From Gaiellales bacterium (GTDB lineage Bacteria > Actinomycetota > Thermoleophilia > Gaiellales > Gaiellaceae), in contig JBBRZN010000007.1 of the NCBI GenBank assembly GCA_038236705.1, positions 8,741 to 72,740 of the forward strand: a stretch of 64,000 bases of DNA, in the 5' to 3' direction. Shown here piece by piece: positions 1 to 64,000 of the stretch (position 1 is the stretch's first letter; every line of letters starts with the position of its first letter). The notes below the pieces were generated by a model. That model saw only the letters and a list, made by a program, of their open reading frames with translations. It was not told where the DNA came from and ran no database searches. The position numbers were made by a program, and so were the translations under genes.

Positions 1-272
1 CCGACCGTGGCCAGCACTCGCCTTCCCGCGCGGGCGGCCGCGTGCGCCCGGACGAACCGCCACGCGAGGCGGGCGAAGAGCAGCGCCACGCCCAGCTTCA
101 CCCCGGCGAGCAGGAACGGGTAGTAGTCGGCGCCCGAGTAGCTCGGAGTGGCCACGTGGCGACCGAAATCGAGGCGGTGGATCAGACTGCGGCCGGCAAG
201 CTCGGCCACGAGGGCGAGCAGCGCGAAGGCCAGTCCGGCCGACAGGCGCTGATGCCGCCTTGCTTGCTGCAT
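1..272 (-). CDS. hypothetical membrane protein, N-terminal part only (gene runs off left edge)
   Basis: Reverse-strand ATG at 272-270 opens MQQARRHQRLSAGLAFALLALVAELAG... It has hydrophobic helices, GC3-rich codons and no stop before position 1. It is absent from the ORF track because it is open-ended. Confidence 0.4.
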   Translation of the reverse strand, partial: MQQARRHQRLSAGLAFALLALVAELAGRSLIHRLDFGRHVATPSYSGADYYPFLLAGVKLGVALLFARLAWRFVRAHAAARAGRRVLATV

Positions 273-316
273 GTGCGCAGTGTGCCTAAGACGGCACAGG
301 TGATCAAACGGCCGGA

Positions 317-703
317 TCAGCCGAGGACGGTCAGATTCCAGCGCGGGCGGCACGGGCGATCGAAGCCCATCAGCAGGATCCGCTGCCACCGGCCGAGGCT
401 GAGCTCGCCGTCGCGGAAGGGAATCTGCTCGCTGCGCGGGCCGAGCAGCCCGCAGAGCAGCCGCTCCCGCTCGCGCTCCTCCTGGGGCACGAGGCGCGTG
501 AGCAGGTCCTCGAGATCCGAGAAAAAGCCGGTTTCACGTTCCTGCACCCGCACCAGAGCGACGTCGTCCAGCGGCGAGACGTAGGCGATCCCGCTCGCGT
601 GGCCCGCCCCTGCGAGCTCCCGCTTCACGTCGTTGGTGATGTCGAGCACAGTGAGCGACGGCAGCGCCGAGGCAATTGAGTACGGGACCTCGACGCTGGT
701 CAT
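317..703 (-). CDS. YjbQ/UPF0047 family protein (secondary thiamine-phosphate synthase-like)
   Basis: ORF 317..703. The segments LDITNDVKRE..GIAYVS..FRDGELSLGRWQRILLMGFD resemble the YjbQ family as I know it. Its ATG overlaps the ispH stop (ATGA at 700-703). Confidence 0.7.
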   Translation of the reverse strand: MTSVEVPYSIASALPSLTVLDITNDVKRELAGAGHASGIAYVSPLDDVALVRVQERETGFFSDLEDLLTRLVPQEERERERLLCGLLGPRSEQIPFRDGELSLGRWQRILLMGFDRPCRPRWNLTVLG

Positions 704-1638
704 GCGGTGGTCACTTCCCGCGGAAGGCGGAAGCTGACGTTCTCCCGGGCCACCTCGACCTCACCGAGCTCGTCGAAGCCGAAGGAGGCGAGGCTGCGCA
801 GGACGGCCGCGACGAGCTCCTCGGGAGTGGAGGCGCCCGCGGTCAGGCCGACCGTCTCGTGCCCGGCGAGCAGTTCGGGGTCGAGGCCGCTCTCGCCGTC
901 GATCAGCCGCGCGGTCGCTCCGTTGCGCTCTGCCACCTCCACGAGGCGGCGCGCGTTCGAGCTCGTCTCGGAGCCGATCACGAGGATCAGCGTCGCGCCG
1001 CCCTCCGCCAGCGCCTTGACCGCGTCCTGGCGGTTCTGGGTCGCATAGCAGATGTCGTCGGCGGCAGGCCGCTTCAGGTCGCCGAAGCGCTCTCCGAGCG
1101 CGTCCACGGTCTCGGCGACGTCGTCGAGCGAGAGCGTCGTCTGCGTGATCACCGCGATCGGCTTGCCGCCGGAGTCCAGCTTCGCCGCGTCCTCGGGCGA
1201 CTCGATCACGACCGTGTCCTCCGGCCGCTCGCCGCGGGTGCCGATCACCTCGACGTGATCGGCGTGGCCGACGAGCGCGACGAGGTGGCCGCTGTCGGCG
1301 TAACGCCGGGCCTCCGCGTGCACCTTCGAGACGAGCGGGCAGACCGCGTCCACCACGACGAGCCCGCGGCTCTCGCAGGTCTGCCGCACCGACGGCGCGA
1401 CGCCGTGCGCGGAGAGCACGCAGATCGCCCCGGGCGGAATCTCGTCCTCGTGGTCGACGAACACCGCGCCGAGCCGCTCGAGCCGCTTGACCACGTGGTC
1501 GTTGTGCACGATCTGGTGGCGGACGTAGACCGGCGCGCCGTGCTTCTCCAGCAGGATCTCCACGATCTCGATCGCGCGGTCGACTCCGGCGCAGAAGGAG
1601 CGAGGGGCGGCGAGGAGGACCTGGCCTACGAGGACCAC
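700..1638 (-). CDS. ispH: 4-hydroxy-3-methylbut-2-enyl diphosphate reductase
   Basis: The C-terminal 312 aa of ORF 700..2256 carry the three conserved Cys contexts: PRSFCAGVDRAIE, AVCPLVSKVH and ICYATQNRQ. GTG at 1638 is the likely start; the upstream part of the ORF is Arg/Pro-rich shadow sequence. Confidence 0.9.
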   Translation of the reverse strand: MVLVGQVLLAAPRSFCAGVDRAIEIVEILLEKHGAPVYVRHQIVHNDHVVKRLERLGAVFVDHEDEIPPGAICVLSAHGVAPSVRQTCESRGLVVVDAVCPLVSKVHAEARRYADSGHLVALVGHADHVEVIGTRGERPEDTVVIESPEDAAKLDSGGKPIAVITQTTLSLDDVAETVDALGERFGDLKRPAADDICYATQNRQDAVKALAEGGATLILVIGSETSSNARRLVEVAERNGATARLIDGESGLDPELLAGHETVGLTAGASTPEELVAAVLRSLASFGFDELGEVEVARENVSFRLPREVTTA

Positions 1639-2210
1639 CCCTTCGCCGCTGCGCCGAGCCGGTCGAGCGCGCGCTTCGCGTCGGAGGCGGCGCGGGCGAA
1701 GCCGCGAGGCTCTCGCGCGAAGGCGCGGACGAGGCCGGGCCAGTCGTAGGCGCCGGCCGGCTTCACCGAGTCGCAGATTCCGTGCAGCGTCCGCTCGGGG
1801 GTGTCGCTGACCGCCCGCAGGACGCCGCGCAGACGTCCGCTCCGGGCCAGCGGCCCGCTCTCGAGATCGACCGCGTCGGCGCCGGTCAGCTCGTGCAGCC
1901 GGCGGCGCTCGGCCGGGTCGTCCACGACCTCGTCGGAGGCAAGCATCGTCACGGCCTCTGCGCCCGGGACGCCGAGCGGCCCGCCCTCCCAGAGCACCGA
2001 GCCCTCCCGGTCCACCACCCGCGTCGCGTCGAGGACGGTGCCGGAGGCGAGGCCGTCGCGCAAGGCGCCGGCGAGGCCGAACGAGACGACAGGCCCCTCG
2101 GGCACGCCGTTCGCCGCGCCGAGCCCGACGAGTGCCGAGCGCGCACCGGCGCGGCGAGCGACCCGCCGCTCCGCCGTTGTGGCGCAGGCGAAGAGTGGGT
2201 CGGCGGGCAG
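1626..2210 (-). CDS. hpnG: hopanoid-associated phosphorylase HpnG (PNP/UDP family)
   Basis: The last ~195 aa of ORF 1626..3182 contain VVSFGLAGALRDGLASGTVL and ADAVDLESGP. The gene sits between hpnH and ispH, as in known hopanoid clusters. No ATG/GTG/TTG is in frame near the N-terminus, so CTG at 2210 is only a best guess. Confidence 0.6.
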   Translation of the reverse strand: MPADPLFACATTAERRVARRAGARSALVGLGAANGVPEGPVVSFGLAGALRDGLASGTVLDATRVVDREGSVLWEGGPLGVPGAEAVTMLASDEVVDDPAERRRLHELTGADAVDLESGPLARSGRLRGVLRAVSDTPERTLHGICDSVKPAGAYDWPGLVRAFAREPRGFARAASDAKRALDRLGAAAKGWSS

Positions 2211-2362
2211 CGTTGCCGGTTTCCGGGCGCGCGAAAAGCGAGCCAGGGGAGGACATAGGGAGTGCCCATGCTCCGTTGCATGGGCGCGACTGAGGACGCT
2301 GCCTGGCGAAGTCTTTGCAGCCGCACGGGAACCGGTGGACGTTGTTCGCCGGCCCACTGCTA
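2192..2362 (+). repeat. degenerate third copy (C) of the ~160-bp TIR/hairpin element
   Basis: The left end AGAGTGGGTCGGCGG matches AGAGGGGTTGGCGG of copy B. The core TAGGGAG-GCCCATGC/GCATGGGC hairpin-CGACTGAGGACGC lies at 2255-2299, with the same ~70-nt spacing from the left end as in copies A and B. The right end is poorly conserved. Confidence 0.45.
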
Positions 2363-3364
2363 CCCCGTCAGCGTCCACGCCGCGCTGCGCACGGTTTCCC
2401 TGACGCTGCCGGTCGCCTCGAAGGCTGCCGATGGCTCGAAGCCGGAATGGATCGCGCAGTGCTCGCAGCGCGCGTCGTTGCCGGGCCCGTACTCCTCCCA
2501 CTCGATCCCGTCCAGCAGCGCCTCGTAGGTCGGGAAGATCCCGTCGGTGAGCAGGTAGCACGGGCCTTTCCAGCCGTACGGGTTGCGCGTGATCGAGCCC
2601 CAGGGCGCGCAGGCGAGCTTGCGGTCGCCGGTCAGGAAGTCCTGGTAGATGGGGCTCGCCAGCCAGCGGTAGCCGTTCTGGCGCGCGGCCGACCGGATGA
2701 CGCGGAACTTCTCCTCGTGCTCGGCGCGCGTCATCGTCAGGTTCGGGTCGATCTGCGAGTACTGGTAGCCCGGCGCGACGAGCATCCCGTCGATCCCGAC
2801 ATCGTCCGTGAGGTAGCCCATCATCTCGACCACCTCGGCGGGATCGGTCTCCTTGAAGATCGTCGTGTTCGTGGTGACGCGGAAACCGGCTTCGCGCGCC
2901 TTGCGGATCGCGTCGACGGCGACGTCCCACAGGCCCGGGTAGTCGCAGATGTAGTCGTGGATCTCGCGCATCCCGTCGAGGTGCACGACGAAGGTCAGGC
3001 GCTTGTTCGGCTCGAAGACGTGCAGGAACTGCTCCAGTCGGAGCGCGTTGGTGCAGAGCTCGATCGTCTTGTTCAGCTCGAGGAACCCTGCGACCACCTC
3101 CTCGATGCCCTTGAAGACGAGCGGCTCGCCGCCGCAGATCGAGACGACGGGCGCCGGGCACTGCTCGCCGGCGTCGACGCACTCCTCGACCGAGAGGCGC
3201 GCCTTGTTCGACTCGTACTCCCGGATCTTCCCGCAGCCGATGCAGGCGATGTTGCAGGCGAGCGTCGGCTCGAGCATCAGGACGAGCGGGTACCGCTCGC
3301 CCTTGCGCTGCTGCTGCGTCACGTAGCGGGCGATCTGAACGGTGGGAGCGAGCGGAAACTTCAT
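2360..3364 (-). CDS. hpnH: adenosyl-hopene transferase, radical SAM
   Basis: ORF 2360..3364 has the CxxxCxxC motif (ACNIACIGC) and reads full length like HpnH. It lies immediately downstream of shc, with a 4-nt overlap at 3361-3364. Confidence 0.9.
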   Translation of the reverse strand: MKFPLAPTVQIARYVTQQQRKGERYPLVLMLEPTLACNIACIGCGKIREYESNKARLSVEECVDAGEQCPAPVVSICGGEPLVFKGIEEVVAGFLELNKTIELCTNALRLEQFLHVFEPNKRLTFVVHLDGMREIHDYICDYPGLWDVAVDAIRKAREAGFRVTTNTTIFKETDPAEVVEMMGYLTDDVGIDGMLVAPGYQYSQIDPNLTMTRAEHEEKFRVIRSAARQNGYRWLASPIYQDFLTGDRKLACAPWGSITRNPYGWKGPCYLLTDGIFPTYEALLDGIEWEEYGPGNDARCEHCAIHSGFEPSAAFEATGSVRETVRSAAWTLTG

Positions 3365-5151
3365 CGACTGAGCCTTTCTCGTAGACGGCCGAGAGCGAGC
3401 AGCGGGAAGTGGAGACGGTACAGGTGGTAGCGAATCATGAAATCAAGCGGGAAGCCTGTGCCGGTGAACTGCCGTTCCTCCCAGTCGCCGTTTTCCTGCT
3501 GTGCGTTGCAGAGCCACTCCGCGGCGCGCCGGGCGGGCCGGCACTCCGCCTCACCTGCAGCGACATAGGCTAGTAGCGCCCAGGCCGTTTGGGAAGGTGT
3601 GCTTTCGCCCCGGCCTCGAGAGGCGAGGTCCGAGTAGGAACGGATGTTCTCGCCGAAGCCGCCGTCCTCGTTCTGCACCGAGTCGAGCCACGCGACCGCG
3701 CGGCGCATCGCGGGGTGCCCGGGCTCGACCCCGCAGGCCTCAAGCGCGGGCAGCGCCGCCCCGGTGCCGTAGAGGTGGTTGACCCCCCAGCGCCCGAACC
3801 AGGAGCCGTTGGGCTCCTGCTCGGCCAGGAGCCACTCGAGCCCGCGGCGCACCTCGTCCTCGTAGCCGTGTTCCGGCGCCAGGGCCTCCAGCGCGTGGGC
3901 GGTGACGTCGGCGGTCGGCTCGTCGGTGACCTTGCCGAAGTCGCAGAACGGCAGCTTGTAGAGCCAGAAGGCCTCGTTGTCGACGTCGAAGGCGCCCCAG
4001 CCGCCGCTGCGCGATTGCATTCCGGCCGTCCAGGCGAGCCCCCGGTCGACTGCGTCGCGCCCGCGATGGGAGCGGCGCAGTACCAGCGCGACCACGGCCG
4101 TGTCGTCAACGTCCGGGTAGAGGTCGTTCTCGAACTCGAAGGCCCAGCCGCCGGGCGCGAGCTCCGGACGGCGGATCGCCCAGTCTCCCCGCACGGTGAC
4201 CTCCTCGTGCTCGAGCCACTCGGCTGCGCGTACGAGCGCGGGGTGCTCGGGGCCGAGGCCGGAGTCGCGCAGCGCCAGCACGGCGAGGCCCGTGTCCCAG
4301 ACCGGCGACTGGCAGGCCTCCGGGCGCAGGCGGTCGCCCTCGTCGATCACGAACCCCTCCCAGCCTTCGACGGCGCAGCGCAGAGTTTCGTCCTCGAAGC
4401 CGTGCCCGAGCGCGACCAGCATCAGGATCGACCAGACCCACGGCGGCTGGATCCCGCCCCACGAGCCGTCGGCCTCCTGATGCGCCCGCACCCAGCGCTC
4501 GGCCTCCCGCAGCGCGGCTCGCCGCAGGCCCGAGGGCCGCGGCGCGGGCTTGCTCTGTCCCGGGCACGCGCCGATCTCGCGCAAGTCGATCCGGGCGGGG
4601 CGCACCGGCCGCAGCGCGCGGCAGGCGGCGAGCGGGACGTACGTGCCCCGGGCCCAGCAGGAGAAGTCGTAGATGGAGAGTGGGGCACTTGGAGGAAGCA
4701 GGACCAGTTCGACGGGGATCGGCGTGATCCGCTGCCACGGCCACTGGCCGAGCAGGGCCAGGAAGCACTTGGTGAAGATGCGCGTGCATGCTATCCCGCC
4801 CTGCGAGCGGATGAAGTTCCGCGCCTTCTCGCCGGGATCCACACCGGCGAGCTTCAGCGCCGCGTAGGCCTCGACCGAGGTCGAGAGGTCGGGCGGCCCC
4901 TCGAACCAGATCGACCAGGTGCCGTCCTCGCGCTGCCGCGCCAGCAGCTCGTTCGCGATCTTGCGGTCGAGCTCGGGGCTGCGCAGGCCGAGGACGTGGT
5001 GCCAGAAGAGATGCTGCGCGATCATGGTCGCGTTCGACTCGAGCTCCCCGACCCAGTAGCCGTCGCCGTGCTGGAGCTCGAGCAGGCGCGCCGTGGCCGC
5101 GTCGATGACCCCGTCGAGGCGCGTCTCGATCCGTTCCGGCGCGATGGTCAA
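3361..5151 (-). CDS. shc: squalene-hopene cyclase
   Basis: The C-terminal 596 aa of ORF 3361..6189 show QHGDGYW, repeated QW-type motifs and the catalytic DxDD (YPDVDDTAVV). The TTG start at 5151 overlaps the hpnE stop (TTGA). Confidence 0.9.
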   Translation of the reverse strand: MTIAPERIETRLDGVIDAATARLLELQHGDGYWVGELESNATMIAQHLFWHHVLGLRSPELDRKIANELLARQREDGTWSIWFEGPPDLSTSVEAYAALKLAGVDPGEKARNFIRSQGGIACTRIFTKCFLALLGQWPWQRITPIPVELVLLPPSAPLSIYDFSCWARGTYVPLAACRALRPVRPARIDLREIGACPGQSKPAPRPSGLRRAALREAERWVRAHQEADGSWGGIQPPWVWSILMLVALGHGFEDETLRCAVEGWEGFVIDEGDRLRPEACQSPVWDTGLAVLALRDSGLGPEHPALVRAAEWLEHEEVTVRGDWAIRRPELAPGGWAFEFENDLYPDVDDTAVVALVLRRSHRGRDAVDRGLAWTAGMQSRSGGWGAFDVDNEAFWLYKLPFCDFGKVTDEPTADVTAHALEALAPEHGYEDEVRRGLEWLLAEQEPNGSWFGRWGVNHLYGTGAALPALEACGVEPGHPAMRRAVAWLDSVQNEDGGFGENIRSYSDLASRGRGESTPSQTAWALLAYVAAGEAECRPARRAAEWLCNAQQENGDWEERQFTGTGFPLDFMIRYHLYRLHFPLLALGRLRERLSR

Positions 5152-6374
5152 GCCGCCACCTCGTGCCGCGCCGCCTCGAGCGCCCGCGCGGCCGCGAGGC
5201 CGCTGCGAACCGCGCCCTCCATCGTCGGCGGCCAGCCCGTGCCTGTCCACGCGCCCGCGCGCGTGACGTTGGGCCTGGCCGTTTCCGGCCCCGGCCGGTG
5301 CGCCTCGCTGCCGGGCCGGACGGCGATCGTGGCCTCCGGCTCGCGGCTGACGCGCGACCAGAGCAGCTCCGCCGGGCCGAGCCGCTCGGTCACCGCGCCG
5401 GCGATCAGCTCGACGAGCTCGCGGCCGCGCAGGGCCTCGAGCTCCGGCGCGCCGCTCGAGACGACGGTCAGGTACTGGCCCGTCTCGGGCTCGTGGCCGG
5501 TCAGGCGCCCGCGGTCGAAGACCCAGTGCGCGGGGCTCTCGAGCAGCGCCGCGAGAGGGGGGCGCAGCAAACGGCGGTCGACGAGCAGGTGCACGCTGAC
5601 GATCGGCGAGTGACCGAGCTCCGGCTCCGGCTCGCCGAGCAGGCGCGCGCCCTCGGCCGGCGGGACGGCCACGATCACGGCCTCGGCGTCGAGCTCGGCC
5701 AGCTCGTCCACGCGGGTGCCGGTACGAACCCTCGCTCCCGCGGCCTCGAGCGCCCGCCCCGCCGCCTCGCCGTGCATCTCGCCGAGCGGCCGCGTGGGCA
5801 GGATCAGGTCGGAGGCGCGCTTGCCGGCCAGCAGCGCCGTCTCGACGGTGAAGCTCCCGGCGGCTGCGCTCGCCTCCTCGGCCGGGAGGTTCAGCGCCGG
5901 TCGGATGAAGACATCCCAGAAGCGGTCGATCGCCTGCTGCGACTGGCCGCGCGCCCGCAGCACCTCGGCGAACGTCGCCCCTTCGGCGTCGCCCCAGCGC
6001 GCGAGCGAGCGCAGGATCCGCAGCCGGCCCCCAAGCGGCACGTGCCGGTAGCGCAGGAGCGCGAGCGGCGAGGGGCGGATCACCGCGTTTCGACCGAGCT
6101 CGTCGATCACGCTCAGCGCCAGCGGCAGCCGCTGCACCGAGCCACTCTCGCCGATCCGCTCGAGAAACCGCAGGTACTCGGTGAAGCACCCGAGCGCGAT
6201 GTGCTGGCCGTTGTCGGGCGGCGGCTCGGGGTCGCCCTCGCGGCGAGGCAGCGTCTGCACCGCGCCGCCGAGGGTCGGGCGCGCCTCGTGCAGCGTCACC
6301 TCGTGACCCGCATCCACGAGCTCGAGCGCGGCGCTGAGCCCGGCCAGCCCGCCGCCGACGACCGCGGCTCTCAT
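5148..6374 (-). CDS. hpnE: hydroxysqualene dehydroxylase (FAD-dependent amine-oxidase family)
   Basis: Starts MRAAVVGGGLAGLSAALEL (GxGxxG dinucleotide fold). ATG at 6374 overlaps the hpnD stop (ATGA). Its position between hpnD and shc fits hpnE. Confidence 0.85.
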   Translation of the reverse strand: MRAAVVGGGLAGLSAALELVDAGHEVTLHEARPTLGGAVQTLPRREGDPEPPPDNGQHIALGCFTEYLRFLERIGESGSVQRLPLALSVIDELGRNAVIRPSPLALLRYRHVPLGGRLRILRSLARWGDAEGATFAEVLRARGQSQQAIDRFWDVFIRPALNLPAEEASAAAGSFTVETALLAGKRASDLILPTRPLGEMHGEAAGRALEAAGARVRTGTRVDELAELDAEAVIVAVPPAEGARLLGEPEPELGHSPIVSVHLLVDRRLLRPPLAALLESPAHWVFDRGRLTGHEPETGQYLTVVSSGAPELEALRGRELVELIAGAVTERLGPAELLWSRVSREPEATIAVRPGSEAHRPGPETARPNVTRAGAWTGTGWPPTMEGAVRSGLAAARALEAARHEVAA

Positions 6375-7192
6375 CGCAGGAACCCCGCTCCCACGATGCG
6401 CAGCTTGATCAGCGGCGAGAGCCGCACCGAGCCGTGGAAGACGTCGAACTCGCGTGCCTCGATCCGGTCGAGCGTCGCCCGGTAGAGCCCGGCGAAGGTC
6501 GCAACGCAGGCCGAGCTGCGAGAGTCGAGCGAGCCGAGCAGCTCGAGCCCCTCCTCGAGATAGGCGCGCGCCCGCGAGGCCTGGAAGGCCATCAGCGCCC
6601 GCCACTCGGGGCCGGACCGGCCCGCGGCGATGTCCTCCTCCGAGACCCCGTAGGCCGCCAGCTCGTCCTGCGGCAGGTAGACGCGACCGAGCTCCCAGTC
6701 CTCGCGCACGTCGCGCGCGATGTTGATCAGCTGGAGCGCGACGCCGAGCGTCTCGGCGCGCTCGACCTCCTCCGAGCCGTAGACCGCGACGCAGGCGACG
6801 CCGACGGCGCCCGCCACGTGGCGGCAGTAGCCGTGCAACTCGCCGAAATCCGCATATCGGGTTTGCTCGGTGTCCTGGAGGCCGCCGTCCACGAGGTCGT
6901 GCAGCGCGCCGTCCGGGATCGGGTAGCGCGAGCGTGCGTCCGCGAGAGCCACGAGCACCGGATTCTCGCCGGGAGCCGAGTCGAGCGCCGCGTGCAGCTC
7001 CTGGAGCCGGGCCCGCTTCTCGTCCACGGGCAGCTCGCCGTCGGCCACGTCGTCCACTCGCCGCGCGAAGGCGTAGATGGCGGCAATCGCCTGCCGCTTC
7101 GGCCGCGGCAGCACCATGATCCCGTAGGCGAAGTTGCGCGCCTCGCGACGGGTGAGCCGCTCGACCTCGGCGTAGGCAGCCTCGACGGTCAC
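6371..7192 (-). CDS. hpnD: presqualene diphosphate synthase (squalene/phytoene synthase family)
   Basis: Asp-rich motifs are present at YAFARRVDDVAD and NIARDVREDW. GTG at 7192 overlaps the hpnC stop (GTGA). Confidence 0.85.
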   Translation of the reverse strand: MTVEAAYAEVERLTRREARNFAYGIMVLPRPKRQAIAAIYAFARRVDDVADGELPVDEKRARLQELHAALDSAPGENPVLVALADARSRYPIPDGALHDLVDGGLQDTEQTRYADFGELHGYCRHVAGAVGVACVAVYGSEEVERAETLGVALQLINIARDVREDWELGRVYLPQDELAAYGVSEEDIAAGRSGPEWRALMAFQASRARAYLEEGLELLGSLDSRSSACVATFAGLYRATLDRIEAREFDVFHGSVRLSPLIKLRIVGAGFLR

Positions 7193-8100
7193 CGTATAGC
7201 CGCCAGAGCCAGTCGCGCGCGCGAGGGGCGCGGCCGCTGGGTGAACACATCCCAGTCGGCTCGCTCGAGCGCCTCGAGCGCAGCGAGGCCGCCTCGGGCG
7301 AAGAGCGCCACGCCGCGGCCGACGCGCCCGCCGAGCCGGCGCCCGAGCTCCTCGCCGGAGCCCAGCAGGCCGCGCGCCCGCTCGGCCTCGAACTCCAGCA
7401 GCCACCGCAACGGCTCGTTCGGCTCCGTCAGCTCGGTGACGCCGAAGCGGCGCCGGTCCTCGGCCGGCAGGTACACGCGCCCGAGCGCGAGGTCACGTGG
7501 CACGTCCTGGAGGAAGTTCACGAGCTGCAGCCCTGTGCAGGCGTCGTCCGAGAGGGCGACCAGCGCCGGCTCGGTCCGCCCCACCACTCCGAGCACGAGC
7601 CGCCCGACCGGGTCGGCCGAGTGCACGCAGTAGCCCTTGAGCTCCTCCCACGTCTCGTAGCCGGCCACGCGCTGGTCGATCCGGTTGGCCTCGATCAAGC
7701 GCAGGAACGGCCCGCGTGGAAGCTCGCACGCGCGGATCGTCGGTTGCAGCGCCCGCATCACCTCCCACGTCGGCTCGCCCTCGTAGCAGGCCTTGACCTC
7801 GGCCTCGAGCTCGTCCAGCGCGGCGAGCCGGTCGCCTACGACGTCGCTTGTCGACGTCGTCTCAGAGGAGGCGCGGGCTTTGCCCGCGTCTCCGGCCAAC
7901 ACACGTCCTTTGAGCGACGAACGCTTCGTGCTACCGAGCCAGTCGGCTGAAAACTCGTCGCCGAGGATGTCCACGAGCCGCGCGAAGCCGTACACCGCTC
8001 GCAGGTGCGGGCGCAGCGCGCGCGGGAACAGGAGCGACGCGACGGGGAAGTTCTCCGTGCGCGCACGGGCTGCGACCGAGCTGGCGGAGGCCGGATCCAT
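7189..8100 (-). CDS. hpnC: hydroxysqualene synthase (squalene synthase family), with ~40-aa in-frame insertion
   Basis: Contains ENFPVASLLFP, FARLVDILGDE and NFLQDVPRDL. ATG at 8100 gives MDPAS..., with an alternative ATG at 8124 (MAERHGLC). It is the first gene of the operon. Confidence 0.85.
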   Translation of the reverse strand: MDPASASSVAARARTENFPVASLLFPRALRPHLRAVYGFARLVDILGDEFSADWLGSTKRSSLKGRVLAGDAGKARASSETTSTSDVVGDRLAALDELEAEVKACYEGEPTWEVMRALQPTIRACELPRGPFLRLIEANRIDQRVAGYETWEELKGYCVHSADPVGRLVLGVVGRTEPALVALSDDACTGLQLVNFLQDVPRDLALGRVYLPAEDRRRFGVTELTEPNEPLRWLLEFEAERARGLLGSGEELGRRLGGRVGRGVALFARGGLAALEALERADWDVFTQRPRPSRARLALAAIR

Positions 8101-8204
8101 GCACAAACCATGGCGCTCAGCCATACGGCTAGTCAAACGGCCTATCGCTCGCCTGCTCGGGCTGAGGCTGAAGCAGGACGGGCACGGGGAGGTGTTCGCA
8201 GGCG

Positions 8205-8504
8205 ATGCGGTCACGGCCCTCACGGTCACCCGCAAGGCTCAAGAAGCTCGCCGAGCGAACCGGCACCGCCGAGCTCTCGTCATTCGTGCGCTCGATCATC
8301 CAGGCCGACCAGCTGGGCATCTCCCTCGGCCGCATCCTGCGCGTGCAGGCGACCGACAGCCGGAACAAGCGCCAGGCCGCCGCCGAGGAGAAGGCGATGA
8401 AAGCGCCGATCAAGATGCTCTTTCCGACGGTGCTCTTCATCTTCCCGGCCATGTTCCTGGTGATTCTCGGGCCGGCGTTCCTCAACCTCTCAAAGATCTT
8501 CTAA
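8205..8504 (+). pseudogene. type II secretion system F-domain (TadB/TadC-like) C-terminal fragment
   Basis: LKKLAERTGTAELSSFVRSIIQADQLGISLGRILRVQATDSRNKRQAAAEEKAMKAPIKMLFPTVLFIFPAMFLVILGP is the last GspF-type repeat plus a terminal TM. There is no room for the ~200 N-terminal residues, because hpnC starts at 8100/8124 on the other strand. Confidence 0.6.
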
Positions 8505-8521
8505 CCGGACCGGAGGCGTCG

Positions 8522-9403
8522 ATGTCCGACCAGCCCGACAACCAGGGAGCAGAGACCGAAAAGGGGTTCGGGACCGGCCTGAGGGCGCAGCTGCAGCGCA
8601 GGCGGGACGGTGAGGACGGGCAACCGGAGGCGACAGGGGCGACGAACGTCGAGCTGCGCTTCGAGCTGACGGCGAGGCCCGCAGGCGACTCGCTCGAGGC
8701 CACCGTCAGCCCGGATGTCCAGGCGCTGAAGGCCGAGCTCGAAGCGTCCCGGGCGCGCGAGGCGACCCTGCGCGACTCGCTCAGCGAGCGCTCGCAGGCC
8801 CTTGACCAGAATGTGGGCTCCGAGAAGCAGCTCGCCAACCGGGCCGCGACCCTCGACGAGCGGGCGGCGAAGCTGGCGGAATTCGAGGCCGACCTCGAGG
8901 AGCGCGAGCGGCGTGTCCGGGACCAGCGCGAGGCGATCGAGGCCGAGCCCACGCGCGTGGCCGACCTCCAGGCGGAGCTCGCTTCGGAGCAGGCGCTGGC
9001 CGCCGAGCGGCAGGAAGCCGCCGAGGCGCGCCTCCGGGAGCTGAAAGGCGCCGACCGCGAGCGTGACAAGACAAAGGCCGAGCTGACCAAGCAGCAGTCC
9101 GCTTTCGCCGACCGCGAGAAGAAGCTGTCCAGGAAGGAAAGCGAGCTGGCCGCGCGGGAGCAGGCCTCGACCGTCCGGCTTCAGGGCCGCGAGCGCTCGC
9201 TCGAGAAGCGCGATAACGAGTGGCGCGGCCAGGACAAGGAGCTGGGCGAGCGGGAGCGCAGGCTCGCAGCCCGCGAGAACGACCTGAGGAAAGAGGCGGC
9301 GCGCGTGACCGCCCGCGACGAGGCGATCGGCGAGCGCGAGGCCGAGCTCCTGCTTGAGCAAGGGCGTCAGCGTGACACGCCGAGCGCTTCGAACGCGAGC
9401 TGA
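8522..9403 (+). CDS. coiled-coil protein, N-terminal reading frame (frameshifted gene)
   Basis: ATG at 8522. The E/R/A/L-rich heptad-like sequence (..LEERERRVRDQREAIEAE..) ends at TGA 9401-9403, while the same composition continues in another frame. Confidence 0.7.
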   Translation: MSDQPDNQGAETEKGFGTGLRAQLQRRRDGEDGQPEATGATNVELRFELTARPAGDSLEATVSPDVQALKAELEASRAREATLRDSLSERSQALDQNVGSEKQLANRAATLDERAAKLAEFEADLEERERRVRDQREAIEAEPTRVADLQAELASEQALAAERQEAAEARLRELKGADRERDKTKAELTKQQSAFADREKKLSRKESELAAREQASTVRLQGRERSLEKRDNEWRGQDKELGERERRLAARENDLRKEAARVTARDEAIGEREAELLLEQGRQRDTPSASNAS

Positions 9404-9681
9404 CGGACAAGGACGAGCTCGCGCGCGAAGCCGTCGCCCGCTCCAGCGACCTCGACCGGCGGGAGCTCGACCTGACCCGCGAGGCGGAGCTGAACCGGCT
9501 CCAGGCCTCGATCTCCCATGCCGAACGCGACAGCAACCGCCGCGACCTCGAGGAATGGAACGTCCGCCTGGAGCAGCGCGAGCGCGAACTGGCCGCGCGC
9601 GAGGCCGAGGTCGCCAACTACGAGAACGTCACGGACTCACACAAGAAACGCACCGAAAAGCGCGACCAGCGCCTGGCCACG

Positions 9682-9954
9682 ATGGAGGAGACCATCCGCG
9701 AGCGGATCAGGGAGCTCGACGACCGCGAAGGTGAGATCGAGCTGCGCGAGGCCGGTCTCGAGGCCGACGTCGAGATCCGCACGGACAAGCTCGAGCAGCG
9801 CGAGCAGGTGCTGGCTGCGCTCGAGGAACGGCTCCGCAAGCAGGAAGCCGAGCTCGCCACGTACGTCGCGCAGGCCCAGAGCGAGATCCAGCGGCGCGAG
9901 TCCGAGTGGTGGCAGAAGCAGCTCGGCACAGACGCCGAAGTTCCCGCCGCCTGA
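9682..9954 (+). CDS. coiled-coil protein, C-terminal reading frame (minimal callable ORF; frame is open from 9376)
   Basis: The frame is open over 9376-9954 and encodes ERFERELTDKDELAREA...MEETIRERIRELDDREGEIELRE... No ATG/GTG/TTG occurs between 9376 and 9681. Confidence 0.6.
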   Translation: MEETIRERIRELDDREGEIELREAGLEADVEIRTDKLEQREQVLAALEERLRKQEAELATYVAQAQSEIQRRESEWWQKQLGTDAEVPAA

Positions 9955-9968
9955 ACTAAGCTCGGCCC

Positions 9969-11150
9969 GTGCAGGGCCGCCGCGAAGTCCTCGCCGTCGG
10001 CCTCGTCTGGCTCGTCTGGCTCGGGGCCGTCCTCCTGACGGTTGCGGTCGGACTGGCCGCCGGCGCGTACACCTTGGCGCCGGGATGGTCGATCCACCGC
10101 GGGCTCTGGCCGCTCTTCGCGTGGGACTACAACTGGTACCACTTCGTCGCCTACGGCGGCTACCCGGACGCGCAGGGCGGCCGGCAGTACGCGTTCTTCC
10201 CCCTCTGGCCGCTGCTGCTCCGCTTGTCCGGCTCGATTCCAGACGTGGTCGCGGCCGCCGCGTTGGCGTGGGCGGGGAGCGCGGCGGCGTTCTTCGGCGT
10301 GGCAGAGGGCACGCCGCAGGCCCGGTTGCGGTCGGCGCTGGCGCTGGCCTGCTGGCCCGGTTCGTTCGTGCTCGCGGTGGCCTACCCCGACGCGGTCGCG
10401 CTCGCGGCGGCGGCCTGGGCAGCGGCGCTCGCGCTCCGGGGCCGGTTGCTCGCGGCGGGCCTCGTGGGCGCGGTCGCTGCGCTCGCCCGGCCGAGCGGCG
10501 TCCTGATCGCGCTGCCGCTCGCCTGGCTCGCCTGGGCCAAGGGGCCCCGCGCCTGGATCGGCGCGGCGGCTCCGGTCGCCGCGGCGGCCGCCGTAGAGGC
10601 GTACTTCTGGTCGCACAGCGACAACCCGAGGGTCTTCTTCGACGCTCAGCGCCAGTGGGGCCGCGGTGGGCCGGGCCGCTTCGGCGACTGGACCGGCCAC
10701 CTCCTCGACGTGCTCGAGCGCCACGGACTGCTGATCGCGCTGCTCGCCGTGGTCGTCGTGACCGCAATCGTGCTCGCCTGGCGGCGATTCGGCCTGTGGC
10801 CGACCGCGGCGATCGCCTACGCCTGCGCGGTCCCGCTCCTCCTCGCCGCGACGCAGAGCCTCGAGGGCTTCGTCGACAGCGTCCGCGCTGCACTCATCCT
10901 GCCGCTGCTCGCGGTGCTCTGGCGGCTTGGTCCTCGCTACCGGCCCTGGGCGGCCTTCGCGACGGTGGTCGTCGGCTTGCTGCTCCTCTCCGGAACGATG
11001 CAGAGCTTCGGCCGGCAGAGCCTGTTCGCGTTCCCGATCTTCTGGGCGATCGCGGAGGGGCCGCGCTGGCTGCGCTACCCGCCGCTGGCCGTGGTCGGCT
11101 TCGCCGGGAACCTCGGGCTCGCGCTGCTCCTCACGCGGTACGCCCCTTAG
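9969..11150 (+). CDS. integral membrane mannosyltransferase-like protein (PIG-V/GT-C type)
   Basis: 393 aa with about 10 hydrophobic segments and the N-terminal motif WDYNWYHFVAYGGY..YAFFPLWPLLLR, typical of PIG-V-like GT-C enzymes. GTG start. Confidence 0.65.
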   Translation: MQGRREVLAVGLVWLVWLGAVLLTVAVGLAAGAYTLAPGWSIHRGLWPLFAWDYNWYHFVAYGGYPDAQGGRQYAFFPLWPLLLRLSGSIPDVVAAAALAWAGSAAAFFGVAEGTPQARLRSALALACWPGSFVLAVAYPDAVALAAAAWAAALALRGRLLAAGLVGAVAALARPSGVLIALPLAWLAWAKGPRAWIGAAAPVAAAAAVEAYFWSHSDNPRVFFDAQRQWGRGGPGRFGDWTGHLLDVLERHGLLIALLAVVVVTAIVLAWRRFGLWPTAAIAYACAVPLLLAATQSLEGFVDSVRAALILPLLAVLWRLGPRYRPWAAFATVVVGLLLLSGTMQSFGRQSLFAFPIFWAIAEGPRWLRYPPLAVVGFAGNLGLALLLTRYAP

Positions 11151-11310
11151 AGGGCTTGGCGGAACCTCGCTCGTCCTCGGGGTGCTCTGCTCGTTCCGAG
11201 ACAGGGACGCAGGGAGTGCCGATAGCCGTAGCTATCGGTGCGACTGAGGACGCCGTATCGGGGCGGGCAGGGCGGCCCGAGGGCACAGACTAGGTTTCGT
11301 CAAGCCCTCT
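11149..11310 (+). repeat. ~160-bp TIR-bounded element with central covarying hairpin, copy A
   Basis: AGAGGGCTTGGCGGAA...TTTCGTCAAGCCCTCT are imperfect terminal inverted repeats. The core CAGGGAG-TGCCGATAGC/GCTATCGGTG-CGACTGAGGACGC lies at 11210-11254. The element aligns along its length to 22333-22493. Confidence 0.75.
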
Positions 11311-11848
11311 TGGCGCGCTCGCGATAGGCGGCGGCCGCGATGCGATCGGCGCAGAGCTGGCAGCAGTAGCGGCGGCTGCGGTTGCGGGAGCGATCGAGAT
11401 AGACGCAGCGGCAGGGGAGCGCGTCACAGACGCCGAAGCGCTCCCAGCCTTCGGTCTGGATTGCAACGAGCAGCGCTGCGGCGACCCGCGGCGCGAGCCG
11501 GTCGGCGAGGTCGCGCGCCCGCCGGGGCTCGTAGTCGAAGCGCCAGCCCTCCTTGCCGGGCCGGAGCTGAGGCACCGATTCGGCGAGCAGGTCGTTCAGG
11601 ATCTCGACGGCCTCGGCCTCGGTCTCGGCCTCGAAGACGCTGCGCACGCGTCGGCGCAACGAGCGCACGCGCTTGAGATCCCCTTCCGCGGCAACGCGCG
11701 CCTCCCGCTCGAGCCCGTGCTGCTCGAGGAACTCGCGCAGGTTGCCAACGCCGCTCAGGAACTCAGGCTCGTCGTCGAGGACGTCCCACGTGTTAACGAG
11801 GCCGACGGCCAGGTCGATCTCCCGCTGCTGCAGATTTCCACCGTTCAT
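11300..11848 (-). CDS. CGNR zinc-finger domain protein (ABATE + zf-CGNR)
   Basis: The C-terminal CDALPCRCVYLDRSRNRSRRYCCQLCADR matches the CGNR zinc-finger pattern. The last codons and the stop lie inside repeat A. Confidence 0.8.
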   Translation of the reverse strand: MNGGNLQQREIDLAVGLVNTWDVLDDEPEFLSGVGNLREFLEQHGLEREARVAAEGDLKRVRSLRRRVRSVFEAETEAEAVEILNDLLAESVPQLRPGKEGWRFDYEPRRARDLADRLAPRVAAALLVAIQTEGWERFGVCDALPCRCVYLDRSRNRSRRYCCQLCADRIAAAAYRERAKRA

Positions 11849-11910
11849 GCTAACTTCGTCAGTAGCGTAGCCGTCTAAGCTCCTGACGGAGAAAATCCAA
11901 GGAGGCAGCG

Positions 11911-12882
11911 GTGTTCCGATACCTGATCAGGCGGATCCTCTGGGCGATAGTCCTGTTCTTTGCTGTCACGATCGTCACCTACATCATCTTCTTCGTCATC
12001 CCGGCTGACCCCGCTCGCGCGTTCGCCGGCAAGACGGCCACGCCGGAGCAGATCGTGCGCGCCAGGCATTACCTCGGGATCGACAAGCCGGTCCCGGTGC
12101 AGTACGCCCGCTTCGTCTGGCGGTTGACCTACCACCACTCGCTCGGACGCTCCTTCGCAAACCGAGAGCCGGTGAACAACCTCGTCCTCTCTGCGGCACC
12201 CGTGACTGCTTCCCTCGTGATCGGCGGCGCGGTCCTCTGGCTGATGATCGCCCTCCCCCTCGGGATCCTGTCTGCCCTGAGGCCGCGCTCGCTGTTAGAC
12301 CGAACCTCGATGACCTTCGTGTTGATCGGGGTCTCCGCGCATCCGATCTGGATCGGTCTCATCTTCAGCTACTTCCTCGGCTTCAGGTTCCACCTCACGC
12401 CGATCGCCGGCTACTGCGACTTCTTCAACCCCTCGATCGGCGCCGAGTGCGGCGGGCCGACTCAATGGGCCTACCACATGATTCTGCCCTGGATGACCTT
12501 CGCCACACTCTACGCGGCGCTGTATGTGCGGATGATCCGCGCCAATGTGATGGAGGCGATGCACGAGGACTACGTTCGCACCGCGCGCTCCAAGGGCGCC
12601 ACCGAGCCGCGTGTGATGCGGGTTCACGTCCTGCGCAATGCCCTCCTGCCCGTCGTGACGATCCTCGGGATGGACATCGGCACCGCGCTCGGCGGAGCGA
12701 TCTTCACCGAGTCGATCTACGGCCTCCCCGGCCTCGGCAGGATCTCGCTCCAGGGCTTGAGCAACCTCGACCTGCCCACTGTGATGGGCGTGGTGGTGTT
12801 CGCGACGACGATGATCATCCTGTTCAACCTGGTCGTGGACATCCTCTATGCCTGGGTCGACCCGAGGATTCGCCTCGCGTAA
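11911..12882 (+). CDS. ABC transporter permease, oligopeptide/dipeptide (DppB/OppB-like)
   Basis: 323 aa starting MFRYLIRRILWAIVLFF with the EAA-type loop (YVRTARSKGATEPRVMRVHVLRNALLP). GTG start preceded by AAGGAGG. Confidence 0.9.
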   Translation: MFRYLIRRILWAIVLFFAVTIVTYIIFFVIPADPARAFAGKTATPEQIVRARHYLGIDKPVPVQYARFVWRLTYHHSLGRSFANREPVNNLVLSAAPVTASLVIGGAVLWLMIALPLGILSALRPRSLLDRTSMTFVLIGVSAHPIWIGLIFSYFLGFRFHLTPIAGYCDFFNPSIGAECGGPTQWAYHMILPWMTFATLYAALYVRMIRANVMEAMHEDYVRTARSKGATEPRVMRVHVLRNALLPVVTILGMDIGTALGGAIFTESIYGLPGLGRISLQGLSNLDLPTVMGVVVFATTMIILFNLVVDILYAWVDPRIRLA

Positions 12883-12896
12883 GTAACCTCCCGGCC

Positions 12897-13994
12897 GTGG
12901 CCGAGAGCGTCCTCATCACCGGCGGCGCCGGCTTCATCGGCTCGCACCTCGCCGACGAGCTCCTGGGCGCCGGTTACCGGGTGCGCGCGCTCGACAGCCT
13001 CGCCGAGCAGGTGCACGACGGTGCAGGCCGGCCCGACTATCTGAACGCCGACGTCGAGCTGATCGCCGGCGACGTGCGCGACGCAGAGGTCGTGCGCGGC
13101 GCCATCCGCGGGGTCGACGCCGTCGTTCACCTCGCCGCCCGCGTCGGGGTCGGGCAGAGCATGTACGAGCCCGCCGGTTACGCCGCGGTGAACTCGGTCG
13201 GGACCGCGGTCCTGCTCGAGGCGCTGCTCGAGCAGCCGGTTCGGAAGCTCGTCGTCGCTTCGAGCATGAGCATCTACGGCGAGGGAGCCTATGAACCGGC
13301 GCCCGCAGTCGAGCGCTCGCGCGAGCAGCTCGAGCGCGGCGAGTGGGAGCCGCGCGGGCCCGGCGGCGAGGAGCTCCGGCCCGTGGCGACCCCGGAGTCG
13401 AAGCGGCCCTCGCTCGCCTCGGTCTACGCGCTGACCAAGTACGACCAGGAGCGGATGGGCCTCCTGTACGGAGCCGCCTACGACGTGCCGGCGGTGGCGC
13501 TGCGCTTCTTCAACGTGTACGGGCCGCGGCAGGCTCTGTCGAACCCGTACACAGGGGTGCTGGCGATCTTCGCCGCGCGGTTGCTGAACGACCGGGCGCC
13601 GGTGGTCTACGAGGACGGGGGCCAGCGGCGCGACTTCGTCCACGTGACCGACGTCGCCCGCGCCTGCCGTCTCGCGCTCGAGCGCGACGGCGCCGACGGC
13701 CGAGCGGTCAACATCGGCAGCGGCCGCAGCGCCTCGGTGCTCGAGATCGCGCACGAGCTTGCGCGCGGGCTCGGCAAGGAGATCGACCCCGAACTGCCCG
13801 GTACCTTCCGCGCCGGCGACATCCGGAACTGTTTCGCCGACGTGTCGCTCGCGCGCGAGCTGCTCGACTTCGAGGCCGAGGTGGCACTCGAGGCCGGCCT
13901 CGCCGAGCTGACCGAGTGGCTCCAAAACCAGCAGACTGCGGACCGGTTCGACCAAGCCGCCGCCGAGCTGGCGGAGAAAGGACTCACCCGATGA
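12897..13994 (+). CDS. NAD-dependent epimerase/dehydratase (SDR extended family)
   Basis: [18 protein letters not shown], the YxxxK motif (YALTKYDQE) and GTG at 12897. The upstream part of ORF 12447..13994 overlaps the permease and is not credible. Confidence 0.85.
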
Positions 13995-14452
13995 CAGCTG
14001 CCACCCTGCACACCAATCACGGCGCGATCGCGATCGAGCTCTTCGACGAGGACGCGCCCAAGACCGTGGAGAACTTCCTCAAGCTCGCCGGCGACGGCTT
14101 CTACGACGGCGTCGTCTTCCACCGGATCATCCCCGACTTCATGATCCAGGGCGGCGATCCGACCGGTACCGGCACGGGCGGCCCCGGTTACACCTTCGAG
14201 GACGAGTTCAACGAGCGCAAGATCGAGCGCGGGGCGCTCGCGATGGCCAACGCGGGCCCGAACACGAACGGCAGCCAGTTCTTTATCGTCACGACCTCGG
14301 CCGCGCCCTGGCTCGACGGCAAGCACACCGTCTTCGGCCGCGTCACCGAGGGCATGGACGCCGTGGACGCGATCGAGCAGGTCGACACGGACGCCCAGGA
14401 CAAGCCGCGCGAGCCGGTGGTGATCGAGCGGGTGGAGCTGGTCGAGAGCTAG
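13991..14452 (+). CDS. peptidyl-prolyl cis-trans isomerase, cyclophilin type
   Basis: [25 protein letters not shown] and NTNGSQFFI are present. The ATG overlaps the preceding stop (ATGA). Confidence 0.92.
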
Positions 14453-14566
14453 CCCGGCGTCAGCTATCTGGATCACCAGAGACCGGGTACGAGCCGAACG
14501 GTCGTTCGCGCGTAGCCCACGAAGGCCTCCCCGAGACGATCAGCGGCGGCATCTGCGAGACGCGAC

Positions 14567-15397
14567 CTAGCTCGCGCGGTAGAACAGCCAGGCGTCGTGC
14601 ATGCGCTGCGCCTGCCCGGCGGTGAACTCCGTGTAGCAACTGTCGTACGAGTAGTCCATGTAGTTGTGGATCGGATCGAGGCCCGGATCCGCCGGGCACG
14701 TGTCGTTCCCGACCGGACAGCCCGACGACGGGCTCCTCTGGGCCGGCGTGTCGGCCACGAAGTCGCCCTTCGCGTTGCAGCCGCCGTAGAAGGTGTGCTC
14801 GAGGTTCAGCCAGTGGCCGACCTCGTGTGTCACCGTCTCGCCCTGGTCGTACCTGCCCGCGTAGGTCGTGGACGTGCCTGGCATGGACTCCCAGTCGATC
14901 ACGATTCCGTCGAGGTAGGCCTGCCCCGGCTTGGTCACGATGTCCGGCAAGAAGGCCCAGCCGAGATATGCGCCGGCCGTGGTCGAGTACAGGTTGAGCG
15001 CGTTGTTGCCGCCGTCGTGGAGCGTCTGCTTCATCGAGTGCTCGTTCGTGCCCCCGATTCCGCCGTAGAACCAGTCTGCATTGTCGGTGCGGGTGACGCC
15101 TGCGAGCGTGAAGGAGAAGCCGGTGTTGACCCCGCCCTCGAAGCCTGCGTACGTCATGTTCAGCACGCTCATCTGGTCGGAGATCTGCTTGCTCGTCAGG
15201 CTGCCGATCGAGCCGTCGGTGATGACGTGGAAGTAGACCGGCACCGTCGCTCGGAAGTTCTTTCCGGCCTTGCCCTGGGCCGAGGCGGGCAGGTCCGCCA
15301 CCGCGTCGTTCGAGAGCGGCTCCCGCGCATCGAAGCCCCGCCCGAACGCTGTGGGCGTCAGCTTGTTGTAGACCGAGAACAGCTCGTCGCCGGCCAC
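14567..15397 (-). CDS. M43-family zinc metalloprotease (pappalysin/ulilysin-like), separated by a frameshift from its signal peptide
   Basis: HEVGHWLNLEH zinc motif and several Cys pairs. A signal peptide, MKRAKLVLFVALAVGLYTAATVSPAAVA, with SD AAGGGAGAGG is encoded at 15537-15358 in a different frame. Confidence 0.8.
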   Translation of the reverse strand: MAGDELFSVYNKLTPTAFGRGFDAREPLSNDAVADLPASAQGKAGKNFRATVPVYFHVITDGSIGSLTSKQISDQMSVLNMTYAGFEGGVNTGFSFTLAGVTRTDNADWFYGGIGGTNEHSMKQTLHDGGNNALNLYSTTAGAYLGWAFLPDIVTKPGQAYLDGIVIDWESMPGTSTTYAGRYDQGETVTHEVGHWLNLEHTFYGGCNAKGDFVADTPAQRSPSSGCPVGNDTCPADPGLDPIHNYMDYSYDSCYTEFTAGQAQRMHDAWLFYRAS

Positions 15398-15643
15398 GGC
15401 CGGGCCGGCATGCAGCTCGTGACCTGCTTCGCCAGGCTCGGCGCCGCCTTACGCGCCACTGCCGCAGGCGAAACCGTGGCGGCGGTGTACAGCCCGACCG
15501 CAAGCGCCACGAAGAGAACCAGCTTGGCTCGCTTCATCCTCTCCCTTTTTCTCGTAGGTGCTTGGACTCAGATTTTCGACGCAGAGTAGACCGACTTGCA
15601 TCGCGAGTCCAATATCCGCCCTGGCGTGGGATAGATTCGACCG

Positions 15644-16384
15644 GTGCACCGGGATGACGACGGCTACTTCGACGAGCGCGTCGCGGCCAGATACGACGAG
15701 TCCTCCGCGGAGATGTTCGACCCGGAGGTCGTCGACCCGGTCGTCGACCTCCTCGTCGAGCTAGCCGGCAGCGGGCGCGCGCTCGAGCTGGGGATCGGCA
15801 CCGGCCGGATCGCGCTACCGCTTGGGCAGCGCGGAGTGCCGGTGCACGGGATCGAGTTGTCGAAGGCGATGGTCGCGAAGCTGCGCGCGAAGCCGGGCGG
15901 CGAAGAGATCGGCGTGACGATCGGCGACTTCGCGACGACGTCCGTGGACGGGACGTTCTCCGTCGCGTACCTGGTCTTCAACACGATCATGAACCTGACG
16001 ACGCAGGAGGCGCAGGTCGCCTGCTTCCGCAACGTTGCGGCGCACCTCGAGCCCGGCGGCCGCTTCGTCGTCGAGGTCGGCGTGCCCGACCTCCGGCGCC
16101 TCCCGCCGGGCGAGACCTTCCGCGCCTTCCACGTGAGCGAGCGCAGGTGGGGGATCGACGAATACGACGTCGCTGCCCAGGGCCTCACCTCCCACCACTT
16201 CCGGATCGTCGACGGAGAAGCCGACCGTGTCTCGGTTCCCTTCCGGTACGCGTGGCCGGCGGAGCTCGACCTGATGGCGCAGCTCGCCGGGATGAAGCTG
16301 CAGGACCGCTGGAACGGCTGGAAACGGGGGCCGTTCACGAGCGACAGCCGCAAGCACGTCTCGGTCTGGGAGAAGCCGTCATGA
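15644..16384 (+). CDS. class I SAM-dependent methyltransferase
   Basis: SAM motif I at ALELGIGTGRIALPL. 246 aa, GTG start. Confidence 0.85.
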   Translation: MHRDDDGYFDERVAARYDESSAEMFDPEVVDPVVDLLVELAGSGRALELGIGTGRIALPLGQRGVPVHGIELSKAMVAKLRAKPGGEEIGVTIGDFATTSVDGTFSVAYLVFNTIMNLTTQEAQVACFRNVAAHLEPGGRFVVEVGVPDLRRLPPGETFRAFHVSERRWGIDEYDVAAQGLTSHHFRIVDGEADRVSVPFRYAWPAELDLMAQLAGMKLQDRWNGWKRGPFTSDSRKHVSVWEKPS

Positions 16385-16389
16385 CGGGG

Positions 16390-18852
16390 TCAATCGAGTG
16401 ATTCGAGGGCGAGCGTGACGGCCTCGTCGATCGTCAGCGCCCGGCCTTGCTCCCATGCTTCGGCCAAGGCGCTTTCGTCGAGCCAGGCGCGGATCTCGGA
16501 GAGCGTTTGCTCGTTCATCCTCGCGACCCAGGCCTCGCTGACGCCGATCTGCTCTCGCTGAGCCTCGAAGCAGAAGAGAAGCCGGGCGGCCGTATCAGCT
16601 TTCCCGGGGAGCACGGCGAAAATACTGGCGCTGCGACAGAGACTTTGCGCGATTTCGTGAAGAGAGCCGAGGTCGCGACAGGCGAGAAGGTTCTGCTTCC
16701 CAAGCGCGAGGGCGTCCTCGATCCGGCCCTGCTCGAAGGCGATCATCGCCAGCGAACCCAGCGTCCCCGCCTCCGTCTCCTTGAAGCCGAGTGCTTGCGC
16801 CTGAGCAAGGTTCGATTCGTGCAGTATGCGGGCGCGCTCGAGGTCGCCACGGCTGTGGTAGGTGAAGGCGAGCGTACGCGTCGCCGAGACCGCCTCACGC
16901 TCGTCGCCGGCCTTGCGGAAGAGGGCGAGGCTCTCCTCGGCGAGCTGCTCCGCCTGCTCGACGTCTCCTTCCTCGATGGCGGCCACGCAGAGCACGTTGA
17001 GATTGAAAGCGGCGCCTCGCGCGTCGCCAAGGCGGCGATGCAGCTCCAGTGCCTGCCCCGCGATCGACCTGGCCGACGGAACGTCTCCGCTCCCGTACGC
17101 CATGAGGGCTGCTCCGGTGAGAGCCCTGGCACGCGCTGCTGTCGGGCGCTCCTGGCCTCGGAGCGCGCTCTCTAGACGACGTCTCCCTTCGGCGACGTGC
17201 CCCCCCTCGTGCCAGAACTCCGACAGGACTCCTGCGAGTTGCAGGACAAGCTCGTTCTCCCCTGAGGCTGCGAGGTGATCGAGCGCTGCGCGGAGGTTGT
17301 CGTGCTCGGCCTCCAGCCGCCCGATCCATTCGACGGAGTACGCGCGTGTATTGGGCTCGGCTTCTTCGCCGAGCGCAAGGAAGTGTTCCGCGTGACGGCG
17401 CTTCAACGTCTCGGCCTCGCCGGAGTCCTCGAGCCGCTCGGCGGCGTATTCGCGGATCGTCTCCAGCATCCAGAAGCGGTCGCCCTCGCGGACGCGAACC
17501 AGACTCTTGTCGACAAGCGACTCGAGCGTGTCGAGATCTGCGTCGCAGACCGCTTCCGCCGATTCGAGCGTACAGCCGCCCGCGAAGACGGCGAGGCGCG
17601 CGAAGAGCCCTTGCTCGTCCTCGTTCAGCAGCTCGTGGCTCCACTCGATCATCGCGCGCAGCGTCTGCTGGCGCGGGTCGACGCCGCGGCCGGCCTTGAG
17701 CAGATCCAGCCGTTGCGAGAGCCGCTCGACGAGCTGCTCGGGCGAGAGGACTCGGACCCGCGCCGCCGCCAGCTCGAGCGCGAGCGGCAGGTTCTCGAGC
17801 CGCGCGCAGAGCTCCGGCACCATGGTGCTTGCGACGAAGCCCGGCAGGGTTGCACGCGCCCGGTCCACGAAGAGCTCCGTCCCATCCTCCGGCTCGAGCG
17901 GCGGGACCGGATAGGCCTGCTCGCCGGGAACCCGAAGCAGCTCGCGGCTCGTCACGAGTAGATGGACGTTGGGGCAGGAGCCGAGCAGCTCGGAGAGGCG
18001 GGGGGCTGCCTCGACGACGTGCTCGAAGTTGTCCAATAGAAGGAGCAGCGATTTGTCGGCCAGGTGCTCCGCCAGACCGTCCTTGGCTCCGAGCACCTGC
18101 CCCGCCGTCGTCAGGACGAGCTCGGGGTCGCGCAGCGGCGCCAGCGGTACCCAGAAGATCCCGTCGGGGTAGCGCTCGGCAACCTCGGCGGCCGCCTGCA
18201 GCCCGAGCCGCGTCTTGCCCGTCCCGCCCGGCCCCGTGAAAGTGAGCAAGCGAGCGTGCTCCAGCAACCCGCACACCTCGGCGAGCTCGTGCTCGCGACC
18301 GAGGAACGGCGTCGCCGGAATCGGCAGGTTCGTTCGGTAGAGACTCTTCAGCGGCGGGAACTCCTCGTCGCCGAGCTGGTAGATCCGCTCGGGCGCGGAC
18401 AGGTCCTTCAGCCGGTGCTCACCGAGGTCCCGCAGCCCGTCGGTGTCGAGGAGAGCGGCCGTCGAGGCCGAGATCAGCACTTGTCCTCCATGGCCGGCGG
18501 CGGCGATCCGAGCGGCACGGTGGACGTCGACCCCGACATAGCCTTCCTCGGCCAGGTGGGGGGTACCGGTGTGAAGGCCCATTCTGACCCGGATCGGGCC
18601 GTGGCTGAGTCCTTGGAGCGCCTGAGCGGCCGCCCGCAACGCACCCGGCGCGGTCGGAAAGGCGACGAAGAAGGCGTCGCCCTGGGTGTCGACCTCGACG
18701 CCGCCCTGGGCGCCGAACGCCTCCCGGAGGACACGGCGATGCTCGCCGAGCGCCTCGCCGTACGACTCGGCGCCGAGTTCGTGCAAGAGCTTGGTCGAGC
18801 CCTGCACGTCGGTGAAGAGGAAGGTGACGGTTCCGGCGGGGAGGTCGCGCAT
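16390..18852 (-). CDS. adenylate/guanylate cyclase domain - STAND/AAA ATPase - TPR protein (paralogue 1)
   Basis: Class III cyclase motifs FLFTDVQGST, TQGDAFFVAF and VDVHRAARI. Walker A at GPGGTGKTRL and a TPR-like helical C-terminus. No LuxR HTH is visible. Confidence 0.88.
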   Translation of the reverse strand: MRDLPAGTVTFLFTDVQGSTKLLHELGAESYGEALGEHRRVLREAFGAQGGVEVDTQGDAFFVAFPTAPGALRAAAQALQGLSHGPIRVRMGLHTGTPHLAEEGYVGVDVHRAARIAAAGHGGQVLISASTAALLDTDGLRDLGEHRLKDLSAPERIYQLGDEEFPPLKSLYRTNLPIPATPFLGREHELAEVCGLLEHARLLTFTGPGGTGKTRLGLQAAAEVAERYPDGIFWVPLAPLRDPELVLTTAGQVLGAKDGLAEHLADKSLLLLLDNFEHVVEAAPRLSELLGSCPNVHLLVTSRELLRVPGEQAYPVPPLEPEDGTELFVDRARATLPGFVASTMVPELCARLENLPLALELAAARVRVLSPEQLVERLSQRLDLLKAGRGVDPRQQTLRAMIEWSHELLNEDEQGLFARLAVFAGGCTLESAEAVCDADLDTLESLVDKSLVRVREGDRFWMLETIREYAAERLEDSGEAETLKRRHAEHFLALGEEAEPNTRAYSVEWIGRLEAEHDNLRAALDHLAASGENELVLQLAGVLSEFWHEGGHVAEGRRRLESALRGQERPTAARARALTGAALMAYGSGDVPSARSIAGQALELHRRLGDARGAAFNLNVLCVAAIEEGDVEQAEQLAEESLALFRKAGDEREAVSATRTLAFTYHSRGDLERARILHESNLAQAQALGFKETEAGTLGSLAMIAFEQGRIEDALALGKQNLLACRDLGSLHEIAQSLCRSASIFAVLPGKADTAARLLFCFEAQREQIGVSEAWVARMNEQTLSEIRAWLDESALAEAWEQGRALTIDEAVTLALESLD

Positions 18853-18881
18853 CCGCTCAATGATGAGAGGGGTGGCCGCCT

Positions 18882-18979
18882 TCGTCCAGCGAACTAGGCC
18901 CAGCTTCAGACAGACACATCAGGCAGGGCCGGGCTAAGACTTCCACTCCGAGCCCGTCCCCGCCGTGTTCGCTGGACGA
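18882..18979 (-). promoter_or_regulatory. 13-bp perfect inverted repeat (TCGTCCAGCGAAC / GTTCGCTGGACGA) enclosing 72 nt, between mini-ORF stop and cyclase-STAND start
   Basis: Read directly: arms at 18882-18894 and 18967-18979. The arm at 18967-18979 abuts the TAG of the 21-codon ORF. Confidence 0.4.
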
Positions 18980-19045
18980 CTAGAGGAGCCAGATAAGCAG
19001 CAGAATGATGATGATTACCGCGAGAACGCCACCACCGATGTACAT
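18980..19045 (-). CDS. 21-aa hydrophobic mini-protein MYIGGGVLAVIIIILLLIWLL
   Basis: The ATG at 19045 is preceded by AAAGGAGG with 6-nt spacing, the strongest SD in the region. The peptide is a single TM-like helix. It lies 128 nt upstream of, and co-directional with, gene 16390..18852. Confidence 0.4.
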   Translation of the reverse strand: MYIGGGVLAVIIIILLLIWLL

Positions 19046-20078
19046 CCGCAACCTCCTTTCGGTGCCGATTCCGGCGAATACCCGCTCGAATCGAAAACCG
19101 AACGTCTTGTGGATAGGAAATCTCCTCCATAAAGGGGTATCGAAGTGGATGTGCTCGCCTCCGAGACGATTTGGCGAGCAGGGTGAGAAGAAGGCCCGGC
19201 GCGGGCGCAGGCCCAAGGCCGCCGGCTAGCGAAACCAAGCGAGAACTGTTTCGATGGTGGGCCCGTTCGCAACAATAGGAAGGCCGGGTGGTTTTCTCTC
19301 TCTCCCCTGGGTGGTTTTGCCGCCACCTAGCTCCAGAGGCGGCCACCCGGCCTCTCCTGAATAGATGCCGCCTCGGAGCGCAACTTGCAGTCTCCAGTCG
19401 CTGCCTCCCGCGAGCCCCTTGTCACCCGCGCCCTCACGGGCACAGTCGGAGCCGCCCCAGTTCAGCAAGAGTCAGCCGCGACGGCAGAAGAGCCCACCTT
19501 CGCTAGCACAGCAAGTCACTGACGTAATTGCGGCTGGTCCTTTGCTAGCCTTGTCGAGCCGGGCCGCCCTCGGTGCTCTTCCTCTCCCCGGATGCTCTCC
19601 CGAGTTTTCGAGGTCGCAGCTTTGGAGACCCACGGCGGCTCGGCTTCTTACTGGGTCGAGGCAGCGGCCGGGCCTCTGAGGTCCACGCACGAGCGTCACC
19701 GGTTTGACTGACTAGTCAATCGGGGAAGTCGTCCAGCGTGAGCGGGGTTGGGGGAGGCCGCTCCAAGCGGCCCCAACTGCGGTGCCGCCCGGCGTGTTGC
19801 CGCAGACACGCTGGGTGGGCGGGGCCGCCCTAGGCGTTGGTTCGGCTCGCCCGCCCGGACGGTCGGTCTGCGAACTCGGTTAGCGGGAGCCCCTAATGCC
19901 ATTCGGTCGCTCTGCCGACAATGGTCATGAGTCGGGGCACCGGCATCGTCCCTCCCCGCCGGGGCGGGGCGTCGGCTAGCCGCAGACCTAGGCGCCCCCC
20001 GCCCCGGCTCTCTCCCTTTGCTCGTCCGGGGAAGGTGAGATGATCCCCTCTTCTGCGGCAACAAGAAAGGATCGGCCC

Positions 20079-20384
20079 ATGAATGGGATCCGACTGCTCC
20101 TCGCGGCCGTCGCTGCGCTCGCGCTACCGGCCGTCGCTGTAGCTGGCGCGACACCTGTCCCACAGCAGTTCTGCCAAGTTCAGTTCGTGGCGAGCGGCCC
20201 GTTGTATGACGGGGTTGGCATCACCGTCCGAACGCCGCGTGGCTCCAGCATGATCGTCTGCCGGGTAAAGGTGCCCCCGCCGCCGGAGACGATCCTGATC
20301 ACCTTCCCCGGCGCGAACGGGGACGTCGTCGTCGTCACGCGGAGCGGCACGGCAATCGCGGTTTTTCACTCATCGTTCAGGTAG
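20079..20384 (+). CDS. small secreted hypothetical protein
   Basis: MNGIRLLLAAVAALALPAVAVAGA is a signal peptide. AAAGGA lies 8 nt upstream of the ATG at 20079. 101 aa with two Cys. Confidence 0.5.
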   Translation: MNGIRLLLAAVAALALPAVAVAGATPVPQQFCQVQFVASGPLYDGVGITVRTPRGSSMIVCRVKVPPPPETILITFPGANGDVVVVTRSGTAIAVFHSSFR

Positions 20385-20467
20385 CTCGGCGTGAAGATTT
20401 CAGCTGGCAGCGGGAAGAGAGCCCGGTAACGGCGCTTCTCTTTTGCCCAAACCGCTGATTGAAGGGA

Positions 20468-20540
20468 AGCCGACGCGCGGATTCGAACCGCGGACCCCTT
20501 CATTACGAGTGAAGTGCTCTACCAACTGAGCTACGTCGGC
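20468..20540 (-). tRNA. tRNA-Thr (anticodon CGT)
   Basis: The reverse complement GCCGACGTAGCTCAGTTGGTAGAGCACTTCACTCGTAATGAAGGGGTCCGCGGTTCGAATCCGCGCGTCGGCT folds as a cloverleaf with a 7-bp acceptor stem, anticodon loop CTCGTAA and T-loop GGTTCGAATCC. CCA is not encoded. Confidence 0.93.
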
Positions 20541-20590
20541 GTGGGTCGGCGCAGTCTAGCGCGGCCCCGCGGCGCTTAGACTGCCGCCTG

Positions 20591-20959
20591 ATGCTCCGTC
20601 TCGTCGTCGCCTGGGCGATCAACGCGGCCGCGCTCTGGCTCGCCGACGCGCTCTTCGAGAGCGTTCGGATCGACGGCTGGAAGGCCTACCTGATCGGCGC
20701 CGCGGTGCTCGGGATCGCCAACGGGATCATCAAGCCGGTGCTCATGTTCCTGACCTTCCCGCTGATCGTGCTCACGCTCGGCGTGTTCATGCTCGTGATC
20801 AACATCGCGATGCTGGCGCTGGCCGAGTGGATCGCGCCCAACTTCGCGATCACCGGCTTCTGGAGCTACGTGGGCACCGTCGTGATCATCTGGCTCGTCA
20901 ACTGGGTCGCCCAAACGGCGCTCGACGCGCTCGAGAGCCCGCGCACGCGACTCGCCTAA
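20591..20959 (+). CDS. phage holin family IV / DUF360 membrane protein
   Basis: 122 aa with 4 TM segments and the motifs GAAVLGIANGIIKPVLMFLTFPLIVLTLGVFMLVINIAML. Confidence 0.75.
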   Translation: MLRLVVAWAINAAALWLADALFESVRIDGWKAYLIGAAVLGIANGIIKPVLMFLTFPLIVLTLGVFMLVINIAMLALAEWIAPNFAITGFWSYVGTVVIIWLVNWVAQTALDALESPRTRLA

Positions 20960-20977
20960 CGCACGCGACTCGCCTAA
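20942..20977 (+). repeat. perfect 18-bp tandem duplication CGCACGCGACTCGCCTAA x2
   Basis: Units at 20942-20959 and 20960-20977. The first unit is the last 18 nt, including the stop, of the holin-family gene. The second ends in the TAA that flanks the IS. Confidence 0.9.
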
Positions 20978-21049
20978 GAACTCATTTCTGAATTAAGGGA
21001 CCCGCCTGCTAGCGACGAAGCCATTGGCATCCGTCGTCAAGCTAAGGGG

Positions 21050-21870
21050 GTGCCGATGGCCGCCGCGCCGTGGATCGTCTCGGACGAGCTGTGGAATTTG
21101 GTCGAGTCGCTCTTGCCGAAGCGGGAACGCCGTTTTCGTTATCCGGGCCGCAAGCGCTTGCCCGATCGGCAAGCGTTGCAGGGGATTCTGTTTGTGCTCC
21201 ACACCGGGATCGCCTGGCAGCATCTGCCGGCCGAGCTCGGCTTCGGCTCAGGGGTGACGTGCTGGCGTCGCCTCGACGAGTGGCAACGGGCTGGCGTCTG
21301 GGGGCGGCTGCACCAGCTGCTGTTGACGCGGCTACAGGCCCCAGGCGAGCTCGAGTGGTCGAGGGCGATCGTCGACTCGAGCCAGGTGCAGGCGAAAAAG
21401 GGGGCGGCGAGACGGGCCCGAGCCCGGTCGACAGAGGCCGTCCTGGCTCCAAGCACCACCTCCTCGTCGACCAGAAGGGGATCCCGCTCGCCTTCGCTCT
21501 CATCGGCGCGAACCGCAACGATGTCACGCAGCTGATCCCGCTCGTCGACGCGGTGCCGGCGGTACGCGGCATGGTTGGCCGACCGCGTCGGCGGCCCCAA
21601 TGCGTGATCGCCGACCGCGGCTACGACCACGACAAGTACCGGAAGCTGCTCCGGAAGCGGGGGATCAAGCCGGTGATCGCCCGTCGCCAGACCCAGCACG
21701 GCTCCGGCTTGGGCCGCTACCGCTGGGTCGTTGAGCGCACTCGCCTGGCTGCACAACTTCAAGCGCCTGCTCGTCCGCTATGAGCGGCGCGCCGACATCC
21801 ACCGCGCCCTGCTCGGGCTCGCCTGCTGCCTTGTCTGCTTCCGCCGGCTCACGAACCTCACGCTCGGATG
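21050..21870 (+). CDS. IS5/IS427-type DDE transposase (orfA 21050-21535, orfB frame to 21783; -1 slippage at AAAAAG 21395-21400; extra frame disruption near 21737-21742)
   Basis: orfA reads WIVSDELWNLVESLLP..GIAWQHLPAELGFGSGVTCWRRL. orfB reads GPSPVDRGRPGSKHHLLVDQKGIPLAF..GANRNDV..IADRGYDHDKYR..RWVVERT. The expected tail AWLHNFKRLLVRYERRADIHRALLGLACCLVCFRRL is in a third frame ending at 21870. Confidence 0.8.
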
Positions 21871-21894
21871 AGGGCCTGGCGACCCAGCATGGGG

Positions 21895-22296
21895 CTATCC
21901 GTCGTGCGGCGAGGAGCCGTGGATCTGTACCAAGAGCCAGCGGCCGTCGCGCTTCTCGCAGACTGCGCTCATGCGATACGGGTGCTTCTCCTCACGCCCT
22001 TCCGCCGCCGCGGTCTCCGCCCCCTCCGCAAGAAGCCATCCCACTGCCCCCGCAGCAGAGACGTCACGGCGGTCCCAGGTCCAGGAGTACGTCGTCGTCC
22101 CCCGCGCGTAGCGATGAAGAAAGGCCCCCATCTCCTCGGGGCCGCGAAGAAGCGATTCCTCGGACGTGACCATCACGATGTCGGCATCCGGCGCGAAGAG
22201 CTGCATGACACCCTCGGCATCCCGCGCCGAGAACGCGGAGCAGAAACGCTCCAGGATCTCAAGCAACGCGGCCTCCGTCTCCACATCCGCCCTCAA
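21895..22296 (-). CDS. NTF2-like / SnoaL-like (DUF4440-type) protein, inside the IS
   Basis: 133 aa. LLEILERFCSAFSARDAEGVMQLFAPDADIV...GWLLAEG...RMSAVCEKRDGRWLLVQIH fits the NTF2-fold pattern. TTG start at 22296. Confidence 0.65.
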   Translation of the reverse strand: MRADVETEAALLEILERFCSAFSARDAEGVMQLFAPDADIVMVTSEESLLRGPEEMGAFLHRYARGTTTYSWTWDRRDVSAAGAVGWLLAEGAETAAAEGREEKHPYRMSAVCEKRDGRWLLVQIHGSSPHDG

Positions 22297-22332
22297 GACG
22301 AGGCATTCTCGCTCTTTCTGAAATGAGTTCTA

Positions 22333-22493
22333 AGAGGGGTTGGCGGAATACCGCTCGTCGCCGGGGCGCGATGGTCGTTCCGAGGCAAGGACGCAGGGAG
22401 CGTTCGTACCTGGAGTACGGGCGCGACTGAGGACGCGGCATCGGGGCGAGCAGCGCGTCCCGGCGGCTCAGCCGTTATTTCGTCAAGCCCTCT
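22333..22493 (+). repeat. ~160-bp TIR-bounded element with central covarying hairpin, copy B
   Basis: AGAGGGGTTGGCGGAA...TTTCGTCAAGCCCTCT termini, with core CAGGGAG-CGTTCGTAC/GTACGGGCG-CGACTGAGGACGC. Collinear with copy A. Confidence 0.75.
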
Positions 22494-23577
22494 TGTTAGG
22501 CCGCGAGAGGACACCGCTGAAGGCGCGGCGTAGCTCGATGAAGAGCGCTTCCAGCACGAGCGCCGGCGCGAGCTGGAACTCCTCGAAGGAGCGCCACGAC
22601 TCGCGTACCAGCTCGGCTGCGCGCTCGGCGCCCTCGAGCCGTTCGAGGTTGCCGTCCTCCTGCAGCGCCTCGGCCAGGTCGACGTGCACGAGCGCCTTGT
22701 CGGCACCCGCGGCGGCAGCGACCAGGTCGCGGTACCAGGATGCGAGCTCCTCCAGACAGGCCAGCAGCTCTTCCCGCTCGGCGCCGCGCCCGGCCCGGCG
22801 CACGCGCTGCTCGGCTTCGCGCGCAGTCAGGTCGAAGCCCTCGATCGCCGTCTCCTCCAGCTCCTTGGCCTCCGCTGCGCGCTTGCGCGCGCCCTCGAGG
22901 AGCAGCGCCGCGGCCTTCGCCGCATCGAAGCTCTCGGCCGCGTAGACCGAGCGCGCCGTCTCGAGCAACACCTCCCGCCGTTTGGCAGCCGCCGGATCCA
23001 GGAGCCGCTCGGCGCGGTCGAGCCGCCCGCTCGCCACGCGCGCGATCGAGGTCGCCTGCTCCACGGTCAGCTCCGGCGCGCGGGCCTGCACCGCTTCCCG
23101 CACCGCCCGCTCGGAGAGCCTGCGGAACGGAATCGCCTGGCAGCGCGAGCGGATCGTCTCCGCGAGCGAGCCCACCTCGTCGGCCACCAGCACGATCACC
23201 GCGTACTCTGGCGGCTCCTCGAGATCTTTTAGAAGCGCGTCGGCGGCCTCCTCGTTCAGCAGATGGGCGCCGAAGATGAGGTAGATGCGGCGGTCGGCCT
23301 CGAACGGGCGCATATGAAGGTCGCGGCGCAGCTCGCGCACCGCATCGATCCGGATCAGTTCGCCGAGCGGCTCGAGCACGTACAGATCGGGGTGCGAGCG
23401 GCGCTCGACGCGCGCATCGCCGCCGAGGAGCTCCGAGGCGAACGCGACCGCCGTCGCGCGCTTGCCGATTCCCGCCGGGCCGTGGAAGACGTAAGCGTGC
23501 GCCGGTCCGTCGGCGAGCGCGGCCGCGAGCAGGCGCTTGGCTTCGGCCTGCTCAGGAATGCTGTCGAAGCTCGCCAA
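22483..23577 (-). CDS. holB: DNA polymerase III delta-prime subunit
   Basis: AHAYVFHGPAGIGKRATAVAFA (Walker A-like), LEEPPEYAVIVL and IRSRCQ are present, with tmk immediately upstream. The last codons and the stop lie in repeat B. Confidence 0.85.
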   Translation of the reverse strand: MASFDSIPEQAEAKRLLAAALADGPAHAYVFHGPAGIGKRATAVAFASELLGGDARVERRSHPDLYVLEPLGELIRIDAVRELRRDLHMRPFEADRRIYLIFGAHLLNEEAADALLKDLEEPPEYAVIVLVADEVGSLAETIRSRCQAIPFRRLSERAVREAVQARAPELTVEQATSIARVASGRLDRAERLLDPAAAKRREVLLETARSVYAAESFDAAKAAALLLEGARKRAAEAKELEETAIEGFDLTAREAEQRVRRAGRGAEREELLACLEELASWYRDLVAAAAGADKALVHVDLAEALQEDGNLERLEGAERAAELVRESWRSFEEFQLAPALVLEALFIELRRAFSGVLSRPNKRA

Positions 23578-24151
23578 TGATCTCCTCCGCGATCTCCCTG
23601 GGCGGCCGCGTGCCGTCGATGGTCGTGATCCGCTGCGGGAAGAACTCCGCGAGCTCGCGGTAGGCCGCGTCGACCCGATCGCGGAAGTCGTCGTCCTCGC
23701 GCTCGATGCGGTCGCGGCCCTCGCCGACGCGCCGCGCCGACTCCCGCGGGTCGACCAGCAGCAGGAAGGTCCGGTCGGGAAGCAATCCGCGGATCGCCTG
23801 CAGGTTGAGCTCGAGCACGCGCTCGAGGCCGAGGCCGCGCGCGATGCCCTGATAGGCGAGCGAGGAGTCGAGGTAGCGGTCGCAGACGACGTCGGCTCCG
23901 CGCTCGAGGCCGGGCGCGATCACGTCCTCGACGAGCTGCGACCGCGCGGCGAGGAACAGCGCCGTCTCCGCCCAGGGCACGACCTTCGCGTCGGCGAGCA
24001 GGAGCCCGCGGATCCGCTCGCCGAGCTCGGTGCCGCCGGGCTCGCGCGTCGACACCACGTCGCGTCCGTCGGCGGAGAGCGCCTCGGAGAGGAGATTCGC
24101 CTGGGTCGTCTTGCCGGAGCCGTCGAGCCCTTCGAACGTGATGAACACCAT
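23552..24151 (-). CDS. tmk: thymidylate kinase
   Basis: MVFITFEGLDGSGKTTQ P-loop, DRYLDSSLAYQG and 199 aa. ATG at 24151. Confidence 0.92.
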   Translation of the reverse strand: MVFITFEGLDGSGKTTQANLLSEALSADGRDVVSTREPGGTELGERIRGLLLADAKVVPWAETALFLAARSQLVEDVIAPGLERGADVVCDRYLDSSLAYQGIARGLGLERVLELNLQAIRGLLPDRTFLLLVDPRESARRVGEGRDRIEREDDDFRDRVDAAYRELAEFFPQRITTIDGTRPPREIAEEIIGELRQHS

Positions 24152-25070
24152 GTCTAGGATACGAGCCTTGCGGGCGATCGTCACAGGGGGCGCGGGGTTC
24201 ATCGGCTCGCATGTCGTCGAGGCGTTGCTCGCGCGCGGCGACGAGGTGGTCGCGCTCGACGATCTCTCGAACGGCAAGCGCGAGAACGTGCCCGAGGGCG
24301 CGCGGCTCGTCGTGGCCGACATCCGCGAGCCGTTGGACAAGGATTTCGACGACGTGCGTCCCGAGGTCTGCTTCCACCTCGGCGCACAGGTAGACGTGCG
24401 CGTGTCGGTCGAGCGACCGGCGCTCGACGCCGGCGTGAACGTCGTGGGCACGATCCGCGTGCTCGAGGCCGCACGGCGCCACGACACGCAGGTGGTCTTC
24501 AGCTCCACCGGCGGCGCGATCTACGGCGAGTGCGACGGGCCCGCCCCGGAGGACGCGGAGCGCCGGCCGCTCGCGCCCTACGGCGTCTCGAAGCTCGCGG
24601 GCGAGGAGTACCTGGCCGCCTACAACCGGCTCTACGGCACGCGTCACGTGTCGCTGCGCTTCGGCAACGTCTACGGGCCGAGGCAGGACCCACACGGCGA
24701 GGCGGGCGTGGTGGCGATCTTCTTCGGGAAGCTCGCGGCGAGAGAGCCGCCGAAGATCTTCGGCGACGGGAGCCAGACGCGCGACTACGTCTACGCGGGC
24801 GACGTGGCGCGGGCGACGCTGGCCGCGGCCGGGCAGGACGGCGGCGTGTTCAACGTCGGCACCGGCCAGGAGACCTCGGTGCTCGAGCTGTATGAGCTCT
24901 GCCGGCGCGTGGCCGGCGCCGAACTCGAGCCCGAGCAGGCGCCCGCGCGCCTCGGGGAGCTTCAGCGCAGCGTGCTCGACGTCTCGCGCGCGGAGCGGGA
25001 GCTCGGCTGGCGGCCGGAAATGCGGCTCGAAGAAGGTCTCCGGCAAACCTGGGAGTCGATCTCGAGCTAG
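24150..25070 (+). CDS. NAD-dependent epimerase/dehydratase (UDP-glucose 4-epimerase-like)
   Basis: [17 protein letters not shown] and YGVSKLAGE (YxxxK). ATG at 24150, sharing the CATG with the tmk start. TTG at 24168 would give the more typical MRAIVTGG. Confidence 0.85.
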   Translation: MSRIRALRAIVTGGAGFIGSHVVEALLARGDEVVALDDLSNGKRENVPEGARLVVADIREPLDKDFDDVRPEVCFHLGAQVDVRVSVERPALDAGVNVVGTIRVLEAARRHDTQVVFSSTGGAIYGECDGPAPEDAERRPLAPYGVSKLAGEEYLAAYNRLYGTRHVSLRFGNVYGPRQDPHGEAGVVAIFFGKLAAREPPKIFGDGSQTRDYVYAGDVARATLAAAGQDGGVFNVGTGQETSVLELYELCRRVAGAELEPEQAPARLGELQRSVLDVSRAERELGWRPEMRLEEGLRQTWESISS

Positions 25071-25109
25071 AAGGAGCTGCCGCGGTGACGGCGAATCGAA
25101 CGATCCGCC

Positions 25110-25598
25110 GTGGAGCACGCTCTTACCACCCAATCAGGCCATCCCTGGCGCACGATCGCGGTCGTGGCCGCTGGGATCGCCACGCTCGAGCTGTTCGGGC
25201 TCGTCATCGTCGGCGTGACGCTGATCGCCAAGCCCGTGATGCATCGCGCGCAGGCCGAAGCCTCTGCCGCGCCGGCGAAGCACCAGCAGACGGGAACCCC
25301 GAAACGGCCCCTCCTTCCGCGCGGCTCGATCTCCGTCACCGTCCTGAACGGCAACGGCCTTGCGGGAGCCGCGGCGGCGCAGGCCTCGCGTGTGCGCGCG
25401 CGTGGATATGTCGTGGGTGAGGTCGGCAACGCGCCCCGGACGGGCTACGGCCGAAGTGTCGTCATGTACCGGATTGGCCGCCGCCCGGAGGCTCTGCGCC
25501 TCGCGCGCGACCTGCAGATCCGCCTCGTCTCACCGCTGGACGGCCTGCGTCCGCGCGACCTGCTCGGCGCCCAGCTCGCGGTCGTCGTCGGCGGCTAG
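25110..25598 (+). CDS. LytR C-terminal (LytR_C) domain membrane-anchored protein
   Basis: One TM (IAVVAAGIATLELFGLVIVGVTLI), then ISVTVLNGNGLAGAAAAQASRVRARGYVVGEVGNA, typical of LytR_C. Confidence 0.7.
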   Translation: MEHALTTQSGHPWRTIAVVAAGIATLELFGLVIVGVTLIAKPVMHRAQAEASAAPAKHQQTGTPKRPLLPRGSISVTVLNGNGLAGAAAAQASRVRARGYVVGEVGNAPRTGYGRSVVMYRIGRRPEALRLARDLQIRLVSPLDGLRPRDLLGAQLAVVVGG

Positions 25599-25606
25599 CG
25601 CGGGTT

Positions 25607-25632
25607 CCGACACGGTGTCTGACACCGTTCGG
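25607..25632. repeat. palindromic element CCGACACGGTGTC-T-GACACCGTTCGG (copy i)
   Basis: Near-perfect 12-bp arms read directly. The 21-nt core ACGGTGTCTGACACCGTTC is shared with 42572-42592 except for the central base. Confidence 0.7.
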
Positions 25633-25709
25633 TCCCGAGCCGGCGGTGGGAATTCCCTGCAATCCGCCGGGCGGTGACACTCTCGTCACGTTCTCGTGAC
25701 GCTTTCGAG

Positions 25710-25726
25710 CTGGTGTCTGACACCGG
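25710..25726. repeat. palindromic element CTGGTGTC-T-GACACCGG (copy ii)
   Basis: Read directly, 25 nt upstream of the methyltransferase start. Confidence 0.6.
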
Positions 25727-25750
25727 GGCTTCGGGGCCTATGATCTGGCC

Positions 25751-26476
25751 GTGGCCGGGGATGAGCGCAAGCAGGCGGAGATCGACTACCCCCAGGCCGT
25801 CGGCGAGGAGGGCCGCGACTGGATCCGCGGCAAGCCGTTCGGGAACGACCCGCGCGAGTCGGCCCGTTTCCTGATCGACTTCGGCTACGTCCTCCAGCTG
25901 CTCGACCTCCACGCCGGCACGAGCCTCGTCGAGCTCGGCTGCGGCTCCGGCTGGATGAGCCGCTTCGCCGCCCGCCACGGAGTCCATGCGGAGGGCTACG
26001 ACATCTCGCCCGAGATGATCGAGATCGCGCGCGAGCAGGCGGCCGCCGAGAACCTCGACGTGCGCTTCGAGGCAGCCGACATGGAGCAGCTCGACCTCGG
26101 CCGCCGCTTCGACGCCTGCCTGCTCTACGACGCCCTCCACCACAGCCGGCGTGCCGACCTCGTCCTCGCCAGCGCCCACCGAGCCCTCAAGCCCGGCGGC
26201 CGCCTGCTGCTCGCCGAGCCCAACTGGAAGCAGCGCTTCCAGGGGCGCGACGCCTCCGCGGAGTACGGCGTCAGCGAGCTCGGCTACAGCCCGCGCAAGC
26301 TCAAGAAGCTCCTACGCGAGGCCGGCTTCACCGACATCCGCCGCTTCCACAACAACCGCAAGCGCCTCTTCTCGAACTCCCCGCGCGAAACCGCCGCCCA
26401 CCTCGCCGAGCCGTTCGTCTACCGGTTGCTCGCGCCTTTCTGGACGCAGATCTGGCTCAGGGCGCGAGCTTCGTGA
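25751..26476 (+). CDS. class I SAM-dependent methyltransferase
   Basis: LVELGCGSGWMS (motif I) and LKPGGRLLLAEP. 241 aa. Confidence 0.85.
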   Translation: MAGDERKQAEIDYPQAVGEEGRDWIRGKPFGNDPRESARFLIDFGYVLQLLDLHAGTSLVELGCGSGWMSRFAARHGVHAEGYDISPEMIEIAREQAAAENLDVRFEAADMEQLDLGRRFDACLLYDALHHSRRADLVLASAHRALKPGGRLLLAEPNWKQRFQGRDASAEYGVSELGYSPRKLKKLLREAGFTDIRRFHNNRKRLFSNSPRETAAHLAEPFVYRLLAPFWTQIWLRARAS

Positions 26477-28379
26477 CCGCCGCGAGCTCCTCCTGAGCCT
26501 GTGAGCCCTGCGGGTCGAGCTCGACCGCGCGCTTCAGCGCCGGGATCGCGCGACCGTAGTCCTGCTGGCCCTGCTCGAACTTGCCGAGGTAGTACCACGC
26601 ACGCCAGTTGAGCGGCTGGAGCTTCACCCCGTCGATATAGAGCTGCCGCGCTCCCTGGAAGTCGCCGAGCTGCACGAGTGCCGCCGCCTGCCAGAACAGC
26701 GGGTCGAGCGCGAGCGGGTTCAGCGACCGCGCGTCCCGGGCGTCGCGGTACGCCTGCTGCGGCCGCCCGTCGGCGAGCGCCGAGATCGCGGCTTCGGTGT
26801 CCCGCTTGGCAAACCACGGCGTGAGCAGCGAAAGCGCGATCGCCACGGCCGCCACCACCGGCAACGGCGCCAGCCACGGCCGCGACTCGTCCCGCACCAC
26901 GCCGCCGCCCAGCAGCACGCCGACGCTCATGAAGAACGGCGCGCTCACCGCGACGAAGTCCCAGTCGAAGTCCACCAGCGAATGCAGCAGGTACGCGACC
27001 GCGAGCACGGATAACGCCACCGCCGCATCGACCCCCTCCAACCGCCGCACCGCTCGCACCACCCCCAGCGCGGCGGCGGCCAGGAACCCGAGGAACAGCA
27101 GCAGCCCGACGATCCCGGTCTCACTGAGGAACTGCAACGGAACGTTATGCGGCTCGGTCACGACGATGCTGTTCGTCCGCAACAGCCGGTGCGTCAGCTC
27201 GAAGGTGCCGGTGCCGGTCCCGTGCAGCGGCTGCTTCTCGAACGCCTGCCAGGCCTCCTTCCACCAGAGCCAGCGGCTCGACGAGCTCGCGTTGATGATG
27301 CGGCCGGGACCCTCCTGCGCGCCCGCGTTCGTCGGCTGCGCGGCGAACTCCTTGAACCACCCCTGCGGCTTGGACTCGACCGCGAGCACGATCAATCCGG
27401 CCGCCACGCCGACCACCAACACGGCGAGCGCCGCCTGACCCACGAGCAGCCGGCGCCGGTCGCTCAGCGGACGCCGCTCCTCCACGAGCGAGCCCAGGTA
27501 CGCGAGCGCCCCCACGGCCAGGGCCGCCAACAGGAACACGACCGCGAACCACGCGCCGTCGTGCGCGCGGACCGACGACGCCTGCCCGTCCTCCGCCAAC
27601 CCCGGCCGCGAGAACGCCCAAACGGCCACGCCCAGCGCCGCACCGCCGCCGAGCAGCAGCGCCGCCGCGCTCTCCACCCGCGGCCGGCCGAGCACGAGCC
27701 AGAGCACGATCGCGACGCCACCGGCGAGCACCCCACCGCGCGAGTAGGTGAGCAGCAGGCCCACCACGAGCGCGTAGGCGTAGACGACCCCGAGCGCCCG
27801 GAGCCAGTGCGCGTGCTCCCGGCGGACCGCGAGCCACAGCGCCAGCGGCAGCGCCATCGCGAAGAGCAGCGCAAGCGCGTTCCAGTACCCGAGCGGCGCG
27901 CTCAGCCGCGCGACCCGCCCAGTGTCCGACCCGATCGCGGGCACCGCCTTCGTCAGCAAGGCCCAGCCGAGCGGCAAGGCGAGCGCCACAGCGAGCACGT
28001 ATGCCCAGGCGCTCGCCGCCCGCGGCACGAACGAACCCACCGCAACCCCCACCGCCGCGAGCGCCAGGTACACGAGCCCGCGGTTGAAGTAGTCCCACGA
28101 GCGGGCGAGCTCGATCGACCAGAGCACCGAGACCCCGTTCCAGGCGACGAAGGCCACCAGCAGCGACAGCGCCACCGCCGCCTCCCGCGAAAGCGCCGGG
28201 CGCGGCAGCCCGAGGAACGCGCAGGCTCCCACGACGGCCGCCACCACAACCGCGGCGAGCCCGACCCAGACGAGGCGTCCGTTCGACGAGCCCGCCGAGA
28301 ACAGTGTCGAGACCGCTACGAGGAGGCCTCCGGCACCGAGCAGCGATGGCGCCGCCCAGCGATCGAAAGCCCTGCGCAT
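26457..28379 (-). CDS. O-antigen ligase (Wzy_C) family membrane protein with C-terminal TPR repeats
   Basis: About 12 TM segments, LLTYSRGGVLAGGVAIVLW (Wzy_C-like) and a C-terminal TPR-like region (..QQAYRDARDARSLNP..RAWYYLGKFEQGQQDYGRAIPALKRAVELDP). Confidence 0.8.
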   Translation of the reverse strand: MRRAFDRWAAPSLLGAGGLLVAVSTLFSAGSSNGRLVWVGLAAVVVAAVVGACAFLGLPRPALSREAAVALSLLVAFVAWNGVSVLWSIELARSWDYFNRGLVYLALAAVGVAVGSFVPRAASAWAYVLAVALALPLGWALLTKAVPAIGSDTGRVARLSAPLGYWNALALLFAMALPLALWLAVRREHAHWLRALGVVYAYALVVGLLLTYSRGGVLAGGVAIVLWLVLGRPRVESAAALLLGGGAALGVAVWAFSRPGLAEDGQASSVRAHDGAWFAVVFLLAALAVGALAYLGSLVEERRPLSDRRRLLVGQAALAVLVVGVAAGLIVLAVESKPQGWFKEFAAQPTNAGAQEGPGRIINASSSSRWLWWKEAWQAFEKQPLHGTGTGTFELTHRLLRTNSIVVTEPHNVPLQFLSETGIVGLLLFLGFLAAAALGVVRAVRRLEGVDAAVALSVLAVAYLLHSLVDFDWDFVAVSAPFFMSVGVLLGGGVVRDESRPWLAPLPVVAAVAIALSLLTPWFAKRDTEAAISALADGRPQQAYRDARDARSLNPLALDPLFWQAAALVQLGDFQGARQLYIDGVKLQPLNWRAWYYLGKFEQGQQDYGRAIPALKRAVELDPQGSQAQEELAAVTKLAP

Positions 28380-28502
28380 CAGGTGCGGAGGCTAACATCC
28401 ACTCACGCCGAATCTCGTGTTTACAACTTGTTTACGCGACCAACACTCCCGCCACAAGGACGGTCTTCAGACTCCAGTAACGGCCTTAGGCCGAGCCATC
28501 AC

Positions 28503-29039
28503 ATGCGCAACCGTCCCGCCGCCACAATCTCGCTCCTCACCGCTCTCGTAGCAGCCGTTGTCCTGCTCCTGGCCTTGCCGGGGCAGGCGGCCGCCGCGAC
28601 GCCGTGCTGGAAGAGTGTGATGAACGACTGGCTGAAGGACGGCCGCATCGACGGGACCTACTCGGTGAAGTGCTACCAGCAGGCGCTGAAGAACGTGCCG
28701 GAGGACCTGCGCGACTACTCCAACATCACCGACGTGATCCAGGCGGCGATGCAGGACGCCATCAGCAACCCCTCCAAGACGGGAACCGGCAACGGCCCGG
28801 GAGAAACCCCGGGCGGCCCCGCGAACGGTAAGCCCCGCACGACCCAGGGCGTCCCTCCGGCCTCGTACTACCGCCGGGGTATCGACAGCCTCGGCACGAC
28901 CAAGGCAGACTCGCTGCCGATCCCTCTCCTGGTCCTCGCCGGCCTCGGCAGCCTCTTGCTCCTGACCGCCGGCGGCCTCGCCGGCGCCAAGCGCTTCAGG
29001 GCCGTCCGCGGCCGCCCGAAGCCGCCACCAGAAGCCTAA
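28503..29039 (+). CDS. secreted, C-terminally membrane-anchored hypothetical protein
   Basis: ATG at 28503. Signal peptide ISLLTALVAAVVLLLALPGQAAAA and C-terminal TM PLLVLAGLGSLLLLTAGGLAGA followed by basic residues. The rest of ORF 27147..29039 is shadow of the ligase gene. Confidence 0.6.
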   Translation: MRNRPAATISLLTALVAAVVLLLALPGQAAAATPCWKSVMNDWLKDGRIDGTYSVKCYQQALKNVPEDLRDYSNITDVIQAAMQDAISNPSKTGTGNGPGETPGGPANGKPRTTQGVPPASYYRRGIDSLGTTKADSLPIPLLVLAGLGSLLLLTAGGLAGAKRFRAVRGRPKPPPEA

Positions 29040-31501
29040 GAAGCCGCGCCCTTCAGCGCCTCCGAGACCGCCGCCTCGAACGACAGTCGGCGACCGTCCT
29101 CGCATGCGCGCTCGAACTCCGGTCCGTCTGCGGCCAAAACAGGTTCCGCGTACTTCTCCCGCTCGGCCTCCCACTGGCCCACGGGCGCACGCTCCGCCTC
29201 GGCCTCGAGAGCGCCCCAGAGACGCCCCGCGCGGCCAGCCTCGCCACGGACCGCAGCGTTCCGCGCGATGTGCGCCAGGGTGAAGATCAGCGACTGCCTG
29301 TCGTCGATCTGCCTCGCCAGCTCCAGCGCACGGCGGTCCTTCCTCTCCGACTCGTCGATCCGGCCGAGCTCGAACTCGCAGTCGGCTCCGTAGGAGACCA
29401 TGCTCAGCTCCCACCAGGTGAAGCCGACCTCCGCGGACATCTCCTCGCTCCTATCGAACAGTTCGAGCGCGCGCTCGAAGTCGCGCGCGTCGTGCGCGAC
29501 GTAGCCGAGCGCGCCGATGGCCTCGGCCTCGCCTCGGGCGGAGCCGAGCTTGCGGAAGAGCGCCAGGCTCTCCTCCAGCTGCTGCTGTGCCCGCTCGCGT
29601 TCCCCGAGCATGAGCGTGTTGATCCCGATCCGGTGGAGAAGCTCCGCGATCCCGGGTTCGTCCTCTGCCGCGCGAAACAGGGCCAGGCTCTCCTCGTTGG
29701 CCCGCTGAGCCTGCTCGAACCTACCGGCCAGGAATGAGCAACCCGCAAAACAGCGGAGCGCGCGGGCGCGAACGATGTCGGAGACACCGCCCGCCCCGAG
29801 CAGCGTCTCGAACCTGCGCATGCCCTCGAACGGATCGGCAATCACCCAGAAATTCTCGAGCGCGATCGCGAGTTGGAGGGCGAGCTCGAGCTCGCCCGCG
29901 GCGGCGAGCCAGTCGATCGCTGCCCGCAGGTTTTCCTGCTCAGGCGGCAGGACGTCGTAGCGGCGGCCGTAGTCATGCTCGGCGGACATGGCAGCTGACT
30001 CCGCTAGCGCGAGAAAGAACTCAGCATGGCCGCGACCGAGCTCGTCCGCCTCGCCGGACTCATCGAGCCGCTCCCGCGCGTACTCGCGGATGGTTGCGAG
30101 CATCGAATAGCGCTCTTCGGCGAAACGCAGGAGGCTCTTGTCGACGAGCGACTGCAGGCCGTCGAGGTCAGCACCTGCGATCTGCTCGGCGGCCTCGAGC
30201 GAGCAGCCGCCTGTAAAGACGGACAGCGCGCGGAAGAGGCGCTGCTCGTCCGACGCGAGCAGGTCGTAGCTCCACCCGATCGTCGCGCGCAGCGTGCGCT
30301 GCCGCTCGGGCGCGTCGCGCGCGCCGCCGATCAGCAGCGGCAAACTCTGCTCCAGCCGCTCGAGGATCTGCGCGGGCGAGAGCGCCTTCACGCGAGCCGC
30401 GGCCAGCTCCAGCGCGAGCGGCAGGTGGTCGAGGCGCCCGCAGATCGCGCGCACCGAGCCGTCGTCCTCGAACCCCGGCCGGACGGCTCGCGCGCGCGAG
30501 AAGAAGAAGCCCACCGCCTCCTGCTCGACGAACGGCGGCACCGGGTACTCCTGCTCGCCCGAGAGGCGGAGCGGCTCGCGGCTCGTCACGAGCAGCCTCA
30601 GCCGCGGGCAGGACGAGAGCAGCGACCCGAGACCAGGCGCCGCCTCGACCACCTGCTCGAGGTTGTCCAGGACCAAGAGCATTCGCCGGCCGCCGATGTG
30701 CTCGGCAAGGTCGTCCTTCGCTCCGATCGTCGAGCCGATCGCCGGCAGGACGAGCTCGGCGTCGTGAACTGCCTGCAGCCCGATCCACCAGACCCCGTGC
30801 TCGTGCTCCTCGACGACCTCCGCGGCAGCCTGCACAGCGAGGCGCGTCTTGCCGGAGCCGCCGGGACCCGTCAGCGTGAGCAGCCGCACACGCTCCTGGC
30901 GCACGAGCCCGAGCAACTCCCCGAGCTCCTTCTCGCGCCCGACGAACGGCGTCGGCTGCACAGGCAGGTTCGACTGGTTCAGCGTCTTGAGCGGCGGGAA
31001 CTCCGCCTCGCCTACCTGGTAGAGCGGCTCGGGCGCCGTCAGATCCTTGAGCCGGTGTGCCCCGAGCGACCGCAGGTCCCCGGCCTCGACAACGAGCTTC
31101 GTCCGCTCGGAAACCAGGATCTGGCCGCCGTGCCCGGCCGAGCAGATGCGAGCCGCCTTGTGCACGTCGACCCCGACGTAGCCCTCGCCGGTCAGCAGCG
31201 GCTCGCCCGTGTGCAGCGCCATCCGCACGCGCACCGACCCCGCCGCCAGCGCTTCCTGCGCCTCGCGGGCCGCCCGCAACGCTTCCTCCGCGTCGGGAAA
31301 CGCGACGAAGAACGCGTCCCCCTGGGTGTCGACCTCGACCCCGCCGTGCGCGGCGAACGCGTCGCGGAGCGCCCGCCGGTGTGAGTCGAGCGACTTCGCG
31401 TAGCCCGCGGGCCCGAGCTCGTGCAGCAGCGCCGTCGATCCCTCGATGTCGGTGAAGAGGAACGTGACGGTGCCGGCCGGAAGCTCGCGCATCGCGTGCA
31501 T
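29036..31501 (-). CDS. adenylate/guanylate cyclase domain - STAND/AAA ATPase - TPR protein (paralogue 2)
   Basis: FLFTDIEGST, TQGDAFFVAF, VDVHKAARI and GPGGSGKTRL. Collinear with 16390..18852 at roughly 55-60% identity by eye. It starts 6 nt after the MMPL stop. Confidence 0.88.
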   Translation of the reverse strand: MHAMRELPAGTVTFLFTDIEGSTALLHELGPAGYAKSLDSHRRALRDAFAAHGGVEVDTQGDAFFVAFPDAEEALRAAREAQEALAAGSVRVRMALHTGEPLLTGEGYVGVDVHKAARICSAGHGGQILVSERTKLVVEAGDLRSLGAHRLKDLTAPEPLYQVGEAEFPPLKTLNQSNLPVQPTPFVGREKELGELLGLVRQERVRLLTLTGPGGSGKTRLAVQAAAEVVEEHEHGVWWIGLQAVHDAELVLPAIGSTIGAKDDLAEHIGGRRMLLVLDNLEQVVEAAPGLGSLLSSCPRLRLLVTSREPLRLSGEQEYPVPPFVEQEAVGFFFSRARAVRPGFEDDGSVRAICGRLDHLPLALELAAARVKALSPAQILERLEQSLPLLIGGARDAPERQRTLRATIGWSYDLLASDEQRLFRALSVFTGGCSLEAAEQIAGADLDGLQSLVDKSLLRFAEERYSMLATIREYARERLDESGEADELGRGHAEFFLALAESAAMSAEHDYGRRYDVLPPEQENLRAAIDWLAAAGELELALQLAIALENFWVIADPFEGMRRFETLLGAGGVSDIVRARALRCFAGCSFLAGRFEQAQRANEESLALFRAAEDEPGIAELLHRIGINTLMLGERERAQQQLEESLALFRKLGSARGEAEAIGALGYVAHDARDFERALELFDRSEEMSAEVGFTWWELSMVSYGADCEFELGRIDESERKDRRALELARQIDDRQSLIFTLAHIARNAAVRGEAGRAGRLWGALEAEAERAPVGQWEAEREKYAEPVLAADGPEFERACEDGRRLSFEAAVSEALKGAAS

Positions 31502-31507
31502 GATCCG

Positions 31508-33700
31508 TCAGCTGCCGGGGCTCGGCACCGGGCTCTGCTCGTCCCGGTTCTCGGCTTCGATCTGGATCCTCGGCAGCCATTCCAGCCAGCGCGGGAAGTA
31601 CCAGTTCCACGAGCCGAGCAGCCGCATCGCCGCGGGCAGGAGCACCGAGCGGATGATGGTGGCGTCGATCAGGAGCGCCACCGCGATCCCGAAGCCCATC
31701 TGCTGGAACATCACGAGGTCGCCCATCGCAAAGCCGCTGAAGACCGCGACGATGATCAGAGCCGCGCCGGTGATCAGCCGCGCGGTCGAAGCGACGGCGT
31801 GGGTGACAGCCTCCGTCGTCGAGCCCGTCTGGTCGTAGCGCTCCTTGATCCGGCTGAGCAGGAACACCTGATAGTCCATCGAGAGACCGAACAGGACCGA
31901 GAACAGGAAGAGCGGCACCCACGCCTCGATCGAGTCGACCTTCTGGAAGCCGAGCAGCCCGCTCCCGATCCCGTGGAGGAAGACGAGGATGACGAGGCCG
32001 TAGGCGGCTCCGACCGAGAGCAGGTTGAGCGCGATCGAGGTGGCCGCGACGACGAGCGAGCGAAAGACGAGCGTCAAGAGCGCGAAGCTCAGACCGAGCA
32101 CGAAGGCGAACACGATCGGCAGCCAGGCGTTCATGGCGTCGATGAAGTCGACGTTGTCGGCGGTGTCACCCCCGACCAGCACGCGTACGTCGGTTCCACG
32201 GAACGCTCGAGGGATCACGACCGAGCGTAGGTGCCGCACCGCATCGAGGGCTCGAGGCCCGGTTCTGTCGCCGCCCACTGCAACGCCGATTGCGGCCACG
32301 TCGCCGCTCGGCTGCGCAACGCGGAGATCGCTACGGCCGAAGACCGGCTCGGCCGCGAGATCCTTGCGCAGCCGAGCGATCGCATTTCGCACGCGCGGCG
32401 ATTTCACGTCGCCGGCCACCGCGATCAAGGCAGGGCTCGCGCTGGCCTGCGGGAAGTCGCGCGCGAGCGCCGCGAACCCTTGCTTGGACTCGAGGCGGTC
32501 GGGCAGCGTGCTGACGCCGCTCGCCCCGAGGGGCAGGCCGAAAACCGGCACGGTCAGAAGGATCAGCAACGCGGCGGAGCCGACCAGGCTGACCACAGGG
32601 CGGCGCATGACCGCCCGCACGACGCCGCCCCAGAAGCGCCCTTCCTGCCCGCCGCCGATGTTTCGTCCAACCCAGGGCAGGCGCAAGGCGTTCACCCGGT
32701 CGCCGAGTAGCCCGAGCAGCGCCGGCAGAAGCGTGAGCGCGGCGAGCACCGAGACGATGCCGACGGCGATCGCCCCGACGGCGAGGCTCTTCATGATGTT
32801 CGAGGGCACGAGCAGCATTCCGGTCAGGGCGATCACGAACACCGTGCCGCTGAACAGCACCGCACGGCTCGCGGTGGCGCCGGCGGCGGCGATCGCGTCG
32901 GGTTCGGCCCGGCCACCGGCACGCTCCTCGCGGTAGCGCGAGACGACGAACAGCGAGTAGTCGATTCCGAGCGCGAGCCCCATCCCGGTGAGCATGTTCA
33001 CGACGAAGACGGAGAGCGTGAACGCCTCGGCCACGAGCGCGCAGAGCCCGAGCGCGACGACGATCGAGACGATCGCCATCAAGAGCGGGACAAGCCCGGC
33101 GACGACGGCGCCGAAGACGAGGAGGAGAACGACGAGCGCGGCAGGCAACCCGATTTGGAGCTCGCCCGACTTGAGGTCGTGCTGTGAGAGCTCGTTGAAG
33201 TCGTGGTCGAGGGTCCCTTCGCCGGTCATCGCGACGCTGAAGCCCTCCCGCCCGTCGTCTTGCTCGACCACGCTCAGGAGCGGATCGACGTCTGCTCGGC
33301 GCTGCACCGCGATCAGGGTCGCGTGGCGGTCTCGGGAGACCTGCGAGGGATCATGCGTCTCGTAGTAGGTCAAGGCGTGGAACACGACCCCGGTCGCCCT
33401 TCCTTGCGCGACGAGCCTCGAGACGAACTCCTTGAAGGCGGGCTCGTCGACCTTTCTCTTCGGTGAGCGGACGAAGATCAGCTCGTCGACCGCGTTCCGG
33501 TCGGGCGGAAAGCGCTCATAGAAGAGGCGCTCTGCTTGGCGGGACTCCGGATTGCCGGTCACGTGCCCGTCTGTGGTCAGGTTCCCCGGCAAGAAGACGA
33601 CCATGAAGACGAGTGCGACGACGATCGCGCCGAGCCAGGCGCCGAATACGCGCCACGGATGGCGGCTTGCCGCGCGAGCGAGGCGCTCGGTCACACCCAT
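31508..33700 (-). CDS. MMPL/RND-superfamily membrane transporter
   Basis: ATG at 33700 (MGVTERLARAASRHPWRVFGAWLGAIVV). It has two 6-TM bundles with large loops and MMPL-type motifs (GLALGIDYSLFVVSRYREE; GLSMDYQVFLLSRIKE). Confidence 0.88.
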   Translation of the reverse strand: MGVTERLARAASRHPWRVFGAWLGAIVVALVFMVVFLPGNLTTDGHVTGNPESRQAERLFYERFPPDRNAVDELIFVRSPKRKVDEPAFKEFVSRLVAQGRATGVVFHALTYYETHDPSQVSRDRHATLIAVQRRADVDPLLSVVEQDDGREGFSVAMTGEGTLDHDFNELSQHDLKSGELQIGLPAALVVLLLVFGAVVAGLVPLLMAIVSIVVALGLCALVAEAFTLSVFVVNMLTGMGLALGIDYSLFVVSRYREERAGGRAEPDAIAAAGATASRAVLFSGTVFVIALTGMLLVPSNIMKSLAVGAIAVGIVSVLAALTLLPALLGLLGDRVNALRLPWVGRNIGGGQEGRFWGGVVRAVMRRPVVSLVGSAALLILLTVPVFGLPLGASGVSTLPDRLESKQGFAALARDFPQASASPALIAVAGDVKSPRVRNAIARLRKDLAAEPVFGRSDLRVAQPSGDVAAIGVAVGGDRTGPRALDAVRHLRSVVIPRAFRGTDVRVLVGGDTADNVDFIDAMNAWLPIVFAFVLGLSFALLTLVFRSLVVAATSIALNLLSVGAAYGLVILVFLHGIGSGLLGFQKVDSIEAWVPLFLFSVLFGLSMDYQVFLLSRIKERYDQTGSTTEAVTHAVASTARLITGAALIIVAVFSGFAMGDLVMFQQMGFGIAVALLIDATIIRSVLLPAAMRLLGSWNWYFPRWLEWLPRIQIEAENRDEQSPVPSPGS

Positions 33701-33756
33701 CCCGGAGCCAGTATGCCCCTCGTCGGCCGGCCTGAGAAGACCCCCGGGAGCGACCC

Positions 33757-35490
33757 TCAGGCGACGGGCGCCGAGGTGTCGTCCGTATAGATCTTCTCGC
33801 CGCGGTGGAGGCGACGCGCGATCTCGTACGTCTGCCGCTGCGCGCGGGCGGTCGGCGCATGCGCGGCGAGGTAGCGCGCGGCGGCGATGAGCGGCAGGCC
33901 GGCCTCGTCGCTGCCGCGCAGTAGCTCGTGCTGGCGAACCGCGGCCTCGACGCACTGGATCGTGTGGAAGTTGCGGTCCTCGCGCAGCAGGCAGGCGCCG
34001 AGCGCCGCGATCAGGGCGTCGGGATCCCCTGCGGCGAGGTAGGAGGCGACGAGCTGCCCGGCCTCCTCGACGTGCTGCTGGCCGTCGAGCAAACCCGGAA
34101 GATCCGAGAGCAGCACCTCCTCTCGCGGCTGAGGCAGGCGCGTTGCGGGCACGTTGAGGAAACGGTCGAGGTGAACGCTCATCGCGGCGTCGAGCACACC
34201 CCGCAGCAGCTCCGGCGACGGCGAGCGCCGCAGGCCCTGCTCCACCGCGTTGGCGAAAGTGAACGTGTGGAGCGCCGTATCCCAGTCGCCGAACTCGTTG
34301 CTCGTCGGGAAGCGGGCGATGCGGGTCGCAGCCGCGAAGGAGACTGCCGAGGCCAGCTCGACCTCGCTCGCCCCGGCTCGCAGCGCCGCGAGCAGCGCGT
34401 CGATGCTCTCCTCCGCCTCGCCGTTGAGGACGACCTCGACCAGGGAACTGCGGTCGCTCCAGGCGCCTTCCCCGGCGCGCGCCGCGGGCAACTGCCCGAA
34501 CGCGTTCTCGAGCAGCGCGACGAGGTCGACCGGGTTGCGCCAGGCGTTTGCCTCCTCCATCCGCTCGGCGAACGCGAGCTGCGCCGGCAGCGAGGCAAGC
34601 ACCGCCTCGGCGCGATCCCAGCCCGCGGTGTCGAGCGCCTCCAGCGCCTTGTTGACGAAATCGAGCGTGTGACCGCCGTCTAGGTAGCGGTGGTCGGTCG
34701 CGGCTGCGAAGAGCATGTCGGCGAGCTCCTGCGGTGAGGCGCCGGAGCGAACCGCCGAGACCAGCGCCCGCTCCGCGCCGTCGGCGTCGCGCACCTCGAT
34801 GAAGTTTCTGAACCAGCGGCCCAGCCGTCCAGGATCCACGTCGCCCGGAAGCGGATCGAGCGGAAATCGCGGCGGCTCCAGCGCGGAGTCGGAAGCGACA
34901 TCCGCCAGGCCGTGGTAGAGGGCGGCAGCGCGCTCATCGCGCTCCAGCCGCGGCACGAGGTTCATCAGGCACGTCAGCGTCGTCAGCCCTCGGAACCAGC
35001 CGCCGCCACGCCGCAGGGTGCCGAACTCGAGCCCGGCGCGAAAGGCGTCGGCGCCGCTACGGTCGGCGTCGGCCAGCGCGATCGCCGCCTTCGCGAGGAC
35101 GAGCGGAATGTTCCGCCGGAGCCCGTCGTGGAGGCGCTGCCGCTGGTGCGCGAGCGGGTCGGCCGGCGGCGTCAGATCGACGTAGACGTCGTCGCCGTCG
35201 ACCTCCACCGGGAACCGGCGCAGGTCGTCCGCCCACTCGTCGAACGTGCCGCCAGTGCAGAGATCGAAGCGCGCGTGGTGCCAGTGGCAGGTGAGGATCC
35301 CGTCGCCCACCGACCCGCGGTGGAGCGGGAAGCCCATGTGCGGGCAGCGGTTGTCGACGGCGTAGACCTCGCCGCCGTCCACGAGCAGGCAGATCGTGTG
35401 GCCGTCGAGGTGAACGACGAGGCGACCTGCGCTCCGAAGCTCCTCGAGCGAGGCGGCGCGCTTGCGCGCTGCGGTCTCCACGACGGCCAT
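33757..35490 (-). CDS. Rieske [2Fe-2S] domain protein with long helical C-terminal domain
   Basis: The Rieske pair is CPHMGFPLH...CHWHHARF. 577 aa, divergent from soxR. Confidence 0.8.
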   Translation of the reverse strand: MAVVETAARKRAASLEELRSAGRLVVHLDGHTICLLVDGGEVYAVDNRCPHMGFPLHRGSVGDGILTCHWHHARFDLCTGGTFDEWADDLRRFPVEVDGDDVYVDLTPPADPLAHQRQRLHDGLRRNIPLVLAKAAIALADADRSGADAFRAGLEFGTLRRGGGWFRGLTTLTCLMNLVPRLERDERAAALYHGLADVASDSALEPPRFPLDPLPGDVDPGRLGRWFRNFIEVRDADGAERALVSAVRSGASPQELADMLFAAATDHRYLDGGHTLDFVNKALEALDTAGWDRAEAVLASLPAQLAFAERMEEANAWRNPVDLVALLENAFGQLPAARAGEGAWSDRSSLVEVVLNGEAEESIDALLAALRAGASEVELASAVSFAAATRIARFPTSNEFGDWDTALHTFTFANAVEQGLRRSPSPELLRGVLDAAMSVHLDRFLNVPATRLPQPREEVLLSDLPGLLDGQQHVEEAGQLVASYLAAGDPDALIAALGACLLREDRNFHTIQCVEAAVRQHELLRGSDEAGLPLIAAARYLAAHAPTARAQRQTYEIARRLHRGEKIYTDDTSAPVA

Positions 35491-35494
35491 CGAA

Positions 35495-35522
35495 CAAGAC
35501 CCTAAAACCTCAACTATGGTTT
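35495..35522. promoter_or_regulatory. candidate SoxR box (degenerate) in the 39-bp Rieske/soxR intergenic region
   Basis: In AAAACCTCAACTATGGTTTAAGT, the left half ACCTCAACT equals the left half of known SoxR operators (ACCTCAA-N-TTGAGGT type). The right half GTTTAAGT matches only 5-6 of 8. Confidence 0.35.
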
Positions 35523-35529
35523 AAGTCAA

Positions 35530-35964
35530 GTGGCGACCAACCTGTCGATCGGTGAGGTCGCGGCGCGCAGCGGCGTCGCGCCCTCGGCCCTGCGTTTCTA
35601 CGAGCGCGAGGGCCTGATCGGCTCCGAGCGCACGCCGGGCAATCAGCGCCGCTACGAGCGAGCCGTCCTCCGCCGCCTCGCCTTCATCCAGGCCGGACGC
35701 GCCGCAGGCGTGCCCCTCGAGCGCATCCGCACCGCGCTCTCGGCGCTTCCCTCGAACCGCACTCCCACGCGCCGCGACTGGGAGCGGCTCTCGAAACGCT
35801 GGCGCGAAGATCTCGAGACGCGCATCGCGACGCTGCAAGCGCTCCGCGACCGCCTCAACACCTGCATCGGTTGCGGCTGCCTCTCCATCGACAAGTGCGA
35901 CCTCCTGAACCCCGAGGACGAGGCGGCCACCGAGGGTGCGGGCGCGCAATACCTCTTGGGCTGA
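35530..35964 (+). CDS. soxR: redox-sensitive transcriptional activator SoxR (MerR family)
   Basis: MerR HTH (LSIGEVAARSGVAPSALRFYEREGLI) and the diagnostic [2Fe-2S] motif CIGCGCLSIDKC. Confidence 0.88.
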   Translation: MATNLSIGEVAARSGVAPSALRFYEREGLIGSERTPGNQRRYERAVLRRLAFIQAGRAAGVPLERIRTALSALPSNRTPTRRDWERLSKRWREDLETRIATLQALRDRLNTCIGCGCLSIDKCDLLNPEDEAATEGAGAQYLLG

Positions 35965-35999
35965 GGCCTCTAAAGAAAAACGCGCCACACTGGGTCGTT

Positions 36000-36488
36000 G
36001 TGGTGGTGGAAGAAGGCGAGATCGAGCGCATCTACCGCGACCGCTATAGCGCGTTCCTACGCGTAGCCGTCGCGATCGTACGCGATGAGCAACTCGGGGA
36101 GGAAGCCGTCCACGACGCTTTCGTACGGGCGCTGCGGCACAGGCGTGGCTTCAGCGGCCGAGGCTCCGTCCAGGGCTGGCTCTTCAGGATCGTCGTGAAC
36201 GAAGCTCGGCGCCGGCACGCAGCCGAGCGGCGGCCGGCGCCGAGGCTCCGCACCATCACCCACGAGCAAGACGCGTCTCCGAACGGGCACCGCAAGCACG
36301 GGGCGCTCGAAGCGCTCGTGGCGGCACTGCCGGAGCGGCAGCGACTCGCTCTCTTCCTTCGGTACTACGCCGACCTCGATTACGAGGCGATCGCGGTTGT
36401 CCTCGGCGTCAAGCCGGGGACGGTGGCGGCGACACTCCATGCCGCCCACTCCGCCCTTCGCCGCGACCTGCTGGAGGTGGAACGATGA
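36000..36488 (+). CDS. ECF-type RNA polymerase sigma factor (sigma-70 family)
   Basis: Region 2 reads VHDAFVRALRHRRGFSGRGSVQGWLFRIVVNEARR. Region 4 reads LPERQRLALFLRYYADLDYEAIAVVLGVKPGTVAATLHAAHSALR. GTG starts are available at 36000, 36003 and 36006. Confidence 0.8.
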   Translation: MVVEEGEIERIYRDRYSAFLRVAVAIVRDEQLGEEAVHDAFVRALRHRRGFSGRGSVQGWLFRIVVNEARRRHAAERRPAPRLRTITHEQDASPNGHRKHGALEALVAALPERQRLALFLRYYADLDYEAIAVVLGVKPGTVAATLHAAHSALRRDLLEVER

Positions 36489-37831
36489 CTGAGAACCGCA
36501 TTGCTGAGCTGCTCGAGGAGCTGACACCGAGCTACGACGACCGCCGAGGAAGCTGGGAGCGCGTCGAAGCGTCGGCCGCCGGGCAGGCGCGCCGACGCTT
36601 CGCGCCCTTCGGGCTGGTTGCCGTAGCGGTGGCAGCCGCCGCCCTTCTGGTTCTTGCGTGGCCCTTCCACGCGCAGCAGGCCTCTCTCCTCGATCGCGCC
36701 CGAGCGGCGATCGGCGACGGGCCTGTGCTCCACGTCGTCCTTCGCGGCGAATGGGGCGGCACGCTCGTCGACCTCGGCACCGGCGAGCGCAGCGCCGTCA
36801 ACGGTGACGACGAGTACTGGTACGACACCCGGGACGGACGGGTTCATTCGGTGGAGCGCCTCGGAGACGCGGTCCTGAACGAACAGGTCTCCCGTCCTGC
36901 GCAGCTGTCGACAGAGCTCGAAGCGCTCGGACGCGACTACAAGCACGCGCTCGAAACCGGCACTGCACACGTCAGCGGCGAGGGGATAGTCGACGGCGAG
37001 CCAGTCGCCTGGGTGACGATCCACAGCGAACTGCTCCCGGACGTCGCGGACGGCAAGGATCACGAGGTGGCCCAGCAGGTCGCCGTGTCAAAACGGACCT
37101 TCGAGCCCTTGGCGCTGCGGGCGACCCGGGACGGCAAGCAAGGGCCGGACACCTTTCAGCGCGTCCTCGGCCTCGAGTTCTTGCCGGACGGCGCCGGCGA
37201 CTTCACCGCCTCGCCCGCGCTCTCTCTGGATGGGCAGGGGTTCATGCAGGGCCGCGAGCCGATGCCGCTCGACCAGGCGCACGAGACGCTCGGGCGAACG
37301 CCTCTCTGGCTCGGGCGCGAGTACGGCGGATTGCCCCTTGCCGCAGTCGACCGCGTGACGACCAGGATCGGCCGTCACCAGGAAGTCCGGATCACCGGTC
37401 GAAAGGTAAGTGCCGCGAAGCGGTGCGCGAAGCTCCGCGGGGCGGCAGGAGGCGACTGCTTCCGCGCACTGGACCGTTCCCCGATCGAGGTGCGCCCCGA
37501 TGGGGTCTTCACGACGAAAGGCCCGATGGTGTTTAGCGATGCGCAGACCGACGTCGTCCTCTTCTACGGCACCCTCGGCGACGACCCGACCACCTACCGC
37601 CGGGATTCGATCCCGCTGCTCGACCAGCCGCACGTCACCGTCACCGAGTCGGCACAGGCCTCGCCGTTCCGGCCCATCGTCGGCAGCTACGTCCCGCCGG
37701 CCGGATCCGTCTTCCTCGCCGCCAACGGGTCCGGCTACCTGCAGGTCGACGGTGTCAACGTCACGATCGAAGCCAAGGGCGAAGAGGCGATCCTCGCCGC
37801 CACCCGCGCCCTCGCGCCGATGCCGGACTAG
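36485..37831 (+). CDS. putative anti-sigma factor / single-pass membrane protein
   Basis: ATGA overlap with the sigma gene. A short cytoplasmic N-terminus is followed by one TM (FGLVAVAVAAAALLVLAW) and a large extracytoplasmic domain. Confidence 0.5.
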   Translation: MTENRIAELLEELTPSYDDRRGSWERVEASAAGQARRRFAPFGLVAVAVAAAALLVLAWPFHAQQASLLDRARAAIGDGPVLHVVLRGEWGGTLVDLGTGERSAVNGDDEYWYDTRDGRVHSVERLGDAVLNEQVSRPAQLSTELEALGRDYKHALETGTAHVSGEGIVDGEPVAWVTIHSELLPDVADGKDHEVAQQVAVSKRTFEPLALRATRDGKQGPDTFQRVLGLEFLPDGAGDFTASPALSLDGQGFMQGREPMPLDQAHETLGRTPLWLGREYGGLPLAAVDRVTTRIGRHQEVRITGRKVSAAKRCAKLRGAAGGDCFRALDRSPIEVRPDGVFTTKGPMVFSDAQTDVVLFYGTLGDDPTTYRRDSIPLLDQPHVTVTESAQASPFRPIVGSYVPPAGSVFLAANGSGYLQVDGVNVTIEAKGEEAILAATRALAPMPD

Positions 37832-37886
37832 CCGCCGTGCATGGGCGGCGCTTGACACGAGCGTGCCTCCGCGAGACGGTCGTTGT

Positions 37887-38702
37887 GTGATCGATCCGTC
37901 CTCCGCTGTCGTCGGTCTCTGGCGCTATCCCGTGAAGTCGATGCTGGGCGAGGAACTGAACGCGACCGAGGTCACCGAGCGCGGGCTCGTCGGCGACCGG
38001 CAGTTCGCAGTGGTCGACCGGGAGACCGGCAAGATCGCGGGCGCGAAGAACCCACGCAAGTGGGGAAACTTCTTCGACTTTCGAGCCGCCTACGCCGAGC
38101 CGCCACGCGCGGGCTCGGCGCTGCCGGAGGTCCGCCTGACGCTCCCCGACGGCTCGCACGCGACCAGCGAGCAGCCCGACCTCGAGCAGACGCTCTCGCA
38201 AGCGTTGGGCCGCGAGGTCGCCTTTGCGCGAATCGAGTCCGGCCGAGGCGACAAGGGTGAGGCGCACTGGCCCGACATGGACGAGCTCGAGTTCCGCGAT
38301 ACGGTCACGGACTTCAAGTTGCGGGAGGGCACGTTCTTCGATGCCGCCGTGGTGCACCTGCTCACCACGGGCACGATCGAGCGTCTGCGGGAACTGCACC
38401 CCGAAGGGCGCTACGAGGCGAGGAGGTTCCGGCCGAACATCGTGGTCTCGACGCCGGAGCGGCGCTTCTTCGAGAACGGTTGGATCGGGCAGACCGTGGC
38501 GATCGGCGACGACGTGCGCCTGGAGATCACCGCCCCCTGCGGCAGATGCGTGATGACGACTCTCGCCCAGGGCGACCTGCCGAAGGATCCGGGGATCCTG
38601 CGCACCGCCGCGCAGAACAACGACGCCAACGTAGGTGTCTACGCCGCGGTCGCCGTCGGTGGCACGATCCGGCGCGGCGACTCGGTGCGCGTCGCCTCAT
38701 AG
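37887..38702 (+). CDS. MOSC domain-containing protein (MOSC_N beta-barrel + MOSC)
   Basis: GLWRYPVKSMLGEEL, FRPNIVV and APCGRCVMTT (conserved Cys). GTG at 37887. Confidence 0.85.
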   Translation: MIDPSSAVVGLWRYPVKSMLGEELNATEVTERGLVGDRQFAVVDRETGKIAGAKNPRKWGNFFDFRAAYAEPPRAGSALPEVRLTLPDGSHATSEQPDLEQTLSQALGREVAFARIESGRGDKGEAHWPDMDELEFRDTVTDFKLREGTFFDAAVVHLLTTGTIERLRELHPEGRYEARRFRPNIVVSTPERRFFENGWIGQTVAIGDDVRLEITAPCGRCVMTTLAQGDLPKDPGILRTAAQNNDANVGVYAAVAVGGTIRRGDSVRVAS

Positions 38703-38852
38703 ACACGCTCAGGTGCGAGACCCGGCCGGTGCGCGCTCGGCCGAGGATCCGTCCGAGCCCCTCTCTACATTGGGCGGTCCGCTCGACCCCGCGCAGGCGC
38801 GCTGGCACGGGTCGGAGCAACTACCATTAGACGAAGCACGGGAGGGAAGAAA

Positions 38853-41618
38853 ATGGCGTCAGCAAAGGAAATCGCGACCGTCGAGCTCAACGAGGAGCAG
38901 CTCGGAAATGTGGTCGCCAACGACACCGCCGGTCTCGGCGTGCGCCGGTTCTTCACCATCCCGGACCGCGACCCCTTCGAGGAGATCGACTGGGAGACGC
39001 GCGACGCCCTGATCCCCGGCAAGGACAGTCCCGTCTTCGAGCAGAAGAACGTCGAGTTCCCCAAGTTCTGGAGCCAGACCGCCACCAACATCGTCGCGCA
39101 GAAGTACTTCCGCGGCCGCATGTCCTCGCCCGAGCGCGAGATGAGCGTCAAGCAGATGATCGGCCGCGTCGTCTCGACGATCGGCACCTGGGGACGCGAG
39201 GGCAACTACTTCGCCGACGAGGAAGAGGCCGAGACCTTCGAGGCCGAGCTCAAGGCGATCCTGGTCAACCAGTACGCCGCCTTCAACTCGCCGGTCTGGT
39301 TCAACGTCGGCTTCGAGGAGCGCCCTCAGTGCTCTGCGTGTTTCATCCTCTCGATCGAGGACTCGATGGACTCGATCCTCGACTGGATCCGCCGCGAGGG
39401 CGTCATCTTCCGCGGCGGCTCGGGCTCCGGGGTCAACCTCTCGCGCCTGCGCTCCTCCAAGGAGCAGCTCTCCAAGGGCGGCTACGCCTCCGGCCCGGTC
39501 AGCTTCATGCGCGGCGCCGACGCCAGCGCCGGCACGATCAAGTCCGGCGGCAAGACGCGGCGCGCGGCCAAGATGGTCGTCCTCGACGTCGACCACCCGG
39601 ACATCGAGGAGTTCATCTGGTGCAAGGCCAAGGAGGAGGAGAAGGCACGCGTCCTCGAGCAGGCCGGCTACGACATGTCGCTCGACTCGGGCGACTGGGC
39701 CTCGATCCAGTACCAGAACGCCAACAACTCGGTCCGCGTCACCGACGGCTTCATGGACGCGGCCGCGGAGGACGGCGACTGGAACCTGACCGCCCGCACC
39801 GACGGCGCCGTCGTGGACACGGTCAAGGCGCGCGAGCTGCTGCGCCAGATCGCCGAGGCCTCCTGGCGCTCCGCCGATCCGGGCGTCCAGTACGACACGA
39901 CGATCAACAAGTGGCACACCCTCCCGAACACGGGCCGCATCAACGCGTCCAACCCGTGCTCGGAGTACATGTCGATCGACGACTCCGCCTGCAACCTCGC
40001 CTCGCTGAACCTGCTCAAGTTCCGCCGCGAGGACGGTGAGCTCGACGTCGAGGCCTTCGAGCACGCGGTGGACGTCGTCTTCCTCGCGCAGGAGATCGCC
40101 GTCGGCTACTCGTCGTACCCGACGCCAGAGATCGAGAAGAACGCCAAGGCGTACCGGCAGCTCGGCCTGGGCTACGCGAACCTCGGCGCGCTGCTGATGG
40201 CGCGCGGGCTCCCGTACGACTCGGACGAGGGCCGCGCCTATGCAGCCGCGATCACGGCGCTGATGACCGGCCGCGCCTACCGCAAGTCGGCCGAGATCGC
40301 CGCGCGGATGGGCCCGTTCGCCGGCTACCAGCCGAACGCCGGTGCGATGATCGGCGTGATGTCGATGCACCGCGCGGCGGTGGGCAACATCGAGAACACC
40401 GACGTCGTGCCGAAGGACCTGCTCTCGGCATCCCGCAAGGCCTGGGACGACGCGCTCAACTTGGGCGAACTGCACGGCTACCGCAACGCGCAAGCCAGTG
40501 TTTTGGCCCCGACTGGGACCATATCTTTCATGATGGATTGCGACACCACCGGCGTCGAGCCCGACTTCTCGCTCGTCAAGTCGAAGAAGCTCGTCGGCGG
40601 CGGCGAGATCACGATCGTCAACCGCACTGTGCCGATGGCGCTCGACAAGCTCGGCTACGCGCCCACCGAGATCGAAGAGGTGGTCGCGTTCATCGACGAG
40701 CGCAACACCATCGTCGGCGCGCCCTACGTGAAGACCGAGCACTACCCGGTCTTCGACTGCGCGATCGGCGACCGCGCGATCCACTACACGGGCCACGTGA
40801 AGATGATGGGCGCGACGCAGCCCTTCATCTCGGGCGCCATCTCGAAGACGGTCAACCTGCCCGAGACGGTCTCGGTGGACGAGGTCTCCGGCCTCCTGCT
40901 CCAGTCGTGGAAGCTCGGCGTGAAGGCGATCGCGATCTACCGCGACAACTGCAAGGTCGCGCAGCCGCTGTCGGGCAAGAGCGACCAGCTCGAGGTTGCA
41001 GCAGTGCCGCCGGTCCCGCTGACCCAGCGCCGCCGGCTACCCGAGGATCGTGTCGAGGTCGGCCGCAAGTTCCGCGTCGGCGACTACGAGGGCTACATCC
41101 ACGTCGGCCTCTACGAGGACGGCACCCCCGGCGACATCTTCGTGGACATCGCCAAGGAGGGCACGACGCTGGCGGGCCTGATGAACTCGTTCATGATCTC
41201 GGTCTCGCTGGGCCTGCAGTACGGCGTGCCGCTCGAGGTCTACGTCTCGAAGTTCGCCCACATGCGCTTCGAGCCGAGCGGGATCACGAACGACACCGAC
41301 ATCCGAGTCGCGAAGTCGATCGTCGACTACATCTTCCGCTGGATGGGCAAGAAGTTCCTGACCACCGACCAGCAGGAGGAGGTCGGGATCCTCTCGCCCG
41401 AGGTGCGGGCCCGGCTCGCACAGTCGTACGCAGCGCTGGAGGGAGCCACTGGTAATTCACCAGTGGCCGACCCCGCCGAGATGGCCCCGCCAGGCCAGAC
41501 CGCCCTTTTCAACAACTGGGAAGACGCGGTCGAGTGCGCCAAGTGCGGCGGGCGGATGGTTCGGACGGGCAGCTGCTACACGTGCAGGGACTGCGGGACC
41601 AACACCGGTTGCTCGTAG
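38853..41618 (+). CDS. nrdJ: adenosylcobalamin-dependent ribonucleoside reductase, class II
   Basis: 921 aa. The N-terminus FFTIPDRDPFEEIDWETRDA, the catalytic region NPCSEY, and the C-terminal CxxC...CxxC ribbon (CAKCGGRMVRTGSCYTCRDCG). SD GGGAGGGAAG. Confidence 0.92.
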   Translation: MASAKEIATVELNEEQLGNVVANDTAGLGVRRFFTIPDRDPFEEIDWETRDALIPGKDSPVFEQKNVEFPKFWSQTATNIVAQKYFRGRMSSPEREMSVKQMIGRVVSTIGTWGREGNYFADEEEAETFEAELKAILVNQYAAFNSPVWFNVGFEERPQCSACFILSIEDSMDSILDWIRREGVIFRGGSGSGVNLSRLRSSKEQLSKGGYASGPVSFMRGADASAGTIKSGGKTRRAAKMVVLDVDHPDIEEFIWCKAKEEEKARVLEQAGYDMSLDSGDWASIQYQNANNSVRVTDGFMDAAAEDGDWNLTARTDGAVVDTVKARELLRQIAEASWRSADPGVQYDTTINKWHTLPNTGRINASNPCSEYMSIDDSACNLASLNLLKFRREDGELDVEAFEHAVDVVFLAQEIAVGYSSYPTPEIEKNAKAYRQLGLGYANLGALLMARGLPYDSDEGRAYAAAITALMTGRAYRKSAEIAARMGPFAGYQPNAGAMIGVMSMHRAAVGNIENTDVVPKDLLSASRKAWDDALNLGELHGYRNAQASVLAPTGTISFMMDCDTTGVEPDFSLVKSKKLVGGGEITIVNRTVPMALDKLGYAPTEIEEVVAFIDERNTIVGAPYVKTEHYPVFDCAIGDRAIHYTGHVKMMGATQPFISGAISKTVNLPETVSVDEVSGLLLQSWKLGVKAIAIYRDNCKVAQPLSGKSDQLEVAAVPPVPLTQRRRLPEDRVEVGRKFRVGDYEGYIHVGLYEDGTPGDIFVDIAKEGTTLAGLMNSFMISVSLGLQYGVPLEVYVSKFAHMRFEPSGITNDTDIRVAKSIVDYIFRWMGKKFLTTDQQEEVGILSPEVRARLAQSYAALEGATGNSPVADPAEMAPPGQTALFNNWEDAVECAKCGGRMVRTGSCYTCRDCGTNTGCS

Positions 41619-41724
41619 CTGGCTGCCACACGGTCACTCAACGAAAATCTACGACGCATTCCGGAAGGCTCAAGTCGGCAAGCACACATAGTCGTCGCCC
41701 GGGGTAAGCAAAGAGACGAAGGCA

Positions 41725-41991
41725 TCAAGGTGACGAACGATCTGCTAGATCGCGGAGCATCTGCCCGCAAGCGTCCCTGATATCTGACTTCAGACCGGCG
41801 ACCATCTCATCGACCTCAATACTTTCGATGTGAGGAGCCGTCCGCTGATCGATTTGCAGCTGACGTGTTGCGGTCGATTCCATGTTGCCCGATGCCACAT
41901 AGCCTGTGCACCAAAATTCACCTTGGAAATCAACGTCAGTGCCGAGACCAACAGATTTTCGTTGGCGAATACGGCTCGCCAAACTCCGCAA
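41725..41991 (-). CDS. hypothetical ORF in low-GC islet (weak)
   Basis: Track ORF only, with no recognisable family. GC is about 50-55% against about 70% in the flanks. Confidence 0.2.
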   Translation of the reverse strand: MRSLASRIRQRKSVGLGTDVDFQGEFWCTGYVASGNMESTATRQLQIDQRTAPHIESIEVDEMVAGLKSDIRDACGQMLRDLADRSSP

Positions 41992-42030
41992 CTACCCAAA
42001 TCTGCTCATTCGCCAACTCAGGTTGGGAGC

Positions 42031-42243
42031 CTATTTCGCAACTTGAATCACCTCCGCCTCTTCCACGTCCAGGCCACGCCGATAGAGACCTTCAAGAAGG
42101 CGCACGAGCTCAACGCCCCGACCCTCGAGCGCGGGGGTGAGCATCGACGGAGGAATGTAGGACGGGACGTATGCTGCTTCTGCCTCGCTTGCAGCGAAGA
42201 CGTCGAGCCGCTCACGGAGCGACTGTTCTAGTTTCAATGGCAC
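42031..42243 (-). CDS. hypothetical 70-aa ORF in low-GC islet (weak)
   Basis: MPLKLEQSLRERLDVFAASEAEAAYVPS... begins at an ATG and has ordinary amino-acid composition. No family recognised. Confidence 0.3.
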   Translation of the reverse strand: MPLKLEQSLRERLDVFAASEAEAAYVPSYIPPSMLTPALEGRGVELVRLLEGLYRRGLDVEEAEVIQVAK

Positions 42244-42285
42244 TTGTCAGAGCACCTCCGATGGTCGTTGACAGTCGGTCGCGCT

Positions 42286-42572
42286 CTCGCCTGACGCGCA
42301 TCGCGTTCGGGGGTCTCGGCCACGTTCCGCGAGCAGGGGAAGCTGATCGAGACTCGGCTCTGGACGGGTGATGTCGACGGCGAGCTCCGACCGGGCGAGG
42401 CGGGCACGCTGCCGCGCTTCTCGCCGGACGGGTCGCGCCTCGCCTTCGCGTCCGACCGGGGGCACCAGGGACGCCGGTCGCTCTGGGTGGACGACCGCGA
42501 GCTCGGCGAGGTCGCGGGCTCCGTCGAGGACATCCACTGGTCGCCCGACGGCACGCGCCTGCTCGGGCTCAA
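42286..42572 (+). pseudogene. duplicated fragment of the S9 peptidase gene (equivalent to 43808-44098)
   Basis: Nucleotide alignment by eye is above 90% identical. The fragment has a 5-nt deletion (cctgac[ggagc]gcgc) and a 1-nt insertion (gttcggggg vs gttcgggg). It lacks both a start and the catalytic half. Confidence 0.8.
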
Positions 42573-42589
42573 CGGTGTCAGACACCGTT
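42571..42589. repeat. palindromic element AACGGTGTC-A-GACACCGTT (copy iii)
   Basis: Perfect 9-bp arms. It sits exactly where homology to the peptidase gene stops, 10 nt before the small ORF. Confidence 0.7.
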
Positions 42590-42599
42590 CTCAGGACTG

Positions 42600-42767
42600 A
42601 TGGGCAAGAAGAAGCGGCAGACATTCGGGAAGCACGCCCGCGAACGCGCAATCGAGGAGAAGCGCAGGCTCAAGCGCGAGCGGAAGCAGGCGGCCGCAGC
42701 CGAGCGCCTCGCTGCCCCTGACCGCGAGCAGACGGACACGATCGTCCCGCTGGCTGAACGCGATTAG
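42600..42767 (+). CDS. 55-aa Lys/Arg-rich small protein (paralogue 1), not in ORF track
   Basis: MGKKKRQTFGKHARERAIEEKRRLKRERKQAAAAERLAAPDREQTDTIVPLAERD. A paralogue lies at 45834-46001, and differences between the two are mostly synonymous in the first 36 codons. Confidence 0.65.
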   Translation: MGKKKRQTFGKHARERAIEEKRRLKRERKQAAAAERLAAPDREQTDTIVPLAERD

Positions 42768-42821
42768 CCGGGGCGGGGCGGAGGCGGTTTCGTCGGCCGA
42801 CGCGGTAGCTGCTTAGAGCCG

Positions 42822-43676
42822 CTAATTGGCGGTGAGGCGTCGAAGCGATGCGCGAACAGCGCCGGGCGCCTCGACCCAAACGAAATGCCCGGCGCCCTCG
42901 GCCACCTCGACCCAGGCGCCCGGAATCCGCTCGGCTCCGTCCGTCGAAGCGGCGAGCGGCATCGGGCTCCGTGAGCCGTGGACAAAGCCGACGGGGACGC
43001 GAATCCCCGGCAGCCCCGCCTCGAGCGCCGGCAGCTCGGCCAGGATCGACGACACCATCTCGGCCGAGCGCGCGCTCGCAATTCGCAGCTCGGGCATCGG
43101 CGGTGCGCGCTCGGGATCCGCGAAGTATGCGGGCCAGACGAGGCGCATCCCCTCGAGCGCCAGCTCGTCGTCGGCCGCGCCGGCCATCGCGAGCTCGTCG
43201 AGCTCGCGAGCCCTCGCGCGCACGGCCTCAGGCGTCCGGCGGAAGAGCTCCTCGTCGAACTCCGGCCAACGTCCGTCGCCGACCGAGCCGAGCGGGTCGA
43301 CGGCGAGCACGCCGAGCAGCCGCTCCGGCATCGCCTGCGCAACGTGAAGGGCGAGTTGCCCGCCCCAGGAATGGCCGACCACGTATGCCCTCTCCCAGCC
43401 GAGCGCATCGAGGACGCGCCGGGCATCCCCGACATCCGCCGCCACCGTGCTCGGCCCTTCCGCCGCCGACGGCTCCTGCCCTCGCTGCTGGTACCACGCG
43501 ACGTCGTTCTCCTCCGCGAGCTCGTCGGCGAGATCGCGCAGGTAGTCGAAGCCGAGCCCGGGCCCTCCGTGCAGCAGGAGGACCGGTGGCCCACTGCCAG
43601 CGCGGCGACCCCCGATCAGCGGCCCGTCGTCGTGCGTCGTGAACTCGCTCCACTCCACCGACGGGGATCCTCTCAC
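42822..43676 (-). CDS. alpha/beta hydrolase (proline iminopeptidase-like)
   Basis: HGGPG oxyanion motif and the nucleophile elbow GHSWGG. 284 aa. Confidence 0.85.
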   Translation of the reverse strand: MRGSPSVEWSEFTTHDDGPLIGGRRAGSGPPVLLLHGGPGLGFDYLRDLADELAEENDVAWYQQRGQEPSAAEGPSTVAADVGDARRVLDALGWERAYVVGHSWGGQLALHVAQAMPERLLGVLAVDPLGSVGDGRWPEFDEELFRRTPEAVRARARELDELAMAGAADDELALEGMRLVWPAYFADPERAPPMPELRIASARSAEMVSSILAELPALEAGLPGIRVPVGFVHGSRSPMPLAASTDGAERIPGAWVEVAEGAGHFVWVEAPGAVRASLRRLTAN

Positions 43677-43726
43677 GCCCTGCCTGCAACCACGCCCGGC
43701 AGCTCTACGCCATAGGATCGACCCGT

Positions 43727-45601
43727 ATGGATGCGACCGCCGCAGCCGTCGGCGAGGTCACGCCCGAGCTCGTCATGGAGCTGCTGCGGCCGAGCGAGGT
43801 CGTGCTCTCGCCTGACGGAGCGCGCATCGCGTTCGGGGTCTCGGCCTCGTTCCGCGAGCGGGGGAAGCTGATCGAGACTCGACTCTGGACGGGTGACGTC
43901 GACGGCGAGCTCCGACCGGGCGAGGTGGGCACGCTGCCGCGCTTCTCGCCGGACGGGTCGCGCCTCGCCTTCGCCTCCGACCGGGAGCACCAGGGGCGCC
44001 GGTCGCTCTGGGTGGACGACTGCGAGCTCGGCGAGGTCGCGGGCTCCGTCGAGGACATCCACTGGTCGCCCGCCGGAACGCGGCTGCTCGTGCTCGCTGC
44101 CGACCTCGGGGCTGACCGCGCCGGCGCGGACTCGGCGACGAAGATCGAGGAGGCCGGCGCCGAGGCGCCGGATCCGAAGGTCCTCCGACCCGCGAAGTTC
44201 TGGAGACGACTGTGGCTTATCGACGCCGCGAGCGGCGAGACCCAGGACGTCACACCCGAGGGCGTCAACGTCTTCGAGGTCGGCTGGGCAGGCGGCAAGG
44301 CGGCAGCCGTCTGCGCCGACGAACCGTCGGAGAGCGCGTGGTACGACGCCTGGCTCGGCCTGATCGACCTTGACGCGCGCACGTTCGAGCGCGTGCATAC
44401 GCCGAAGTGGCAGCTCCAGGCGCCGCGGATCTCGCCCGGCGGGCAGGTCGCGTTCGTCGAGGGCTTCTCGTCCGACCGCGGCACGCTGGCCGGCACAGTC
44501 CACGTGCTTGGCAAGGGCGCCATCGCGCCCGAGCTGCACGCGACCTGGGTCGAGTGGGCCGACGAGAAGACGCTCTGGGTCGCGGGCTATCGCGACGCCG
44601 GGACGTTCGCCGGTCGCCTCTCGCTCGACGGCTCGTATCTGGAGCTCGTCGGCGGCAACCTAACCCTCGGCGACCGCCACAATCCGCGCTTCGCGGCCAG
44701 CGCCGACGGCTCGCGCATCGCGATGCCGCTCGAGACGCCGGACGAGCCCGCAGAGGTCGTGCTGATCGAGAACGGCGAGCGCCGGGCGCTGACGAGCCTC
44801 AATGCCCACCTGGCGGCGCAGCTTGCCAACGTCGAGTGGAGAGACTACCGCTGGACGTCGTTCGACGGCCTCGAGGTCCAGGGCCTGCTCGCCCTCCCAC
44901 GCAAGCGCGGCGACGGCCCGTTGATGTTCGTCGTCGACGTCCACGGCGGGCCGACCGGCTGCTGGTCGTGGGAGTTCGCTCCCGCCTACGGCTCCCCACA
45001 GCTCTACGCCTCTGAGGGGGTCGCGACGTTCCTTCCGAATGTCCGGGGCAGCGTCGGGCGCGGCCCGGACTTCGCAGAGGCCAACCTCGGAGACATGGGC
45101 GGCGGAGACCTGCAGGACATCCTCACGGGCGTCGAGGCACTCGTCAGCGACGGGATCGCCGAGTTCGACCGCATCGCAATCACCGGCGGGAGCTACGGCG
45201 GCTTCATGGCCTGCTGGGCGGTCACGCAGACCGACCGCTTCGCGGCGGCGATGCCGTTCGCGGTCGTCACCGATTGGGTCAGCTTCCACTTCACGACCAA
45301 CATCGGGCAGTTCGACCGGCTCTACCTGCAGGCCGACCCGCTCGACCCTGGCGGCGAGTACACGAAACGCTCGCCGCTCTACCACGCGGCGAAATGCAAG
45401 ACCCCGACGCTGATCCTGCACGGCGAGGACGACCTCTGCACCCCGCTCTCGCAGGCGGTCGAGTTCTACAACGCGCTCGTCGAGGCGGGCTGCGAGACGG
45501 AGCTCGTCGTCTACCCGCGCGAGGGCCACGGCTGGACGGAGCGCGAGCACCAGATCGACGCGTGGAACCGCGTGCGCGACTGGCTCGCGCGGCACCTGTA
45601 G
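43727..45601 (+). CDS. S9 family serine peptidase (prolyl oligopeptidase/acylaminoacyl-peptidase type)
   Basis: N-terminal beta-propeller-like repeats (FSPDGSRLAF, WSPAGTRLL). The C-terminal catalytic part has GGSYGG, HGEDDLCTP and REGHG. Confidence 0.9.
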   Translation: MDATAAAVGEVTPELVMELLRPSEVVLSPDGARIAFGVSASFRERGKLIETRLWTGDVDGELRPGEVGTLPRFSPDGSRLAFASDREHQGRRSLWVDDCELGEVAGSVEDIHWSPAGTRLLVLAADLGADRAGADSATKIEEAGAEAPDPKVLRPAKFWRRLWLIDAASGETQDVTPEGVNVFEVGWAGGKAAAVCADEPSESAWYDAWLGLIDLDARTFERVHTPKWQLQAPRISPGGQVAFVEGFSSDRGTLAGTVHVLGKGAIAPELHATWVEWADEKTLWVAGYRDAGTFAGRLSLDGSYLELVGGNLTLGDRHNPRFAASADGSRIAMPLETPDEPAEVVLIENGERRALTSLNAHLAAQLANVEWRDYRWTSFDGLEVQGLLALPRKRGDGPLMFVVDVHGGPTGCWSWEFAPAYGSPQLYASEGVATFLPNVRGSVGRGPDFAEANLGDMGGGDLQDILTGVEALVSDGIAEFDRIAITGGSYGGFMACWAVTQTDRFAAAMPFAVVTDWVSFHFTTNIGQFDRLYLQADPLDPGGEYTKRSPLYHAAKCKTPTLILHGEDDLCTPLSQAVEFYNALVEAGCETELVVYPREGHGWTEREHQIDAWNRVRDWLARHL

Positions 45602-45749
45602 CCGGCTGAGAGGGAATCCAAGGTCGGGCAGTGCCGACATGCACTGCTACCGTGGAAGCTCCACAGCGCGATCACGGGAACGTCGCGTTCAGCAGGCGCA
45701 GGCGCGCGCCGCTCAGGGGAGCGCGCGGCCTCCCACCGAAAGGACACGA

Positions 45750-45827
45750 ATGCGCGGGAAGATGCTCTGGTTCAACGCGGACAACGACTGCGGCCTCATC
45801 TGCAGCCGCCGGGGCGACCGGCCCTAG
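45750..45827 (+). pseudogene. 25-codon cold-shock-domain-like remnant
   Basis: MRGKMLWFNADNDCGLICSRRGDRP* resembles the first strands of CspA-type proteins (GxVKWFNxxKGFGFI), but the RNP1 motif is degenerate and the ORF stops early. SD GAAAGGA. Confidence 0.35.
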
Positions 45828-45833
45828 GCGCAG

Positions 45834-46001
45834 ATGGGCAAGAAGAAGCGGCAGACATTTGGGAAGCACGCCCGCGAGCGTGCGATCGAGGAGAAGCGCA
45901 GGCTCAAGCGCGAGAAGAAGCAGGCGACCGCAGCCGAGCGCCTAGCCGTCCCTGACCCCGAGCACGCGGACACGATCGTCCCGTCGGCTGACGGTGAATA
46001 G
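45834..46001 (+). CDS. 55-aa Lys/Arg-rich small protein (paralogue 2), not in ORF track
   Basis: MGKKKRQTFGKHARERAIEEKRRLKREKKQATAAERLAVPDPEHADTIVPSADGE. Same length and frame as 42600-42767. Confidence 0.65.
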   Translation: MGKKKRQTFGKHARERAIEEKRRLKREKKQATAAERLAVPDPEHADTIVPSADGE

Positions 46002-46114
46002 CGTGGATCGCGTTCCTCGCCGAGTGCTGAGGGCATCTCCGCGCAAAAGCGCGCCTACCGCGGTGCGAGTGCGAACGCCACCTATCGGCCCGCGAAGCCT
46101 GACGTCATCCAGCC

Positions 46115-46594
46115 CTACTTGAGCAAGCGGCGGGCGCCGGCGAACTCCGGGCGGAGCTGTGCCAGCGGGACGTAGCGGACGCGCTCACCCGTTTGCGGCG
46201 CCGAGATCGCTGTCTTCCTCGAGACGACCAGCTGGACGTGGCCGCCGCCCTCGGTGAAGAGCAGGTCGCCTGGCCTGACCCGCGCGAAGCCGACGGGCAG
46301 GCCCACGTGGAGCTGGTCCCGGGACGAGCGTGGGATCTCTCGCCCGATCGAGCGGTACGCGGCATAGACCAGGCCCGAGCAGTCGAAGCCGTCGGGGGAG
46401 GTGCCGCCCCAGCTGTAGGGGACGCCCACCTGCCGGCGGGCGTAGGCGACGACTTGCCGGGCAAGCTTCTGCGCACGGGTGGCGTGACTCTTCGTGGGAG
46501 GAGAGGATGGCCAATCGACGGCCGAAAGAGCGGACGAGGCCTGGCCGGCGGCAATGGTCACGGCCAGCACAAAGACGAGCAGTGGGGGGCGCAT
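46115..46594 (-). CDS. NlpC/P60 (C40) family cell-wall peptidase
   Basis: Signal peptide MRPPLLVFVLAVTIAAGQASSA and catalytic context GVPYSWGGTSPDGFDCSGLV...H. ATG at 46594. Confidence 0.85.
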   Translation of the reverse strand: MRPPLLVFVLAVTIAAGQASSALSAVDWPSSPPTKSHATRAQKLARQVVAYARRQVGVPYSWGGTSPDGFDCSGLVYAAYRSIGREIPRSSRDQLHVGLPVGFARVRPGDLLFTEGGGHVQLVVSRKTAISAPQTGERVRYVPLAQLRPEFAGARRLLK

Positions 46595-46742
46595 CGGGCC
46601 TGCATCGGCGCGATGCGGCCATCCTGAAGGGGTACGAGCGTCCCCCACGTGAGGGAATCCATGCCCGCAGCCGGTGTACTCATCTACGTTCGCGCGCTCG
46701 TCGTCGCTTCGCGATGGATCCCTCGATCGAGGCAGACGGGGT

Positions 46743-47201
46743 CTAGCGCGTCGGGCGCCGAAGCCGGGCAAGGTGATACGGAAGCGCGCCGAGGCACACG
46801 AGCTCGCGCGCCAGGAGCGCCACGGGTTGCCGGTCGGGAGGCGACGAGCTCTCCACGGAGACGCTCGGTTGCCGCAGGGCCGCGCGGACGAGCGCTCGGG
46901 CCCGTGGGGCGTGCCAGCGCGAGGTGACGACGACGACCTGGTCAGCGCCGAGGCGCCGCGCAGTCTCGGCCACTTCCGCGGCGTTCTCTCTCGTGTTTCG
47001 GGCCGTCGAGTCGGAGACGAGCGTCACCTCGGGGCCGTTCCACGCGGCACGCATCAGCTCCGCCTCGCCGGTGCCGTTCCTTTGCCGGGCCCAACCCGAG
47101 AGGAGGACCGTGTCGCCGTCGCCGGCGAGTTGCTCGGCGTGTTGGAGCCGCCCGGCGCAGAGGTCGTGGAGGCCGTGGTGGCGACGGCCGGAGTTAGCCA
47201 A
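46743..47201 (-). CDS. DUF218 (YdcF/ElyC-like) domain protein, short form
   Basis: LLSGWARQRNGTGEAELM...STARNTRENA...VVVVTSRWHAPRA match DUF218 core motifs. TTG start directly after the GT2 stop. The N-terminal strand seems to be missing. Confidence 0.65.
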   Translation of the reverse strand: MANSGRRHHGLHDLCAGRLQHAEQLAGDGDTVLLSGWARQRNGTGEAELMRAAWNGPEVTLVSDSTARNTRENAAEVAETARRLGADQVVVVTSRWHAPRARALVRAALRQPSVSVESSSPPDRQPVALLARELVCLGALPYHLARLRRPTR

Positions 47202-47222
47202 GGACGGCGACGAGGCGCACGC

Positions 47223-47944
47223 TCAGCGCCGCCGCCGGCGTTCGAGCGCCAGCAGCGTCCCGATGATCGTGATCACGACCATGGCCCCCTTCTTGCCCTG
47301 GAGCTTCGACTCGCCGCTCGCACGCGGGCGCATGTCGACTGGCACCTCGTCGACCCGCATCCCCGCCTCCTGGAGGCGCAGGAGCGCCTGCACCTCGGGC
47401 GCCTCGCTCGTGTAGGGGCGCGCGAGGAACGGCAGCGCCCTCGCGTTTGCGGCGTACATACCGCTCGTGGCGTCGAGGAACGGCTGGCGCAGCGCCACCT
47501 TCATCGAGCGCCGCAGGAGCGCGGTGCCGAACCGGCGCGCGGCACTCGGCTCGTAGCGGTAGGCGGAATAGCCGTCACCGCTGGCGAAGCGCGAGCCGAC
47601 GGCGACATCGCAGGCGCCCGCCCGCACGCGCCCGAGCAGGCGGGCCAGCTCCTCGACGGGATGCTGGCCGTCCGCGTCGACGCGGCCGCAGAACTCGTAG
47701 CCCTGCTCCGCCGCGTACCCGTAGCCGGCGGCGATGCCGGCCGGAAGGCCACGGTTCGTGCCGAACGAGATCACCTCGGCACCGTGGCTGCGTGCGACCT
47801 CGGCGGTGCGATCGGTCGAGCCGTCGTCGACCACGAGGACGTCGGCCTGTGGCAGCTCGCGCTGAAGCTCGTCGAGCACGGCCGGAAGATTTTTCTCCTC
47901 GTTCAAGCCGGCACGAACACGACCGTGTCGCTCCGGGGAGGCAT
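47223..47944 (-). CDS. family 2 glycosyltransferase (dolichyl-phosphate-sugar synthase-like), N-terminus in a different frame
   Basis: LNEEKNLPAVLDEL..VLVVDDGSTDRT..DADGQH is the GT2 core. The first 13 codons, MPPRSDTVVFVPA (ATG 47944), are in another frame and end at TGA 47903-47905. Confidence 0.8.
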
Positions 47945-47976
47945 GCGGGCCAGAGTAGCCCTGGAACACTGAGCCT

Positions 47977-48602
47977 GTGCCGTATGAGCTACGCGACGTC
48001 GCTCCCGGCCTCTGGATCTGGCGGCTCGAGCATCCGACTGGAAGCCCGGCCTGGGTTGGGAGCAGATGGTCACCTCGACCTGGGCCGAGTCCGCCGGTGA
48101 GATCGCGCTCCTCGATCCGCTCGCGCCACCGGACGACGCGCGGGAGATCTGGGACCGGCTCGACGCGCGGCCGCCGACGGTCGTCGCCGTCCTCAAACCC
48201 GATCACGTTCGCGATGTCGACCCCTTTGTTCGCCGCTACGGCGCGCGGGCGTTCGGGCCGGAGCTCCTTTGGCCCACAGACATCCCGGAGACCGAGCTCG
48301 AGCCCATCTGGCCGGGTAACGAGCTCCCGGGCGGGCTAGTCGCCCTCCACGACGGGCGAGGCCGAAACGAGACCCCGCTGTGGCTACCGGAGCAGCGCCC
48401 GCTCGTCTTCGCGGACGGGCTGACCGCGCCGGGAGGCAAGCTTCGGGTCTGGGCGACACCGTGGCACGAGGAGCGGGCGCTCCCAGCACTGCGGGCGCTG
48501 CTCGAGCTCCCGTTCGAGCACGTGATCGTGTCCCACGGCGAGCCGGTGCACGACCGAGCCGCGTATGAGCGGGCGCTCGAGCCTCCGCCCTGGACGGGCT
48601 AG
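47977..48602 (+). CDS. MBL-fold-like hydrolase family protein (apparent frameshift near 48036; ATG 48066 is the minimal start)
   Basis: Frame 1 reads MPYELRDVAPGLWIWRLEHP. It continues naturally as DWKPGLGWEQMVTSTWAESAGEIALLDPL in the frame of ORF 48066..48602. That N-terminal pattern is one I associate with actinobacterial MBL-fold proteins. Confidence 0.55.
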
Positions 48603-48623
48603 TCCCCCGCTAGCAGCGCGATC

Positions 48624-49007
48624 TCAGCCGGCCGCGTTGCGCGGGCCTTGCTGCCAGACGCCGACGACGTTCCCCGCCGGGTCGCGGAAAAGCGCCACCC
48701 ACAGGTCGCCCTCCGGATACGGGTCGGTCACGATCTCGCCGCCCTCGGCGACGATCTTCTCCATGGTTGCGTCGAGGTCGTCGACGAAGACGTACGGCCG
48801 CACGCCGCCCTCGCCGGCCACGGCGTGGTCGGCGCGGAAGTGGCCGATCACATGCCCGCTGCCGTCCTCGAAGGCAGGGTCGTCGCGGTCGCGCCTCGTC
48901 TTCCAGCCGAAGACCGCCTCGTAGAAGGCGGCCGACGCCTGCGGATCCGGCGCGGGGATGCGGAGGTAGGAGATCCCGCCGACCCTGAAGACCGGGTGCT
49001 GGCTCAC
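48624..49007 (-). CDS. VOC (glyoxalase/bleomycin-resistance) family protein
   Basis: 127 aa with ISYLRIPAPDPQASAAFYEAVFGW and DPAGNVVGVWQ. GTG at 49007 overlaps the upstream stop (GTGA). Confidence 0.85.
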   Translation of the reverse strand: MSQHPVFRVGGISYLRIPAPDPQASAAFYEAVFGWKTRRDRDDPAFEDGSGHVIGHFRADHAVAGEGGVRPYVFVDDLDATMEKIVAEGGEIVTDPYPEGDLWVALFRDPAGNVVGVWQQGPRNAAG

Positions 49008-49834
49008 GGGCCGGCCTCCTTCGCGACGAAAGCCGCGACGTCTCGGATCTGATCCGCGCTCAGCTGGCCCCTGAACGACGGCATTCCGCCGCCGCCCGCC
49101 TCGACCTTCACGCGCACAGACGTGAAGTCGGGCCGAGTCGAGTCGAGGTTCGGCCCGATCTGGCCGTCGGCTCCTGCGGCCTCGAGCGTGTGGCACGAGC
49201 CGCAGCCGGCGCTCTTGAAGACCTGCTCGCCGGCAGTCACGCTCGCAGCGGTTGGGATCGGTGAGCTCTTCGCCGGCGCTGCGGCGGCGGTGTTCTGGCT
49301 GTAGAGCCAGACGGCGCTCGTGTACCAGACACCGATCAGCACGGCGAAGAGCAGGCCGCCGGCGATCGGGAGCACGGGCCTCGGAAAGCGATGCAGCCGG
49401 ACGATCGTCACCTTCGCGGCGAACGCCCCGTAGACGGCGCAGCCGAGCAGCGAGTGGGCGAGCACGCGCGTCGTCGGCGAGCGGAAGCCGAGCTTGAAGA
49501 TGCAGTGGTAGGCGACCGACAGCGTGAACGCCAGTGCGAGGCGGCCCGACCAGCGGTGCAAGGGATTGACCCAGGCCAGTTTCTCCCAGGGCAGCTTCCT
49601 GAAGATCCAGGCCGCGGTGAAGAGCTGGAGGCACGCGAGCACGGTCGCGGCGCTCGCGAAGCCGGCCTTCAGGTGCAGCGGATCGCTGAAGAACAACCGG
49701 AAGTAGCCCTTCGAGCGTGGGTCGTGCGCCGCCAGCACTCCGGCTGTCAGCGAGAAGACGGCAAACGCGAGCAGCGGGGCGGCGACCCAGCGGTAGGAGC
49801 GCGGCTCCGGCGGGCCGGCGGTGAGCTCTGACAC
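49004..49834 (-). CDS. integral membrane protein fused to a C-terminal c-type cytochrome domain
   Basis: 4-5 TM segments, then the CGSCH heme-binding motif and GGGMPSF (Met ligand context). Confidence 0.75.
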   Translation of the reverse strand: MSELTAGPPEPRSYRWVAAPLLAFAVFSLTAGVLAAHDPRSKGYFRLFFSDPLHLKAGFASAATVLACLQLFTAAWIFRKLPWEKLAWVNPLHRWSGRLALAFTLSVAYHCIFKLGFRSPTTRVLAHSLLGCAVYGAFAAKVTIVRLHRFPRPVLPIAGGLLFAVLIGVWYTSAVWLYSQNTAAAAPAKSSPIPTAASVTAGEQVFKSAGCGSCHTLEAAGADGQIGPNLDSTRPDFTSVRVKVEAGGGGMPSFRGQLSADQIRDVAAFVAKEAGP

Positions 49835-49958
49835 AGCGCTATCGAATCGCAGTGGCAGCGACCACGCAAGATCCTTCGACGGCTAGGCTCGCCGGATCCT
49901 CGAGCTCGACACGCCCCACGGGCTCGCCCGGGCCCACCTCCACCCCGTCGACCGGCCA

Positions 49959-50492
49959 GTGGCGGCGCTCGTGCTCGGGCACGGGGCGGGCGGCGGGGTC
50001 AACGCGCCGGACCTCGTTGCGGCGACGACCGCTGCCAACGCGGCCGGGATCGCCGTTGCCCTCGTCGAGCAGCCGTACCGAGTAGCGGGCCGGCGCAGCC
50101 CGGCCCCCGCGCGCCAGCTCGATGCGGCCTGGACGGCGGTCCTCGAACAACTGCGCAACAACGCGCTGCGCGGGCTTCCGCTCATCGCCGGCGGGCGCTC
50201 CGCCGGCGCCCGGGTCGCCTGCCGCACGGCCGCGGACGTGGGCGCAGTCGCGGTGCTCTGCCTCGCGTTCCCGCTGCATCCGCCCGGCAAGGGCGACGAT
50301 CCCACCAAGAGCCGGCTGCCCGAGGTGGACGCGGTTGACCTACCGACGCTCGTCGTGCAGGGAGAGAGCGACCCGTTCGGGATGCCGCCGGACGGCCCGA
50401 GCCGAACGGTCGTCCGCGTTCCGGGCAACCACTCCCTTCGAGACACCGTCGCCGTCGCCGCGGCCGTGACCGGCTGGCTCGCGGATTTTTGA
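49959..50492 (+). CDS. alpha/beta hydrolase-fold protein (KANL3/Tex30-like, COG3571-type)
   Basis: LVLGHGAGGG, IAGGRSAGARVA (nucleophile elbow variant) and LVVQGESDPFG. The start is uncertain. Confidence 0.65.
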   Translation: MAALVLGHGAGGGVNAPDLVAATTAANAAGIAVALVEQPYRVAGRRSPAPARQLDAAWTAVLEQLRNNALRGLPLIAGGRSAGARVACRTAADVGAVAVLCLAFPLHPPGKGDDPTKSRLPEVDAVDLPTLVVQGESDPFGMPPDGPSRTVVRVPGNHSLRDTVAVAAAVTGWLADF

Positions 50493-50535
50493 GGGCGGCT
50501 GCCTGACGGCAGCCGCCCTCGAGCTGTCTGCTGAA

Positions 50536-51015
50536 CTAGGAGCAGGCCGCCGGCGGATCCGCCGGAATGGTTTGGCTCGGTGACCCGCTAGGGAGCACGA
50601 ACGTCGTGTAGGCGTCGAATCCGTCGTCCCGCGAGACCGCGCGGTGGACGTGTCCGAATCCAGGATCCATGAATCCGGTTCCAGCCGTGTGCCAGCTCGT
50701 CACGCACTCGCCCCGCACCTCGTGTTGGTACCCGAGCGACCCGCGCACGACCGTCACGATCGCCGGCCCAGGATGCGTGTGCCAGCCCAGAGCGCTGTTC
50801 GGCGCAAGCCGTAAGTGCCAGACGAACACGTCGGCGTGGTGATGCTTGACGGCTCGCGCAATGGGACTGATGTCGAAGTCGCCGACATCGCTGTGCGTCG
50901 CTAAGAAGCCGACCGGAACGGTCGCCGGATCGACCTGTGGCACGTGAGCGGCGCCAGCCACGCCGGCGAGCGCGATCGCCGCGACCGCGCTGGCGATCAT
51001 CCATCTGATGCGCAT
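50536..51015 (-). CDS. secreted cupin-domain protein
   Basis: Signal peptide MRIRWMIASAVAAIALAGVAGAA and cupin His motifs (GWHTHPGPAIVTVVRG...GHVH). Confidence 0.7.
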   Translation of the reverse strand: MRIRWMIASAVAAIALAGVAGAAHVPQVDPATVPVGFLATHSDVGDFDISPIARAVKHHHADVFVWHLRLAPNSALGWHTHPGPAIVTVVRGSLGYQHEVRGECVTSWHTAGTGFMDPGFGHVHRAVSRDDGFDAYTTFVLPSGSPSQTIPADPPAACS

Positions 51016-51157
51016 CGCATTACTCCCTCTCCCCGAGGCGTTCAGAGCCGCTGGGCGACCAAGCCCTGATTGTGGCGATAGTCTCTAACTCTCGCCGCCG
51101 CTCGTCAAGCGCTTATGGATGCTGATTGAGGCAGGTAAGTGATGATCGAGGCAACAG

Positions 51158-51694
51158 CTACTCGTCAACCATCGCGAGTAGGGCCTCGACCGTTGTCCAG
51201 TTTCGAGACGTGGCGGTAACGCCCAGGCTCTTGCCGGCGAGCATCGTCCAGAGGCGCGATCGGGCGATCGTCGTCGAGTGCCAGGCGTAGACCTCGCGAC
51301 CGCTCACGACGACCTGCTCTGACCCCGCGGCGGCGGCCTCGAGCTCGCGCACGACCTTCGCGGTGAGCTTCGCCGACAGGAAGCTCACCTGGTAGCGCTT
51401 GGGATCCTTCGCGACTTTCCCGAGCGGGTTCCGCTTCACGATCCTCGCGAGGTCGGCTCGCGTCCGCGCCACGACAGTGATCTCAAGGCCGAAGCGCTTC
51501 GCGATTACGCGCTCGCACTTCCGGGCCACGCTCTCGGGTTTCGCGGTGCTCTCGAGCACGACGTTGCCGCTCTGAAGGTACGTCCGCACGTCCTTGAAGC
51601 CGGCGTCCTCCAGCGCCTCGCGCAACTCCCCCATCGCAATCCGGTTGCGAGCGCCGAGATTGATGCCGCGAAGCAGGACGACGTGCCGGGCCAC
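51158..51694 (-). CDS. DUF1697 domain-containing protein
   Basis: MARHVVLLRGINLGARNRIAMGELREALEDAGFKDVRTYLQSGNVVL is the characteristic DUF1697 N-terminus. Confidence 0.85.
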   Translation of the reverse strand: MARHVVLLRGINLGARNRIAMGELREALEDAGFKDVRTYLQSGNVVLESTAKPESVARKCERVIAKRFGLEITVVARTRADLARIVKRNPLGKVAKDPKRYQVSFLSAKLTAKVVRELEAAAAGSEQVVVSGREVYAWHSTTIARSRLWTMLAGKSLGVTATSRNWTTVEALLAMVDE

Positions 51695-51708
51695 TAACGT
51701 GACGTTAA

Positions 51709-52134
51709 TTGCATCTAGGATCGCCGGGTGCCCGAGAACAACCGAAACGCCGCTTCCTGTCGCCGAAAAACCTGCCGACGCCGTTCGGGTATAGCCACGT
51801 CGTCGATTCGCCGGCGGACCGAATCATCTTCATCTCCGGACAGGTGCCGCTGGACGCGGAGGGTCGATTCGTCGGGGACGGCGACTTCGACGCGCAGGTG
51901 CGTCAGGTCTTCGACAACCTGACCGCTGCGCTCGACGCGGCCGATGCCACCTGGCCCGACGTGGTCAAACTCAACTACTACCTCGTCGACGTGGGTCAAA
52001 TCGCGTCCGTGCGAGCGATCCGGGACGAGTACGTCGACACGAAGCATCCGCCTGCGAGCACGCTCGTCGGGGTGAATCGGCTCTTCCGCGAGGACGTCCT
52101 GATCGACATCGACGCGGTTGCCGTCAAAGAGTGA
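51709..52134 (+). CDS. RidA/YjgF family reactive-intermediate deaminase
   Basis: PFGYSHVV..IFISGQVPLD...DVVKLNYYL...PASTLVGVNRL. The TTG start is uncertain. Confidence 0.85.
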   Translation: MHLGSPGAREQPKRRFLSPKNLPTPFGYSHVVDSPADRIIFISGQVPLDAEGRFVGDGDFDAQVRQVFDNLTAALDAADATWPDVVKLNYYLVDVGQIASVRAIRDEYVDTKHPPASTLVGVNRLFREDVLIDIDAVAVKE

Positions 52135-53141
52135 GCGAAGCGCCTGATCTCGCCGATCTCCGGCGCATCTTCAACCTGATCTTCGGCACGATTCGCGCCA
52201 AGGCGGTCTACGTTGCCGCGAAGCTCGGCGTCGCGGACGAGCTCGCCGACGGGCCGCTCGCGGTGGGTGAGCTCGCGCGCAGGACGGACGCGGATCCTGA
52301 CGCGCTGTACCGCGTGCTGCGCGCGCTTGCCGCCGAGGGACTCTTCGAGGAAGTCGAGCCCCGCACGTTCGCCGTCACCGACCTCGGCCGGCTGATCAGC
52401 GAGGACGCGCCCGGGTCACGGAAATACCTCTCGCTGATGCTCGCGGAGCAGACCGACCCCGTCTTCGACCACATGCTCGAGGTGGTCCGCACCGGGAAGC
52501 CGGCCGCCGTGTCCACCTTCGGTAAGCCGTACTTCCATTGGCTCGGCGACAATCCGGAGGCTGCCGAGATCTTCAACAAGGCGATGGGCACAGGAGCCGC
52601 GGCACGGCTCCCGACGCTTCTCCCGCTCGGCATCTGGGCCGAGGCGCGTTCCGTGGTCGATGTGGGCGGCGGCAACGGGACCGCCGTCGCAGCGCTCTTG
52701 AAGCAGCACCCGCACCTTCGCGGCATCGACTTCGACCTTCCACAGGTCGGTGCGGAGGCCGAGGCGCTGCTCGCCGCAGAGGGCGTCGCAGACCGAGCGA
52801 CGTTCGAGGCCGGGAACTTCTTCGAGACCGTGCCGAGCGGTGGCGACGTCTACGTCCTCTTGCAGATCCTCCACGACTGGAGCGACGAGGAGGCGACCCG
52901 GATCCTCCGCTCGATTCGCGGAACGATCGGCGACGACGGCCGCCTGGTCGTGCTCGAGGACATCGTGCCCGACGGCGCAGGTGCTGGGCCGCTCCTGCTC
53001 GACCTCCAGATGCTCGTCTTGCTCGGCGGTCGGGAGCGGACGGAAACCGAGTGGTGCGAGCTGCTCGCAGGCGGGGGCTTCGAGGTCACCAGAATTACGC
53101 CCGGCCCGCGAGCGTCGGCGATCGAAGCGCGGCCGGTCTAG
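52131..53141 (+). CDS. SAM-dependent O-methyltransferase (dimerisation domain + Methyltransf_2)
   Basis: N-terminal winged-helix dimerisation part (VAAKLGVADELADGPLAVGELA), VVDVGGGNGT and ILHDWSDEE. GTGA overlap with the ridA-like stop. Confidence 0.88.
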   Translation: MSEAPDLADLRRIFNLIFGTIRAKAVYVAAKLGVADELADGPLAVGELARRTDADPDALYRVLRALAAEGLFEEVEPRTFAVTDLGRLISEDAPGSRKYLSLMLAEQTDPVFDHMLEVVRTGKPAAVSTFGKPYFHWLGDNPEAAEIFNKAMGTGAAARLPTLLPLGIWAEARSVVDVGGGNGTAVAALLKQHPHLRGIDFDLPQVGAEAEALLAAEGVADRATFEAGNFFETVPSGGDVYVLLQILHDWSDEEATRILRSIRGTIGDDGRLVVLEDIVPDGAGAGPLLLDLQMLVLLGGRERTETEWCELLAGGGFEVTRITPGPRASAIEARPV

Positions 53142-53154
53142 GCTAGGGACGATA

Positions 53155-53796
53155 GTGACCGGACGAGCATTCGAGACCGCGCGAATCGAGGACCTGGAGC
53201 GCCCGGACGGCTGGTCGCCGGTCAGGCTCCACTTCGACGTGCAGGCCTTCGGCATCAATGCCTGGACCGGGCACGAGGCGGACGCGACCGTGATCCCCGA
53301 GCACGACGAGGAGCCGTCGGGCCACGAGGAGCTCTACCTCGTCATTTCCGGCCACGCGAGCTTCACCGTGGAAGGCGAGTCGATCCATGCGCCCTCGGGG
53401 ACAATCGTCTTCGTCCGCGATCCCGCCGCGACGCGTGGTGCCGTCGCGCGCGAGCCCGGGACGACGGTCCTGAGCGTGGGGGGAAAGCCCGGCGAGGCGT
53501 ACCGGCCCCGATCCTGGGAGACGAACCGCGACGTCATCGCTTTGCTCGACGGCGGCAAGAACGCGGAAGCCAAGCAGCTGCTGACCGACGCCCTCGAGAA
53601 GTACGACGACCGCGGGAACCTCCTCTACAACCTCGCCTGCGCCGAAGCGCAGCTGGGCGAGACGGACGCCGCGCTCGAGCATCTCCGAGCCGCTCTGCGC
53701 GAGCGTCCGTCCCTTGCCGAAGGTGCCCGCGAGGACGACGACCTCTGTCCGATCCGCGACGACCCGCGCTTCGCAGAGATCGCCGGCGGGGGCTAG
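53155..53796 (+). CDS. cupin-like domain protein with C-terminal TPR-like helical region
   Basis: GTG at 53155. HEELYLVISGHASFTVEGE is cupin-like and NLLYNLACAEAQLGETDAALEHLRAAL is TPR-like. Confidence 0.55.
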   Translation: MTGRAFETARIEDLERPDGWSPVRLHFDVQAFGINAWTGHEADATVIPEHDEEPSGHEELYLVISGHASFTVEGESIHAPSGTIVFVRDPAATRGAVAREPGTTVLSVGGKPGEAYRPRSWETNRDVIALLDGGKNAEAKQLLTDALEKYDDRGNLLYNLACAEAQLGETDAALEHLRAALRERPSLAEGAREDDDLCPIRDDPRFAEIAGGG

Positions 53797-53809
53797 GCCT
53801 CGCCCTCGA

Positions 53810-54184
53810 TTACATGCCGTCTTTGACGACCCCGATCACGTGGCCCTCGGGATCGCTGAACTGGCCGAGCTCGACCATGTCCATGATCTTCTCCGGGCCC
53901 ATGATCCTGGTGCCGCCGAGGCTCTCGGCCTTGGCGAGCGCGGCCTCGACGTCGGGCACCGCGACGTAGAACGTGACGTGGCCTTCGTACCCGGGAGGGC
54001 CGCCGGCGATGCCGCCACCGATACCGGGATTGCCGTCGGCCGCGAGGTTGCTGTCGCGCGCCACCATCCCGTAGTTCATCTCGTTGTCGGAGTCGATCTC
54101 CCAGCCGAAGAGCTCGGAGTAGTAGTTCCGCAGCTTGTCTCCGTCCTTGCCAATGACCTCGAAGTGCACTACCGGCTGACCCAT
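53810..54184 (-). CDS. VOC (glyoxalase) family protein
   Basis: MGQPVVHFEVIGKDGDKLRNYYSELFGWE...FSDPEGHVIGV. 124 aa. Confidence 0.85.
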   Translation of the reverse strand: MGQPVVHFEVIGKDGDKLRNYYSELFGWEIDSDNEMNYGMVARDSNLAADGNPGIGGGIAGGPPGYEGHVTFYVAVPDVEAALAKAESLGGTRIMGPEKIMDMVELGQFSDPEGHVIGVVKDGM

Positions 54185-54336
54185 GGTCTCTCCCTTTCAC
54201 TAGACACCTACTAAGACTGCGGGCCGCCAAGAAACTCATCGCCTCGAGTGGCCACGGCCCGACAGTCGTCGAGGAAGCCGAAGCCGGCAGCCGCTAACTG
54301 GAGCGACGTCGCCTTCGACCTTCAACTCGGCGGCTT

Positions 54337-54609
54337 CTACGCCGCTGCGAAGCGCTCGGCGGCTCGAGCTCGCTTGCGCTCAGCTTCGACCTCGCGGTCC
54401 TTCGGGGCCGCGTTGGTCTCGAGCGAGTCGATCAGCCGGCGGGTCGCCTCGGCTACCCCCTCGACCGCAAGTGCGAACGCTTTCTCGTTCGCCTGCGAGG
54501 GCTTGGTGAAGCCGCTGATCTTGCGCACGTACTGAAGCGAAGCGTCCCGTACTTCCTCGTCCGTCGCGGGAGGCTCGAAGTTGAAGAGCGTGTGGATGTT
54601 TCTGCACAT
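54337..54609 (-). CDS. DUF2277 domain-containing protein
   Basis: MCRNIHTLFNFEPPATDEEVRDASLQYVRKISG is the hallmark N-terminus. ATG at 54609. Confidence 0.85.
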   Translation of the reverse strand: MCRNIHTLFNFEPPATDEEVRDASLQYVRKISGFTKPSQANEKAFALAVEGVAEATRRLIDSLETNAAPKDREVEAERKRARAAERFAAA

Positions 54610-54637
54610 GCGCCTATCGTAGACGCGGGCGGGTTCG

Positions 54638-55204
54638 CTACGGGGTGACGGGCTCGCGCACCTGCGCAAGCTCCTCCGCGGGCGCGTCTTCCGCTGCCGC
54701 AAGCGCGGCGGCCGAGCCGGCCGCACCCGCAGCCAAGGCGGCGAGCGCCCAGGCCGTGCCCCAGCGGGGCCTGCCGAGCGCACCGTCCACCGACCACGGG
54801 CCGGGCCCGTTCTCGGTGAGGCCGAACACGGTCACGAGAAGAACGAGGTTGTACTCGTAGCCACCGCTGCTCGACCAGATGCCCTTCTCCCAGTGCACGG
54901 TCTTGATCGCGGTGATCATCACGCTGCAGAGCGCCGCAGCCGCAGCGGGTGTGGCGGCCCCAAGGGCGAACAGCAAACCGCCCCCGGCCTCGGCTGTTCC
55001 GGCCGCCAGTGCATTTCGGCGACCTGGCCGGAGCCCCATCGACTCGAAGCCCTGGCCGGTCCCTTCGAGACCGCCGCCCCCGAACCAGCCGAAGAGCTTC
55101 TGCGCGCCGTGGCCGAAGAAGAGCAGGCCGATCGTGACGCGCGCTATCAGGCGGAACAGACCGATGCTCGAGTCTTTTCTTGCTTGCGCGGCCTGAAACC
55201 TCAC
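54638..55204 (-). CDS. DoxX family membrane protein
   Basis: ARVTIGLLFFGHGAQKLFGWFGGGGL and four TM segments. The GTG at 55204 lies one nt after the dioxygenase stop. Confidence 0.8.
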   Translation of the reverse strand: MRFQAAQARKDSSIGLFRLIARVTIGLLFFGHGAQKLFGWFGGGGLEGTGQGFESMGLRPGRRNALAAGTAEAGGGLLFALGAATPAAAAALCSVMITAIKTVHWEKGIWSSSGGYEYNLVLLVTVFGLTENGPGPWSVDGALGRPRWGTAWALAALAAGAAGSAAALAAAEDAPAEELAQVREPVTP

Positions 55205-55205
55205 G

Positions 55206-55895
55206 CTACGAGCGGTGCACGCCCATGGTGATCGCAGCAACGTAGGCGCCACCGCTCTTGCGCACACTCAGCAACGAGCACTTGCCACCCTGGGCGAAGA
55301 CGAAGTCGTTCGCGTTGCGGGTCGTCCGCTTCCAGCGCCGGCTGTACGGCTTGCGGCGGAAGACCTGGTCGGTGACGGCGTCCGGGAAGTAGAGCTGGCC
55401 GGTGTGCACGACGTTGCCGCCGACGTGCACCTTCACGTGGATGTGCACGGTGCGGCCCTGGTACCAGCCTGGCCAGACCGAACGGAAGCGCGCAAGGCCG
55501 CGCGCGTCGGTCCTCTGGATCCCGCGCATGAAGGTGCGGTTGCCCGAGCCCGAGCCGAAGCCCGAGTAGACGCCGAGCGCGTCCGCGTGCCAGATGTCGA
55601 CCGATGCGCCCTTGATCGGCCTGCAGGTCGAGGCGTCCACGACGGTCAGGCGCAGCAGGAGCGGAACTCCGGGCCGGCCTTCGGTGATGTCGCAGCGCAG
55701 TTTTTCCCTGGCGATGTAGTACGGGCCCTCCGTCTGCTCGGGCGAGAGCACGCACGACACCGCGCCCGAGGCGACGGCATCCGGGCCTGCCCCTTCGGCG
55801 CTGCCGAGCCGCAAGCCGCCCACTCCAAGGGCGGCCGCGAGGAAACCACCGAGCCGAAGGAGCGAGCCCCGGCGAGTGAGGCGTAGGTCGTCCAT
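55206..55895 (-). CDS. intradiol ring-cleavage dioxygenase family protein (Tat-signal)
   Basis: RRGSLLRLGG twin-Arg signal, TEGPYY, VDIWHADALGVYSG and RTVHIHVKV. Confidence 0.85.
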   Translation of the reverse strand: MDDLRLTRRGSLLRLGGFLAAALGVGGLRLGSAEGAGPDAVASGAVSCVLSPEQTEGPYYIAREKLRCDITEGRPGVPLLLRLTVVDASTCRPIKGASVDIWHADALGVYSGFGSGSGNRTFMRGIQRTDARGLARFRSVWPGWYQGRTVHIHVKVHVGGNVVHTGQLYFPDAVTDQVFRRKPYSRRWKRTTRNANDFVFAQGGKCSLLSVRKSGGAYVAAITMGVHRS

Positions 55896-55937
55896 TGCCC
55901 GAACATAGCGCCCTGTCGTAAGAAGACGTTGAGAATC

Positions 55938-58900
55938 CTAGGAGGTCTCGGCGAGCTCGGCTTCGATCCGCTCGAGGGCCGCGAGGTTCTGCTTCTTCTC
56001 CGCGATCCCGCGAGCGTGCTCGAGAGCCGCACGTTGGGCCTCCGGCCTTCCCGCCAGGCGATCGACCTCGGCCCGCGCGAAGGCCAGGTCGAGGTGGAGC
56101 ATCACGTAGTCCGTCCGTTCGATGATCCCGGCGGCCTCGGCGACGAGCGCGTCGGCCTGCTCGAAGTCGCCCCGCCGCGCGGCGACCCGCGCGCGAACCA
56201 GGCGCTGCCGCAAGTGGGGCTCGAAGTCGTCCGGCGCGGCCACCTGCTCGGTGAGCTCGGCGAGCTCGAGCGCCTCGTCCTCGCGACCCAGTTCGAGCGC
56301 GGCCTGCGAGCGCATCCCGACCACCGTCGCGAGGTACCCGCTCTCGGCGCTCGCGGCGAGGTGCTCGTGGCCTTCGGCGAGAGCGTCGTAGGCCGTCTGG
56401 GGGTCACCGATCTGCAACTCCAGCTCCGCCTCGATCATCGACGACCCCGCCCACCAGATCAGGTCGCCCAGCTCCAGCAGCAGGGCCCGCCCGGCGGCGA
56501 TGTCCGCGCGCCCCTCCGCTATCCGCTGCAGGGCGGCTTTCTGGGTGCCCCGGATCACCGTGGCGATGGCCTCGAGGCGCTTGGACGAGGAGCGGGCCAT
56601 GAACTCGTCGCAGCGGCGGATGCCCTCCTCGGCCGGAATCCCGCCCCACCAGATGTCCCAGCAGCTCCAGATCAGCACCTCGCTCACGAGCCGCGGGCTG
56701 AAACGCTCCGCGCGCTCGAGTGCCTGGGCCCAGTAGACCTGGGCCTCGGCGCTCTTGCCCCTCCAAGCGAGGAAGTTGCCGACTACGCGCAGTGCCCAGA
56801 CAACGCCCTCCTCATCGTCGAGCCGTTCTAGCTCGGCGAGAGCCTCGTCTGCCAGCTTGGCCGAGCTGCTCATGGTCGCGTTGGGGTCGTCCTGGATCTG
56901 CGCCTCGGCCTGCGCGATCTTGAGCCGTGCCAGCAGTCGCTCGTCGTTCGCCGCGCCTGCGGCCGCCATCACCTCCTTGCGCAGCGCCCCCGCACGTGGG
57001 AAATCGCCGAGCTCGCTGAGGATCACCGCGAGATCGAGCTGCGCATTGCGTCGAGCGGCGTGATCGGGAGGGGCGAGCTCGATGGAGCGCGTGAGCAGGC
57101 CCTGGGCGGCCATCGTGTCGCCCCGCTCGCGGGCGCGGCCGGCGCTCGTGAGCAAGCGCTCGGCCCCTCGCTCGCCGATCGCCTTGGCCGTGTCGTCGAG
57201 CGGCCCGAGCTCGACCCGGTAGAGGTACGCCTGCTCGAGGTGGTAGCCGGCGATCTCGTCCAGCTCGACCAGCTCCACGCCGAACTCCTGCAGCCAGTCG
57301 GCGAAGCGCTCGTGCAGCTCGGCTCTCGTCGCCTTGGGCAGCGCCTCGTAGGCCGTGTCGCGGATCAGGAGATGGCGGAAGCGGTAGGCCTCGTCGTCGG
57401 CCACGAGCGTGGCCTCCGGACGAACGAGGTCCTTGCGCACAAGGGTGATCAGGCGCCCATCCACGTGCGGCTCCTCGGGCGCGAGCGCGGCGACTGCGCC
57501 ACGGTGGAAGACCTGGCCCTCCACGGCGCCGCGCTCGAGCACGCCGCGCTCGGCCGGGTCGAGCTGGTCGAGCCGCGCGGCGAGCAGCGCCTGGATCGTC
57601 GGCGGGACGGCGATGTCGCCGTCGCCCTCGGCCGCCATCGCGACCATCTCCTCGACGAAGAGGGGGTTACCGCCGGCGGCGGCGAGGATGCGGTCGCTCA
57701 GCTCCTCCGGCATACCGTCCGTGAGCGCGCCGATCAGCTCGCCCGCCTCGTCCGGTGCGAGCGGCTCGAGCAGGACGTTTGCCGCGTTGAGCTTGCCGCC
57801 GCCCCAGGCCGGGCGCGAGTCGAGCAGCTCCGAGCGGGCCATGCAGAGCAGGAGGATCGGCGCGTCGCGGCTCAGGTCGGCCACGTGCTCGACGAGGTCG
57901 AGGAAGGTGGGCTCGCCCCACTGGATGTCGTCGAAGACGACCACGAGCGGCCGCTCGGCGGCGTGGGACTCGAGCAGCTTGCGGAAGGCCCAGGCGATGT
58001 CCTCCGGCGAGCCGGCCGCGCTCTCGTCGCCGAGAACGGAGGCCAGCGCCCCCGTGACGCCATCCGCGTCGCGCAGGAGCTGCTTGACGACCTCGGTGAC
58101 CGGCCAGTAGCTGATCCCTTCGCCGTAGGAGAGGCAGCGCCCGCGCGCGACGGTGGCCTGCTCGAGCGTTCCGAGGAACTCCTCGACGAGGCGCGACTTG
58201 CCGACCCCGGCGGTGCCGAGGATCGTGAAGAGCTGGCAGCTGTTCCCGGCGACGGCGTTCGTGAAGGCATCCTCGAGGAGCTTGCGCTGGCGCTCACGGC
58301 CGACCATTGGCGCCTCGTGACGCCGCGCAGGCGCATCGGCGCCGACCGAGAGCAGGCGGAAGGCCGTGAGCGGCTTGGCCTTGCCCTTCGCCTCGAGCGG
58401 CGTCGCGGGCTCGGCCTCGACGGCCTCGCGCACGAGCCCATGCGTCTCCTCGCCGAGCAGGATCTCGCCCGGCTGGGCCGCCTGCTCGAGCCGGGCGGCG
58501 ACGTTGACCGCGTCGCCCGTCGCGAGACGCTCCTCGGTCCCGGTCACGACCTCGCCGGTGTTCACGCCCATGCGCAGCTCGAGCCGCGTGCCGTAGGTCT
58601 GCTCGAGCTCGTCGTTCAAGCCGTCGAGCCCGCCGCGGAGCTCGTTTGCGGAGCGCACGGCTCGCAGCGCGTCGTCTTCGTGCACGGCAGGCACGCCGAA
58701 GACGGCCATGACGGCGTCGCCGATGAACTTCTCCACGGTGCCGCCGTGGCGCTCGACGATCGTCTTCGCCGTCTCGAAGTAGCGCGCCATGACGCGGCGC
58801 AGGCTCTCGGGGTCGATCTTCTCGCCGAGCGCGGTCGAGCCGGTGACGTCGCAGAAGAGCACCGTGACGACCTTGCGCACCTCGCGGACGGGCGCCGCCT

Positions 58901-58979
58901 CGGCGAGCGGCGCGCCGCAGGAGTCGCAGAAGCGCGCCTCCTCCCGGTTCTCGGCCCCGCAACTCGTGCAGACGACCAC
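55938..58979 (-). CDS. zinc-ribbon - adenylate/guanylate cyclase domain - STAND/AAA ATPase - TPR protein (paralogue 3)
   Basis: N-terminal CTSCGAENREEARFCDSCG, then VLFCDVTGST, FIGDAVMAVF and VNVAARL (canonical Asn here), GTAGVGKSRL, and a long TPR-like tail. 1013 aa. Confidence 0.88.
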   Translation of the reverse strand: MVVCTSCGAENREEARFCDSCGAPLAEAAPVREVRKVVTVLFCDVTGSTALGEKIDPESLRRVMARYFETAKTIVERHGGTVEKFIGDAVMAVFGVPAVHEDDALRAVRSANELRGGLDGLNDELEQTYGTRLELRMGVNTGEVVTGTEERLATGDAVNVAARLEQAAQPGEILLGEETHGLVREAVEAEPATPLEAKGKAKPLTAFRLLSVGADAPARRHEAPMVGRERQRKLLEDAFTNAVAGNSCQLFTILGTAGVGKSRLVEEFLGTLEQATVARGRCLSYGEGISYWPVTEVVKQLLRDADGVTGALASVLGDESAAGSPEDIAWAFRKLLESHAAERPLVVVFDDIQWGEPTFLDLVEHVADLSRDAPILLLCMARSELLDSRPAWGGGKLNAANVLLEPLAPDEAGELIGALTDGMPEELSDRILAAAGGNPLFVEEMVAMAAEGDGDIAVPPTIQALLAARLDQLDPAERGVLERGAVEGQVFHRGAVAALAPEEPHVDGRLITLVRKDLVRPEATLVADDEAYRFRHLLIRDTAYEALPKATRAELHERFADWLQEFGVELVELDEIAGYHLEQAYLYRVELGPLDDTAKAIGERGAERLLTSAGRARERGDTMAAQGLLTRSIELAPPDHAARRNAQLDLAVILSELGDFPRAGALRKEVMAAAGAANDERLLARLKIAQAEAQIQDDPNATMSSSAKLADEALAELERLDDEEGVVWALRVVGNFLAWRGKSAEAQVYWAQALERAERFSPRLVSEVLIWSCWDIWWGGIPAEEGIRRCDEFMARSSSKRLEAIATVIRGTQKAALQRIAEGRADIAAGRALLLELGDLIWWAGSSMIEAELELQIGDPQTAYDALAEGHEHLAASAESGYLATVVGMRSQAALELGREDEALELAELTEQVAAPDDFEPHLRQRLVRARVAARRGDFEQADALVAEAAGIIERTDYVMLHLDLAFARAEVDRLAGRPEAQRAALEHARGIAEKKQNLAALERIEAELAETS

Positions 58980-59010
58980 ATGACGAGTCTAGGGCGTACG
59001 ATCGGCTCCG

Positions 59011-59307
59011 ATGCCTCGCGAGCGGCTAGTGGTGCGATTTCGAGCCGGCCCGACCTGGGCGAGCGGCTCGGTCCGCGAACAGCCCGGCTGGGACGAGCAC
59101 GCGGAGTTCGTGGACGGGCTCATCGAGCGCGGGACGATGGTGATGGGCGGCCCGTTCAGCGACAATTCGGGCTCGATGAGCCTGCTCGAAGGCGTCGACG
59201 CAGACGAGGCCCGCCGGATTCTCGAGGACGACCCGTTCATGAAGAACGGCGTCTTCGTCCTCGACGAGATCCGCGAGTGGACGATCTTCGTGGACGAGCT
59301 GAGCTAG
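59011..59307 (+). CDS. YciI family protein
   Basis: 98 aa with HAEFVDGLIERGTMVMGGPF...DPFMKNGV, typical of YciI-like proteins. Confidence 0.75.
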   Translation: MPRERLVVRFRAGPTWASGSVREQPGWDEHAEFVDGLIERGTMVMGGPFSDNSGSMSLLEGVDADEARRILEDDPFMKNGVFVLDEIREWTIFVDELS

Positions 59308-59576
59308 CGCTTGACGATGTTGTGAGCCTCGAAGATCTCTGGTTCGCCGGAGAACTCGATCCCGACTTCGGCCAGCAAGGGCATCAGCCGCTCGCCGAAC
59401 GCCTCGAGCTGCTCGCGCGAGTCCCAGATCTCGCTGACGCGCAGGTTCCCTTCGGATCCGAAGCAGACGTGGTAGTCGAGTCCGTCCGGGGGAAAGTCGC
59501 CACCAAGCCGACGAAGGCTTTCGTCGTACTGCTCCCTCGTCAGGGATGCGGGCTGAAACCGGACAACGATGCTCAT
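59304..59576 (-). CDS. hypothetical 90-aa protein
   Basis: The ATG at 59576 is preceded by GAGGAGGA. MSIVVRFQPASLTREQYDESLRRL... looks like a small alpha+beta protein. No confident family. Confidence 0.55.
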   Translation of the reverse strand: MSIVVRFQPASLTREQYDESLRRLGGDFPPDGLDYHVCFGSEGNLRVSEIWDSREQLEAFGERLMPLLAEVGIEFSGEPEIFEAHNIVKR

Positions 59577-59617
59577 GCTGCGCTCCTCCTCGATCGGGTG
59601 CGCCGACCTTATCGTTG

Positions 59618-60553
59618 CTAGCGGCGACAGCGCGCCTTGCGTGCGCCGGGCAGCCAGTCGATCGGGTCGCCTGCGCCGTTGAGCTGCGGCAGCGAGCGGA
59701 TCCCGGTGCCGTCCGGCTTCATCCAGTAGTACCTCGGTAGAGGCTCGTCGCCGCGGAAGTGGTTGAACGCGATGCGGCCGTTGGGGAGCCACCCGATGGG
59801 CCCGTCCGCCCCCGGCCAGCGGGTCACGCGCCGGAGGTTGCTTCCGTCGGCGGTCATCACCCACACTTCACGGCCACTGAACTGGCCGGAGCTGTAGGTG
59901 ATCCGCGTCCCGTCGGGCGACCACGCGCCCGGGTAATCCCCGCCGGTTCCGGCCGGCTCGACGAGCCGGGGATGCGTGAGCTGGCGCTGGTTGCTTCCGT
60001 CCGCGTCCATCGTCCAGATCGCCCAGTTGCCGTCGCCGTTGTGCGCGCCGTAGGCGATCCGGCGGGCGTCGGGCGACCAGACGGCGGTCTCGCTCCCGGT
60101 AGGCACGCCGAGGTCGCGCACCCCGGTTCCGTCCGGATTCATCAGGAAGAGCGTGGCGAAGGGCTGGCCGGCGCGGAGACCGCTGAAGACGATCTTGTCG
60201 CCGCGCGGCGACCAGGCGGGGAACATGCCGCCGGTCCGCGGCTGGATCTCTCGTTCGTGGGTGCCGTCGGCGTTCACGACGAAGATCCCTTCGAGCCCGT
60301 TGCCGTAGCGATCCGGTAGGTAGTGGCCGCGGCTGGTGCGAAAAACGACCCTGCGGCCGTCGGGCGACCAGGATGGGTCGAAGTCGTGACCCTTGCCGGA
60401 GCGGGTGACCTGCCGGCGGCAGCTGCCGTCTGCGTTCATCACCCAGATGTCTCCGGCCGGGGTGCTGTAGGCGATCCGGCCGTGCAGATTGCTTTTCGCC
60501 ACGGGCGGATGCCCGACGAGAAAGGCAGCAAGAATCGAGAGCAGCGCGCTCAT
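59618..60553 (-). CDS. TolB-like beta-propeller (PD40/WD40-like repeat) secreted protein
   Basis: Signal/anchor MSALLSILAAFLVG and repeated units WSPDGRRVVF, WSPRGDKIVF, WSPDARRIAY and WSPDGTRITY. Confidence 0.8.
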   Translation of the reverse strand: MSALLSILAAFLVGHPPVAKSNLHGRIAYSTPAGDIWVMNADGSCRRQVTRSGKGHDFDPSWSPDGRRVVFRTSRGHYLPDRYGNGLEGIFVVNADGTHEREIQPRTGGMFPAWSPRGDKIVFSGLRAGQPFATLFLMNPDGTGVRDLGVPTGSETAVWSPDARRIAYGAHNGDGNWAIWTMDADGSNQRQLTHPRLVEPAGTGGDYPGAWSPDGTRITYSSGQFSGREVWVMTADGSNLRRVTRWPGADGPIGWLPNGRIAFNHFRGDEPLPRYYWMKPDGTGIRSLPQLNGAGDPIDWLPGARKARCRR

Positions 60554-60647
60554 GAGTCACGACTTCTACAACGGCCGCGCCGCTTTGGTTCCGTCTAGCG
60601 CTGCCCACTCAAAGGCACGCGCGGCTGTCCGCTGAGAGAATCGCGCC

Positions 60648-61400
60648 GTGGGACGACTCGACGGGAAGGTCGCGATCGTCACCGGCGCCGGCGGTGGAAT
60701 CGGACGCGCGATGGTGGTCCGGCTCGCCGAGGAAGGCGCACAGGTCGTCGCGGCCGACGTGAACGTGGAGCGCGCCGCCGAGTCGGCCGAGCTCGCGGGC
60801 GGCGCGAGCTACGAGGTCGTAGACGTCTCGCAGCCGGAGCAGGTCGAGCAGCTCGTCGCCACAGCCGTGGAGAAGCACGGGAAGCTCACGACGATGTGCA
60901 ACAACGCCGCGATCTCGATCCCCGGCGACGTGACGGAGGTCTCGGTGGAGGACTTCGACCGCACGATTGCGGTCAACCTGCGCGGCGTTTTCCTCGGCTG
61001 CAAGTACGCCGTGCCGGCGCTGCTCGAGGCGGGCGGCGGCTCGATCGTCAACACCGGCTCGGTGAACAGCCTCGTGGCGGAGCCGTTCCTGACCGCCTAC
61101 GTCGCCTCGAAGGGCGGCGTGCTGATGCTCTCGAAGGCGGTCGCGCTCGACTACGCCGACAAGGGCATCCGCTGCAACTGCCTCTGCCCGGGCTGGGTGG
61201 ACACGCCGATCAACCACCCTCACGCCGAGCGGATGGGCGGGCTCGACGGCGTGCTCGAGAGCCTCCCGGAGTGGCAGCCGATCGGGCGCCAGGGCTACCC
61301 GGAGGAGATCGCCGACGCCGCGGTCTACCTCGCCTCGGACGAGTCGGCCTTCATGACCGGCAGCGCGTTCGTGATCGACGGCGGGATGACCGCCCGCTAG
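60648..61400 (+). CDS. SDR family oxidoreductase
   Basis: GKVAIVTGAGGGIGRA, NNAA and YVASKGGV (YxxxK). 250 aa. Confidence 0.9.
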   Translation: MGRLDGKVAIVTGAGGGIGRAMVVRLAEEGAQVVAADVNVERAAESAELAGGASYEVVDVSQPEQVEQLVATAVEKHGKLTTMCNNAAISIPGDVTEVSVEDFDRTIAVNLRGVFLGCKYAVPALLEAGGGSIVNTGSVNSLVAEPFLTAYVASKGGVLMLSKAVALDYADKGIRCNCLCPGWVDTPINHPHAERMGGLDGVLESLPEWQPIGRQGYPEEIADAAVYLASDESAFMTGSAFVIDGGMTAR

Positions 61401-61906
61401 CGGCCGCGCCGGAGGCGGACGCCGAACGCGAGCAAGCCGAGGAGCGCTGGCAGGCCGAGAGCCAGGGGCAGGATCCCGCCCGAGTTGAGGGTCTTGCGGT
61501 CCTGGATCCGCACGCGGATCGTCGGGCTGGTCGTCGGCGGCACCGGCGCGCCGCTGCGCGGCAGGACGGCAACGTAGAGGCCGATCGTCCCGGCGTTGAC
61601 CGCGTTCATCGGCCAGCTCAGGGTCGTCGAGCCTCCGGCCGTGATCGTGGGCAGATAGCGCGTGCGGTGCGACGACCAGTCCTCGGGGTCGACGTAGGTG
61701 TGCCCGCTCAGGTCGACCACGTTCAGGTGGGCGACGAGGCCGCTCGCGGGGGTCGAGCCGCCGTTGCGGATCGTCGAGTGGAAGACGAACTTGTGCCCGA
61801 GCTTCGTCGTGATCGCGGTGCGGTCGCTCGACACCGCGATGCCGGAGGCCTGCGCGGCCGGAACGGCGGCCAAGAGGAGGGCTGCGACGACGAGCGCGCG
61901 CCTCAT
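61397..61906 (-). CDS. secreted, C-terminally anchored hypothetical protein (last gene of ABC-2 operon)
   Basis: Signal peptide MRRALVVAALLLAAVPAAQA and a C-terminal TM followed by RLRRGR. ATGA overlap with the permease stop. Confidence 0.55.
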   Translation of the reverse strand: MRRALVVAALLLAAVPAAQASGIAVSSDRTAITTKLGHKFVFHSTIRNGGSTPASGLVAHLNVVDLSGHTYVDPEDWSSHRTRYLPTITAGGSTTLSWPMNAVNAGTIGLYVAVLPRSGAPVPPTTSPTIRVRIQDRKTLNSGGILPLALGLPALLGLLAFGVRLRRGR

Positions 61907-62673
61907 TGCGAGCCGCCTCCTCGCAGCCCCATGAACCGGCCGCCGGCGACGAGCGCCGCCGCCGTGAAGACGGCCGCGGCAAGCGCCGGTGAGAGGAGCC
62001 AGGCGAGGTCAACGCTCCAGGCGTGGCCGTTGGTGACGATCTTGCCGACGTAATGCTCGCCCGCGGTCATCGGGTTGAGCCGGAGCAGGAGGTCGCCGGC
62101 CCAGCCCTGCTGCGCGCTCGAGGGCAGCTGCGTCGGGACGAAGAGCGCTAGCAGCACGAGCAGCGAGAGCGAAAGGCTGACCCGGTTCGACGAGGCGAAG
62201 ACACTGATCAGGACGCCGAACGAGGCGAGGAAGACGGCCAGCAGCGTCCCGACGAGGAGCCCGCTCAGGACCGCGTCACCGACCAGGCCGACGCCGCGCC
62301 CGAGGAACCACACGTACGGCACGGTGAGCACGAGCGCCGCCAGCCAGAGCGAGAGCGCGGCAAGCAGCTTTCCGAGCGTGATCTCGAACCGCGAGACGGG
62401 CGTCAGGAGCAGGCTCTCGAGCGTGCCGCGCTCGCGCTCTCCGCTGACCGCGTCGGCGCCGACCAGCAGGGCGAGCAGCGCGCCGACGGCGATCGCGACC
62501 TGCAGCGTGAGGTTCACCGACTCGCGCTGCTCGAGGAAGTTGAGCGCGTGATTGGTCGCAACGAGGTAGGCGATCACGCTCAGGAGCAAGCTGAAGGCGA
62601 AGCTCAGGACGAGCCCGCGGCCGCCGAGCCAGAGGTCGCGGAGCTCCTGGGCCGTGACGACCCTCCAGCCCAT
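61903..62673 (-). CDS. ABC-2 type transporter permease
   Basis: 256 aa, 6 TM segments, and GADAVSGERERGTLESLLLTPVSRFEITLGK, typical of ABC-2/NosY-like permeases. Confidence 0.8.
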   Translation of the reverse strand: MGWRVVTAQELRDLWLGGRGLVLSFAFSLLLSVIAYLVATNHALNFLEQRESVNLTLQVAIAVGALLALLVGADAVSGERERGTLESLLLTPVSRFEITLGKLLAALSLWLAALVLTVPYVWFLGRGVGLVGDAVLSGLLVGTLLAVFLASFGVLISVFASSNRVSLSLSLLVLLALFVPTQLPSSAQQGWAGDLLLRLNPMTAGEHYVGKIVTNGHAWSVDLAWLLSPALAAAVFTAAALVAGGRFMGLRGGGSQ

Positions 62674-63612
62674 CTAGGGACGCTCCGTCATGGCAAGGAA
62701 GGCGTCACTCAGGCGCGCGCCCTCGAGCTCATAGGACAGAACCGGAATGCCTCCGTCGAGGAGCGCGCGAAGGGCCGACTCGGCATGGCCTTCAGCCTGG
62801 GCGAGCGTTATGCGGAGAAGACCCGGCCGGCCGTCGGCAGCCGCCGTCTCCACCTCCGGCACCGCTCCGAGAGCCGCGATCGCCCGGTCGGCCTGCTCGG
62901 GTGAGACGCGCAGCCTGGCGCTGCGGGGCGCGGCGGCCTGGCGGGCGACCTCGGCGACGGTTCCCTGCGCCGCCACGCGGCCGCCGTTCAGGATCAGCAC
63001 ACGCGAGCAGGTCTCCTCGACGTCGGCCAGGAGGTGGGTGCAGAGCAGCACCGTCGCGCCGCGGTCGCCGGCGATCCGCCGCACCGTGCTCAGGATCTGC
63101 CGCTGCCCGGCCGGGTCGAGGCCGAGAGTCGGCTCGTCGAGGAAGACCACGCGAGGCTCGTTCACGAGCGCGCGGGCGATACCGAGGCGCTGGCGCATGC
63201 CGCGGCTGTAGGTGGAGATCAGGGAGCCCTTTCGCTCGCCGAGCCCCACTTCCCGGAGGAGCTCCCGGGCCGCGGCGCGGGCTCCGGAGCGGCTCCGGCC
63301 GTACAGCCGCGCGTGGTAACGCAGGTACTCCTCGCCGGTCTGCCGCTCCGGATAGCCGGCGCTCTCGGGCAGCACGCCGATCACCCGGCGTATCTCGGCG
63401 GGACGATCGTGCGACGATCCGGCGATCTCGAAGCTTCCTCGCGTCGGGGAGAGGATCGTGGTGAGCACCCGGATCGCTGTCGTCTTGCCGGCGCCGTTGG
63501 GGCCGAGCACCCCGAGGATCTCGCCGACCTCAGCCTCGAAGCTGAGATCGGCGAGGGCGACGAGGGAGCCGTAGCGCTTCTCGACTCCGCGGGCTTCGAT
63601 CGCTGCGCTCAC
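62674..63612 (-). CDS. ABC transporter ATP-binding protein
   Basis: Walker A GPNGAGKTT, signature YSRGMRQR and Walker B VVFLDEP. GTG at 63612 overlaps the upstream stop (GTGA). Confidence 0.9.
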   Translation of the reverse strand: MSAAIEARGVEKRYGSLVALADLSFEAEVGEILGVLGPNGAGKTTAIRVLTTILSPTRGSFEIAGSSHDRPAEIRRVIGVLPESAGYPERQTGEEYLRYHARLYGRSRSGARAAARELLREVGLGERKGSLISTYSRGMRQRLGIARALVNEPRVVFLDEPTLGLDPAGQRQILSTVRRIAGDRGATVLLCTHLLADVEETCSRVLILNGGRVAAQGTVAEVARQAAAPRSARLRVSPEQADRAIAALGAVPEVETAAADGRPGLLRITLAQAEGHAESALRALLDGGIPVLSYELEGARLSDAFLAMTERP

Positions 63613-64000
63613 GAGCCCCTTCGGAACGAGACGAGCTCGTTCCGTTCTTGGGGCCCCTTGGCCGTCTGCTCGAGCACGGTCCCGACGCCGCGAACGTAGT
63701 ACTTGTGGTCGATCACGCCCGGCTCGAGGGGTGTCCACTCCTTCGTCAGCAGCGCGCGAGTCGTCGAGATGTAGGGGACGCGCACAGAGGTGCGCAGGGT
63801 GAGGACCATGAAGTGATCCTCGGCCTGGCCTTTGTAGAACTCCTGCCGCGCCCAACGGCCGGGCTTCGGGTGGGCGAACATGAAGATCCCGGGCCTGGCG
63901 CCGTGGACGCCGGCCAGCCAGCTGCCCGCGGTGCTCTTGACCTTGCCGTTCGTGTCCAGCTCGGCGGTCTGCTCGCCGAAGTACCAGACGTTGCCCTTCG
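63609..64000 (-). CDS. hypothetical protein, C-terminal part (gene runs off right edge)
   Basis: The frame is open from 64000 to the stop at 63609 (..KGNVWYFGEQTAELDTNGKV..HPKPGRWARQEFYKGQAEDHFMVL..). It is translationally coupled to the ABC ATPase. Confidence 0.5.
   Translation of the reverse strand, partial: KGNVWYFGEQTAELDTNGKVKSTAGSWLAGVHGARPGIFMFAHPKPGRWARQEFYKGQAEDHFMVLTLRTSVRVPYISTTRALLTKEWTPLEPGVIDHKYYVRGVGTVLEQTAKGPQERNELVSFRRGS

Follow-up and report, generated by a model that had tools for sequence, protein, structure and literature searches.

Hairpin elements at stop codons of Thermoleophilia: a probable family of IS5-mobilized MITEs with a conserved apical core

Introduction

In the window, by which the whole 64-kb stretch of Gaiellaceae DNA analysed here is meant, two unrelated genes end in the same residues, Lys-Arg-Ala (K-R-A), and each takes this ending from a copy of the same repeated element. 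The question is how one element comes to lie exactly on stop codons and to supply the C-termini of unrelated proteins. An earlier note on this DNA had offered two answers: insertion into stop-codon contexts with rewriting of C-termini, or a role as a transcription terminator or insulator that acts in both directions where genes converge. The explanation preferred here, with a probability of roughly 0.7, is that the element is a non-autonomous palindromic MITE of about 165 bp, distributed throughout the Thermoleophilia and moved by IS5-family transposases into C-TNA-G or YTAG sites. Its movement is read from the comparison of sites between sequenced genomes, from which we infer transposition itself.

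Element copies in the window and the genes that end in them

Copy A of the element (11147-11313) and copy B (22331-22499) both lie on the plus strand and are 77% identical over 167 nt, with a left-end 24-mer for which no chance match is expected. A covariance model search of the window returned exactly three copies, all on the plus strand: A, B (110 bits) and the divergent copy C (2194-2358; 69.5 bits). At copy A, the left junction ccTTAGAGGGC holds the stop (TAG, 11148-11150) of a 393-aa membrane protein gene (9969-11150, plus strand), the TTAG as a whole occupying 11147-11150. The product of this gene gave no Pfam match, and its former label, 'PIG-V-like', is thus without Pfam support. Facing it on the minus strand is an ABATE/zf-CGNR gene (11300-11848), assigned by its Pfam domains, whose stop (TCA on the plus strand, 11300-11302) lies inside the right arm of the element. 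At copy B, the left junction is a TAA (22331-22333); the hairpin extends to 22495 and is followed by TTAG (22496-22499), the counterpart of a CTAG at the empty site described below. The convergent genes here are a Phage_holin_4_2 family gene (Pfam; 20591-20959, plus strand; stop at 20957-20959) and holB, encoding DNA polymerase III delta' (DNA_pol3_delta2 domain; 22483-23577, minus strand). Read from the sequence, copies A and B thus adjoin or overlap the stops of convergent genes, as had been claimed.

The shared K-R-A ending was likewise confirmed, and both tails lie within the same right arm. The CGNR tail ...ERAKRA* is encoded by AAG AGG GCT TGA from the junction and right arm of copy A, and the holB tail ...RPNKRA*, with AAC AAG AGG GCT TGA as its last four codons and stop, comes from the junction and right arm of copy B; both are read from an identical 18-nt stretch of the arm, TTTCGTCAAGCCCTCTTG. 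For both genes to end in K-R-A, it is enough that the A and B arms go back to one ancestor, which gives them the shared sequence, and that both are entered in the same reading frame, for which the chance is 1 in 3.

An insertion sequence (IS) separates the holin-family gene from copy B, and what had been stated about the sequence around it holds throughout. A TAA stands at the left end of copy B, and two units of 18 bp, cgcacgcgactcgcctaa, follow each other (20942-20959 and 20960-20977), each with the 3' end and the TAA of the holin-family gene. This exact tandem duplication (20942-20977) directly adjoins the left end of the IS. A tRNA gene (20468-20540, minus strand; 72.6 bits) closely precedes the holin-family gene and is separated from the IS by about 440 nt. 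The motif GTTAGGC after copy B (22496-22502) fits the R' consensus GTTRRRY of an integron attC site; it follows this copy of the element only, among housekeeping neighbours and with no cassette array, and the fit was judged a coincidence.

Copy C sits between two minus-strand genes, with 1 nt between the base of its hairpin and the stop of the upstream gene (CTA, 2360-2362). Named from their translations, the surrounding genes presumably form a hopanoid cluster (window 1-6200, minus strand) that includes an HpnH-like radical-SAM gene (2360-3364), a squalene-hopene-cyclase-like gene (3361-6189) and HpnG-like and IspH-like genes. Copy C is antisense to all genes of this putative cluster.

Empty, filled and deleted sites

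Related genomes allowed the sites of both copies to be compared in different states. A locus whose holB is 94% identical to that of the window (L121) has tmk, holB and the convergent holin gene but neither the element nor the IS. The stops of holB and the holin gene share one CTAG there (...ctcgccTAGccgac...), and the two genes overlap. The window has flanks like those of L121, with the element and the IS placed between ...ctcgccTAA and TTAGgccgcg.... Upstream, a difference of one base shifts the old stop out of frame, so that the holB of the window runs on through N-K-R-A to the TGA of the arm. HolB orthologues up to 95% identical end in ...RRAFSGVLAVG* or similar, and a K-R-A tail was found in none of 120 holB orthologues. 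The convergent junction of holB and the holin gene varies in other ways too, since three further loci (L122-L124, 4077-4496; holB 86% identical to that of the window) hold an extra 139-aa gene with no Pfam match between the two.

The site of copy A is empty in three loci (L125-L127) with a CGNR gene 92% identical to that of the window. A single TTAG is present there (...cccctTAGaacgctcgcgg...), and the CGNR protein ends in ...ERSKGRSA*, its gene overlapping the 393-aa gene by 20 nt. In two others (L128 and L130) the hairpin is gone and TTA is joined to the final 9 nt of the arm on the right, AGCCCTCTT (a remnant of 9-11 nt). The CGNR tail of L128-L130 is still ...ERAKRA*, with TAA now as its stop (L129 was read from the protein only). 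L128 and L130 are thus deletion derivatives that kept a footprint of the arm and give no evidence for the arm as ancestral coding sequence.

These sites bear on two points of the earlier note. Its proposal of insertion at stop-codon contexts with C-terminal rewriting is supported by the empty sites of the window copies, which consist of one CTAG and one TTAG holding the stops, and with the different native C-termini found there (...SGVLAVG* in HolB, ...ERSKGRSA* in CGNR). It had also considered that K-R-A might be conserved coding sequence, shared by orthologues that lack the element. Such orthologues do exist (CGNR of L128-L130, ending in AKRA*), but only together with a remnant of the arm, which was seen in the DNA of L128 and L130, so that they do not refute the insertion.

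Filled and empty states were also found side by side in the S10 ribosomal-protein operon, the genes of which were assigned by Pfam. The rplW-rplB spacer measures 166 nt when filled (L011) and 8-17 nt when empty (L007, L036 and L008); the rplB-rpsS spacer, about 170 nt when filled (L036) and 2 nt when empty (L007 and L011); and the rpsS-rplV spacer, 167 nt when filled (L007) and 5-12 nt when empty (L011 and L036). A 290-nt rpsS-rplV gap in L008 was considered as a further copy and turned out to be low-complexity coding sequence. By comparison of the window loci and these spacers, the element is shown to have been gained and lost at individual sites.

Distribution of the family

An exact-core scan, using one genome per species, identified at least 120 loci. 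Among those listed, nearly all came from Thermoleophilia MAGs, with titles naming Gaiellaceae, Gaiellales, Solirubrobacterales, Thermoleophilaceae, Thermoleophilia or unclassified Actinomycetota; one was labelled Acidobacteriota. Almost all of the listed copies are hairpins of 160-170 nt, and a shorter form of about 105 nt also occurs. The long form, at 162-168 bp, is too small for a transposase gene, and at least seven consecutive terminal pairs are present in 77 of its 83 copies. Three copies occur within the 64-kb window, single MAGs carry copies on several contigs, and extra copies were found within loci. In one locus (L020, 3522-3735, minus strand), two copies of the short form are arranged head to tail, with about 100 nt between them; tandem arrays therefore exist.

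The proteins encoded next to the element are almost all unrelated to one another, 169 of 189 being singletons. A vertically conserved cis-regulatory RNA was rejected on this basis, as neighbours differ at nearly all loci and close relatives have empty sites. One locus (L005) resembles copy B, including ...TGTTAG, and was considered as its orthologue; its flanking genes are others, and the likeness belongs to a sub-lineage of the element. No copy was found on viral contigs, and carriage by phage is without support. A literature search retrieved no published description of this hairpin family of soil Thermoleophilia, which, together with its apical core, is new and previously undescribed.

Association with stop codons

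Copies were oriented by the strand of the conserved core, and the coding frame on each flank was called by a local frame test. Among 81 classified copies, 44 lie between tandem genes in antisense, 20 between convergent genes, 14 between tandem genes in sense and three between divergent genes. The resulting ratio of tandem to convergent to divergent (58:20:3) is near the share of stop codons in each type of spacer (one, two and none respectively). In tandem spacers, the upstream stop lies no more than about 10 nt from the base of the hairpin in roughly 38 of 58 copies, while the distance to the downstream start varies. The preference for gene ends suspected from the window extends to about 100 copies of other species, in which stops cluster within about 10 nt of the base and TAG and TAA are enriched: abutting stops were TAG in 48 cases, TGA in 18 and TAA in 11, compared with 204, 264 and 52 in the background. 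The sites themselves are short, T-A-containing and palindrome-like (CTAG, TTAG or C-TNA-G) and carry gene stops. Judged over all copies compared, the stop-codon observation made at A and B is not special to these two copies; it is family-wide.

The ends of the element take part in this arrangement. Their consensus is (C/T)TAG...CTA(G/A), by which each end gives a TAG to the incoming gene. Where a start codon abuts the element, the junction reads TAATG, TGATG or TAGATG, the pattern expected if insertion had split and duplicated a stop-start overlap. The background stops were taken from long ORFs away from elements in the fetched Thermoleophilia loci, in which TAG makes up 39% (204 of 520). This share is high for an actinobacterial lineage with 70% GC. 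High TAG usage may both favour TAG-seeking elements and result from them.

The following course of events is proposed. IS5-family DDE transposases would move the element in trans. In a tightly packed genome of 70% GC, targets of the T-N-A type outside reading frames would mostly be stop codons. Insertion there would be harmless and thus tolerated, because the duplicated target and the (C)TAG...CTA(G) ends of the element return a stop to each incoming gene, and insertions elsewhere would be purged by selection. Once the stop at a junction has decayed or is no longer in frame, the gene would read into the arm as far as the next in-frame stop. In the lineage of copies A and B, this would be a TGA at arm positions 8-10, and every gene that enters in this frame would end in K (from the junction)-R-A-stop. 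The original finding at A and B is largely explained by such a MITE family.

The second proposal of the earlier note, a bidirectional terminator or insulator between convergent genes, fared less well and is considered very unlikely. Very stable hairpins (-108 to -121 kcal/mol in the window) would suit it, as would the 20 of 81 classified copies in convergent position, which is above the share expected from general knowledge. However, 58 of the 81 copies lie between co-directional genes, including rpsS-rplV, rplW-rplB, nusG-rplK and atpD-atpC, where termination would be harmful. No run of four or more T follows the hairpins of copies A and B on either strand (CTCTTGTTAGG and CTCTTGGCGCG on plus, CTCTTAGAAC and CTCTAAGGGG on minus). 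Close relatives do without the element, and at their empty sites the convergent genes simply overlap. The depletion of the strongly folding orientation in operons could be a polar effect, as termination would cause; in operon mRNAs, the strand that folds strongly is underrepresented 3:1, a hint that this orientation carries a cost.

Insertion sequence at copy B and the IS5-family link

The IS next to copy B (20978-22330, plus strand) encodes a transposase with DUF4096 (E=7.7e-24) and DDE_Tnp_1 (E=1.3e-26) domains, by which it was placed in the IS5 family. Its insertion point is the TAA of copy B's left junction, and TAA flanks the IS on each side (20975-20977 and 22331-22333); the IS ends, GAACTCATTTC(T/A)GAA, match at 15 of 16 positions. 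The transposase region (about 21056-21870) contains the usual frameshift and one extra. Because of this second frameshift, near 21740, the present copy is probably inactive. At about 1.35 kb, the IS is longer than its relatives of about 0.9 kb, and the additional DNA encodes a SnoaL-like passenger protein (SnoaL_3/DUF4440-type; 21898-22296, minus strand) inside the inverted repeats. From metagenomes, 80 relatives of this IS were fetched, and inverted ends could be paired in 52, mostly about 0.9 kb apart. These relatives, of the two-ORF type of about 0.9 kb, presumably correspond to the IS1031/IS427-like groups of ISfinder.

The consensus of the 52 paired ends is (C)T[T/A]AG|A(A/G)CTC.TTTC.GAATGA. 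In part of the element family, the outer 20 nt or so are the terminal inverted repeats of this IS5-family group. When element ends were scored with the IS end profile, 38 of 166 exceeded the 99th percentile of the background, and the ends of two copies, AGAGCTCATTTCAGAATGA in L034 and AGAACTCGTTTCACAATGA in L041, are near-identical to IS ends. Copies A and B agree less well. By eye, their ends (AGAGGGCTTGGCGGAAT) match the consensus at 11-12 of 18 positions; profile scores of about -12 to +1 place most of these ends below the background 99th percentile (-3.2); and an IS with exactly the A/B ends was not found among the IS relatives. The poor match of the A and B ends speaks against the MITE explanation. 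The covariance model detected no core within IS copies; the core was present only in adjacent elements.

In two other loci (L170, 862-1140; L175, 1050-1297), an IS of the same group and a hairpin copy meet at one shared TAA, oriented to each other as in the window. Such neighbourhood suggests that the IS inserts preferentially at element junctions or that the two can move as a unit. It also fits a common T-N-A target that is recreated by each insertion.

Flanking repeats give a further, less clear indication. Exact repeats were found as TTA in four loci (L007, L012, L059 and L079) and TCA in one (L053), and CTAG is present on both flanks of many copies of the AGGAGGG type; IS5 has been reported to duplicate CTAG (PMC10379815). 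A permutation test for target duplication was weakly positive (about 1.6-2 SD), with 32 3-bp repeats compared with 25.9±3.7 and 16 4-bp repeats compared with 10.4±2.7. The weakness of this result is attributed to all flanks sharing the end motif and to CTAG being its own complement. It nevertheless counts against the MITE explanation, and the weak statistics are among the points in favour of a rival taken up in the next section.

Hairpin fold and conserved apical core

The element had been described as having terminal repeats. Inverted ends are indeed present, but they are not merely ends: the whole length of about 165 nt folds as one hairpin, with the arms paired from end to end. The predicted folding energy of copy B is -108.2 kcal/mol on the plus strand and -73.3 on the minus strand, and that of copy A -116.3 and -82.9 respectively. 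The plus strand folds better in both because 9-11 G:U pairs form on it, compared with 1-3 on the minus strand. At the apex lies a conserved core (plus strand; 22388-22436 in copy B, 11204-11253 in A and 2250-2299 in C), which consists of GGACryAGGGAG (AGGACGCAGGGAG in copy B), a small and variable apical hairpin and then GCGACTGAGGACGC. Only this central core is common to copy C and copies A and B; the arms of C are wholly different in sequence and still paired. The core strand was defined as the strand carrying GGACGCAGGGAG...GCGACYGAGGAC. The core was invariant in an alignment of 122 copies, partly as a matter of ascertainment, since 120 loci had been picked by the exact core pattern; in six further copies retrieved with the covariance model, it differs by one base only (U to C). 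The distances from core to ends are nearly constant, at about 57-58 and 60-61 nt.

The arms vary freely in sequence while their pairing is kept. In the alignment, 89.8% of stem cells are paired, compared with 28-49% for slid partners, and cells with double changes number 582, compared with 183±13 in shuffles. Pairs pass from CG to UG to UA and almost never through a C-A intermediate. Among the arm mismatches of 87 long copies, 517 are wobble-compatible on the core strand and 93 on the other; the bias towards G:U on the core strand is present in 85 of the 87 copies, the opposite bias in none, and the bias is the same in every gene context. Two oppositely oriented copies situated 0.4-2 kb from seed copies each fold better on their own core strand. 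A mutation bias from replication or transcription was therefore rejected as the source of the asymmetry, which changes neither with the gene context nor in neighbouring copies of opposite orientation. The G:U asymmetry reflects selection on the folding of one strand, always the core strand. GC skew in the window was too weak to give the direction of replication.

These features are poorly served by the MITE explanation, since DDE transposases act on double-stranded DNA, which leaves an invariant apex with variable ends unexplained; the one-strand folding constraint (517 compared with 93) and the constant arm length are not explained by DDE transposition either. They are what would be expected of mobilization as single-stranded DNA by an HUH/Y1 transposase, REPIN/RAYT- or IS200/IS605-like, which would recognize hairpin and core and insert beside YTAG, the likeness to IS5 ends being secondary. 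The single-strand signature in any gene context and in opposite copies 2 kb apart, the passage of pairs from CG to UA with hardly any C-A step, the invariant core with variable ends and the fixed arms of about 57 and 60 nt all fit it, and REPINs are likewise long hairpins with compensatory changes (PMC3116915). On the other side, the element is bounded by true terminal inverted repeats, and a subfamily carries those of a DDE IS; several copies have exact 3-bp TNA flanking repeats; and the junction triplet is common to IS and element. A tblastn search of about 1 Mb of loci and the window with IS200 TnpA and E. coli YafM, a weak test, returned no Y1-like match. Taken together, mobilization by an HUH/Y1 enzyme is considered decidedly improbable.

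A second alternative is that the core is an RNA module useful to the host at gene ends, such as a 3'-end stabilizer or a processing or protein-binding site on its tandem G-A loops, with mobility serving only for delivery. The core is kept across Thermoleophilia orders while the arms covary, the G:U bias is strand-specific, the tandem contexts are non-random (core strand antisense in 44, sense in 14), and copies are tolerated within ribosomal-protein and ATP-synthase operons. Against this, both window loci lack the element in the closest relatives, with no visible compensation, sites are almost never common to species, and the mRNA of most operon copies carries the complement of the conserved strand. 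Nor does the element belong to an Rfam family: a search of the window with Rfam 15 at gathering thresholds passed the tRNA alone. A plant miRNA precursor matched the element in a permissive search at 23 bits, far from its gathering score of 142, and the hairpin shape alone explains the match. A host-useful RNA module is considered unlikely.

Two further readings of the core were discarded. The motif CUGANGA recalls a hammerhead ribozyme, but its U is C in several copies and the three-way junction is absent. A coding hairpin as a general account is contradicted by core lengths of 45-49 nt that differ by non-multiples of three and by stops in many copies. In one locus (L116, 3664-3830), the strand opposite the core does contain an ORF between nusG and rplK, consisting of ATG, 54 codons and TAA. 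It begins right after the TAA of nusG and ends in TAATG, overlapping the start of rplK, and might couple translation from gene to gene across the element; copies in general do not show this pattern.

What the core does can be suggested only tentatively. With its two purine-rich internal loops containing tandem G-A/G-A, which fold on one strand only, it may be a functional single-stranded module, either a handle for mobilization that measures about 57-60 nt per arm or an RNA signal for protein binding or processing planted at gene ends; we regard this as possible, though doubtful.

Comparison with known mobile repeats

Several groups of small bacterial repeats resemble the element in part. The Correia (NEMIS) and ERIC sequences of Neisseria and enterobacteria are palindromic repeats of about 100-160 bp with TA-containing targets that are co-transcribed and fold in mRNA. 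The element is a palindromic repeat of similar size at TA-containing sites, but its sequence, host group and target are different, and it is conserved only at the apex whereas those are conserved over their full length. The MIRUs of mycobacteria are tandem direct repeats of 40-100 bp with small ORFs, located between operon genes with stop and start codons overlapping the ends of the repeat. The element similarly lies within operons on stop-start overlaps (the TAATG and TGATG junctions), but it is a hairpin with inverted ends instead of a tandem direct repeat.

IS-derived MITEs with filled and empty sites have been described in bacteria, for example Nezha/ISNpu3, and repeats are already known to extend the 3' ends of protein genes (PMC3184786). 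Like these, the element is small, has no transposase, folds into a stable hairpin over its full length, has IS-like ends in a subfamily and occupied and empty orthologous sites, and extends genes at their 3' ends. In contrast to these, its ends are its least conserved part and its apex is near invariant, its arms covary with a G:U bias on one strand, and it is almost always situated on a stop codon, core operons included. With the IS5 family, a subfamily of the element shares the terminal repeats AGA(A/G)CTC.TTTC.GAATGA and flanks of the T-N-A or CTAG type, but the element has no transposase and its internal core is unrelated to and absent from the IS.

REPINs are also long intergenic hairpins of about 100 nt or more with conserved motifs and compensatory stem changes, and they have been proposed to act as single strands (PMC3116915). 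Their conserved parts are two REP palindromes near the ends, whereas the element has one asymmetric apical core; moreover, no RAYT was found in the loci of about 1 Mb and the window with the two queries named above, and the ends of a subfamily of the element match a DDE IS. The element resembles REPINs and MIRUs and is a member of neither.

Significance

The family offers a clean case, open to checking, of a mobile element confined almost entirely to stop codons. The empty, filled and deleted states of its sites show stepwise how a transposon alters the C-termini of housekeeping proteins: HolB is lengthened by four residues, CGNR receives a different tail, and the new tail outlasts the transposon. 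Gene ends in Thermoleophilia MAGs can be called wrongly because of these elements, which take up entire intergenic gaps, those of ribosomal-protein operons included. A strand-specific conserved core within a freely varying hairpin is not accounted for by ordinary DDE transposition. If this core were an RNA signal, the spread of the element would rewire 3'-end formation and operon polarity across the Thermoleophilia.
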